A stretch of DNA of 61,020 nt, filler included, from Syncephalis fuscata S228 (Eukaryota > Fungi > Zoopagomycota), in the NCBI GenBank assembly GCA_025786725.1. It is 3 parts of 3 records of this genome, joined end to end, with 100 filler letters (N's around TTAATTAATTAA, not from the genome) between each part and the next. Parts side by side here need not be neighbours in the genome. Positions count along the whole stretch, not along the records: positions 28,087 to 55,192 come from JAHLTZ010000106.1; 2 more parts are not named here. One strand, 5' to 3'. Under the pieces are notes generated by a model, which saw only the letters and a list, made by a program, of their open reading frames with translations, did no database searches and was not told where the DNA came from. Of this stretch, positions 1-61,020 are shown in pieces. Each line of letters starts with the position of its first letter. The first letter of the stretch is position 1. The position numbers and the translations under genes were made by a program.

Positions 1-181
1 AATAAATTAATATATAATTTCACATTGCCTTTATCTCTGTAGTAAATTAAAAGTGTTATATATTATTTATAATAGCACATCTCTACAACTATATTTAATT
101 AACTTTTATTTTATTGTTTTGCTTAATAGTGTACAAACATAGCAGTCATTTATTGACTCTTTTAACAGTTTACATTTGACA

Positions 182-1565
182 TTAGAATCTTTTTACAAGC
201 GACAGCATCACTGTAATATCATCAGGTTTTCTAACAGAAATTAACACACGCACTTAATAGTAAATAATCGACTTACCCGCCCATCGGATAGCCTGCATCA
301 AAATCACGCGCTGCCTGTGCCCAAGGGGACAAACGGCGTGGATCCTGTGAAAAATTCCACGAAGTCTGTACTAGTCTCCAGGCCACGCGACACAGTGCAT
401 CCTCCAGCTCAGAATCCCATCGGCGTGATTCGGTCAGTATTAGTGGCTCGGTTTCTATTACCTGTATTACTTCATTCTCGTATATATTGTCCATAAAGCC
501 GTCAGAAGCCAATATAACCAAATCTCCATCCTGTAGCTGATGACTATCAGGAGCAGCATCTTTAGGTAGAATTGGGCCATTCTTAATCGCTAGTTCAGCC
601 ACATCTGCTTCATTTGGCTCGTCAGTAGATGGTGCCGCAATATTGTTTGCATTATTAAAAATCGTTTGCCTAATCGACAACTGATATGGATAGTTGAATC
701 GATGCTGTTGCACATCTGAACGATGGTGCAGCCTACTGTCACGAAACAAAGCATATCCACTATCGCCCAGTGTGGCCGAGTCCAATACACCAGTCTCTTG
801 ACATAAAGTCAGTAGACATGCCGTACTACTGCCTATTACACAGCCATCAATATTTCTAATTATCATAGCCGATTGTTCTACCAACCTGTAATGAGTGGTG
901 AACGAGCTAGCATTTTATCATATGCACCTTGAAGTATTTCACGTGCATCTACAACAGGTTCTTGGGCGCCGTATGCTGTTGGTTGATTTGCCGTATAACG
1001 TTGTCGTTGAAGCTCATGAAAACGGTCCGATGCCATTTCCATCATAAGCCACGAAAATTCAGCTGGATTCCCACCAAACTAACAAATTACTTGATTAATA
1101 AGCATCTATATCAATACATTAATTGTTGGTTACCTTGGCCGATTCCGATACACCATCGGCAATACCTAGCATATTGTCATGAACAAAATTCCGTTAGTAT
1201 ACCTACTAACTAACACTGGCTACTACCCAATAGACTGTCGCGGTTTACTTACCCATTGCAACAGAGCCATGGTCGGTGGCACAGAAGAATGCGTCTCCAC
1301 CTGCGTCTACACGACGACGGGCACGCGTTAAGCTTTGCAATGATGGCAATGTATAGCCAGTTACCGGCGGCTGTTCAGTAAACGTAGCATTACTACTGAC
1401 TACTTTTATTTGCGCGGTACTAGGAGCGTGTGGCGATGAGTCGGTCTGTATTTTTACAGCCATTGTAGGCTTTAATAGCGATGCATGTTTGGCTGCCAAC
1501 GTATACCAGCTGGACTTACCGCGCCAGGCTGCTGCTAACATGTAATGATAAGGCTTTGGACGCAT
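182..1565 (-). CDS. PP2C-family (PTC7-like) protein phosphatase, multi-exon; 5' end uncertain
   Basis: Spliced translation gives GGDAFF, GIADGV, GSSTAC, LGDSG, QQHRFNYPYQL, DGDLVILASDGFMDN and final GG|KPDDITVML (intron 231-276; stop at 182-184). Confidence 0.88.
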
Positions 1566-2188
1566 ACGATATACAGTACTATGTCCAATGACCGGTTGGC
1601 TAGTTAGTAAGAAAGAGGAAAGCGAGAGGATAGGAGTGAAACAAATAAGAAAAGGCGTGTTGCTGTATGGTTTCTAACAAAATGTATCTGCATTAAAAGT
1701 ATGGTTTTTATTCTGTCCCTACTTTTTGAAAATAAAAGATATGGTAGCAATAAATTTGAATGTAAAATAAAGTGTAGATTTTTTAAAAGGCCAAATAGTG
1801 TGTGCGCACAATTGTAATAAATTCAGGCTTGTATAAAGAAATAAATAACATACATTTTAACAAGTTGGTAGGTTGCCATTTTGCCTTTTGAATGTGTTGG
1901 TGTCACATTTTTACATGTATTGACTTGAAAGCATTATACAATGGTAGTTTTTAGATAGTAGTTCATTCAGAATACTCTTTTTGATAATGTTGTTACTGTT
2001 TTACTGATGACATGTTCTATAATTATATTGCTTTTGTGCTATTAATTTTTATTTTTTGTCTATTCCACCGCTTGAACAATTATTTCATTCGTATTTCAAT
2101 TTGTTTATAGTCTTTTTATATATAATGCCATTCAATTTATGATATGTATGTCATCCCATTTATTAATTAAATAAAGTAGTTCTTTTTA

Positions 2189-2914
2189 CATTATATGCTC
2201 ACCTAGCCTTCCTCTATCCAAAACTGCTTTTATTTTTGTTTTATCTTTATTAATAAATGTCGACTAATTCCGCTCATTGATCATGCATTACACTCAATAA
2301 CTTTGACATTGCCAATCTCGTTCAATATTGCATATTCATAATAATATTTATCATTTTATTATATATTGGCTATACGCTATCTATAGCCGTTGTCAGTATG
2401 GTTCCAAATTTTTTATTAATAAATTAACATATTGCACTTTGTTTGTTCGCTGAATTGTATTGATAGAACAAATAATATGAATATGAACGGAGTTATGTTT
2501 TATTAAGGTTATTAATAAACAAACTAGATCACATCAATTAGTTATGATTTTAATGTTAATCAATCAAAGTGACGGGTATATATGGTAATAACGCATACTG
2601 TAATGATATATGCATACTGAATAATAAATCAACAATGATGAGTATTTGATGATTGATGTCACTCACCAGCCACCATTATGTTCAATAGATTGGATGTTAT
2701 TTGATATTAGTCATTTAATCACAAAACCAATAGTATGATTAAGCAATTTGATCATTGAATAAAACTCACTATCTGTCGTATGTTTAATAGAACAAATATT
2801 TAGTTCAATTACACGAATATTGTTATGTTTATTCATTTGTTCCAAATCACATTAAATAGTTAATAAAATGTTATAAAATAGTTTATGACAACATACATAA
2901 AATATGTTAAGCAC
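2189..2914. repeat. Dispersed AT-rich repeat family A, copy 1
   Basis: 2189-2722 is nearly identical to 9138-9670 (direct); about 2600-2914 matches about 8637-8950 in inverted orientation. Confidence 0.9.
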
Positions 2915-5722
2915 ATATCATGTATGTCGTTTAATTTAATGAATAACATGGTCCACACACTTTTATATTACAACTAAAAGGAATATCACACAGCACACAT
3001 TTATTAGTATAAGTAATACAGCTAACTAAATAAATTACTGATATTACTGCTAATTGGATGATATATTTGTAGTTGTACTAACATGCTAGCTTATTATTCA
3101 AAAAGTGGCATTGTGACATTACATTGTCTACAGATGCTATAGAATATAACTAAAATAGCTTTATTGTATTAATAAAGATATGGACCATGGTGAAAAGAAA
3201 AGTTGTTTAAATTCCAGTTTACATATACATTTCCAGTATAAGTAAATATAGTCAAATAGTATCGAGTAAACGCATAATTTACGTTGGCTCAAGTTTCCAG
3301 TAGTGATCATATTAGATTGCTGAACAGTTAGTAATATGTTGATTCTCACGACCTGTGCATGCTAGTACAGTATGCATAAGCACAATTTTAGCAGACATTC
3401 ATCAATGTATGTTGTTCCGTATTAGCAAGTGTTTAGTAAAACACAATGGTATTTACCTTTATAATGGTCACTGCGTCGTCTTGATAAATTTAAATAAATA
3501 TCTATAGCATTCAACAGTACACATGCAATCATAGCAAAACAACTGCACCAAGAATGGCCTATTTGATGTATGTTGATGACCTAGACTCCCACCCATCAGC
3601 GTCGGTCTATACGGTCTTCAGCTATCATAATCATGATGTGCCGTGGTTGCTGTTTTACCATTGCTTATAACATAAGCAATATCAGAAACTATTCATCCAG
3701 GTGACATACATGACTAGATAAACAGAAACGAACAACCAATAACGCTGAACCCATACCCACGTCTAGGCCATCTACACACAAACAAGAAATCTAAAATGCA
3801 ATAACAGCAGTGCAATAGCACACTACTGCAATATTATACAGCCAACACAACCACATTGTCATTTTTACACAGCTGAAGATAACAACTTAGATGGCACAAG
3901 ACAGTATAGCACCTTAAACCAAAGTTGTGCCAGTAAAGGCGCTTTAACTGCTAGAACAACAATGCCATTATGACAACTGCTTAACATCACCCACAAGCAA
4001 GGGATAGTGATATGTATATACAAGCACCTGAGTGTCTATACAAGCACCACCATACAATAAACAAAGTGGTCTACAGCATAGACTAGGTTGTTTGATATTG
4101 TACCATCAATGGTCTCAAGTGTTCATAACGAGTGAGTACTCCTTCTAGACAGCTTAAAGTATGCCGAGCAGTTGCATATTGTATGGCTTCACAAGCAAGC
4201 AGTTTACAATGCGCCATATAAATATTTGAATAATACTTAGCATTCCAGTCTACGAATGTACAGAATGACGGAATGTGTTAGTAATTAGTTAAAGAATAGT
4301 GTAGAAATAGAAGGCGTAGTTGAGGTTATGGATTCAGTGAGTAATGCAAGCGCTTTATATAGGCCATTGTATGTATTAGTGTGAAAGCAGGCATTTAATA
4401 CCATCCAATGAATTGAATCCATCGGTCACAATGAGACAGACAAAAAAGCGGAATAAACCGGCTTAAAGAAGGGAATGCTGTGTGATATCGTGTAGCGTAC
4501 ATGGCTAACTCACTAAGAAAGCACGTCATTGCAAGACAGAGTGCCACTTTATCCAATTGAACCGTGCGATGGTTCGGCGAAACAAAAAATGTCCGAATGC
4601 GGATGTAGAGCTTACTGGAAAATTGCTCAGTGTGTGTGGACAGGCAATGCCGATACGAGTTGCCTATCATGGTAGTACAATCGCGGAACTAGCTGAATTA
4701 GGGTAGCTGCTTTTGAATCGGGGTAACACCTTTTTTTAATGAGCGTGCATATACTAGTGCCAGCAAATATACAAGCTAATTAGAAAGATTAGCACACTGT
4801 GTGTATTGTGTATTAGAATTTAAAACAATTATGCTATTTATAACATCATCAGTTGATGAATATGCATGATCAACTTAAAATTAATTAATACCTGACATAT
4901 TAACTGGTATTTAGTAGCCTTAAATAAAACCAAACACTTTATTTTTCATAAACCAAATTTCTGGGGTTTTTTCAAAGTTGCGTTCCCGAGTACGTGTAAC
5001 CGTCCATTTACGGACAGTTTCATCCAGCTGACAACTTTCTTTGTCAAAAAGCCGAACTGTTCAAATCGGAGTTTAAATTGCACTAATGTTGCAACATCGC
5101 CTATGTTCATAATCAATTTATCGTACACCATCAATAGTATATGTTTATATAACTTCATATAAGCATTCTGCCACATTGTGGCTACAAAATGAGACTAATA
5201 AACACTATTTAATATTCAAATGAGCTGTTGTCTCGTATTGCTTATATCTGCAACATTTTCATAAAATTGTTTGGTATTCAAACTCCGATACAAATAATTC
5301 ATTATTGGTGCGCAGATGATAGTTAGAATATTGAGACCGGAAGTGGGTAAATCGCGCTAGTGTATGTGCGCGCACTGTCCGTATCCTAATCGGTCGATGG
5401 CGTTATCGCGGACAAAATCGCAAGTTCAGCTATCAGTAGTTTGGTGGTGTATGTTTCACATACTAGCCAATTAAAATTTTTAAAATACATCAATGCCCTC
5501 AATCAGAGTTACGCAAATATGCTCTGAATTACATGCAGTATTTGCCAGTGTAGCGATATTATCAAAAGTAAAGTGTGTGCGTCAGTTGAAACCATATAAT
5601 ACTATATAAGCATTTTCATTTTTTGTAAAGACGCTGTACTTGCTTTTATCATATTATACTTACATTCTGTCTTTATCTTGCAGTATTTAAACAATTCTTG
5701 AATATCTAAACTTATATACATC

Positions 5723-8509
5723 ATGGACAGCCCAAACAATTCACTTAGCTGTAGCAATACTACTTTGTCTTTAAATGATTCCCCTCTCCTTTCATTACCA
5801 CCCTCTGTTTTACCACCTGTAGCTAAAACTGATACACGCTCCGCTACAAATGCTATTGCTTGTGAGCCATCTGTAGCCGCTCAAGCAACAGCAACAGCAC
5901 AACTGTCTACTCTTGCTTCATCATCTGTCGCGCCCAACAATTCAGTAGGAGATATTTACGAAAGACTCCCTACTGCATGGGCAGAAATGAGTGAAGCAGA
6001 GAAGGCAGAAACAGTAGGCTGGGTTGAAGTATTTAGTGTTGAAGGCATGGGTAAGTAAACACATTATTAATGAATAATTAAATTAACCATATATCTGAAG
6101 AGTTCCTGTTAAAACGGAACAAGCCGTTTACTCTTTCTCAAGACAAAAACAAGTAAGCTATACAGCGCATAATAATGGGCTTTCATTGCTATATTATGGT
6201 TCGCTATTGTATAGTAAATGTATACATATTAGGCTATTCTGGTTTGATTCGATATAGCACTAATAGACAACATTGTACAGCTTTTACTGATACAATAATT
6301 TATGTTATTTAGCACAGAAGAAGGTCAGGGTGCCAGCAAAACCGAATACTTTTGCATATTCATGGTAAGTAGCATATAACTTTGTGTTAAATAGTAATAA
6401 CAATTATAACACATATTTAGGAGGGAAATACCATGAGATTAAGAGTAAGTAATTGCTATGCTAATCAATATTAGTACTAAATATGCTATTAGAATTTGAT
6501 GGTCAACAACATCATTGGTAAATACAGTCATTAATAATTATACACAGCGCTGACTATGTATTTAGTGGATGGTAAAGAAATTCGACAAGGAGCTAAAACC
6601 ATTATAGAAAATAATAATTATATCCGGCTTGATGAAAATAATAGTAAGTTTTATTAATCTACAATAAGCAAGGCTAACCATTACTAATACTAGTACTTAT
6701 GGTATACAAAATCAATAAGCTGGAATTAAGAATTAGCGACAAGAGTTGTGATTTCGGCACAGTAAGCTAATAGTATTTAGCTATAATAATTTATGGCAAC
6801 TAATACAATGCTAGGTCGTCGACAGCAAATATGCTGTAACAGAGCAGTTGCTTGGCAGGTGGGTATTTGTCTAATTTAAACCATATTGTTTATAACTTAG
6901 TTTAGTGGCTCTTTTGGTGACGTCTATTATGGGGAAACACGTGGCAATAAGATGCCCATTGCCGTTAAGATCTGCGATAAGAAGAAAGTTATGAACGCAA
7001 TAGAAAATAACATTTTAAATGGTTTCAATGAAGAAAAGGATGTGATTACCACTGCACAAGGTCACTTGAACATAATCAAGCTAGTTGATGCATGTGATAC
7101 GGAAATGCACAACTACTTGATGTTTGAGTATGCAGCTGGTGGCGACCTGTTCGATTATTGCGTGCGCTATGGTCCGCTATCCGAACAGGAAGCCAAGCAT
7201 ATTTTCAAGCAAGTGCTTGAAGGAGTCAAGGTAAGCAACAACTATATTTACTGATTTGTTACTAACTCTAAACCAGCATTTGCATAGTAAAGGCATCGTA
7301 CATCGTGGTAAATTAAAGATGGTATTTATTTACATAACTAACAAAACTATTGTTGTTGCAATGGCCATCGCTTAGATTTGAAGGTAATTAGCTATGTTAA
7401 TATATATTAGTTTAATTCCAACCATGCACTAGCCAGAAAATGTCCTGGTTCGGCGTCCAGTCAAGTATCCGTCTATTTTAATTACGGATTTCGGCACAGC
7501 GCGTGAACTTAACGCAGAAGCGCCCATGCTTAATAATATGTGTGGTACCACTAGCTACATGGCACCGGATGTCATTCTTAGATCCAAGTTTGGAAATCAG
7601 CTGGTTAAAAATATAGAAAAGTATGATGCTGATCTGGCAACTATGTTGAATGGACAATTCCATGAGCAAGGCTATGGAAAAGAAGCCGACCAATGGAGTC
7701 TTGGTCTTATATTGCATTTTATGCTCACACGTAAGTATTTGCAGATTTGGTAGTTTTGTTAACTTACTGTTTGAATCTAGGCACTCTTCCATTTGAAATT
7801 AAAGTCAATAACACATGTTTGATCCATATCATCAATATATTCAGCAATCCACTAGATTCTGACGATAGCTGGAATGGCATATCAACTGAAGGTAAGTAGC
7901 TTTATTCTAAAGTTACAAAAGAAACTAATGCAATTTATAGCGCAAAACTTAATTAGTGGTCTTTTAGCTATCGACCGTAACTTGCGCCTAACAGCCGAGC
8001 AGGCTTTAGAAAGTGGCTGGTTTACTGAATCGTCAGAAGAATTCAGTGAGTCAGAAGTAACTCAAGACGTACAAGAAGAAGAAGAACAAAAAGAAGAAAT
8101 AAAAGCCAATAGTGCGACAGAAGACACTGTCACAAAGGTTGAGCAACAACAACAACAACAACAAGAAGAAGAAGAAAAAGAAGAAATAAAATTCGATAAT
8201 GCAACAGAAGATACAATCACAAAGGCTGAACAACAACAAGAAGAAGAAGAAATAAAAGCTGATAATACAACAGAAGATACAACCACGAAGGTTGAACAAC
8301 AAGAAGAGGTGGCTATAAAAGATGAAGCATTAGCCAAAGAAAAAGAAATATTAGCAAGCGATGCCGAAAAGAAAGTAAGCAAGGATTTAACTGCAACAAA
8401 CGCGGAAGATGAAGCAGCCCAAGATCATACTGTTATCCCTATGGATCAACATGGCGTTAAACGGTCCCACTCAACAAGTAGCGACCAACGTCCTTCCAAA
8501 AAAAATTAA
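5723..8509 (+). CDS. Ser/Thr protein kinase (CAMK group, Chk2/Rad53/Dun1-like layout) with probable degenerate FHA region and acidic repeat tail; many short exons
   Basis: LGSGSFGDV glycine loop (spliced), AVK, HLNII, EYAAGGDLFD, spliced HRDLKPEN, DFG, CGTTSYMAPD, DQWSLG, RLTAEQAL. The FHA assignment rests on position and the VDGKEIRQG-like segment only. Confidence 0.85.
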
Positions 8510-8636
8510 AAACTGTAAGTGTTTATTAACATGATCTGTTACACGTACTAATTCAACAATTGCTAGGCAATATTTTGTAAATAGCTTGTTCTACTCAGTA
8601 CTCATATGTTAAATAAATATTAAATTTCAATACAAC

Positions 8637-9700
8637 GTGATTAGCATATTTTATGTATGTTATCATAAACCTATTTTATACCATTTTATCAACTATATAA
8701 TGTAATTTGGGAACAAATGAATAAATATAACAGTATTCGTGTAATTGAACTAGATATTTGTTCCATTAAACATGGGACAGATGGTGAGTTTTATTCAATG
8801 ATCAAATTGCTTAATCATACTGTTTGTTTGGTGGTTAAATGACTAATATTTAATAACACTTAATCTATTGGACATGATGGTAGATGATGAATGACATCAA
8901 TAATCAAATATCCATCATCATAGATCCATTATTCAGTATTCATATATCCAGTATCCACCTATATCATTCCCATTATATCCTACACTACTATATATCATTA
9001 TTATATGCTATACTATACATATTTTATTGTTTATATACACCAACACACTTTACTCACTCCACTCATTACTTTATATGCGCTATAGCTTTGACATCATTCA
9101 TCATACACTTTCGCTGTATATTTATTATACTCTATATCATTATATGCTTGCCTAGCATTCCTCTATCCAAAACTGCTTTTATTTTTGTTTTATCTTTATT
9201 AATAAATGTCGACTAATTCTGCTCATTGATCATGCATTACACTCAATAACTTTGACATTGCCAATCTCGTTCAATATTGCATATTCATAATAATATTTAT
9301 CATTTTATTATATATTGGCTATACGCTATCTATAGCCGTTGTCAGTATGGTTCCAAATTTTTTATTAATAAATTAACATATTGCACTTTGTTTGTTCGCT
9401 GAATTGTATTGATAGAACAAATAATATGAATATGAACGGAGTTATGTTTTATTAAGGTTATTAATAAACAAACTAGATCACATCAATTAGTTATGATTTT
9501 AATGTTAATCAATCAAACTGACGGGTATATATGGTAATAACGCATACTGTAATGATATATGCATACTGAATAATAAATCAACAATGATGAGTATTTGATG
9601 ATTGATGTCACTCACCACCCATCATTATGTTCAATAGATTGGATGTTATTAAATGTAGTCATTTAATCACTAAATCATATTAAATGATTGATAAATTCAA
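8637..9700. mobile_element. Repeat family A, copy 2: non-autonomous foldback/MITE-like element with inverted arms
   Basis: About 8820-8950 is the reverse complement of about 9550-9680 (diverged); 9138-9670 duplicates 2189-2722; no coding capacity. Confidence 0.65.
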
Positions 9701-9849
9701 TTAGATTGTATAATAACGTTAAATGACACACAATATTTTATACGATGATGCAGTTTATTTAGCTTAATTATCAAGTACTAAAAGTTAAAAACTAAAAATA
9801 AAATGGTACATAGCATGTATATAATAGTGCAACAACAACAGCATGGGAT

Positions 9850-10070
9850 CGATCATATGGCTTCTATTAATATTCAATTAATCTTTCTACACATAACAAA
9901 CAACAACAATGATTACCCTTGAATGATTTAAAGAAATAAAATAGCATGTTACATTATTTTTTTTAAATAAATTTATTAACAGCATTTTAATAGAAAGTAA
10001 TATAGTTGTGCTGCATAAAACAGCGGCATGCCCCCAATTCGAACAAATTTACTTTAAGGACTAAAATAGA
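9850..10070. repeat. Dispersed repeat family B, copy 1
   Basis: Colinear match to about 51920-52140 (ggcttctattaa.attcaat.aatctttctacacat ... atttattaacag.attttaatagaaa ... gaacaaattt). Confidence 0.8.
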
Positions 10071-10227
10071 GAGCGCAAAGTGCAAACGTTGACCAAAAGC
10101 ATATAGAAACTAATATTTATTTAGTGTAAAATAGATTGTTTATTTGTAAAATAAAGCCAAAGATGAATTCAATATTGTTTATAATAAAACTATAGAACGC
10201 TAAATTTATTTGTAAATTATGAAAAGG

Positions 10228-13144
10228 CTACATTATTTGGTCCATAACAAGTGCCTGATTTGCCATTTCACCGTTGTAACCAGTCGTGTTACCGGTGGTA
10301 CGCTGTCGTGGCTGTGACTGACCACCGCCCGATGGCGACACACCGGCTTGGTTTCGTGGGAATGGTGCCCATGGCTGGTCAGTTGGTGGCGTGTGCGGTG
10401 GAATATATTCGACACGCTGTGGTGGCAAGAAGTAGCGCAGATCCAGATCGGTAATAATTTCCTTAAGTGCCATCATGAATTTGGTGCGGCGAGCCCAGCG
10501 ACGGCCACCATCCTGCCAGTTGCTTCGGTGTTCAATAAACATAGTAAGAGCAAGTCGATTGGTGTTATCGATACTATTGATGTTAATAGTAATCTTTGGA
10601 ACAAATTCACGAGCCATATGCGTTTCCAAGAACTCTTCAAGTCGGCGGGCAAGTTCGGTAATCTTCTCGTGTGGCGTGTAAAAGTCGACTTGAACCTCAA
10701 TCGTTTCACTCATATTTTGAGAGCGGCGAATGTTATGAATAAACTTGCTAGAGAGAATAATGTTGGGTGCGTATAGCAATTGTCCATCAGTACGGCAGAA
10801 CGTTGTTGTAAGTAGACCAACATTGGTCACGACCATTTGATTCGTGTCAACATATACAAGATCTCCAGTATCATATGGATGCTAAAAGCAAAATAATAAA
10901 TGTTAGTTAAATGTTAATTGATTAATTGGTTGCTACTTACTGTGACGAATACAAAAATGATTGAATCAAAGGTATTTTTAGCTGATTGACCAAAGATGAA
11001 TGAAAGTGCCACTAGCAATGAGCCAAACGGTAATACAGTAGTTGCTACGTTTTTGCCACTGACAATGTTTAGCACCATGAATACGTAGATAATAAGCGCA
11101 AGTACTAAAAGAATGTTATCGAGTTTACCGACACATTGTGACATGTCTCGCAGTGCTGAGGCCAAATCTTTGCGTTCCTTATAAACACGTAGCATTACAT
11201 CACGCATTTCACGTCGACTAACATCGCCATTGTTATCACGGTCGAAAATGGCAAATGCTTCTTCAGCTTCACGGTTAGTAGCAAAGCATTTGTAAAAGTC
11301 TTCGACAGTAAGTTCGCGGAAAGTGCCATCGGAAAGTGTTTCATAGAGCCAGCGGGCTTGTTTGCGAGCATGATGATTGGAGTTCATGTCAATGCGGTTT
11401 GTTTGCAGGTGAGGCTGATCGGCCATAGCAATGTACTGTAGTTTGCGATTAAGTGCACTAATCAGCTGTGGTGGTTGCATATTGGGCTTTGTTTTACGAG
11501 TAGATCCATTGATAGTGGCATCTGATGCTGTAGGCATTTCCGCAAGTGGTATAGGGGCGGCTTCATGTGTTTGAGGCTGGCTAAACTTTCTAATATGGCT
11601 GATTGGTGCAGTAAATCCTGCGACACCAGTACCAAACCATCCAGGTGTGCTCATGCCAGATGCAGTACCACCTCCCATATTGTTGTATTGAGTCTGTGAT
11701 CCACGGCGCATTCGACGGGCTGCACCACTCAATTTATCAAGAACTGCGTTATTAGATACAACAGTAATTAGTTTGTATTACCTTTTCACTTTTATTAATA
11801 TTTACCTTTAACTTCATTCTTGTTTTGACGAATACGGTCCCGATAGGCTGTACGGTGGAAACGAATGGCTATGTAAAGCTAATGGTTAGTTTGTATTAGA
11901 TAACAACCAAAATGTCTTACCAATGATCTGCAAAATCATCTTCTCTACTAAAAGTAGAATTGAACCAAAAAAGAGCGCCATGAAGATGCGGTACACTGTG
12001 ATGTAGTAGTCTGGCGTATGAAATGAGCGTTTGTTGTCAATATCATCTTGGGTCAAGTAAGGGGAAGATGGATATACGAGCTGTGTAAACGCAAATGAGC
12101 CCCATGCCCAAGAGCAGAACAAAAGAATTTTAATATAAAACTTGATAGCAATAAAATACTATATCAAGCAATAATTAATGATTAGTACATGTTGATAATG
12201 GAGTATATTGTTCTACTTACTTCGATACGCCACTTGGTCTTTTCGGTACAAACACCCCATATCATGTGGTTGATCTTGACGACAATACGTGGAATACGAT
12301 CAATGCTAAAGTGGTTGACCATCGAGATCATCCACATAAAGCCGATCCAGGTAAGCCAGTCGACTGCAACGTATTTCGTATATAAAATTGTACTTGATCG
12401 GTCTTGGTAACTGACATCGGCATATACGGCAATAAGGATGGCCGGGATAATGAATAAAACAGCACCAAGCGCGCCAACAATAAGATAGCGCATAAATGGC
12501 GACAAGCGATACCAGAAACTTATGCTGCTTAGTAAATCCTTTTTTTTGGATTTATTATGCGAAATGACTGAGTAGCTGTCGTCGTCTTCATCGTCTTCAT
12601 CATTGTCAAAGTTCTTGGAATCATCATCCTTTATGGCGGTTGCTTTACGGCTGCCACTATGCTTGAGGTGTTCACTGCGTATGCTAGGCCGGTGTGTCAC
12701 GCCGCTTTTGGTGGAGTGGTCACGAAGATTTTCACTGCTGTTATGGGCCCGGCCCGTTGTAACGGCATCTTCGTAATCAGAATCACCAGCATATGGATTT
12801 TTGTTATATCCATAATCTACATTTACGGCATACTGCTGTCCAAGATCAGTAGGCACTTCAGCCATCGAGTTGTTGTGATTTGAGGCGTGTGAACGATAAC
12901 TTGGATCCTTTGCAAGCTTGACACTGTTAAAGTAGTCCGTTTCATATTGGTCATTATTAAGGTAGCCATGCTTGATAACCTTACTATCCTCATAATAATT
13001 GCGCTTAATATCCTCGAGATCCATGTCGATGGCCGTTGCGTCCACTTTACGTGTTGATGGCTTTCTTTCAGTCGAAGAGCCATTGTGCTGTTCGGCATTG
13101 CTGTTCGACGCCAAATGATGTGCCGATGGCGATGGGTCGGCCAT
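10228..13144 (-). CDS. MscS-like mechanosensitive channel with EF-hand (fungal Msy1/Msy2 type), multi-exon
   Basis: N-terminal TM helices, EF-hand DRDNNGDVSRRE, LSFIFGQSAKNTFDSIIFVFVT|HPYDTGD, YAPN..L..KFIHNIRRS, HRSNWQD. Confidence 0.92.
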
Positions 13145-14301
13145 ACTGGACGTTTAGATAAACTTTAAAATGCAAAACTAATGTGATAATAAAGATTGGA
13201 ATAATTCAGCATAAATTGCTAAGCAAAATGCAATGTAGTCTACGGAGATGAAATAAAATGATTTAAAATCAAGGAACTTGTGCAATTAGACTTTCTTTGC
13301 CAGCTGGTGGATAATTTAGTGTGACCGATCTAGTTTCGGGTCAGTACATTGCCTGTGTGCAATGTATAACAAAGCTGTCTTTAATGCAACAATTTACTTG
13401 ATTGCCTATAGATTTGACTGTAATTGCTATTGCAGTTCAGCCAAAATACGCCAAATGAAAGAAAAACACTCGCAAGTAAAGAGTTAAAGGGTGGCAGTAT
13501 ATGAGTGGGCGAATAAAGAATACGCCCAGTATCAAGTCGTAATGCCAATAATAAATAGCTACGTGCGAATAGATAAACGTCGGAGTATAGGAGATAAAGA
13601 TAGCTGGTACCCATAGCGGCCATCTTTATATAGGCAAGCAGCTGGATACATCAAGCGATTGAAACAAGAAAAGCAAAAAAAGCGATGCATGGAAGCGGAG
13701 TGGCAATATGTGTGTGATACACAGCTATCTTTAATGGTCATAGGACAATTCAGCAGGCTAATTGCTTGCTGGTGCGCGACCGCTTCCTTAAACAGTACAA
13801 ACAGTGGCCTTGAACTATTTGTAAATTCAGCTGCGTAAATAGGACGTCACCTCGTGTAACTACACGCTACATCATCTATACATCATAGAGATAAGGTAGA
13901 TAGTGGTACTACATTAACAAAAATATGTTTTTATTAAACGAAATCAAAAGTAAAAATCACGTGGCTCAATAACATCGTGCCGAGATTAAGAAAGCAATCC
14001 GGCTACGTAAATTTAAATAGAAATCAGGATTACTAAAAAGGTGTTTTGAAAACAAATTACACACATGGCCAATAAATTATGGAATAATTATAACGTTTTA
14101 CTATAGTATACATGGTCGAAAGCATGGCTTTCGCACAAATTAAACAGGTTGGTATCGAGAACTGGGCACAAGACCGGTTGTATGGACTAAACGATCATTA
14201 CTAAACGCGCAATAGTAAAAAAGCAAGAATATTGAATGTATAGATTAATATAGCACTGAAGCAAGGTAAAGTAAATAATTCAATGCTTTATCTTTGTTTT
14301 T

Positions 14302-15156
14302 CTATAGAGCCCATGGTGTCGTTGAATCATCAGCTTCGTCATCATCATCATCAGAGGATGCATAAGATGTATTTGATGAAGCTAGTGCAGGCAAACCAAT
14401 AAGCGATGATGAAACAAAGGACGATGCCGAGGATGTTCCAGCGTTCATACGTGCACGTGTTTGCTGAATGATTAGTTCGAGCGATGGCACAGCAAGCGGT
14501 GAAATGGCTCCACGGCGCTTAAGTACGCTGGGTGGTACTTCGACATCAAGTGAAAGGCGTCGTTTACGCTGAAGACTAGGACGAGACGAGTTGTCGCCGT
14601 CATTCGTGGCCAAAATCGTTCCATTTTGATCGACAAATTCGCATTGCTTGCTGGGCGATAACGGTGCAGGAGCGGAGATGGCCCGTTGACGACGGGTATC
14701 CTGGAGGGACAAGGCCATGGCAGAGGATCGTGAGAGTAAAGCGGACTGGCTGATGGTCCCATGAGGGACCGTTGTTAATGAACTAGGTGTTGATGCGATT
14801 TCACTTCCGGAAGCACGATTACGTGGACGGCGACATGGAGCAATACGCCATAAAGGCTGCTGCTCATTTGCTAATGATACTTTTTGCGGCCGTGTGCTGG
14901 CAATGCTATTGGCATCTTGTTCCAATGCCATATCACATAGCCTGCCGGTTAGGCTGTCAATCGTGGTGGAAGCAGGAGCAGGAGCAGCGCTAACAAGATT
15001 GGTCGGACACTGCAGCTTGCCGGTCGATTGTTCCATTTGAGAAATAAGCTTGGAACAAACGTCGTTTTCTTGCTTGCTGGTATCAATTAAGCAGGCGAAT
15101 TCAAATTCACTTAGCCCGCAGTTCTTGACGCCGGCGCCAATAAAAACTGTACTCAT
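14302..15156 (-). CDS. Hypothetical Ser/Pro-rich protein (about 284 aa)
   Basis: Uninterrupted ORF from ATG 15156, more GC-rich than its flanks; basic RKRRLS and KRRGAIS motifs; no recognisable domain. Confidence 0.65.
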   Translation of the reverse strand: MSTVFIGAGVKNCGLSEFEFACLIDTSKQENDVCSKLISQMEQSTGKLQCPTNLVSAAPAPASTTIDSLTGRLCDMALEQDANSIASTRPQKVSLANEQQPLWRIAPCRRPRNRASGSEIASTPSSLTTVPHGTISQSALLSRSSAMALSLQDTRRQRAISAPAPLSPSKQCEFVDQNGTILATNDGDNSSRPSLQRKRRLSLDVEVPPSVLKRRGAISPLAVPSLELIIQQTRARMNAGTSSASSFVSSSLIGLPALASSNTSYASSDDDDDEADDSTTPWAL

Positions 15157-18100
15157 ATTCAAAGTGTGTTTGGTAATAGTAGGAGAGAAAGTATGTGCGT
15201 GTGCGTGCGTGCACAAAGTAAAGATAGAGTCAATAGGTAGTGTCTAGTGTAATAGCTAATAGCACAAAAAGCACTGTTTGATAGCAATAAAAGTCGTAGT
15301 AGGATAGATATCGTCGAGATGGTCTAAATCAATTGTAAATCAACGAGAAAAGATGGCCAAAAAATGTGGAGTAGCTAATCAAGTTTTAAAAACTGATCAA
15401 TGTTCCGCTTATGAAGGTATCAATGAAGTCTACAATAGCAGTATGATGAAAATAGGATCCTAAACGATGTATCAGCCCAGCGTGACAAAAGTACTGGAAT
15501 GACACAGCGGTTAACAAATTCGCGGCTACACGTGAGTACCTATGGATAATGGGGAAAGATGAGCGAGGCTTTGAAACATACTTGCTAAGAAAGGCAAGCG
15601 CCACGCCAAAAAGAAAACTTCTTTATTGCAGCCCCAGACTTACCTCTGCTGATAATGATCGATTCGTTTGCCACGACACTTCTGAGCTATAATTGGGGTG
15701 TATTCCTGCAACAAAGGATTAGCGAATTAACATCGGTTAAGCGAGAAGTTCAAGATAAGGTAACTGTGGAATAATGGCCATGTGGCCGATTAAGACTGGT
15801 AGGTAGAAAAGCACATTATACAGCAGTGCACATATCATAGCCAAAAATAACACCAAGCACGATAATTGCCAGTACAAGTGTATATAAAACTGCAAAATAA
15901 AAAATAAACGTTCTTCTTACCAAATATGAAATGTTATCAAACTAATAACAATAAACGGGAACAATAAACGACTAAGGTTGTATAAAACACTTTTATACAA
16001 GGCTAATACAATGAACGACAAACGGAGCAGCAATCAAGACGGTGGAATAGATTGCTGTCTAGATAACAAACTAAGGAGTAGATACACAAATAAAAAGATA
16101 AAACTGTTCAACAAAGAAAAACTTTTTACTGCTGTTGTCACTACTGTGACATGGACACGAGAGAAGAGTAGTAGTAGTGGTAGCAGCTAGGAGAGAAAAT
16201 GAAAAAAATAAGAAGGAGCAGTAGCAACAGTAGCACAGCAGCACAGCAGCAAAGCTTATAGGCAAGAGACGTTTGATGGGCGAGCCACGGTACAAGCAGG
16301 GGAAGCGGCCGACTTTTAACACCACATGCTTGTGTATGGCATCATGACCGCAACAACCTTTGACCGTCAACGTATGCATGATTCATGCATAGCAGGAGCT
16401 CACGTGCGTAGCATCCCTTTTCGAGTCTGCAATTGTCAAACGGGCAGTGTGTTCGTGCGTATCAACCAAAAATGTAACGAGTAGATAGTGGGCCATCCAA
16501 TTGATATATTTGGATAACGCCATAGAACAGAATGGTGCACGGCCAGGCTACATTGCGCCATTTTAGGAACGACAAAGAAGGGACGGCAAAGGTGAAGCGC
16601 TCAGCGTTACTTAACAAACGTGCAAGTAACTACCAATTCACTTGGCAAAGGGCCACGCAAGCAAGCTACAAAAATGCCCACAGTGGCATGCAAGTTGGAT
16701 GATACACAGATATTCACAACCAGCTACAACACTGACCATTGGTCAACGTAGCAGTGCAGTAGCGCATGGCAACGAAAAATAAATCATATTTTACAGCAGT
16801 CATCCATTTACATCGCATTGTCTGTGCATATCTGTGCTTTAGACAAAAAAAACTCTATGGCAAATAACGTAGGTATATAGTAGTGCAGAAATTCCATTAC
16901 AATAGAAATATGCAAGCAAATACACGCCTAGGCCCGGATAGTATCAATTAGTGTACCGCTTATCTTGGTTAAGAGGCTGGAAAACCGTGAAAAGCATGCG
17001 GTAACGCTAAACGAGAAATATATAGTACCCAACTTACCAAAAATAGAGAAATTGCCTTGAATCGGTTAAACTTTTCAAAAAGTAAAGCGTGTGTGTTATG
17101 AAAGTAGTAATAATCTAGAACAAATCGATAAAATAATTGCAGCTATAGCGTCGTCAAAAGGTTGTTAAAATGCAATAATCAATTCAGCGTTTGCGTTCCG
17201 GTCACCAATATTTATTGTGTAATGATGCTAGCTATCAGCAGCGTGCTGAGTAAGAAAAAATGGGCAGCTTGGTCCGACAGAGGCCTATGAAAGTAGCAAA
17301 ATGCATTAATAAATACATTTGTAACTTCTATGTGGACCCTGTACCTCGTGTATTTCGGTAATGCCACATGGATGCAAAATCTTTTGCAGTTGTGCAGATC
17401 ATTGTGCGCAAATCGCATCCTAGCCATAGCTATATACAAAGTATTTTCTAAAAATAGTTGATGGATAATTGTCATTGTTGAGGATCCCAAAGTGCACTTA
17501 CAGAAATACTTGGCATGGCATTGTTACCAAACCGATGATCGCAATGCAACCGCTGAAGTAGCGCTATGCGTCAATCTGAATGGTAACTAGTATGCTAAAA
17601 ACTAAGGGGCTGCATGGATGTAACAAAGCTTATCGCATAATTATGTAAAAATGTTTATAATTATATGGTATTTGTCAGAGATTGAATTTTGCCTGACCAA
17701 TTTCCCAGCACATATTCCAACCATCCGGTAAAGATTGATTATCAAGCTAGATAATTTAATAGCTTAAAAGCCGATCAATTCTGTTGCATGGATTGTATTA
17801 TAAGACACTATATATGCAATAATATTAACAGTATTTTTATTGTGTTTTGATATGTTTACAGCCACTATTACAACTATTATTATTACATTTGATAAATAGC
17901 CAATATTCAAGTTATTTATTAGTAAATAAAAATATTCTACAATCAAACTGCTTTTTATCCTATTACTAGGATCAAGCCATTATAGCCAAAAATAGAGACT
18001 TTATCGGTAGTACTAGTAATGGCAATAATACTTGTCATTGGATTGATATAGTTGTATATTTTGCCGTTGAATAATTGTGCTGTTTTAAATGAAACTTTAT

Positions 18101-18259
18101 CAAATTTCTACTATTAATTGATCGACATAAGCATTTAAAATAGTAGTTTATTTAAAATTTCTATTATGAATGCAGCCGTAAGATTGTTGCAATTAATAGG
18201 ATTAACAGGAGTGGAAATATCACACTAAAGACGCTTATAATACAGTAAATACCCCATCA

Positions 18260-21200
18260 TTATAATGAGTGAGCTGTGAATCGCCATGATCTAATAGTGG
18301 CATCGTCCTGCGTATTTTCTTCATTTTGTCGAGATGGCAGTCCTGTCGTTGCATTAACTACATGCCACCCTGTGCTATCTGAACTGCTAGAGGTTTTTGA
18401 GGATGTTTCATCAGTTCCACTGCTCTGGGAGAACATTTCTAGCTCAGAAAGAGATACGTATGCTTCAATTTCTGGCAATTGGTTCGTTGATGTCCACTGC
18501 GACAGATTACTTGACCCGCCTGACCGTCTTTGTAACGTATTTTGTGTCTGCTGTGCTGTTGTCGATATGATACGATCAAGTGCACCTTCCATCCATTCTT
18601 GCTCTGGAACAATGCGCACCATTTCCGTTAGATTAAAATTAGGCTGCTGTACATGGGCATCGAGTGATTCATTAACACGTCGAACGGCATCGGCAATACT
18701 TGGATGTACGAGTTTTGGATGCGCCGGCCCAGATGCACCTATTTCAATAATTTCTGACAAACTTGATGCTGTCAGCTCATCCTTTGCCGCATGTTTACCC
18801 TGGTAAGCATGTAGCATCGGCTCTGTAACGCCCGACAACTCGAGTACTCGGAGTACGTGTGGTTTTACTGCAACAAAATGCATTTCAAACCAGTGATTTG
18901 AATTCAACTGAGCGCCAGAATATTCATATAGCTCTTTGCGCAAGTCAAAAAGCATTTGAAGCCCGGATGCATCTATGTTATTAACTGAACGAAAATCAAA
19001 TATCATAGCTCGAAGAAATGGAAGATCCGAATCATAGTTTGTATTTGCATCGTCATCATCATCGGTAGACTCATAATTGTAATCAGTATCATTATTATCA
19101 GTGCGTGAAAACTGATTCTTGTGTGTTACATCCTCATTAGGCTGTGGATTGACATTGTTTTCAAAATGATTGTTAAGCTGATTTATACCACTGTTCTGAG
19201 AATACTGAGCAGAATGGCGGCGTTCGTCAGTAAAGTCTATTACAACATCATCATTTGTATGTCTATTATAAGGCGTAGAAGCCCGAACATGTTCGCTGTT
19301 GGTGATTGTTCTCTCTCCATTAGAAGCAGGATTTGCTTGCTCATTGCTACTCTGCCGGTCCGACTGGCCCAAATTGTTAAGATTTCTTTGTGTTTCAGTC
19401 GTATTTGTTGAATCAGCTGAGGGAGAATCTGTTTCACAGCTACGCTCTTCGACTGTTTCTAGCACGGTTGGATACATCGATCGACTGGCTACAGGGTAGT
19501 GCTGCGAATAATTTGGATTAAACTGCTGTCTTGGAAGCGGTTGTTCAGGCAATTCGGGAAGATAGTCCATGGCATTGTCCTCGTCGTCGGTAGAAAGCAT
19601 ATCACCAGATGCATACCCGGAGTAGCTTTCTCCAGCGTTATAAGATGCTAAATACTCATCATGTTCCCTTTGTCGCTGCTGCTGGGACATTAGCTGCTTC
19701 TGCCGCATTTCGTATCTTTTTTCAGCCTTTATATTTAACCTTTTTTTCTTACGTCGTTCCCGTGCGTTATAATCAGTATTACCGCACCACGGCTGATCTT
19801 TACGGGGAAGAGGAGGAATAGTTGAGCGTGTCAGCTCAACAACAGTACTCATAATCTTCTCTCGAACATAGTAAGCATTTGGAAAAATTAGTGCTTCTTC
19901 CAAGCGAATAACAATAATGCCTGGCGGTGGCGGCTCAGTGTCGTAGCCAGGTAAGTCACGGTCAACAAAGTTACTTGGTGAATTTTTTAATCGTTCCATT
20001 ACAACAAAGTGGGGCCGAGCAATCCTGTGTAGCATAATAATCAATGACAGTCCTACAGCTGCTAGAATTCCCGTCTATATTAACGCCAAACATTAATATA
20101 AAATAAAATAAACTGTATATTCTCTGGCATACCGCTACATTAGTTGCCACAGTAAGAACAAGCGCTAATAATGCTGATACCATATCCCATGCTAGAACAA
20201 GTTACCATTAGTTAAATACAAATATACATATTAATGCGATTGTTATGCAAATATCTGGTATTACTTACGTTGAACACGCCATAGTTGTCGTAAAGTTCGT
20301 GGGCCCACAATAAGCCCCGATACACTCACAATGATAATTGTAGCCAAACAAGCATCTGGTATATAATAGAATGCTGGTGGAAGAAATAGAAGTGCGCAAA
20401 GTACAATAATACCGCAGAAAAGACTTGTAAATGGCGAACGGGCTCCTGCTTGAGAATTAACTAACGATCGCGAAAACGTACCCATGTTGGGATATGCGCG
20501 AAAAAAAGAACCAACAATATTAATAACACCAAGAGCAAATAGCTCTTGGTTGGTGTCGGTTTTGTATTTCTTAAGCCGTGCTGTGTAGATGTCGGTCTAA
20601 TTATTAGCTAGCGATTAAACGAAACAAATAGAATACTTACACATTCCCTTAGCAATTGTAACAGTCTCGGGAACAGAAAGCAGCGCAATCATTGGTACTG
20701 TTATGGCAAGTTTTGATAGTAGTTTTAGCGAAAGATTTGGCAACACTGGATCGGGAAATCCGTGTGGTACACGGCGCAAAATACCAAAAGGACTGGGCAC
20801 ATCAGGTAATAGTCGATTTACTACAACAGAGATTGAAGTGATCACTATAACTACAACAGGAATTTTTACCGTGCCTAGAAAATCAAAAAATGCCCAGCGT
20901 TTACCTAGGCGGCTCTTTAGCCAAATCAGTATTAGAATAACTGCTATTGTAGCGGCAGATATTGCAAGATCGGGCCAATTGAAGTGTGTCAGCCGTCCTA
21001 ACATGTTAATAAAGACGCGGTAGCCTGGTAAATTACTGCTAACGCCTTTGATTCCTAAGGCAGTGGGCAGTTGAGCAATTAAGATGTTTAGCGATACGCC
21101 AGATGTAAATCCAACAACCACTGGATTGGAAATAAAGTCAAAAAGTATACCTAGCTTCAATAGGCCAATTAACATGATTAAAATGCCTGATAAAAATGAT

Positions 21201-21595
21201 AACGTGCTTGCTACAATGGCCATTTCAGCCGTAGTAGCAGTCACGCCACTTTCTGCAGCCACCTGTCGTATGACCATGCCGGTCTGCAATGCCAGGACGG
21301 CCGAAGGACCAATATTCATATCTTTACATGTGCCGAAAAATACATAAGGAATTGCGCCGAAAAACGCCGTATAAAGGCCAAACTCCATCGGAAGCGAGCC
21401 AACCTTAGCGTAAGCAAGTCCTTGCGGCACAACCATAATGCCCACCGTTAGCCCGGAAACAATGTCGCCTAGAATCCAGTGACGATTGTAGCGAGGCAGC
21501 CAACGAACAATAGGAACTCGGTCTGCAAGCCAGCTGGGGATTCGGCGCGCTTGCCGACGTAGCACGCCGAGCACGTTATTAAATTCCACCGTCAT
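18260..21595 (-). CDS. SLC26/SulP sulfate-anion permease with STAS domain
   Basis: GDIVSGLTVGIMVVPQGLAYA, GLYTAF, IGPSAV, FISNPVVVGFTSG, DTNQELFALG, FSRSLVNSQAGARSP, IRLEEALIFPNA, IFDFRSVNNIDASG. Confidence 0.93.
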
Positions 21596-22287
21596 TATAG
21601 AGGCCGATAATAAGGCCACTAGCTAAATTTACTAGTCCAGTAGTAATAGACGAACAATAGAACAAGACGAGAATAAACAATAAAAATGACTATAATTATG
21701 CAATGGTCGTACTTTTAGCAAGTTGTATCGAATGAAACTGCGCTTAATTACAATAATTCTGCCAAAAATACTATACGCGGTTTGCTCATACGTCAGCGTG
21801 GCTCCTTTTTAACTAGAAAATGCGTAGTTGCATCGGAGATATTAGCCATGGAGAATAGCACAGACGCGGCATCAATGGCTCTGCACCATGTGCTAAGGAG
21901 TCGACGTTTTATTATCTGGTATAAAAATTGGATTCTACTGAGATTAGATAGATATGAAGGGGCAATTTTAATGATGCTATTACGTAGGCTTGTATTGGGG
22001 GAACTCAAAAGGAGCATGTAAATTTATTACAAGGGGTTTACTTTGCTATTAATTCTTAGAACACGCTAATAGCAATAGCTTGAAAGCAAGCATAGATTTA
22101 TTTGAATATAGTAGTTATAAAGTAACCAGTGATGTTTGCAAAGCGTGTAAAATTATAAAAATGTTGCAAAAGAATTAAATGCTAAAAAGCTGGCGTTATG
22201 GAACCAAATAGTGCAGTATTGCTAGATTAAGATCGATAGTATGCAAATAAATGTTACTTAAAAGGTTAGTAATATGCTAATTCATAT

Positions 22288-22725
22288 TTACGGTAAACAA
22301 TCTGTACTACTACGTACAAATTGTAAATCATCTGAAAAAGAGGAAGATAGCGAGACTTTATCATCATCGTAATCATCGTCATCATCATTATCATCAAGTA
22401 TGGATGCTATTTCATCATCAGTATCTGGCAGAACCACGTGATCCTTCGATGCTTGTAACACTTGCATCGACCATTCTGTCAACATTGAATTAAAGTTTTG
22501 TGTTGCCATTAATGTCACGCCATTTTCACAAGGCGTATCTCCTTGATGCAGCGTTACAACCGGCTCAATAAGTGGATTAGTCTGCTCAGTGAATAGATTG
22601 ACATCTTCGGCATGAAAATCCTGCACAAATAACTCTTGACTTGATGTTGAATTACCAGTAATACTAGGTGTTTTAAGATTCTTTAGATCTTGACGAAATT
22701 GATGTAATTCACAAAGACGACACAT
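22288..22725 (-). CDS. Hypothetical acidic protein with N-terminal CxxC
   Basis: ORF from ATG 22725 (MCRLCELHQFRQDLK...), acidic C-terminus; no recognisable domain. Confidence 0.5.
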   Translation of the reverse strand: MCRLCELHQFRQDLKNLKTPSITGNSTSSQELFVQDFHAEDVNLFTEQTNPLIEPVVTLHQGDTPCENGVTLMATQNFNSMLTEWSMQVLQASKDHVVLPDTDDEIASILDDNDDDDDYDDDKVSLSSSFSDDLQFVRSSTDCLP

Positions 22726-23182
22726 TGGAATAGTTCTATTTAACAATCGCCGATAATGGAAGACGTAGCGCACAACGCCACTACTATTACTTTTAACGAC
22801 AATAGTCACAGCAATAGTTGTACTAATGTTAATAAAGGTGGAACAGACTCTATAAGTTGAATACAATGCCAGTGAATGGCCTATACAGCGCGAGAAGAGA
22901 GTGATTAAAGGATGATAAGGCGAGTTACGTCATATTTATTGTAAATATAATACGAAGATCGCGCGGTATTTAAGCAGCAATTAGTATTATAAAAAAGGTT
23001 GCCGTGGATGCATTGTTGTGTCTGTGCTGGCAAGGAGAGCGCTATTAATGCAATATATTTGTGTGGAAACGGTAGACAAAGCAACCTGCCATCCAAACTA
23101 TAACGAGTCATTGACAACATGATGTAAACAAATAGCACAAGATGTAAGTAAGTGAGAATAGAAATAACTGTTTATTCATAGA

Positions 23183-25465
23183 TTATAGGTCCTCGTTATC
23201 ATCTGATACTAGTTCTAAAATAGTCATTAGTAAAATGTTTGTATATTTATGTTGTTTATATTTATTCATTTATTCAGATAACTTACCCTCATCGCTGCCA
23301 TTATCATCTTGTGTTTTGCTAAAGTATTCACCGAAATCGTATGCTTCTTCATCCATTACCTCGTCGTCCATGGCCATGGAAGCTTCGTCATCACCAGGCA
23401 ACGAGGCCAGCAAAGCAGCCGATCGAGCAGCTTGTTTGCGTTGCTTCTTCGTTTGTTTCTTCAAAGCCAAATTACTTTGTGGGTTGATGCTTGCTTCAAA
23501 ACCAGCAAGTGCCGGTGCAGCAGTTGCTGTCTTTTCTGCCTTGGCCGCCTTCTTAGCAATAACCTAAATGGCAACAAAATATAAGTAATTTAAAAAACAG
23601 CTATTTTTAACATACATTATTACGAATCATGATAGCAGGTTCATTTGTATTTTCATCGTCACTATCTTCCATAGCATCATCTGTGTCAAGTTCGTCATCG
23701 TCATCGTCATCCATATCGTCATCGTCATCTTCATCACTGTATTCGTTTAATGCTATTAATAATCAAATAAATAAACAAACACATTAGCTATTTACCTGGC
23801 ATGAATCCAATCAATATCGTCATTGGCTTCAGTCAATTCAGTGGCAGCCTATAGTAGTCGATAGTTAGTGGTATGTGGTAACATGGCGGCCCACTACTTA
23901 CCATTGCAATACCAGCACCAGTGCCAGACTTGGTGGCAGCCAATATAGATTGATCCGATTCACCAGCAATTGTGCCAAAGTCAAATTCTTTACCCCAAGT
24001 AGCAACCAATTCACTACGCTGTATATGTTGTGTGGCAGGCGGCAGTGTGTAGAATGGAATCTTGCCATTGTTCCAATCTTGAAGTACAGAACGAGCAGCA
24101 GACTCTAGATCTGCCACGCCACCCTTCTTTAATTTACCGCGTTGTTGTGCTAATAGCACAAGGAATTCTTGTGTGGATTGGAACACAGGCAATCCATATA
24201 ACATCATTAATTGTTGACGGTCACATCGAGAAATGACAGTTTCAACAGGTGAAATTGGATCATCCAACAGTTCAAGCTTTACACAGTTACGCAACAATGT
24301 CTCAATACTATCTTTAGATGGATTTCGAGAAAATACAATGCCCGGACAGTCAATCAACTTGATATTCTTGTCAAGATGGATTTCTTGTAGCGATTTTGTT
24401 ACACCTGGTGTGGCACCCACAGTACAAACACGGGCACGTCGTAACGAGTTAATTACTGATGATTTGCCGACATTTGGAAAGCCAATAACACCGACAGTAA
24501 TGCTTGTTTTCAAATTGGCATTTCGGCTATAATTCTTCAATAATTTAACCAAATTATCAGCACCCAAGCTTTCGCTACGGTTCAATGCATTATCATTGGC
24601 CATATGAACTGCAACGTTGCTTTGGCCAAGATGTTGTCGCTGTGATTGTGTTGATGCCTTAAAGGCAATAGTTGGGAATTCGTTACGTAGATACTTGAGC
24701 CATTGCTCTACCGTTTCACGTGGTACTAAATCTAATAATAAAGCCAATCGATTAATTAATAAATAGTGGTATATCTAGATTTACTTACCAATTTTGTTGA
24801 GTACCAAAATGATACGCTTACGAGTGCCGCTGTCCATAATGTACTGCTCTACATGCTTGGCTCGACAACCCAATGGATCGCGTGCATCCAATACTTCAAG
24901 AATTACATCGGCTGCCTCTACTACTTTACGGAATTCACGATAATAGGCACGGCGTGAGTTATCCTTTGTAGTTATTGCCGACTCTTGCAAGTCGCGAACA
25001 CCATTAAGCCCAGCCTCGTCATTTTCACCGACAAATGCCTTTCCACGCTGTGCCGCCGATTTAGCCAAAGCTTGCAATGAGTTGCCTTGTTGCTTTTGTT
25101 GTAGACGCAACTTCTTAGCACGTGTCTTGTCTTTCTCGGCCTAAGTATTTATTATAGCGTTGTTAGTGTTAAGTAAATGACCCAGTCTTTTTTTTACTTA
25201 CTTGACGTTTAGTTTCTTCAATCTGGCTTAATAACTTCTCTTTATATGGCCATAGGTTGGGAATTCCCGGGTCCTTCTTAATCTTCTTTCCTCCGTTGCC
25301 ACTCTTCTTGGCTTCTTTACGCTGCTTGCGCTGAGCGTCACGGACTCGTTTCTCGATTTTGTATTTCTGTGAGCATGAAACACGCTTACTCTGACGCTCT
25401 AAAGTGTACTAGTTAATAACGATAAGCATAATAAAATGCCATAGACACATACTTTTAGGAACCAT
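23183..25465 (-). CDS. NUG1: Nucleolar circularly permuted GTPase (Nug1/GNL3/Grn1), 60S biogenesis
   Basis: MVPK|[19 protein letters not shown] (GN3L_Grn1-type N-terminus), [53 protein letters not shown]. Confidence 0.93.
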
Positions 25466-25746
25466 AGCTACCGGCAATATAGTCTACCAAGCAATTGACC
25501 AATAACAAGGATCTGAAGGAAAGGTGACAACAACTGTGACCAACAAAAAAATGAAAAAAAAAATAAAATCTACCAATTTAAATTCAAATAGAATTCGGTC
25601 AAACCGAACTCGGCCGACATTAAAGCATGCATGAGCCACATGATGCAAGCTAACTTGTATTCCACCTCTTTAACCTTTTGTTCATCTTCCGCTATACTTA
25701 TTTGTTTGTCAGTACACTTTGTTTATTATAATAGTACAATATTATA

Positions 25747-25971
25747 ATGAAATTTGCTATTTCCGTGCTCTGTGCTACTACTGTGGCTTTTATGGCCAGC
25801 GTAGTGACTGTAGACGCCAGAAGAGCTATGACTCGTCGTGATCACAACAGTATGATGTATGATATCTATGCGCAGAAGCCTTGGATACCAGTGAATAGAC
25901 CACCACCATCAACCCCATTAATACCACCACGACGATTGATAACACAATTTGGCGAAGGAATGGGCTATTAA
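25747..25971 (+). CDS. Small secreted Pro-rich peptide (74 aa)
   Basis: MKF + hydrophobic core + VDA cleavage site; ATAATG start context; divergent from NUG1. Confidence 0.6.
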   Translation: MKFAISVLCATTVAFMASVVTVDARRAMTRRDHNSMMYDIYAQKPWIPVNRPPPSTPLIPPRRLITQFGEGMGY

Positions 25972-26299
25972 TAAGCCATTAGATACTTGACTGGCTACTG
26001 TTTAATTCCATTCAATTGTATATACAACACACAAACTCAGCTGTATATTTGAGCTATGTTGAGACACTGTTATTTAATCATACAGCCGCTATGACATCAC
26101 TTTGCTGCTGGCTAATCTCTTTTATTCGAGCTCGTATACATATAAATATAACACCCTTTTCTATTATTAATCATTTTATTTTGATAAATTGCTTATAAAT
26201 TATTTTACCATATTTACATAGCTAACGTATTTAAAAACATTGCTCTTATAGCAAAGTGCTATTTTATCTGTATTTTTCTATTCTCTACAGTTCTTTACC

Positions 26300-27001
26300 A
26301 TGTGCTACAATCGTGTGACCATTTCAACGCTAAAGAGTGGTTTGCCGACCAACAAGACGACAAACAGCGTGTGCATTCGTGATGGTTGCAACTTTCCTTG
26401 CTACAAAGAAAAGCAGCATGGTCTTACTTACGCATACTGTAGTCACCGATGTGGCAAAATAGACGTGTCGTCTAAAGATCAATTTATTCTAACTTCCATA
26501 ACTGAAAACGATGTTGACTTCCACCAAGTCTGCTCTCAGCTAGAAAAAGAGATTAAAAACGTAAAGAATGGCAAGGCAGTTGTTTTTCGTATCTCGGTGT
26601 CTGCCAGTGCGCTACAAGAGTATCACCAGTATTTAGAGTCTTACGATTACACATCTTGCCGCAAAATTGTTCGGGTTGATAAGCGCTGTTATAAATCAGG
26701 AAAAAATATGATTTTTTTCAGAAAGTTGTTCATTGATATCAAAAAAAGTATATCTATATAACAATTTATATACTTTTTATTAAATTTGAATTCATAGTGT
26801 CGTTGCAACTTTTATCAAGCGATATCCAGTCTAATCCGGTAGATAAATGGCATACGGCTGTAGTATGTAACACATCATTACAGCAAATGAAAAGTCATGC
26901 CCTGACTATGGTAAGCTGCCTTATTAGGCTCTATTAAATAGCTTATATATCTGTATGTGCTATAGATATTGCCACGATTTCTCGTATACTATCACAAGTA
27001 A
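26300..27001 (+). CDS. Cys-motif + degenerate PARP/ADP-ribosyltransferase-like protein, 3 exons (26300-26747, 26798-26910, 26966-27001)
   Basis: GT-AG introns keep the frame; C-x4-C...YCSHRC N-terminal motif; DFHQVCSQL...VFRI...EYHQY; ends ILPRFLVYYHK*, resembling the final PARP-fold strand. Confidence 0.55.
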
Positions 27002-27286
27002 TCACATATCAGATGATAGATCATTGCATTAGCATTATTATTGCAGATTTATTACTTAGTTGCATAACAACACTCGAATAAACATTTGCTTATTCAATTT
27101 ATAATACTCGAATGTTTTAATTGCCCAGCCTTTAATCTTACTAGGATGGTAAGATCATTATCAGATATCGTTCATCTGTTTACGATGATCTAAAATTATC
27201 TGTCACTATCAGTAACATAAACTCCATAAACTGACCAAATTATTTGTGTTTTTATTTCATACTTTTTTCCTTCTACTTGCTCGACC

Positions 27287-27986
27287 ATGTTGGCCAATCG
27301 AGCCTTAAAAATTGTTGCAATTCGCAGTCAATGCGTACGGTCGGTAAGTATAGCATAGCAGATATTTGCAATAATAGTAAGCAAGTATTAAAAGAAACAT
27401 GCTTTTTTGTAGGTAGCTGTTACTCGACGTGCTCTAGCATCGGCAAGTACTTCAAACACGTCACACGCGGTAAGTTGCCTGCACTGCATAGAATATAAGC
27501 AATAAATCTAACACAGCTAGGACGGCATGCAATCTATAGGCTACAACGACACCTGCACCTAAATCTACAACAGCCGTTCCCAAGAACCTACAAAGCCACA
27601 CGAAATACCTTCTCAATGTGTATGCACGTCCTTCTTTCGTTGTCAACCGCGGCGAACGCTGCTACCTTTACGAAGATACTGGCAGACGTTACCTTGACTT
27701 TACGGCCGGTATTGCCGTCAATGCACTTGGTCATGCCGATCCACAAGTAGCAGCCGTTGCTGCTGAGCAAGCTCGCGAGCTTGTACACACTTCTAACCTA
27801 TACCATCACCCCTACTCTGGCGAGTTTGCCGAGTTGTTGATCGAATCTAGCAATGCAGTGCGTTCTGGTACTTTTAGTAAAGTATTCTTCTCCAATAGCG
27901 GCACAGAGGCCAACGAAGCGGCCTTTAAACTGGCCCGCAAGTGGGGCAAATTGCACAAGAACAAATCGGGCGATAAAGGCAAGACG
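27287..27986 (+). CDS. ARG8: Acetylornithine aminotransferase (mitochondrial), truncated by contig end
   Basis: Arg-rich presequence; YARP, GRRYLDFTAGIAVNALGH, HTSNLY, VFFSNSGTEANEAAFKLARK. Confidence 0.9.
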
Positions 27987-28086
27987 NNNNNNNNNNNNNN
28001 NNNNNNNNNNNNNNNNNNNNNNNNNNNNNNTTAATTAATTAANNNNNNNNNNNNNNNNNNNNNNNNNNNNNNNNNNNNNNNNNNNN
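27987..28086. other. Artificial contig-join linker
   Basis: N-run, TTAATTAATTAA (stops in all six frames), N-run; unrelated truncated genes on either side. Confidence 0.97.
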
Positions 28087-30348
28087 GGCTCATCGCCCAT
28101 GCCTAGTCGACTAGCTACACCGTCGTCAAGACGTAATAGCGGTGAAGAGGAGCGTGATAATGAGGAAGGCATGGCAAATGATGCCAATGATGAAGAATGG
28201 GTTACAGTAAGCGGCAAATTCCACTTTGTCGATTTGGCTGGTTCTGAGCGATTAAAAAGAACAAATGCTGTTGGCGATCGAGCCAAAGAGGGCATCAGTA
28301 TTAATGCTGGTCTATCGGCACTTGGCAATGTTATCAGTGCATTGGGCGACTCATCACGCAAAGTAGCCCATATTCCGTATCGTGACTCAAAGTTAACTCG
28401 TTTATTACAAGATTCACTCGGTGGCAACAGTCAAACATTAATGATTGCTTGTGCATCGCCAGCAGCTGTCAATGTACTTGAAACTTTAGTAAGTAATATA
28501 AATACGTAGTTTATTAAATGACTGTCTAACAAGTACATTGATACTATGGTGCTATTTGTAGAATACATTGCAATACGCAAATCGAGCACGTAATATTAAA
28601 AATAAAATTTCACTCAACGAGGAGATGTCAACCGATATCGGATATTTACAGGCCCAAGTCACAAAACTACGTGCAGAACTTCGTGCATTAAAAATGGCGT
28701 CACCTACACCAGAAAGTAAGTATAATAATAAGTAAATTACACTGACATTAACAATAATTTAGACAACCGTGAATTAGTACGATCTGCTTCGCCAAATCGA
28801 CCTGCTTCGCCAAGTCCTGCTTCACCAACTGTACCCAGTATCTCTAGTCCATTGTCACCATATCGTTTCAGATCGTCATCTATTGGCAATGGCAATGGCA
28901 ATAATAACAGCAGTAATGGCGACTCAATGTCTACATTTGCTACTCGTCGTATTCAAGAGCTGGAAACTGAAGTAACACGTGTCACTGCCTCTTACCAGCA
29001 TCTTTTAATGCAATATGAAAACATTTGCCACAGTAATTCTGCTTTACAGCAGGCCACGGTTCAAAATGGAATTCGTAACAAAGTTAAAAAACGACACGTA
29101 AGATCTGATTCTTTAAGTTCAACATCCTACGCCAGTTCAGAACAATCGATCGATGCTACAGATATGGACGATGACGATGAAAGTATACTAGAAGAAGACG
29201 AAGAAGAGGAAGAGGAGGAAGAGGAGGAGGAAGAGGAAGAAGATACTGGTTTAAGCGAAAGTGAATATGGCGAAGAAACGGAAAGTGAAGCTGAAACAGC
29301 CACTAGTGTGGGTGATGACCTTGAACGTGAACATGATTCACAAAACGGCGATACTACTATTAATGGTAATGCCGCAACAGCAACAGTAGAAGATACAACA
29401 GACGATGAAAGTTATATGGCTATGACATCGTTTCAGCAACAGGTTGAACCGGTGATTGAGGAGTATGAAAAAGTAGTAGCTGGACTTGAAGAGCAATTGC
29501 GCGAGACTGAAGAAGCAATTCAACGCACAGGAGAAGAGTTGTTGATGTATAAGGAACGTGCACTTCAAGCCGATGAAGTACAGCGAGCCAATAATCAAGA
29601 GTTAATGGATCTACGAACACAGTTGCAACAACTGGAACAAGCACATATTCTATACCGAGAACAAGAGGCCGATGCTGAATGTGCACAGTCGGAGATTACT
29701 AGACTACAACGAACAGTACAAGATTTAGAAGCACAATTGGAAGAGGAACGTGAAGCTGCTGCTGTTGCTGTAGCTACTGCTGCTGTTGCCGCTGCTGCCA
29801 ATAGGGCCACACCTCATATACGCACACCAGAATTAAAGGCCGATCATTTTGCAGCCAATAGTCATAGTGGTCGTGCTACACCTATACCAATTCGTGCTAA
29901 ATCTGTAGCCAGTTATACTAAAGAGCTAGACCAAACGGATAATGAAGAGCAGCCGCGACAGCAGCCACCCACACCACCACAAATATTGCTAAACTCGTCG
30001 GATATTACACTTGCCGTCTCGAATGACGCCGAGACTAGCTACGAGCAAGAGAACGATGAAGATAACAAAAGTATCATTAGCAATAGTAGAAGTATACATA
30101 GTCATGGTATTAAAAGTAGAAGTGGTAGTAGTATGACACAACGACACGCCATTGAACACTATGGAAGTGCATGTGATTTTAAAGAAAATCCTACGGCCGC
30201 CGCTGTTCTCTACCGACTACGCGCCGATCTACGTGCCGCCGAACAACGAGCCAATCGGTTTACGTACATGAATATTTTATTACTTATTCTTTGTGCCTAC
30301 ACAGCTTATTGGGCCTATAGGATGAATTTGACATCACCCGTATTCTAA
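28087..30348 (+). CDS. Kinesin-4-like (KIF4/KIF21/KIF27-type) motor, 5' truncated, with acidic tract, coiled coil and C-terminal TM helix
   Basis: [43 protein letters not shown]|[14 protein letters not shown]; exons 28087-28488, 28562-28715, 28763-30348. Confidence 0.9.
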
Positions 30349-30507
30349 TTTAATGACACCATAACTATGTATATCAGTGTTATCATCTCTTCATTTTTGA
30401 TACTGAGTTATTAACATCATCCTGTTCTATTCTATCTATTCATAACAATATAACATTGTTGTAATGTAACCATTGATACTTAGTACAGTGATTGTTGATG
30501 GTTCTAC

Positions 30508-30590
30508 TATTGCTGTTGTTGTTATTGTTGTTGTTGCTGCTATTGTTGTTGTTATTGCTGTTATTGCTGTTGCTTTTGTTGTTGTTGTTT
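30508..30590. repeat. Imperfect (TTG/CTG/TTA)n microsatellite
   Basis: Direct reading; lies downstream of the kinesin stop codon. Confidence 0.8.
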
Positions 30591-31099
30591 TCTTATTTTA
30601 ATTTCATTATTACATTATTGTAATCTATCATTCAAGTGTGTAGTCATTTATTTGTTTAAATAGCCAGTGTACTAATCATATTTAAATAGCATAGAATATT
30701 AATAATCTGTCGGTAGTATGTTTATAATAATAAGTAGTCTTGATGGTAAAATGGTATGCTTTTTTTTAATATATCGCCTATTACTGGTGAACATGTTTTA
30801 CGACAATAATATTACGTAAATAGACTTATACAGCAAGCTTTTACTCTTTTTACCTTAAACCATTTGCACTTTGCTCAACTACTACGCTTGCGACTGTTTT
30901 AATTATATATATATATTCAAACGTAAAATATTAGTATGCTTGTCCATATTTACTTTGTTATATTTTATTTTAATAATAAACTTTTGATAATAGCCTTTAG
31001 CATTCTTTATATCTTTTCTAAATATGATACTAGCTATTTATTTAATTAGAAATAATCCCAGTGCCAGCTGTCTAATTAAGGGTCCGTTAGACTATTCCT

Positions 31100-31994
31100 C
31101 TATGATTTGCTTGATAGATTCGATTCAGTATCATTCCTTTCTACTGCAATCAGTTCAAACTTAATCACCAATAATGTAGATGCTCCATCGCGTGTACGCA
31201 TCACATAAGATAAAGGCTGGTAACAATTAGTACAGTGTTTACGTATTTAATTGATTCACTATACTTGCTTGTTCATCCCAATAGGAAAGTAAAGAAACAG
31301 AGCCCCAACCAGGAATACGAACACCTAATGTATTGAAGTCAAGTATACCGTTACAAAACTCCATAGCATATTCGTAACGCGAAGACAGCTCAATTGCTTG
31401 TTGATTGGCCGGTTTAGCAAAGTATGAACGACGTGCCGATGCTGTCCTTGCCTTCATATCTGGAAATAAAGGCCCGTTATGTTCTTTAAGCGGCTGCAGT
31501 ATCTCTTCCGCAGTTTCTTCGCCTTTGTTTCCATTATCATCCTTTTGTCGTACTGCTACACTTTGCATTGTACATAGTACAGGTGATAGCGCCCATGGCT
31601 TTTCCGCATAAAGATCAGCCTCAAGACCGGGATCGATAAACATACGCATGGCACGCACGGCTAGATTGGCGCCCATTGGCAAACGAATAGGCGCATCAAA
31701 TACATTACCAAATACAATATCGTTGGCCAAGAAGGATTGCAGGAATTGGCCACGAATTGTAATTGCAAAAGTTGTATTTGGCGCATGCTTGAAGTACTCG
31801 GCGGTTTGCGGTGCAGATACAGCGGGTAGTTTTGTTGGTGCAGCAAATGCTTCGCAATTACGAATACGTATCCATACTTGTCCGCGAAAGTGCTCACCGT
31901 CCACCTGGGCTGGGTATTCGTCGTCGTTAGGTGTAATTGGTACTTGTTGTGCAGAACTGGGTCCTACTGACACTCGTAATTTATATTTAGACAT
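31100..31994 (-). CDS. DUF1769-family protein, 2 exons
   Basis: LRVSVGPS, FRGQVWIRI, YF...TFAITIRGQF, DIVFGNVFDAPIRLP, IDPGLEADLYAEKPWALSP, YWDEQ|PLSYVMR. Confidence 0.82.
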
Positions 31995-33387
31995 GTTATG
32001 TAGCGAGAATTGCAGACAAAAAAAAGCTTTTGTTAAAGCAAAGTAACCAACCACTGTCACTTTTATCCACTGCTCTCTTATCAGTGTATATAAAATAAAA
32101 ATGAGTTTTCAGATTCTTATGCACGTGATAGTAATGATAACGTCATCAAATAACTAGAGATAGATCTATTGTACACATGTTATTTGGTTATTCGACACGT
32201 ACGATATAAATATACAGTAACAGTATTTTATTTTGTTATCGATAAACCACTGCCTTGTTTTTCAAAGTATTTTAATATTATTTAATTACCCTATTAGTGG
32301 CATGTTCTATGGCTACACTTGTATCTGGTGCTAAATGACTTTTATTCTATATTATTTAAGCTTTTTTAATATACTGATTAATACTGAATATATGTCCTAT
32401 GATGATGAGTAGTTTTAATTCACTCATATTAACCATACAATCTACGTCATCACTCTTTCTCTTTTTTCTTCTTCACACTTGATAGCATATAATTGTACAT
32501 GTCATATATGCTACTTAGATAGTATCAGTAGTTATTTGCCTACTAGTTAGGTACAAACACTATTTACATTACTCTCTTGCATTGTTATTTTGTAATCTGA
32601 CCTTTTTTACAAGTCATTTTCATCACTTCGATCATTACTACTGGTATCTTTATCGGCACAATAAGTGCATTTCTGACTTTGCTTTATGCTATTTTGAATA
32701 TATGTTGTAAGAAACATGTTGTCTGCTTTATTCTTGCTATGGATCACTGTAGATCTATAGTAAAACAAAGCCTACAGTAACTTTGGCAGAATATAGCCAT
32801 TAGTTAGTCATTCTCTGGCTGTATTTATACCAATCTGCACTTTAAACATACATTGTGTATTAGAGCGTGTGTGTAAATATTACTGCATTTTATTGAATTA
32901 AATACATATTGTATAAATAATAACGATATCATAAAAACTATTGCATGTGTATCTATTGTCAGCCATTTGGTAATAACATTGGTAATTGATATTATAGTGT
33001 GACTGTGTACTAAAGCTGCCAAGCAATAGGCTTTATTCTCTCTGTCGAGTCACCAGTTTTTAACTCAATCATCGCTTTTGTAATTGCATTAATGTATAAA
33101 TGAAAACAATAATAAAAACACAAATCAATAAGAATATAGCATGTATATATATATAGTATAATAAACGTTGTTGCCATTATTATTATTAATTGGAAATGAA
33201 ATAAACCAAATAGTTAAAACAAATAGCAAGCGAATGAGAAAGATGGGTAATATAGATAGATATACGCGCGTACACACGTAAAACAGAATGGATTTTGACA
33301 CTTTACACGGATAAAATAACATTAACAATAGAACGATAGCAGCAAAAGTAATGATCATAAAAAGAATATTACTAGGCTACCTGCGTA

Positions 33388-35892
33388 CTATTTGGCTGGT
33401 AGTCCACCCTCAAGTAAACGAGATAAAGCGTTGAGGTTGGGACAGCCATCGAGTACAATGTTGGATGAGCCATTAGTTGTTGACATGGTCTCTTCAAAGT
33501 GTTGTTCTAATTCACGAATATTGGCCTGTAAATCATTCAAATCCATAAGGTCCTGCTCTGAACCAAGTGTAGCACTAGTGGCACGGGATGAGTTTGTGCC
33601 TGTACTGCTATTACTGCCACCATAGCCTAGTGATGACTTGGACGCAATGGATGAAGCTGAAGTCAGCGTTCCATTGCTGTTGGTGCGTACTGGTCCACGT
33701 GGTGGATCTCCCGACTCAAGTTGGCGAATACGTTCGCGCAACTGGGCAATCTCTTCAACTTTACGACGTTGTACCTCTTCTGCTAATCGAACACGGCCGT
33801 TAACAAGACGTAAATCATCTTCCACACGTTTACGTGCATTCGTCTCGGTCCTTAGTCTTGTTTCAAGCTGTGTTACCGTCTTTTCATACTCTTCAATAAT
33901 CGGTTCAATTTCAGCAACGAATGCTGGATTATTTAAACGAGCAAGCGCTTCATCGCCCATGGATTCTTTGCCAAAGGAATCGGCCGCATGGTTGCCATTA
34001 GAAGAAGGTCCTCCATTGGCCATAACACCCATGACACGGCAGTGTTCATCGCGTAGATTGGATAGTTCAGCGGCCGTCTCTTCATATTTAACCAATAAAT
34101 GGCGATATGATTTATTAATACGATTCATTTCAGCTTCTGTCTTCTGTAGCCGACGAACAACGGCCGGCGGAAGACTATCAAGACCAATCGGGCCCTGTCC
34201 TGACGTTGGACTCATCGTATTGGGCGTAAGTGGCCGATGCTGTGCAGTTGGCGAGCTCATCGTGCTTCTTGGGCCTTGTTCATCATAATTATCAGATCCA
34301 CCACGTTCTTTAAGTGTTTTAACTTCTGAGCGCAATTTTACAACTTGCTGTTGCAGCCATGTAACATCATTTGACATCTCTTCATTTTTACTTGCAACAT
34401 TCTTGATATTTCGAGCTCGATTGGCGTATTTAAGCGTATTAAGTGTTTCAGCCATATTCGATGCAGCTGGCGACACACAAGCAATCATTAATGTTTGACT
34501 GTTACCACCGAGTGAATCTTGTAATAAACGAGTTAACTTTGAGTCACGATACGGAATGTGTGTAGCTTTTTTTGCTGAGTCGCCCAATGCACTGATAACA
34601 TTGCCAAGTGCCGATAGACCAGCATTAATACTGATGCCCTCTTTGGCTCGATCACCGCTGGCATTTGTTCTTTTTAATCGCTCAGAACCAGCCAAATCGA
34701 CAAAGTGGAATTTACTTGTAACAACCGTCCATTCACCGCCGCTATTATCTTCGGTGGCTGCACGGCGGTGCGGCCCCAATGGTGATGAGGCACGGCGTCC
34801 AACACGAGACTGTATACCCGATGGTGTACCCGACCGTGGAACGGCTAGCTTTGACTGGCCATTATTTCCATCACCTGATTGCGATCTTGTCGTAAAGTGA
34901 CGCTAAAAATAGCATGAGATCGTGATGACTTTTCATTCATGTCAGTCTGGCCCACTTGGCGGTGTTGCGAGCCTAGTTCCAATTGTCTAATAAATGCAGC
35001 AATTAATATTTGCTAGTATCGGTGTTTTAACATATATCCACAAACTACTTACTGCATTACATCATCCGTTGAGTGCACCTGTACTTCACGAATACCAGTC
35101 CAATAAATATTACCACGCGGATCTTCTCGAATTTGTACTTGCGCCCGCGCATTAGATTCCGAAAGGAGATCGATCAATTCTTCGTTATAAATTTCCAAAA
35201 ATGATACTCGTACTTGATATCGAGTATTACTACGCGATTGTTGCGCTTGATAGATTCGCTCGAATAGCTCCTGAATAGCACGTGGAATAATACCCACAGC
35301 ATCGTTGTTGTAGTCATGTGCGCATCCAGTGCCCATGGTGTGGGTCTTACCAGAGGATGTTTGGCCATAGGCCAATATAGTGGCATTATAGCCATCAAAG
35401 AACTTATCCAATAGAGGTGTAGCCAATTCCTCGTACACTTCAAGCTGAGTCGATTCAGGATCAAATACATAGTCATAAGAGAAGTTACGGGCCTCTGGCA
35501 CTACAGTGACAACACGGCGATGCTGATCCAGGCTAAGTACTTCGAATCCGCCATTTCGCTGTGCTAGCTCTATTTCGTTAAGTGGGCGAGTTCGTACAGC
35601 TAGAGTATTTTCGTGGCAAATAATAAATAGATACGTATTAATTAGTATGGATTTTGTGTATGCAAATGTTCAGGTGTGCATAAAACATTATATGTCTATA
35701 CTGGCAGTGCTACTTTCTCCTACTTCTCCTCTGTACAACCTGCCGTAGCTATTATCGCGTAGGCACTACCAAGTCTTTTGTGATGTCCAGCTATTATTCA
35801 CCTGCCACACTATACTTACCAACTTTAACGGAGACGCTATTCGAATCACCGGCGGCACTGCTCCCATTGGAACAAACACTATGGGCTGTCAT
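33388..35892 (-). CDS. Kinesin-4-like motor with short coiled-coil tail; apparent frameshift near 34880
   Basis: VKV|[64 protein letters not shown]. Confidence 0.9.
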
Positions 35893-37464
35893 GCTTATGG
35901 CTTAAATACACCTTGTGCTAGAACCAAGGTTCAGTCGTTGAGAATAAAGAAGAATCCTATAATTCTGTCAATAAACAGTACAGCTATTCACATAAATAAC
36001 AAATTCAATGCACAGGCTGTCGATGAAAGCGGAGCTAAAAGATGAAATAAAGCAGTGGAAAGGAGAACGACTAGACGTGTGACCTAGTGAAGGTCACTTC
36101 ACTTTTTGTTTGGTCACTTCTGCCTTTTCAGCACGATGCTACACCGGCTGCTTATCGTCGTTGCTTGTTGGTTGGTTGGTTCACGTCAGTAACACGACCA
36201 GATGACACCTCAACCACACAAGCAACTCGTAGCCGTGGTATCAATAGTTATACCAAGCTATCTAAATAAACATTACAACTTTAACCAATACCTACCTTTT
36301 ATATTGGTATTTATGCTTGTGTATGTATGGCGTGGAAAGAAAGAAACCAGTAGACGCTTGCAGATCCAGACGGACAATCTTTTGCCGTGATGCAAGTAGA
36401 GTGTAGTTGAAAGTAGTAAACGAACCAGTTTGCTCAGACAAAATTATTGTATGTAATGATGGATGAGTACTAGTGAAAACAGTAATAAGAAGAATCGAGG
36501 CGGTGGCAGCCGTGGCTAAAAGAACGAGCAAGGATAAAAACGACAGTGTAAGCGATAAAGAAGTGGACGCTAGCTATTCGTACAGGGAGACTTGTTAATA
36601 TGCTCTCGATAGCTAGTTTATACACAAGGTGAGCAGTGGAGCTGCGAGCAAGCATGCTTGACCAACGCATTTGCCGTGATAGGTGCAGCACGCTACATGT
36701 GCCACTGCCTGTGCAAAAAATATGACCTTTGTCATTAAAAATTAATGTAGTATTCATAACGACTGTGTTAACGCTGGCTAGTACAGACTATCCAGTATGG
36801 GCCATTGCAAGGACATTAATGACTTTGAAACGATGTTTAATTAACGTATTAGCATTGCAACCACTAACAATAATCTATATCGATCTATTTATATGATCTT
36901 AGCTGATAAATAATTGATGGCGTAGTACAGTTAGTATCTGTGGAACATAAATGTTATATTTCATCGTAAAATAGAACTGCTATAATTATAGCTATTATAA
37001 TTAACGTAATGTTACTAATGACTATAATAAATGGTACTATAACTTTATTTTATTTTAAAATATGTATACTAAACAAATAAATAGAACAAATAGCTATTTA
37101 AATAGATAAATGAATAAAAAGTTAAAAGCAAATTTTAAAATTGGCGGAATTTGAAATTTAAATGATCGCCAAATTTGCTTTATGGCGGTTTTAATATGGT
37201 AATTCATAATTAATGCATTATACTAATATTATTCAGCATTTAATTCATCATATTGTATTAAAATTAAATATCTATAATGTCATATTTTCTTTATCGTTTG
37301 AATTAATTTAAATACTGCTTAAATTATTGCTTTATAAATATAAATAACCTTGATGACATTAAAATGTAATGTTTTGATAAATAATAATATTTGTTACTAT
37401 ATGAATAGCATACTGTTACTCAACAGCTTTATTAATACTGAAATGATCCACGTATTAAATGTTA

Positions 37465-38693
37465 CTACCTAATGATTTGCAAGGTAGCTGTGCCTGACAT
37501 GGCCAGACCGCCTTCTTCATTGGTGGCCCACAAATGACACTGTAACTGGTCTGGCTTGGTGTCTACTCCACTATTGGTTGCCCATCGCCCATGCAAAGAT
37601 ACAGGACGGCCACAGTAAAGTGGGCTAATAGCTCGATAGGAAAATGTACTAATCCATAGTTGTTGTAAATGCTTGCTCGCTTGTTCTTCAAGTAGTCCAA
37701 GTAATAATGTGCATGTTAGTGGTCCATGAACCAATGGAGCTATTCTAAAGCGTTAGTGTCGTTCATTTAATGGCTATTAATGCTACGACCTGCCTGAATA
37801 GCCTTCCTCTCGAGCAGCATACTCGTGGTCATAATGAATTCGATGACTATTAAAGGTAAGTGCTGAATAGCGGAATAGTGTAATTGGTGTTGGCGTAAGT
37901 GTACATGAAAACTCGGCTGTTTTATTCGCTATACAATAAATAATATCATTAGTATGTATTATTAATCAATATTAAATATTGTCAAATAATTACGTAATAT
38001 GTGCTTAGGCTTGACCAGTGAAGCTGTTCCGGTAGGCAAATACGCAATACATTGCTCATCCATTACAGTGGGACCGTTTGCATTCTTAATAAGTCGTTCG
38101 ATTGTTACAAATGCCGTTGTGCCCTGGTTACTTTGCTTGATTTTTACTGACGAGCAACGCGTTTCCCGCTGCACTCGATCACCAACACATAAAGCATTGT
38201 TTGGCCACCACTCCATTCGGCCGCTTGCCCAGACACGGCGTTCAAAAGGAGGTGGCGGCTGCCAATTGGACTCGTATCCATCTGATGCTAATTCAGTTTC
38301 CCGTAAATGTTGTGGAAAATAAGCAAGATGCCAATTACGTGGTAATGGTGTGCCAGATGCTGGTTCAAGTACATCAACGAAATCGTTAGCCGATAGTGCT
38401 GATAGCTTGTTATTTGTATCTGTGCCAACTGCTGCTACTAATTGTTCCTTTCGAGTTGATATTGGCCGATCTAACGTCATACACATTAATGTATATTGTG
38501 ATGGAGTTATTGTATCGAGCTGTATTTCTCGTCGATGGGCTATTCTATCTGCCCAGGTATTAACCAATATCGCCAATGCTTTTGGATCTTGGTTTTGTTG
38601 CGTCATCGTTGAATATCGCTGCACGTTGTATCGCAAATAATTGCCGAATGGCCGACTATGTCGTTTAGCAATTAGTGTAATGAGGCGTGTCAT
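37465..38693 (-). CDS. HTD2: Mitochondrial hydroxyacyl-thioester dehydratase type 2 (double hotdog fold)
   Basis: LPRNWHLAYF, LASDGYE, PFERRVWASG, LFRYSALTFNSHRIHYD, LVHGPL, FSYRAISPLYC. Confidence 0.88.
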
Positions 38694-38947
38694 GACAAAC
38701 ACAGCTAGACTAAGAGTCGTTTAATTAGCAATAAAAGAGGGGCCAAATAACGTGCTATAGTAATTATCCCTTTTACACCATTCAAATATACACATTAGCA
38801 ATTTTAATGCAATTCACGTATCATTATTATTACTATGTCATAACAGCTACATTATCCTGTAGTAGGCAACATTTAACATAAACCACTTAATTTATTAACA
38901 TCACAAACAAAAAATAAAAACGCCAGCAAATAGTGGGCCATCAGTGC

Positions 38948-41709
38948 TTAATTGGAATTTGCAACAGAATCTAACTCAGCCATACAAGTATCTTCCGACT
39001 AGATGTTCAGTTTAAATAAATCAAACGATTAGCTAATAGTGACAATTAAACAATACTATATCTTACCATTTGCTGTTCATCAGCAATACACAACGCCACG
39101 TAAAATGCTCTAGGTGAATCTCGCGGCATTGCATGGCCAATAGCAATATGGTGTTTTGCATACTCTGTATCCATACATCTGCTTTTAACCTCTAATACAG
39201 TTTGTGGCTCATCATCCCAGTCATTCAGCTGATTAGATAATTCGAAGCTGTTCTTTGCGGCAATTTTAATCGTTTTGTCATCTTCCGTTTTATATTTAAT
39301 TATAGTTGTTTGTTTTGGAGTAACATCACCAGTTGCCAATCTGGTGTGAACGTTCATTTGTATAGGAGTTACTCCAGGAAGAAGATAGCTTAGAAACATG
39401 CCATGACGACGATCCTCGTAAAATAGCGTAAATCTAATAAATTTCCGCTCGCCTTGTTTCAATTCTTCGCCTTTTCTAATATCATCTGGTATACCAGTGG
39501 AGAAAAAGTCGTTTAATTTCAAGGATATACTTGAGTGTTGATTATTTAAAACAACCGTTACTTTATAGGGTTGTGCAGTCGATGGTAAAGCTAAAAACAG
39601 CTGGTTATAATAACTATAAGCAATTATTTTAACTACTTACTTGCTGGAATTCTCGCCTCTTCATAGAATACCTATTAATTGCAATTAATACAGTGGGTAA
39701 GTGCAGTAGATTGATTATTTACCGCTGGATCGAATTCTTTTTTCAGCATTATTTTAAATAGACGATTAGGTTCCGAACTCAAATAAGTTATAAGCTGAAA
39801 ATTAACATCAGGCCTCAAGTTAATTCGTCGCTCCATTAGTCGTCCGTGGTCGTAAGAGTTTTCTGTAGTATTCTCTTGCTTGCCCACAATGCCCGAATAA
39901 GCAAAAAAGTAATCCAGTGTTTTTTCTAATTCCTCGTTTGAACTATTGCCACGGAAAGTAAACACCACAGCAGTAATAAACGAATCGTAAGTGCGCTTCA
40001 CGCGTAATAAGCAAAGATAAGGCGATTTAGCAACGGAAAGTGTAGGGGTAATAGCAAATAAATGCATAAATGACCAACTACTTTCTGATACTTTTTCGTG
40101 AAATATGCATTTTCCACTTGATGAAAGAACGCCACCACTGCAATTGCATTCAATTGAAATGGCGTTTTCATTGGCATGTTCAGGCATAAGCGGCTCAACT
40201 TCAATCTTTAAATCTCTTTCAATCTCCAATGCCAATATACCATGACCCTGCTTGTTGGATTTAATATAGCGATTAATAGTATTGCGAGCATCCTGCGAGA
40301 TGTCGCTATTAAAACATAATTGAGCAATGCTATTTGTTATTGGTGCTATGGTAACATACCTATTTTCACCTGTGGGTAGAAATAGTGGAACACCGTTAAA
40401 GTTTTTTGTAAACGCTTTTTCTAAACGAATATAAAATTCGGCATGCGATAAACGCTTAAATCTCACTGAAATCTTCAAGTCGAAATTATGCAAATGCCAC
40501 TGCGATGGACGACCACGCATAAACATGTGATGGCCCAAAATCTTTTCATGTGCGTGCAACAAAGCGTCCGTATATTCAGGGAAGTTTGCATTCTTGACGG
40601 CAAGAAGCGTACTACACACCTTACGCAACGTATGATCATGTGCAGTTACTAGAAAATCCATAGCTAAAAAAATACGGTAGCCCCACAGTAGTGGCGGTGC
40701 ATTTTGTTCACTATGCTGTAGTTCATAGACGACCGTGCCACTAGTACGCCCAAATGGTGTCTTATTTTTAAATATATACTTAGACTGCGCCCTATAACCA
40801 ATAAAATTGTGTCCTCTTGTCTTTAATTTACCATTTCTAACGATCGAACTGCAGTTGGTAAGTGTTAAATTTTCACAATCGTTGTGAATAAACACATTCA
40901 TACTGCTAGTTAATCCAAATTTATCATCATCTGTTTTAGTTTTTTCAGACTCGTTTCCTATAAAACATTAGTAAACCAACAAGCTCATTTGTACTTTAAA
41001 ACTTACCTGCTGTATCCCATGTGACATTCTCAAAGCTGTATTATTAAACAACATTATTAGCCAAATGACATTGGTCGTTGCTGTTCGCTTACTAGTTAGT
41101 GGTTAGGAAAAATGGTCGATTCATAATAGCATCCTTGTTAGCTGGTATTATCTCAACCTCCATTATGCCATTGGCAACGTCGGTTAAACTGACATTAACG
41201 GTGAATTTCGTGTCATCATCGCCAAGATTCCAGGTACGGATCATCATAGTGCCAGAAGGCTGGAATTGCGGCACAACATCTTTCAAGTAGTGTTCTTTAA
41301 GCAAACTAGTTGAAATATCCTGACCAGGATATGTTTCCACAAGGTTAAGCATTACTTTACACGCACCACCCAATTGAATATTCCAAGCAAGTAGCAAGTA
41401 GATGTTATGAGTGGTGGCGGGTGGCCGATTAAACGCTGTTATGCTATAGACACAGCATCCATCAATATGCGTTCCCAATGCATGGGCAATAAACCGAAAC
41501 GTTCTACTCTGCTCGGGCAATATACTGAATGCTTGTGGCTCGGAACACTGGCCAGCATGACAGTAGCGAGCAAAATTCTGTAGTTTCAATCTAGGATGTC
41601 TATTGCTAATATTAACCTGTAAGGTTGTACGTGTTTCTTGCCAAATAAAATAAGCAGCTCGACCGAGTAGTTCGGCCGCTTGAACTGCTCCTCCAATAGG
41701 ATCGGACAT
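38948..41709 (-). CDS. About 800-aa protein of four tandem actinoporin/cytolysin-like beta-sandwich domains (6 exons)
   Basis: In-frame GT-AG splicing links ORFs 41092-41709, 39675-40901 and 39046-39522 through small exons at about 41007-41035 and 39641-39671. Domains 1, 2 and 4 start with a V-x-I/L-x-N...L motif; domain 1 aligns by eye with actinoporins. Confidence 0.7.
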
Positions 41710-43022
41710 AGTTGTAGGGGTAGCTGACTACTACGTTATCGCGCTAACTTGTTATTAGTACTGAATTTATTATTCGTACTGGGCGACAAAAACAAAAACT
41801 CCGACACGTTTTTCTTGCTTGTAGATAAAGGATAGGAACAGAGTAGCGTACAATAGCTACGAATTCAGCAGTGCGTAGTCGTGGCCATTGCAGTGCAGCC
41901 TTTGACCTCACCGACTGACCCGTGTTCGTGTAACAAAGATTGCCTTTTAAAGCGGCTGCTTTTTGTCGCTAATCATTCCATTTATTAAAAACGTAAAAAA
42001 AATCAAACTTGTATTCAAAACATAAAGGTGTTGTTTAGCCATTAGCAATGACTTGATTTTATTTCGCTTCAATCCACGTGGTATATATTAAAACATAGCC
42101 ACGATTTTGTAGATTAAGTATGTAAAATAGTTTTACAAAAATGACACAATCTGTTTTATTAATAACACATAGAAGCAGAGGGGGGGGAGGGAGCAAATAA
42201 AACACACGTATTAACCAGTTGTTGCGTATTTACTCTATCTGTACAACTAACTATTATACCATTGAATCTTCTATTGATACGACATAGACCAGTCTAGTGA
42301 CCCACTATATCATCATTATTGTTAATTGGCGCCCTTTGCGATTCCTTGTTGTCTATTAATAGTGACATTTTGCTGCCAATCAACAATCCAATCGTCGTAT
42401 TACCGCCTGTCAATTGATTGTACCCCACCTGGTCGTCCTACGCTAACTTGCTGCTTTTTCGTCATGCTTGCAGCCTTTTCTATAAGACAAACATGCATTG
42501 TAAGTTTCTTGCCAACATCGCCATCGTCCATTAGCCGTGCATAGTTCGTCGTTTTCAACAGCATCGTTTTATTAGTCGATCGATATACACCAAGCATTTT
42601 TACGCATTGTATCTACTATATTTGCATTACTCTTGGCAATTTTATTGCTGCCAAATCTGTTCTCATACACCCTCGTGTCCATCATATCACTTGGCGGCTG
42701 AGATTACAACTGCTGAGAAATTCAAACAAGCTTTTCCACCAAATCATCCCCGCTTCCCATCCGTCTTGCCAAATTCGTTGGCTGTCTTTCTATTTTCAAG
42801 CGCCCTGCCCACGACTACATAGGCAGGCCTCATTGCGTTGCACTTTGAGCCATCTTGCTCTATTAGTGTTGTCGTTTTCTCTCTCGCCCGCTCTACCTTA
42901 TACGCCCGCTACCTTTCATCTTTATTTTTACTTGCATTGCATTGAGCAACTACTGTTGCCACTCCAAGTATATCTACACCGCACTATTTATTGCCATTAG
43001 TGCTTATCTGCTACAGTTCTAG

Positions 43023-43514
43023 GTAAGAATAACTCGTTTTTCATGCAGTTTTGGCCTCACGTGTTGGACGTGTCGACATCCTATTGCGCACTATCAACAA
43101 GTATGGGCGTGTACACGTTTGGAATCGTGTCAAGTAAAAGGTCGAACTTTAGTTATGTCCCATTTTCTTTTTTATAACGGTTTAGCCTAAGTCCTTAAAA
43201 ACACTATGCAATAATCGCCTTCCGTGTTAGCTGCCCCTTTTTGACTTTTAATCAACTGGCCTTTCTTTATTCATCGTAGTTACAGCGTATTAACTACTGT
43301 GCACGGCTATTTCCCCTAATTATATCTAAATACTGCTACAGCGCAGTATCATCTCATTGATATATCGCTAGATCGTTGACACTAGCTTGTTAGCAATTTT
43401 GTTCTCCTTTCGTTAGTGGCATTGGCTGCCTTTACTCCTATTGCTACTGTTCTTTTAAACTGTCTTCTTGACTGAATACTTACGTTTATTTAATTATTAT
43501 TATTATTCTTATAG
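43023..43514 (+). other. Probable 5'-UTR intron of the chitin synthase gene
   Basis: AG|GTAAGA donor at 43023; pyrimidine-rich TAG acceptor about 20 nt before the ATG. Confidence 0.5.
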
Positions 43515-43535
43515 TGAACAGTAAATTATTTCAGC

Positions 43536-46037
43536 ATGGATCCATACTACGACAAGCAGCCTTACCCGTCGCATTCGGGTAACTCGCAGCCAGCATTTCA
43601 AAGCTCTCATTCGGTTACAACTACATCTCATCAAGAGTACTATACCACGCAGCAGCACCAGCATCAACAGCAGCAGCAGCAGCAACATTACGAAGGTGGC
43701 TCTGGAACACATAGTCCAGAACATCTATACGATAATGCTCAAGCCCCTCCTCCTAATGCACGTCGTTACCAAAACTACCAGGACGGTCGTCGTCGATCCA
43801 TTCGTCGTATTGAATTGACGAGCGGTAACTTGGTAGTTGATTGTCCAGTGCCTGATCGTATTCTGACTAATGCTGTCTATCGTGATGGCGAAGAATTTAC
43901 GCATATGCGTTATACTGCCTGTACTTCGGATCCTAATGACTTTATTCGTGAACGCTATACATTGCGTCCAGTATTATATGGTCGTGAAACTGAAATATTT
44001 GTTGTTATGACCATGTACAACGAAGATGACATTCTTTTCTGCCGCACCTTCAACTCTGTAATGAAGAATGTTGCCCATCTTTGCTCGCGTAATCGTTCAC
44101 GCATGTGGGGCCAAGAAGGCTGGAAAAAGGTCGTTGTGTGCATTGTATCTGATGGTCGTACTAAGATTAATCCTCGTACCTTGAAGGTCATTGGTGCTAT
44201 CGGTGCTTATCAAGATGGTATTGCAAAAAATTCATTCAACGGCAAGGAAGTTACAGCTCATTTATTTGAATATACAACCCAAGTGTCGATGGACTCGGAA
44301 ATGAAGTTACGTACGGCTAACGACGGCGTCGTTCCAGTACAGATTCTTTTCTGTCTAAAGGAACGTAACGCCAAGAAGATCAACTCTCACCGCTGGTTCT
44401 TTAATGCATTTGGCCAAGTTCTTAAGCCAAACGTGTGTATTTTACTTGACGTCGGTACCAAGCCATCCGGTACCTCAATCTACCACTTATGGAAAGCATT
44501 TGATCGCAGTCCATCTGTTGGTGGTGCCTGTGGTGAAATCTGTGCCGATTTGGGTAAAGGTGGTGTTTTACTGCTTAATCCGCTTGTTGCTACACAGAAT
44601 TTTGAATATAAGATGTCAAACATTCTTGATAAGCCACTTGAGTCGGTCTTTGGCTACATTTCCGTATTGCCTGGTGCCTTTTCGGCCTATCGCTTTGCAG
44701 CTCTGCAGAATGTAGCACCTGATCGTGGACCGCTTAACTCTTACTTCAAGGGTGAGACCATGCACGGCGCCAATGCCACTGGTGGCATTTTTGAAGCCAA
44801 TATGTACTTGGCTGAGGATCGTATTCTGTGCTTTGAGCTGGTTGCAAAGCCAAACAGTGCATGGTTGCTTAAGTACGTTAAATCCGCCAAAGCATGGACT
44901 GATGTGCCGGATAGTATTGGCGAGTTTATTTCTCAACGTCGTCGTTGGTTGAACGGCTCCTTCTTTGCCGCTTTCTACGCTATCTTCAACTTTTTCCAAA
45001 TTTATCGTTCAGGTCATAACATTCTACGCAAATTGCTTCTTACCGTCGAGTTTGTTTACAACACCATTAATATGTTATTCAGTTGGTTCTCATTAGCTAA
45101 TTTCTATCTTGCATTCTATTTCCTTACTGTTGCCTACACCAAGTCCAATGTCAATTATCAAGAAGATAGCGATCCATTCTTTGGTCGTGGCGATATTGTG
45201 TTTACTTTGATGCGTGAGCTCTACATATTGCTTATTGTCTTGATTTTTGTCGCTTCACTGGGTAATCGCCCACAAGGTTCACGTGCGCTTTATTTGTTTG
45301 CTATCGCTGCCTTTTCGCTTATTATGATTCTTATGCTCTACGTTGCCGGCTTTTCCGTCTATTTGCAAGCCCCTCGTAACGCAAAGGATTGGAGTACCGT
45401 TGGTCATAAGATTGCTACCAGCTCAACATTTCGCAATCTTGTTATTTCGCTAGCATCTACCTATGGCCTTTACCTTATATGTTCGATTCTGCACTTTGAA
45501 CCATGGCACATGATTACTTCATTCATTCAATATCTACTCTTGTTGCCGGCCTTTGTCAACATTCTTATGGTCTACGCTTTCTGCAACACCCACGATGTGT
45601 CATGGGGTACTAAAGGTGATAACTCGGCTAGCAATGACTTGGGTCACGCCAAAGCAAGTAAAGAAGACGGTAAAGAAGTGGCAGAAGTGTCTTTACCCAC
45701 TGAAAAGGCCGACATTAACGCTGCATACGATAAGCTTGTACAAGAGCTTGCCGTACGTCCCAAGGACGTCAAAGAGAAGCGAGATGCATCGACTAAGCGT
45801 GAAGATTACTACAAACTATTCCGTACCAATCTTGTATTGGCCTGGATGTTTAGTAATGCATTGCTTGTCGTCATCTTTACAAGCGAAATATTCAGAGGTT
45901 GGATTAACCAGCGTGTTGGTGCCGATAGTACCTTTAATCCGTACTTGGCCTTTATCTTCTGGTCGGTCGCCGGTTTGTCGGCTTTCCGATTTGTTGGTAG
46001 CGTTACTTATTTGGTTCTTCGTCTAATCTTTGGATAA
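43536..46037 (+). CDS. Chitin synthase, division 1 (class I/II-like), intronless CDS
   Basis: [77 protein letters not shown]. Confidence 0.97.
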
Positions 46038-46343
46038 ACGGATGTTTAAAGTCTGGTTACTTTTTAGATCTATTGTTTATCCTACTCATCTCTTTCCTAT
46101 TTGTTTCTTGAATTGCCTTGTTATTTAAGTGTGCTATGCAGCACTTGAGGCATTATTCCCTTTTTTATTAGGAATAAAATTCAATACGATAAAATGGATG
46201 TCCAATGGTGCTAAATATATTTTAATATCTAATATTGTCTCCATGGCCATTGCTGTTTATTTAAAAATGTTCTATACTAGTAAGTGCTTTTGGTGTCAAA
46301 TAGCTTTTATTCTTAATACGTTTATTCACTTTTAATTGTTCTA

Positions 46344-48981
46344 CAATAGTGAGTGTTTTTTGGGTAAAACTGTTTTATTATAGGAAAAATTAGAAAATGC
46401 ATTGTTATTAAATTTTACCATAATAAAAATCACTTTTAAATTTATTAAATTTATTAATTAATAAAATCACTTTGTTTGCCCCACACTTTGTTTTCTGTAA
46501 TGCCTTTATCAAAGAATAGTTACTCTTTAATGGCATGTTTTCTTGTTTATAGCTGTTTCATTACTAGTTGTATCTATTTTTACATAACATATTTTTGTAT
46601 TGTATTTTTTAGCTGTATTTACCACAAGTATATCGTTGGAAGTCTTTTAACAAATAAAATAGGATTGGCGTTGATGTTGATATTGCTACAATTAACTAAA
46701 TTACGTAAATAAACAAAGTTTTAAATTAAAATTGTTGCATTTATTATGCTTAACTTTTTCCCATCAGGGATTTTTAACTTTGTAACTTTTATTATTCAAC
46801 AATATTATAAATACGTAATAATGTTACTCAAATAATAAAGATGCATTTTTATAATTTAATTCATTTTAGTTTATATCAAAATCCGTACAATTACAGTTTT
46901 TTGTTATAAATCTGCTAATTTGAGCTATTGTTATAAGTTAAAGTCATTTGATACTAATAATATATATTTTATTAAATTGATATTAAAATTTTAATTAAGT
47001 CACTGTTTCTATTTCTTTTTCTCCTTTGGTTACTTGGTCAATGCTACACTATTTATTACTATTGTTATAGCAATTTCATTTTTTTATCGAACCAAAAGCA
47101 GACCAAGCTTTGTAATAAATTTAGTAATAGATTTAATAGTATCATTACCAGAGTTATATGAACAACCATTAAAATGCTTAATATTGCACTAGGTAATTTT
47201 TACTAGGCCAGTTTTCTGCTTTCTGGCAGTCAAAACAAACTGAAATTTGTTGCTGGAAGAGTCTTCATGAGGACAGCTAAACTGTAATCTTGTTGAATTA
47301 CTATTTTTTTCTTTTAAAATTGCAATTGCTAACAAGCTTAACTCGTAAACAGCGGCCCTCAGTTCTTCAATACTGTTAAGTATAGCTTTTTTAAATAGTT
47401 CAATTGACATTTGGTAGATTGTTCAAAACGGCGTATTTTCTAATTTCCCCTTTAAAAAACAGTTTATTTTAATTCTGAATACGAATAAGCTAAGACGGCC
47501 AATAAAATATTTCATACAATCTAAAATGTGCAGTCTAATAATTCTACCCCATTTAATATTTGGCGTATATTCTACAACGTCATTTATATAAAGAGCATAA
47601 TTGATAATGCAATAACATTCGTTACCAAATCATTATATTTTATATGATAGCGTAGCTTCAAGAATAATATTATTACGGCTCTGCTTTTAAAAATCGTAAC
47701 TTAGATGATCAAGCAACGTATTGCCCCAATTCTATCTTATGCTGTTGACTTTTGATACCTACTGAAATTTACCTTACCATTCAGAATACGATGTGTTGGT
47801 TGATATTGTTTTGATAATAAGCGTATTTGTTATTTGTAATCAATTATTACAACTCAACTATAGCCAATGATAAAACTTAACGCTTTCTATTATTTCTTTA
47901 TTAAAATATTATTATTAATTTATTTGAATAATAGTATAGTTATGACATTGAAATAACAACAATAAGGCCATTGTAAAAATGTAATATTCTTATTTCTAAT
48001 AAATATGATTGCAGTAAAATATTTTGAAATATCAATAAAACACTATTTTAAAAATTTAAGCATAAAATTATTGCACCAATACTAGCAAAGTATGCTGCAG
48101 TATTAAAAATGATTTTAATGAAATGTATGTTAAAAACAATAGTATTAATTTACTTAGTAAAGCGCTAATAATACTGTGTAACCTTACGTAAAACCAAGTA
48201 AACTGTATGATATTTTGCACAAGTATGCACATAGCATATAGGTAACTATTGGCAAAATATATCGTTATTGTAGTGCGTAATGTTATAATAATTACGATAA
48301 TACACTAGTAAATGTATAAAAATAACAGTTTCTAGTCATTTATGACTTATATAACTAAAATACAAAAAAATGATTGCCGAATTCGGGTTCTCCGTGCTTA
48401 GTTATACGAATTGGCATAAGATTTATAGCAACAATTTTAATTTAAAACTTTGTTTATTTACGTAATTTAGTTAATTGTAGCAATATCAACATCAACGCCA
48501 ATCCTATTTTATTTGTTAAAAGACTTCCAACGATATACTTGTGGTAAATACAGCTAAAAAATACAATACAAAATATGTTATGTAAAAATAGATACAACTA
48601 GTAATGAAACAGCTATAAACAAGAAAACATGCCATTAAAGAGTAACTATTCTTTGATAAAGGCATTACAGAAAACAAAGTGTGGGGCAAACAAAGTGATT
48701 TTATTAATTAATAAATTTAATAAATTTAAAAGTGATTTTTATTATGGTAAAATTTAATAACAATGCATTTTTTAATTTTTCCTATAATAAAACAGTTTTA
48801 CCCAAAATCGATATTAAACTTTTCCAAAAATACCGGTTGTATTTTTTCAAAATCTGAAAACTAATAGGCAACTTTAAGTATGAAATTACATAATGTTACA
48901 TGCCATAAATTTGTATACAATTTTTTTCTGTATTTCTCAATCTTCCTTTTTTTCGGGCGCCAAAACGCTCACTCGATTCTG
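46344..48981. mobile_element. Non-autonomous element with about 380-bp near-perfect inverted repeats (46358-46738 / 48428-48807)
   Basis: The arms are reverse complements almost base for base; outer ends TA|CAATAGTGAGTG ... CTCACTCGATTCTG|TA suggest a TA duplication; no transposase ORF inside. Confidence 0.8.
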
Positions 48982-49060
48982 TAGACTAAAATAAAATAAT
49001 TTTAACAAGCTAGTTGCTGTTTATATAAAAACGAAATTAAATGAAAACTACATACTAGAT

Positions 49061-50812
49061 TTACAACTCTTTGTAAAGATCCTTGTGCTGAGCCTTAATC
49101 ATATCGGCGCCCTTCTCGCCAATCATGTAGACTGCGTTTTGGATTCGGCAGTCAGGAATGATAGGCATGATAGAAGCATCTATCACACGGAGATTCTTGA
49201 TGCCGTGGACGCGGAGCTGGGGATCGACGACACCTTGGTCAATGTTCTTGGACAGGCGAGCGGTGCCGCAAGGGTGGAATGCAGTTTGGCTTCGATCCAA
49301 AACGGCCCTCTTCATTTCCTCATCCGAATCGAGAGGCATATCCCAAGGGTACTCACCGATGACGATATCCTTAAAGCCTTCACCATGGAGGAGAAGATCG
49401 TAGGCCCATCTGACACCCTCACGCATGGCAATGATGTCCAGGTCATTGGCGAAGAAGTTCAGGTTGATGTTGGGCTGCACAAGAGGATCAGCACTGTTGA
49501 GTGTGACCTCACCGCCCTCGGACACCGGGCGAACCAGATCAACAACAACAGACGTGTAGCATCCTTCCTTAGGGGTAGGAAAATGCCATTGGAATGCGCT
49601 GCCGAACATGCAGACAAAGTCGAGTTCGAAGTGTGGCTGTCCCTTAGGAGAGAAAGGATCTAGACCGCCGTTATTGGCTTTGGCCCTACTGTAGACAGGA
49701 TCCTGGTTCAGGTTCTTATCAATGCGGGTGAAACCAACCATGTCCAGAAGGCCAGATCCCACAGGGCCTTCCTTGTTGCTGTGATATGCGGACATGGCAG
49801 CATCCTTGCGGGGACCGGGGCGCAGGAGGACGTCGTCCATACCAAAGCCGTCCTTGACACGCAGGACGAAGGGGACGGCGGGGTGATCGAGCAAGTGCTG
49901 GCCCACATGGCGCGAGTCGACAATCACATCAAGACCGTGCTTGGCCAACTCGGCGGCGGGTCCGACACCACTGAGCATCAGCAGCTTGGGGGTTTCAAAA
50001 ACGCCCTGGGAGAGAATGACGTCACGGGTGGCGTAGAAGCTGAGTTCGGCGCCGGTGGAAGCGATCACAGTCACACCAGTGCAAGCGCGGGTGGCCTTAT
50101 CGATGATTAAACACTTGCTGTGAACGGAAGAGAGAATTGTGATATTGGGCCTGTTCTTGACGAAGAGATAGCTACCTGAGCGCTGGCCATTGTGGATTGT
50201 GTCTGCACAGTGAGTGAGGCCGATCATCTTGCCGTCGTAGATGTTTTCCGAAATCGGCACGCCCTTGGAGACCCAGGCCTTTCTAAGAGCATCACGAAAG
50301 GGTTGCATCTCTGGAATCAGGGCAGCGTGAGATATCGGGATTGGTCCACCGGTACCAAGCTTATTAAATTCTGGACCATAGAGCTTTGGATTATCGTAGT
50401 AGGTTGCGCTCTTGCGGAAGTAAGGAAGAAGGTTATCCCAGGTCCATTCATTGCCACCAAACTCCCCCCAGTCGTCAAAGGTTGGTTTGCAGCCAGGGAT
50501 CCAGGTGAAGTAGTTGAGGCTGGAGCTGCCGCCGAGGATCTTGCCGCGGGTGTTGGGCTTCTCGATGCGCTCGTAATCGTCGCGCTTGATCATTGTGGTC
50601 TTGTAGGCCCAGTCGTATTTGCTGCTGCGGAGGTCCATGGCCATGGAAGGGGTGGTAATCTCCTCGATCTCGCTAGGATTGTCGACGCCAGCCTCGACAA
50701 TCAGGACACTGACATTGGGATTTTCAGCAAGACGGCCGGCAACGGTGTTACCAGCAGTGCCACCTCCTACGATGATGAAGTCGAAATGAGCTCCGTCTGT
50801 AGCTGCAGCCAT
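49061..50812 (-). CDS. GMC oxidoreductase (FAD), intronless, GC-rich
   Basis: GGGTAG ADP-binding fold, RGKILGGSSSLN, TPKLLMLSGVG, VGQHLLDHP, TAFHPCGT, VVDPQLRVHGIKNLRVIDASIMP; first ATG at 50812. Confidence 0.96.
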   Translation of the reverse strand: MAAATDGAHFDFIIVGGGTAGNTVAGRLAENPNVSVLIVEAGVDNPSEIEEITTPSMAMDLRSSKYDWAYKTTMIKRDDYERIEKPNTRGKILGGSSSLNYFTWIPGCKPTFDDWGEFGGNEWTWDNLLPYFRKSATYYDNPKLYGPEFNKLGTGGPIPISHAALIPEMQPFRDALRKAWVSKGVPISENIYDGKMIGLTHCADTIHNGQRSGSYLFVKNRPNITILSSVHSKCLIIDKATRACTGVTVIASTGAELSFYATRDVILSQGVFETPKLLMLSGVGPAAELAKHGLDVIVDSRHVGQHLLDHPAVPFVLRVKDGFGMDDVLLRPGPRKDAAMSAYHSNKEGPVGSGLLDMVGFTRIDKNLNQDPVYSRAKANNGGLDPFSPKGQPHFELDFVCMFGSAFQWHFPTPKEGCYTSVVVDLVRPVSEGGEVTLNSADPLVQPNINLNFFANDLDIIAMREGVRWAYDLLLHGEGFKDIVIGEYPWDMPLDSDEEMKRAVLDRSQTAFHPCGTARLSKNIDQGVVDPQLRVHGIKNLRVIDASIMPIIPDCRIQNAVYMIGEKGADMIKAQHKDLYKEL

Positions 50813-50961
50813 TGTGGAAGAAATCTGATAGGAATCGATATCTGTATCTTTTAGAGTTTGTAACAGGAAAAGTAAAACAAATGTGTTCTTGGATTGAGAA
50901 AGCACGATGTAACAGTGGAAAGCAAGTACGGAAAAGGTTGGGAGAACTGAAGAACTGAAAG

Positions 50962-50971
50962 TTTTATATAA
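50962..50971 (-). promoter_or_regulatory. Putative TATA box of the GMC gene
   Basis: TTATATAAAA on the minus strand about 150 nt upstream of the ATG, followed by a pyrimidine-rich leader. Confidence 0.45.
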
Positions 50972-51013
50972 CAGCTACCTTTACAGGAGTAAAGAGGGAG
51001 AAGTATTTGGCGA

Positions 51014-51127
51014 TAAGGTATAATTTATGTTTTAATTAAGGTATAATTTATGTTTTAATTAAGGTATGATCTATGTTTTAATTAACGTATAATTTATGTT
51101 TCAAATAAGGTATAATTTATGTTTTAA
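51014..51127. repeat. Five tandem copies of a 23-bp unit TAAGGTATAATTTATGTTTTAAT
   Basis: Copies start at 51014, 51037, 51060, 51083 and 51106. Confidence 0.92.
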
Positions 51128-51919
51128 AAATATATATTTGACGTTTTAGAACAAATGCTAGAACTCGTACAATGAAAATATTTTTTTGTGAGTAAAGTAA
51201 AGAGAGAGAAAATAAAGGACGTCCATGCGTGCGCGTATGAAGTGGATTAAGCGGTAGCATTTTTCTTTCATTAATTTTATAAGACCTTCTCGTTCACTTG
51301 TTTCTTTTCTTTATCTTTGTGGGCAAATGAATTTTTTAGTTTATTAAAGCTATACGACACATTCCACGCCAACTAACATATTGAAGATACATCACACCGT
51401 ACAATGAATCGCCACTCGACTACGGCAACGATAGATTCTATTACTGTCGACAGCTTCGCACACATGATACCGCTAGGCCGGTGAACCTACTCAGCTATCA
51501 GTATTTAAGTGCGCACTAACTAGCAGTATTAATAAAATGGGAGCTACTGCATTTTGACTCCTACATTTTTATTTATCTATTTCATCACTATAGCGTGTAT
51601 AATATTACATCCAACATTAATTGATTCATGTGTAATTAGCAATACAATAATGTGATTAATTAGTTATTTTTATTATTGCTTTAACATCTATACATTGTCA
51701 TTATGATATTAATTGTTCAAATACCATTTATTTAGTCAGATTAGCTATAGAAAAGTGGCTGTTTAATAAACAACATTTATACTAATTATATTAATACTGA
51801 TCTTACATCACAAATATGCCCAGAATGCAACAGTAGAATATTAGAAAAACAGAAGAAATCGTTTAGATGCAATAGCCCATACTGTACATAAATTCAATAA
51901 CAACAAACGTGGAATGACA

Positions 51920-52140
51920 TGGAATTGCAATCATGTGGCTTCTATTAACATTCAATCAATCTTTCTACACATGGCCAGTAACAACAATGATCGGCCTCAA
52001 ATGTCTTAAAAAATCAATAGTATGTTATGTTATTTAAATAAATCAATTTATTAACAGTATTTTAATAGAAATCAATGTAGCTATCTTGCGTATAACAACG
52101 AAATGACTCTAATTGGAACAAATTTTACTTTGGAGCTCAA
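51920..52140. repeat. Dispersed repeat family B, copy 2 (upstream of catalase)
   Basis: Colinear with about 9850-10070. Confidence 0.8.
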
Positions 52141-52265
52141 AATGTGCGAGTCAAAGTATAATTTAGCCAATAAAACTTTACCTTATTTTATAGTAGCTCG
52201 GTCGTGTATCCACCTTCTTAACTTGTTATTACTTAACTTTGCTAACAATCTTACATAACCTCATA

Positions 52266-54328
52266 ATGGCTCACAACGTTCCAACTATCCTTGCAACCCC
52301 TCAAACCAATGTCCTCACTACAAGTAATGGTATGTTAGATCTTCCGTGTCTGTCTTGTATATAGTATGCTTTCCTGTGCTAGTCATCGCTTTGCAATGCA
52401 CATTTAATTTTAAAAAGCTATTTGGCATTTCTCGCAGCCAAAGACTCACCTATAGTTGTTTCTTGTAGGTAATCCTGTGGACGACAACCAAAACTCATTG
52501 ACCGCAGGTGAATTTGGTCCCATTTTGCTACAGGACTTCCATCTCATCGACAAGATCACTCACTTTGATCGCGAGCGCATCCCCGAGCGTGTTGTTCATG
52601 CCAAGGGCGCAGGAGCTCACGGACACTTTGGTAAGTTATAAAAATGGAGATTGAGACTGGAAAAAATATTTTCTGGAACTGATACATTTTATTTTCGGTT
52701 TGTTGTATGTTTGGAAATTTGCCCTGGTTTTAATTGGCCATAATAATCATGCTCGTTAACTACAGAGGTGACTGCGAATCTGTCTCAACTCACCAGCGCC
52801 AAGTTCCTTCAAACGCCTGGCACCAAGACTCCAGTCTTTACGCGCTTCTCCACTGTCGGAGGTGAGAGAGGAACCAGTGACTCGCTTCGTGACGTTCGTG
52901 GCTTCGCAGTCAAGTTTTACACTAAGGAGGGCAACTGGGACATGGTTGGAATCAATACACCAGTCTTTTGGATGTAAGTAATAATCCCAAGCCGTTACAA
53001 CAAAAGCATATTGATGTTATACACGATACTCTAACGCTCACGGACCTTCTTACATAGCCGAGACCCCCTCAAGTTTCCCGATCTTAACCACTCCCAGAAG
53101 CGTCATCCTCAAACTAACTTGAAAGATGCTGATATGTTTTGGGACTTTTTGTCACTCACTCCCGAGTCACTTCATCAGGTCACAATCATATTCTCCAACC
53201 GTGGTACCCCCTACTCGCATCGCCACATGCATGGATTCGCGACCCACACGTTCAGGCTCGTCAACGCCCAGGGTGTTGCTCACTATGTCAAATGGCACTT
53301 CAAGACTGATCAGGGCATCAAGAATCATACTAGCGAGGAGGCAGCCAAACTCGATGGCTCCGACCCAGACAGCAACACTAAGGACTTGTTTAATGCCATC
53401 GAAAAGGGTGATTTCCCTTCGTGGAGCGTCTATCTCCAGTAAGTTTCTGGTTTATTCTTGCTCATCCATCGCATTGTCACTGTTGTGGCCATTAGCATTT
53501 GATTTTAATTATGCTTTTTTTTATTATTTCTTGTAACATTACTTTAGAGTCATGAAGGAGGAAGATGCCGCAAACTACAAATGGAACATTTTTGGTAAGG
53601 TCTTGTATGACAAAAAAGAATTCGATCATAATAGCGCAAAAAACTTTAATTCAAAAACTAACTACAATTCATTACTTTGAATGACAGATGACACCAAGAT
53701 CTGGCCTCATGCTGACTATCCTCTTCAAAAAATCGGCAAGTTAACTTTGGACCGTAATCCAAGCAACTACTTTGCCGAGGTTGAACAGGCTGCTTTCTCT
53801 CCTTCGTCTATGGTGCCTGGTATTGACGTTTCAAATGACAGGATTTTTCAGGCTCGTTTGTTCTCGTATCCCGACACTGAACGCCACCGTCTCGGCTCCA
53901 ACTTCCAACAGTTACCCATTAATCAACCATACCGCGCCAAGATTAGCAACTACCAACGTGATGGCCAGGGAACCTACTCTGAGAACTTTGGAGCTCATCC
54001 CAATTATGAGCCCCAGAGTCAGGACCCCAATGGTCCTCAACAGCAGTCGCAGGATATCCGTGCCAAGTTTGCATCATTTAACTTAAGCGGAAAGACTGGT
54101 CGCTATCCTTACCGCAAGTTGGAGGATGACTTCATACAGCCACGCAACTTGTACCACCTGTTGCAGGGCAAGGAGCAGGATGATTTGATCAATAATATTG
54201 TTGGACATATTAAGCATGTTAAAAATCCCGAGATTATCAAGCGCCAGATTGCATTGTTCGCCAAAGCTGATCCCGAGTGGGGTCGTCGTGTTGAGGAGGG
54301 AGTTAAGACAGCTGGTAAGAAGCTTTAA
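52266..54328 (+). CDS. Small-subunit monofunctional heme catalase (clade 3 type), 6 exons, PTS1-like -KKL end
   Basis: [59 protein letters not shown] (proximal Tyr). Confidence 0.96.
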
Positions 54329-55192
54329 GGCCAGGACATGGGGCCGATGCGCCATTAATTAAGTCATGATGGCGCTTGTACATAACATTAAAATAAATTT
54401 CCAATGAAATGGAAGGCTCCTGGAATGATTATTAAGTGGTAGTGTTTCTTCTTTTTTATAACACTATTTTTTCTTCATTTGGTATTCCGAGCTGGATGTA
54501 ACTTCTTGCGCGTCCCATTCCTCTCCATCCCTTCAACCGTATGCAACTGCCTTTTCCTTTTGTCAAAAAGCACTATCTGCTTGCAAAAAGTAGTTGGAGT
54601 ATTGGTCAGACAACCATTTCTCTAAATCAATTTTTCTTCTTATAAATTTCAATTGAATGGATCGAATAGACTCGAGATCTCATTGATAAATATTGCCTGA
54701 AACCGTTGATTAATCAAAGTTTATCAACATTGACGTAATTGGTAATGTAATGGTTTTATGTAAGTTGTTATGGTAGATGGAATGGTAGATGGCAAATTAT
54801 GTATAAAATAATGAGTAGTTTTGATGGCCAAATGGCTTAACCTTTTAATACACATCATTGTAAATTCACCCATTAACTGAATAGTTTACAATTTACGTCG
54901 TTGTTTTCTTTTCTCTTTCTACACTTGACAGCATTTATATATTGGATATACATTCTATTGTCAACTATTTCACAATAACCTGGTAGATAATAATAAACAA
55001 CTATTGCTGTTTTAAGCCATTTGTCTTTTGGCCCAATGTTGCTCTAATGTATATATCCAAAGTTAGAGCATTAATATTGTTATTGGCATTAACGTTATTA
55101 TAACATATAACATAAAGGCTTTTTAAAAAGAGACTAGGCATAATACATATTAGCAATATAAAGAATATTTAATAAATAAAATAGAAACTATC

Positions 55193-55292
55193 NNNNNNNN
55201 NNNNNNNNNNNNNNNNNNNNNNNNNNNNNNNNNNNNTTAATTAATTAANNNNNNNNNNNNNNNNNNNNNNNNNNNNNNNNNNNNNNNNNNNN
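55193..55292. other. Artificial contig-join linker
   Basis: Same N-TTAATTAATTAA-N structure as at 27987. Confidence 0.97.
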
Positions 55293-56384
55293 CTTTACGT
55301 ATTATGTTTATTAATGGACTGAATCACGAAGTTAAATACGAAGTACAAAAAGCTACACCGTCTACATTACAATCAGCCATAGAAGTGGCTACTCATTTTG
55401 ATTCGTTACGCAAGTACATTGGCAAATCATCAACTAACAACGTTCGCCATAACACACCTCGTCCAACGCAACAACAACAGTTTCGCCCTCCGATTAACAC
55501 ACAACCAAGAAATGGCCCTATACCAATGGAACTAGACACCATTAATCGGTTACCCCACTCACTGATGCTGAACGCGAAACGTTACGACAAAACGGCGGCT
55601 GTTTCCGCTGTCGCCAATATGGCCACATCATGCGTTTTTGTCCTTTGAATACGGGAAAAGTCCAGCACCAGTAGTGTCAGCATCACAACCTACTGGTGCC
55701 CAACTAAATACTATTTCTGTTGATGCCATCCCCCGATCCTTCTCTCGCTTACTTCTGATGATGAATTGCTTGTTTCTGCGCCATTATTTCCTCATGCTAA
55801 TGTTGTTGATGACACTGATGCACTTTTAAAGGAACAAAGTTTATTGTCACAATATCCACACGCTCACGATTTATTACGTATCAAGCTCGTTTATTAGGTA
55901 GAAAAGTTACGGTACTAATAGATAGTGGAGCAGCTGATAACTTTGTATCCGCAAATCTTGTGAAACATATTCGCGCACACACCATAAGTTAATACCCATC
56001 GACCGTACACGTGGCAGATGGCCGTTCGTATACGTGTGACCGCCAACTGGCTGGTGCGCTCCTTACTTCCACTGGTTACAAAGACCGTTTATCGTTTTTG
56101 GTTGTTCCTTTAGACACGACGTAATACTCGGTAAACCGTGGCTAGCCCGCTATAATCCACAGATAGATTGGTTAATTAACACTGTTACGTTTATGCATGA
56201 TAATCGACACATTGGTATGGCAAGCAAATGCACATAGACAACCAACCATATTGCCATTATCTGCCTTGCAATTTAAACGCTATGCTAAACGAACAGATGA
56301 TTACATCTAGCCATTGTACGACCAGCCGATAATCCGCTAAATGAAGTTGCTAATCACTCAAATGACCCATCCATCACTCCAGTA

Positions 56385-59303
56385 TTGACTGGATTACGCA
56401 ACGACTTTGCTGACGTATTTCCCGACAAACTACCGAAACAATTGCCGCCAAAACGTGATGGATTAGATCATCGTATCGATTTGATACCAGGCGCAACACC
56501 ACCCAGTAACGCCTTATACCGATTGTCCCCTCTGGAACTTAAAGAACTTAAAACACAACTTACCGAATTACTTGACGCGGGATATATTCGTCCTAGTATA
56601 TCGCCCTACGGTGCGCCTGTTCTTTTCGTCAAGAAGAAAGATGGTGGTATGCGCATGTGTGTTGATTATCGAGCGCTGAATAAAATCACTATCAAGAACA
56701 AGTACCCATTGCCAAGGATTGAAGATTTATTCGACCAAGTGTTAGGCGCAACTGTCTTTTCTAAGATAGATCTACGCTCTGCTTATCATCAACTACGTGT
56801 AGTAGAAGAGGATATACCCAAGACGGCCTTTCGCACCCGCTATGGTCACTTTGAATGGCTAGTAGTTAGTTTTGGTCAAAGTAATGCACCATCCAGTTTT
56901 CAAACACTGGTAAACTATCTATTTAGGCCATTACTAGACAAATGTGTTATTGTCTATTTGGACGATATTCTCATCTACAGTAAAACACCAGAAGACCACG
57001 AACGACACCTACGCCAAGTATTACAAATACTTCGCGACAACCACTTATACGCCAAATGGTCAAAATGTGAATTATTTAAGGATGAAGTTGAATATTTAGG
57101 CCATTTGCTATGTGCTAATGGTGTAAAAGCTGATCCAGCTAAGATAAAGGCCATTTCTGATTGGCCTACACCACGAAACGTCACTGATATACGCGCTTTT
57201 ACAGGCTTGGCCAACTACTATAGAAAGTTTATTAAAAATTACTCTGCTATAGCCACACCACTTACCGATCTACTATGTCAAGATCGTCGTTTCTTATGGA
57301 CCATTGAAGCTCAAAAATCATTTGATATACTAAAGAAGACAATGACCCAAGCTCCAGTATTACAAATAGTCGACGTACATCAGCCTTTCCGTGTAGAAAC
57401 CGATGCTTCTGGCTTTGCTGTAGGTGCTGCCTTGTTGCAGCAAGATCGTGATGGCCATTGGCACCCCATTGCTTATCATTCGCGCAAAATGAAGCCCGCT
57501 GAACGCAATTATCCGGTACATGAACAAGAACTATTAGCATTAATAGATGCTTTAAAGATTTGGCGCCACTACTTACATGGATCGTCATTTCACGCGTATA
57601 CTGACCATAAAACCTTGCAGTACTTCCAGAGTCAACCGAATTTATCAACCAGACAAGCAAGATGGTCAGAACTATTACAAGAATATGACGTATTGATCGA
57701 ATATAAGCCCGGGAAAAACAATATTGTAGCCGATTCATTATCCAGACGGCCTGATTTACAACTGTCCAGTTTAACTACTGTCAGTTTTACATATATTGAT
57801 CAAATTAAAAACTTGTACGCCAACGATGTTGACTTTGGTGAAATATACGCCCAGCTTAATACGACAACGCCACTTCCAGCTCTTCGTACCAAGTTAGTCA
57901 AGTATCGACTAACTGATGGATTGTTATATTTCAACGGTGATCGATTATGTGTACCTAAAAATAACCAATTACGTCAAGATATACTACACGATCATCACGA
58001 TGCCATCGTAGCCGGCCATCTAGGTGTAGATAAAACATACCTGGCTATTCATCGCCATTTTTACTGGCCATCACTACACAACACCGTCCACCGCTATGTC
58101 ACTTCCTGCGATACTTGCCAACGTAATAAGGCCACTAATCGACGACCAGGTGGCTTATTACAACCACTTGAAATACCTGCACATGCATGGGACTCAGTTA
58201 GTATGGATTTTATTACACATCTACCACTCACTGAAAAAGGTGCAGATGCGTTAATGGTAGTAGTTGACCGCTTTAGTAAACAAGCCCACTTCGTGCCTAC
58301 TACCAACACTGTCACAGCTGTTGACACCGCACGACTATACTTCGACCATGTATATCGTCTACATGGTCTTCCACGATCCATAATCTCTGATCGTGACCCA
58401 CGATTTACTAGCCGATTCTGGGAAGCCTTATTTGAATTTACCGGTACTAAATTAGCCAGATCAACTGCAAATCATCCACAGACTGACGGCCAGACTGAGC
58501 GAACCAACAGAACCATCGAAGAAATGTTACGTCATGTTATTAGCCAACAACAAGATGATTGGGATAAATACTTACCTGCATTAGAATTTGCCTATAACAA
58601 TAGTACTAACGCTACTACTGGTATTACACCTTTCTTCTCTGTATATGGACGTCATCCAATAACAACGACTATGCCAGCTGATAGCGATAATATAACAGTA
58701 CCAGCAGCTGAGGAGTTTTTACAGCGACTAGAAGCGATACAAAAGGCGGTAAAAGACAACATATCGTACGCTCAGGATAGACAGGCACAATATGCTAACC
58801 AACGACGTCGAGATGACACCTTCCAAATAGGTGATCGAGTAATGCTGTCAACACGACACACAATGCCACGACACGTAGCAGAACAGTCAAACTCCGCCCT
58901 TCGTACGCGTAAAACTGGCCCGTACACTATCATAGAGGTCATTAGTCCGACCGCGTACAAGATCGAACTACCACCAGGCATGCGCATTCACCCAGTTATA
59001 CACATCTCTCAGCTTACCAGGTATAAAGATCCGAACGTATTTCCAGGACGACCAACGGCAATTACTATGCCTATGCCAGAAATGATTGAAGGACAAGCTG
59101 AGTGGGAAGTGGAAAGAATAATAGGTAGAAGAACAAGAAAAGTGGGGATGAATGACGTGGAGGAATACTTAGTAAAATGGAAAGGATACTCAAAAGATGA
59201 CAGTTCTTGGGAGCCAATTGAAAACTTGCAAAATGCTCAAGAACTATTAAATCAATACGAACACTCCACACACATACGATTAGCACTTGGGACAAGCGCC
59301 TGA
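56385..59303 (+). CDS. pol: Pol polyprotein (RT, RNase H, integrase, chromodomain)
   Basis: 972-aa uninterrupted ORF; chromodomain EWEVERII...EYLVKWKGY...SSWEP.ENL. The upstream gag-protease part is frameshifted. Confidence 0.95.
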
Positions 59304-59318
59304 GAGGGAGGGGGGTAT

Positions 59319-59656
59319 TGTAACAAAAATTCTCCCTCTCATTTATTATTACCATTTTTAGACATTATGATCGGTGTTTAAACACACCGATCATCACACA
59401 TGGTCCACGATGAAGTTAACACTCCGCCACCGCGTATTGTTTTATCTTTATCTTTTATTTTCTTTTATTTTTATTTTATTTTCTTTTATTGTTCTACTTA
59501 GATATTCCATATATCCAATAGAACAATATAAATACGCGTATGATTATGACCACAAATAAAGACATTAGTTCACTTTCAATATTCATTTTTATTTTATATA
59601 CATTATTGTATTGTGACTCGTAGTAACCGCAACAGTTCGCTGTATCTACGGTTACA
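59319..59656 (+). repeat. 3' LTR (338 bp)
   Basis: Starts TGTAAC directly after the polypurine tract GAGAGGGAGGGGGG and ends GTTACA (6-bp terminal inverted repeat); contains AATAAA. Confidence 0.82.
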
Positions 59657-59660
59657 AACA

Positions 59661-59985
59661 CACTATTGCTAGCACGGTGAGCAATGGAAGATATAGAGAT
59701 AATGATGAGGAGAGGGTGAGAGAGGTGAGAAAGGAACAGTATATGCTTGGTAGCATATAGCCAGCATACACTGTTGCTAGTACGGTAAGTAATGGAAGGT
59801 TGGTGAAAAGGATAGGAAGAAGGAGGGAAGAGAAAGAGATGAGAACAGTGTATGCTTGGTAGCATATATCCAGCATACACTGTTGCTAGTACGGTAAGTA
59901 ATGGAAGGTTGGTGAAAAAAGGTTGAAGAGAAAGAGGAAAAGAAAGAGGAAGATAACCGTATATGTTTGGTAGCATATATTGCCA
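59661..59985. repeat. Three tandem units of about 108-109 bp with conserved hairpin core and variable purine-rich segment
   Basis: Units start at 59661, 59769 and 59878. Confidence 0.88.
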
Positions 59986-60359
59986 TAGTTAGCATACTAG
60001 CAGCTGCCCACAAGGTAAAACGATACCGCTAGCACTGCTGTATGGCGCCATACAGCAGGGCGGTATGTAGTACCAAGACTAGGCATGCTCATACTAATAG
60101 ACTAACAATGACATATAGCAAGCAAGGCATATACTGAACTTATGGAAACAAGTGCAAGTGGAAAGGTGGCTAGTGGATAAATGCTGTCAAGTGTGGTGGA
60201 TGAGAAAGAGGAACGTGTGACGCAAATCGTGTGCTATGCGATCGGCAGTCTGTTTTTATAGTGTGGGTGCAAGTGCTAATGTAATATGAATAAACAATTA
60301 TTATGATTGGTGCCAATTGACTTGTTTGACAGCACTCGCCCAGTCAAACTAAACGTTTA

Positions 60360-60555
60360 TTTTATTGAATAATCATTTTCATTAAATTATCAAATCATTA
60401 GATTATATTATGATTTGGGGTCAAATGACTATATTGATAACATTCGCGTAGTTGAACTGCACATTCAATGTATTGAACATGATGGTGGATGGTAAGTGAC
60501 GTCAATCATCAAATACTCATTGCTGTAAATGTATTGTCCAATATGCATATATCTT
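60360..60555. repeat. Repeat family A fragment (inverted arm), copy 3
   Basis: tattgaacatgatggtggatggtaagtgacgtcaatcatcaaatactcat matches the reverse complement of about 2637-2688 and 9586-9637. Confidence 0.75.
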
Positions 60556-61020
60556 CCATTTACTTGCATTATTCACATTCTGTTTATGCTGTACACTTTT
60601 ATAAATATAATGTCGTTGTACATCGTTATACAGTATACTGACCACACTCTATCGATTGGCGTTGTCCATTTGACCATAGCTTTATAGTTGAATTGGTCAC
60701 TCATTACACTCATTCGCTAATTACCGTGTTTACGCAGTCACAATTGGACACACTAAAATATTAATAGTAAATTAACGAAAAAATATACAGCAAATCCGAT
60801 TGGTTCTGCGTACTCAGACGACAATTCTGGTTATAATAAGCCAATAAAATGCGATGTGTAAATATTTATTGTTTTTATTCAGAATTGTATATGCATATCA
60901 TAGCAATATTGGTCAAATATTGGTAAAAATAATAAGTATACAAATAAATTTGTTTATTTATTGCTATAATTTGTTTATTATGATATTGTGTTGATTGGTG
61001 TATGGTATACTGGCTACTGG

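Follow-up and report, generated by a model that had tools for sequence, protein, structure and literature searches.

The 61,020-nt stretch of Syncephalis fuscata S228 DNA analysed here (the window, filler included) carries a head-to-head pair of genes for a predicted formate oxidase (FOX) and an altered catalase, which we consider, with a probability of about three in four, to be a formate-oxidation cassette that moves horizontally and reached this mycoparasite recently from an Umbelopsis-like host lineage. A preliminary description of the same DNA had proposed an acquired pair of an H2O2-producing oxidase of the GMC family and its catalase, a view that stands, with the oxidase now assigned by homology to the formate oxidase family. 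Both gene models were confirmed (Table 1), and several of the earlier observations hold: an ATG-to-ATG gap of about 1.45 kb (1453 nt), an intronless oxidase beside an intron-rich catalase, a coding style unlike that of the surroundings (GC3 is 0.64 in FOX and 0.52-0.61 in the large catalase exons vs 0.30-0.43 in other genes of the same piece) and an adjoining TIR element.

Table 1. Features of the cassette locus, in window coordinates
Feature	Position	Strand	Remarks
Native Syncephalis chitin synthase (CHS), host-genome anchor	43536..46037	+	87% to Thamnocephalis, ~63% to Mucoromycota
Non-autonomous TIR element	46358..48807	.	between CHS and cassette
DNA homologous to Umbelopsis cassette loci	48947..54596	.	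putative transferred block, later inserts inside
Predicted FOX gene, GMC family	49061..50812	-	583 aa, one ORF, no intron
Conserved TATA-like box, FOX side	50961..50972	-	common to Umbelopsis and Mortierella copies
23-bp x 5 AT-rich tandem array	51014..51127	.	TRF score 193; specific to window copy
Conserved TATA-like box, catalase side	51275..51285	+	now ~930 nt displaced from catalase
Solo-LTR-like insert, 930 nt	51318..52247	.	TGT...ACA ends; 18 nt upstream of catalase ATG
Catalase gene	52266-54328	+	6 exons (1503 nt in all) and 5 GT-AG introns
Catalase exon 1	52266..52329	+	ATG at 52266; run X1 shows splicing of intron 1 (joint 52328-52468)
Catalase exon 2	52469..52630	+	contains distal His (human H75)
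Catalase exon 3	52766..52973	+	S114, V116, D128 kept; P129V, N148I, F154W (human numbering)
Catalase exon 4	53058..53438	+	F164L, I165N, S217T
Catalase exon 5	53548..53594	+	-
Catalase exon 6	53688..54328	+	retains proximal Tyr (Y358); Y370F; C-terminal KKL

Judged by its sequence, the GMC protein is a formate oxidase. It has both the N and C domains of the family, its best PDB matches (3q9t/5zu2/5zu3) score ~1058 bits while the next family reaches 242 bits, and it is 76.8% identical over the full length to the FOX of A. oryzae RIB40, whose residues R87, S94, L97, N98, Y99, T101, F510, H511, R554 and Q556 are all kept in a residue map. F510, H511 and Arg554 (F512, H513 and R556 in the window protein) we take to be the active site, replacing the usual GMC His/Asn. 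R87 and S94, which are R89 and S96 here, are required for 8-formyl-FAD formation in formate oxidase (PMC11236828), an enzyme that produces H2O2 (PMC6563469). FOX identity and formate-type residues thus point to formate, instead of the alcohol-type substrate suggested earlier, and the other role then envisaged, oxidative attack, is unlikely because the protein opens with its FAD-binding motif (starting at residue 10-15, without a hydrophobic leader) and no signal peptide was seen when the N-terminus was inspected by eye, with no predictor. The A. oryzae enzyme (AoFOx; PDB 3Q9T, 5ZU2, 5ZU3) is of the same size, likewise has no signal peptide and shares 77% identity, but the window FOX resides in a zoopagalean mycoparasite and is head-to-head with a catalase, whereas no catalase lies within 10 kb of the A. 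bertholletiae member of the AoFOx cluster.

The partner descends from the catalase family and has an active site that departs from the canonical one. Its 500 aa hold the Pfam Catalase and Catalase-rel domains, without the large-subunit C-terminal domain, and 1si8 and bovine/human catalase come first among the PDB matches (exons were searched singly, their lengths summed and one split codon read; relatives were gathered with the public Umbelopsis homolog P0268 as query). As in the clade 3 small-subunit monofunctional heme catalases (human, bovine and Enterococcus KatA type), H75, S114, V116, D128 and Y358 are intact, but the cassette clade differs from these in being fixed for N148I, F154W, P129V, F164L, I165N, S217T, V299D and Y370F. 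Exon 3, which aligns ungapped to human 1f4j 88-154 and HPII 143-207, carries three of these changes: P129V (52894-52896), N148I (52951-52953), which turns the distal catalytic Asn (human N148, HPII N201) into Ile, and F154W (52969-52971), which leaves F153 as the one unchanged member of the gate-valve pair. Roles in catalase have been described for the conserved catalytic Asn and the gate-valve Phe pair (PMC9687031). Since the cassette catalases are all altered (Asn148 to Ile, channel remodelled) whereas their paralogs are not, the changes in the distal pocket and substrate channel suggest a specialisation for formate. An AlphaFold model of the Umbelopsis homolog is of low confidence (mean pLDDT 51).

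Kinship with Umbelopsis reaches well beyond the coding sequence. By blastn, positions 48947-51012 and 52269-54449 are 91.5-92% identical to U. nana and to a second locus (L001), homology to another (L004) extends to 54596, the five introns are common to the window and U. nana catalases (86-95% identical) and the UTRs match too. FOX has a dS of 0.19 to U. nana, and the catalase exons have dS values of 0.11-0.30. Outside the window, the head-to-head pair occurs in U. nana, Umbelopsis PMI_123, Mortierella AM989, Dissophora and Mucor hiemalis as well as on Umbelopsis-like metagenome and Logan contigs, its flanks mostly differing between copies; a catalase adjoins FOX at 15 of 21 informative loci. 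The cassette catalases (of the window, Umbelopsis, Mortierellaceae and Mucor hiemalis) group with 100% support in one clade, which is nested among Mortierellaceae paralogs. In separate phylogenies, species-tree topologies were rejected for both genes, AU tests excluding both a Mucoromycota FOX group that leaves out the window copy (p=0.0007) and a grouping of the window catalase with the native catalases of Syncephalis (p=6e-6). The window FOX branch is under purifying selection (35 synonymous and 8 nonsynonymous changes, omega ~0.07). Its GC-to-AT changes (37:14) are no proof of amelioration, since Umbelopsis branches drift likewise. No paper describing a FOX-catalase cluster, and no published account of the genomic context of formate oxidase, was found in the literature searched.

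The cassette sits at the end of a 27-kb contig, on which the chitin synthase shares a 90% cluster with that of S. plumigaleata; there and in Thamnocephalis, CHS is followed by an unrelated 1000-aa gene, which corresponds to an empty site. The TIR element has ~380-nt arms (46358-46738 and 48428-48807) that are 99.5% identical, with no target-site duplication and no long ORF inside. As a carrier of the cassette it is unsupported because it lies on one side only, lacks a target-site duplication and has no matching TIRs flanking the Umbelopsis or Mortierella copies. The window kinesin and one close to the PMI_123 copy of Umbelopsis share only 41% identity, which we take as coincidence, and an Rfam comparison gave no match. 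Run X1 (a putative RNA run) contains FOX with 5 SNPs in 1985 nt, exact pieces of the catalase and one contig with intron 1 spliced.

Could the locus be an artefact in which the TIR element marks the point where Syncephalis DNA was fused to the cassette of a culture host, an Umbelopsis-like fungus not yet sequenced? Such an assembly chimera or contamination would fit the long perfect inverted repeats without target-site duplication at the junction (which no X1 contig spans), the small contig and the fact that Syncephalis-type mycoparasites are usually grown on a host (PMC6784888). No mention of the S. fuscata culture host turned up in the literature searched. We nevertheless regard it as unlikely. 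Among known Umbelopsis copies, none exceeds 92-94% identity to the window cassette; the family of the promoter insert is abundant in X1 but was seen in none of the Umbelopsis loci and runs examined; homology stops sharply on both sides, ~150 nt or less from the 3' UTRs, into DNA of 25-30% GC like the rest of the contig, with no further host sequence; and an X1 contig crosses the right boundary without mismatch. The X1 word share is 0.41 vs 0.31 from the listed cassette pieces, an excess that would roughly correspond to the CHS tail (0.09). Slightly less credible still is a parasite acting as go-between, from a Mortierellaceae host through Syncephalis to Umbelopsis (or among hosts), so that the window would not be simply a terminal recipient. 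The AU test does not reject a sister position of the window copy to the Umbelopsis copies as a whole (p=0.44 for FOX, 0.14 for catalase), the window FOX branch is long in synonymous changes (35 vs 10-12), and the Umbelopsis copies occupy three different loci with dS of 0.17-0.28 between them, Mortierella AM989 and U. nana being separated by a dS of only 0.30. However, in the best trees the window copy falls among those of Umbelopsis, no other Syncephalis copy is present among the best 120 FOX matches or their listed clusters, and the window promoter is the most degraded among the cassette promoters compared, which fits recipient status. There is very little room for the earlier proposal of two donors united at this locus for alcohol oxidation or oxidative attack: one gene is intronless and the other intron-rich, the catalase stems from a Mortierellaceae paralog family and FOX relatives are ascomycete-wide, but genes, introns, UTRs and promoter pieces are all ~92% identical to one Umbelopsis locus, the co-linear Umbelopsis loci refute an assembly at this site, and the formate-type residues and missing signal peptide speak against either role. 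The two-donor idea may apply to the deeper origin in Mortierellaceae. Least probable of all is vertical descent from a zygomycete ancestor with many losses, for which one can invoke the presence of FOX in several Mucoromycota lineages, but which is refuted by a cross-phylum dS of 0.19 with alignable introns, when CHS is saturated even within Syncephalis (pS 0.77 vs S. plumigaleata), and conflicts with the AU rejections for both genes.

A different alternative concerns function rather than origin. The catalase might be a dedicated formate/small-donor peroxidase using the H2O2 of FOX, which would make the pair a two-step formate pathway instead of a make-and-detoxify module; we see this as a possibility, albeit a minority one. 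It would account for the replacement of the catalytic Asn and one gate-valve Phe in 12/12 cassette-clade sequences vs 0/25 scorable paralogs, and would agree with the established ability of formic acid to donate two electrons to compound I (PMC9687031). Moreover, cassette carriers keep an ordinary catalase elsewhere in the genome (in S. fuscata, a native 484-aa protein on another contig), and catalases adjoining FOX elsewhere have P129V and I165N in some cases and N148I in others. On the other hand, catalatic turnover may persist, since His75, Ser114, Val116, Asp128 and Tyr358 are intact. N148I also occurs in 3/88 other catalases (whose neighbourhood was not seen), and one catalase adjoining FOX (L015) retains both N148 and P129. 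Convergence of the changes across lineages is favoured by the best trees, but not significantly (AU p=0.18 and 0.06), so that the shared changes are not proven independent.

Under the favoured scenario of a transferred cassette, an intracellular FOX (an 8-formyl-FAD GMC enzyme) would convert formate and O2 into CO2 and H2O2, which the catalase would either clear by dismutation or spend on oxidising a second formate, with the same net outcome (2 HCOOH + O2 -> 2 CO2 + 2 H2O). The pair would have been assembled in Mortierellaceae, where a duplicate of the family-wide 500-aa catalase became a FOX neighbour and then fixed its distal-pocket and main-channel changes, before the two genes travelled together to Umbelopsis and Mucor hiemalis and, in a recent step, from an Umbelopsis-like mould into S. 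fuscata, beside chitin synthase, where both genes appear to be under purifying selection while their shared promoter decays. The two activities, the adaptation of the catalase to formate, the direction of transfer and its route through parasite–host contact are our inferences. Partnerships between an H2O2-releasing GMC flavin oxidase and catalase are familiar from methylotrophic yeasts (alcohol oxidase) and Aspergillus niger (glucose oxidase), but the cassette would differ by using formate, by its head-to-head genes, by its mobility as a unit and by the modified active site of its catalase. Gene transfer in mycoparasitism also has a precedent (Parasitella-Absidia), and a patchy distribution, synteny kept inside, variable flanks, low dS and transposon neighbours are shared with horizontally transferred fungal metabolic clusters. 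Unlike in reported transfers, we would have here a two-gene primary-metabolism module moving, with introns intact, from Mucoromycota to a haustorial parasite of the Zoopagomycota.

This has several implications. Zygomycete transfers reported so far are mostly from bacteria (PMC10386755). Here an intron-containing block of two genes would recently have crossed phyla, out of the type of fungus that is parasitised and into a haustorial mycoparasite, so that gene flow mediated by parasites among early-diverging fungi can be tested directly. As for formate oxidase, a well-studied biocatalyst, its catalase neighbour in 15/21 informative loci points to a role in formate disposal. The cassette catalases, a natural conserved clade without the distal Asn, offer a ready test of (i) the role of this residue and (ii) the way catalases deal with formate, an inhibitor of these enzymes as well as a peroxidatic substrate. 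More speculatively, we may be dealing with an undescribed two-enzyme formate module, in which the loss of Asn148 and a remodelled channel turned a catalase into a formate peroxidase or an enzyme that tolerates formate; the pairing would have arisen at least twice in fungi and protists, and its zygomycete version would cross phyla via mycoparasite–host contact, with Syncephalis as recipient and possibly carrier.

The promoter shared by the two genes has its own history. Repeats had been noted there, and the 23-bp array is indeed present, but it is lineage-specific and, being absent from every homologous promoter, was rejected as a conserved regulatory element; a bacterial promoter scan gave a chance-level score and is not relevant to the locus. 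Conserved promoter blocks are deleted in the window copy, and both TATA-like boxes are present but split by the LTR-like insert and deletions. Because this insert parts the catalase from its TATA-like box and conserved blocks are gone, the co-regulation proposed earlier is doubtful for the window copy (both genes are present in X1, where expression levels are not comparable). The insert, which had escaped the preliminary description, makes up most of the intergenic gap and is not in Umbelopsis cassette copies. No full-length parent element was seen, but TG...CA ends, a 5-nt target duplication (ATCTT at 51313-51317 and 52248-52252) and a multi-copy family are as in a solo LTR, this family being diverged and of high depth in X1, with none in the Umbelopsis-like runs X2 and X3.

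The GMC enzyme of the window is, judged from its sequence, a formate oxidase (FOX). It matches the Aspergillus oryzae structures 3q9t, 5zu2 and 5zu3 with about 1058 bits (242 for the next GMC family), is 76.8% identical to the RIB40 formate oxidase and retains all of R87, S94, Y99, F510, H511, R554 and Q556 (A. oryzae numbering), of which R87 and S94 are needed for the 8-formyl-FAD cofactor (PMC11236828). Formate oxidase turns formate and O2 into H2O2 (PMC6563469). Given this match and the retained residues, the alcohol-type substrate proposed in the preliminary description no longer fits, nor does the proposed role in oxidative attack, since the FAD-binding motif begins no more than 15 residues after the Met (by eye), which argues against a secreted attack enzyme. 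What had been reported of the layout stands: the FOX and catalase genes lie head to head with ATGs 1453 nt (about 1.45 kb) apart, one without introns and the other intron-rich (exons adding up to 500 codons plus stop), a TIR element and promoter repeats are close by, and both genes differ in style from the remaining ones, with a GC3 of 0.64 for FOX and 0.52-0.61 for the catalase, whose exons were compared one by one, versus 0.30-0.43.

Features of the FOX-catalase gene pair and its surroundings (window positions)
Feature	Position	Strand	Remarks
Chitin synthase	43536-46037		87% identity with Thamnocephalis, ~63% with Mucoromycota
TIR element	46358-48807		~380-nt near-perfect arms
FOX (GMC) gene	49061-50812	-	583 aa, intronless
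23-bp x 5 array	51014-51127		tandem repeat
Solo-LTR-like insert	51318-52247		930 nt, TGT...ACA ends, flanking ATCTT duplicate
Catalase gene	52266-54328	+	six exons, five GT-AG introns

This gene pair (hereafter cassette) is a conserved, mobile unit. Among the matches listed, the nearest FOX proteins are those of Umbelopsis, Mortierella AM989, Dissophora and Mucor hiemalis, and each such locus inspected has a head-to-head catalase, so that the closest GMC homologues do adjoin a catalase of the same kind, these catalases forming a 100% clade inside Mortierellaceae-wide 500-aa paralogs. A catalase lies beside FOX at 15 of 21 distinct loci with enough flank (13 divergent, 2 tandem) and was not found there at the other six (Leptodontidium, Mortierella antarctica, Aspergillus bertholletiae and three metagenome loci); in Entomortierella lignicola the two genes have adjacent locus tags. 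Flanking genes vary among cassette loci, except that those of U. nana and an Umbelopsis-like contig (L001) are alike. On this contig, a DDE_3 transposase fragment (L001:520-822) lies immediately past the catalase, and a 1138-aa gene 4 kb from the Dissophora globulifera cassette (L008:15492-19367), which matches the Cas12f1-like TnpB zinc ribbon (PF07282), is possibly a Fanzor-type element. The Mucor hiemalis cassette (L009:6869-21140) has CobW and urease genes nearby; its short introns and GC3 of 0.40 make it look older or ameliorated. Two further loci (L015:636-4195 and L016), in which FOX is head-to-head with an intronless catalase that groups with a Balamuthia (amoeba) catalase (99% support), probably represent an independent pairing in a protist.

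That the pair was acquired, as first suspected, is supported by topology tests run separately for the two genes. The window FOX falls among Umbelopsis copies, and a constraint keeping Mucoromycota FOX together with the window excluded is rejected (AU p=0.0007), as is one placing the window catalase with native Syncephalis catalases (AU p=6e-6), the S. fuscata native enzyme (484 aa) being encoded on a separate 541-kb contig. The idea of different donors and local assembly is not upheld, since both genes match U. nana (91.5-92% DNA identity over 48947-51012 and 52269-54449) and the five catalase introns are at the same positions, with 86-95% identity. Synonymous divergence (dS) to U. nana is 0.19 for FOX and 0.11-0.30 for the catalase exons (0.30 between Mortierella AM989 and U. 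nana), while the chitin synthase is saturated versus S. plumigaleata (pS 0.77). A topology that puts the window genes outside, as sister to the whole set of Umbelopsis copies, is not rejected (AU p=0.44 for FOX, 0.14 for catalase). In the simplest history, the pair would have formed in Mortierellaceae, passed to Umbelopsis and Mucor, and then to S. fuscata, the direction of this last step being favoured, not proven. In U. nana (L036:9176-9258) and two related runs, 41-42 nt are duplicated in tandem where the catalase begins; this duplication, a useful marker of the donor lineage, is absent from the window and Umbelopsis PMI_123.

On the window FOX branch, 35 changes are synonymous and 8 nonsynonymous, for an omega of about 0.07. 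The insert, which to judge from its ends and duplicate has a solo-LTR signature, stops 18 nt upstream of the catalase ATG, 3' of a conserved TATA-like box, at a site where ATCTT occurs once in Umbelopsis. Blocks kept across four Umbelopsis promoters are deleted from the window promoter, the 23-bp array is found in the window copy only, and FOX/catalase co-regulation may be partly lost in Syncephalis. In X1, a sequencing run dated 2017 and guessed to be RNA, diverged kin of segments of the insert are very abundant, whereas in X2 and X3, two Umbelopsis-like runs, the insert is missing; catalase pieces are exact, FOX shows 5 differences in 1985 nt, a contig has catalase intron 1 removed by splicing, and a contig extends beyond the right limit of Umbelopsis homology with zero mismatch. 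Together, this argues for a cassette that is resident in the parasite genome and somewhat transcribed. The abundant repeat kin and the clean passage of the right boundary make an assembly chimera improbable, a small chance being left to it because X1 contigs leave the TIR junction unspanned and the TIR element has no target-site duplication. The second FOX allele seen in X1 departs from the window at 49442, 49628, 50059, 50272 and 50582, two of the five differences altering amino acids toward the Umbelopsis-like state, and represents another strain, allele or copy.

Most likely, FOX oxidises formate inside the cell, yielding CO2 and H2O2, while its partner catalase, which would be tuned for work in formate, clears this H2O2. 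The formate may come from oxalate decarboxylation, methanol/formaldehyde oxidation, sterol demethylation or soil acids. Besides the cassette enzyme, carriers retain a catalase of the ordinary type, in keeping with a dedicated role of the former. Cassette-clade catalases (human catalase numbering) retain H75, S114, V116, D128 and Y358 and have Leu or Val at F164, with P129V, N148I, F154W, I165N, S217T, V299D and Y370F fixed; in the alignment, the usual residue occupies 129, 148, 154, 165 and 217 in 23/23 paralogs and 16/16 canonical catalases. Of these positions, 148 normally holds the conserved catalytic Asn and 154 forms the gate valve together with F153; compound I is reducible by formic acid (PMC9687031). 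It is possible, though less likely, that the partner acts mainly as a formate peroxidase, which would leave the net reaction unchanged. Distant Dikarya-like FOX-neighbour catalases have Asn at 165 in six loci and P129V in 4/4 readable, and retain N148 wherever readable; a yeast-like one has N148I, F164L, S217T and Y370F. Both separate from the cassette clade in the best trees, a common origin being unrejected (p=0.18 and 0.06). The L015 catalase retains N148 and P129. N148I occurs in 3/88 other catalases. Ile is found at the distal Asn position in catalases of Dipsacomyces (P0371; additionally P129T, F164L and S217T), Coemansia RSA 2603 (P0385) and Cunninghamella echinulata (P0363). The two enzyme families were already known, as was cluster transfer in fungi; the FOX-catalase cassette, its zygomycete spread and the Asn-less catalase clade are not described in the literature searched, which covered few subscription journals.

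Syncephalis are Zoopagomycota mycoparasites, usually cultured on a mould host (PMC6784888). The window chitin synthase is in one cluster with S. plumigaleata. In this species and Thamnocephalis, a conserved but unrelated gene of roughly 1000 aa lies 3' of the chitin synthase (L035:13160-16306 and L012:13102-16113, respectively; C-termini 51% identical); it has no Pfam match and was not found in the window piece carrying the cassette. Two inverted kinesin genes (28087-30348, + strand; 33388-35501, - strand) share a 269-nt motor-domain stretch with 90% DNA identity (about 83% aa), which suggests local duplication or gene conversion. Three ORFs at 39046-41709 (- strand), without match in Pfam and NCBIfam, are probably one Syncephalis-specific gene, two of the three matching portions of one and the same S. 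plumigaleata gene of 822 aa (65-68% DNA identity).
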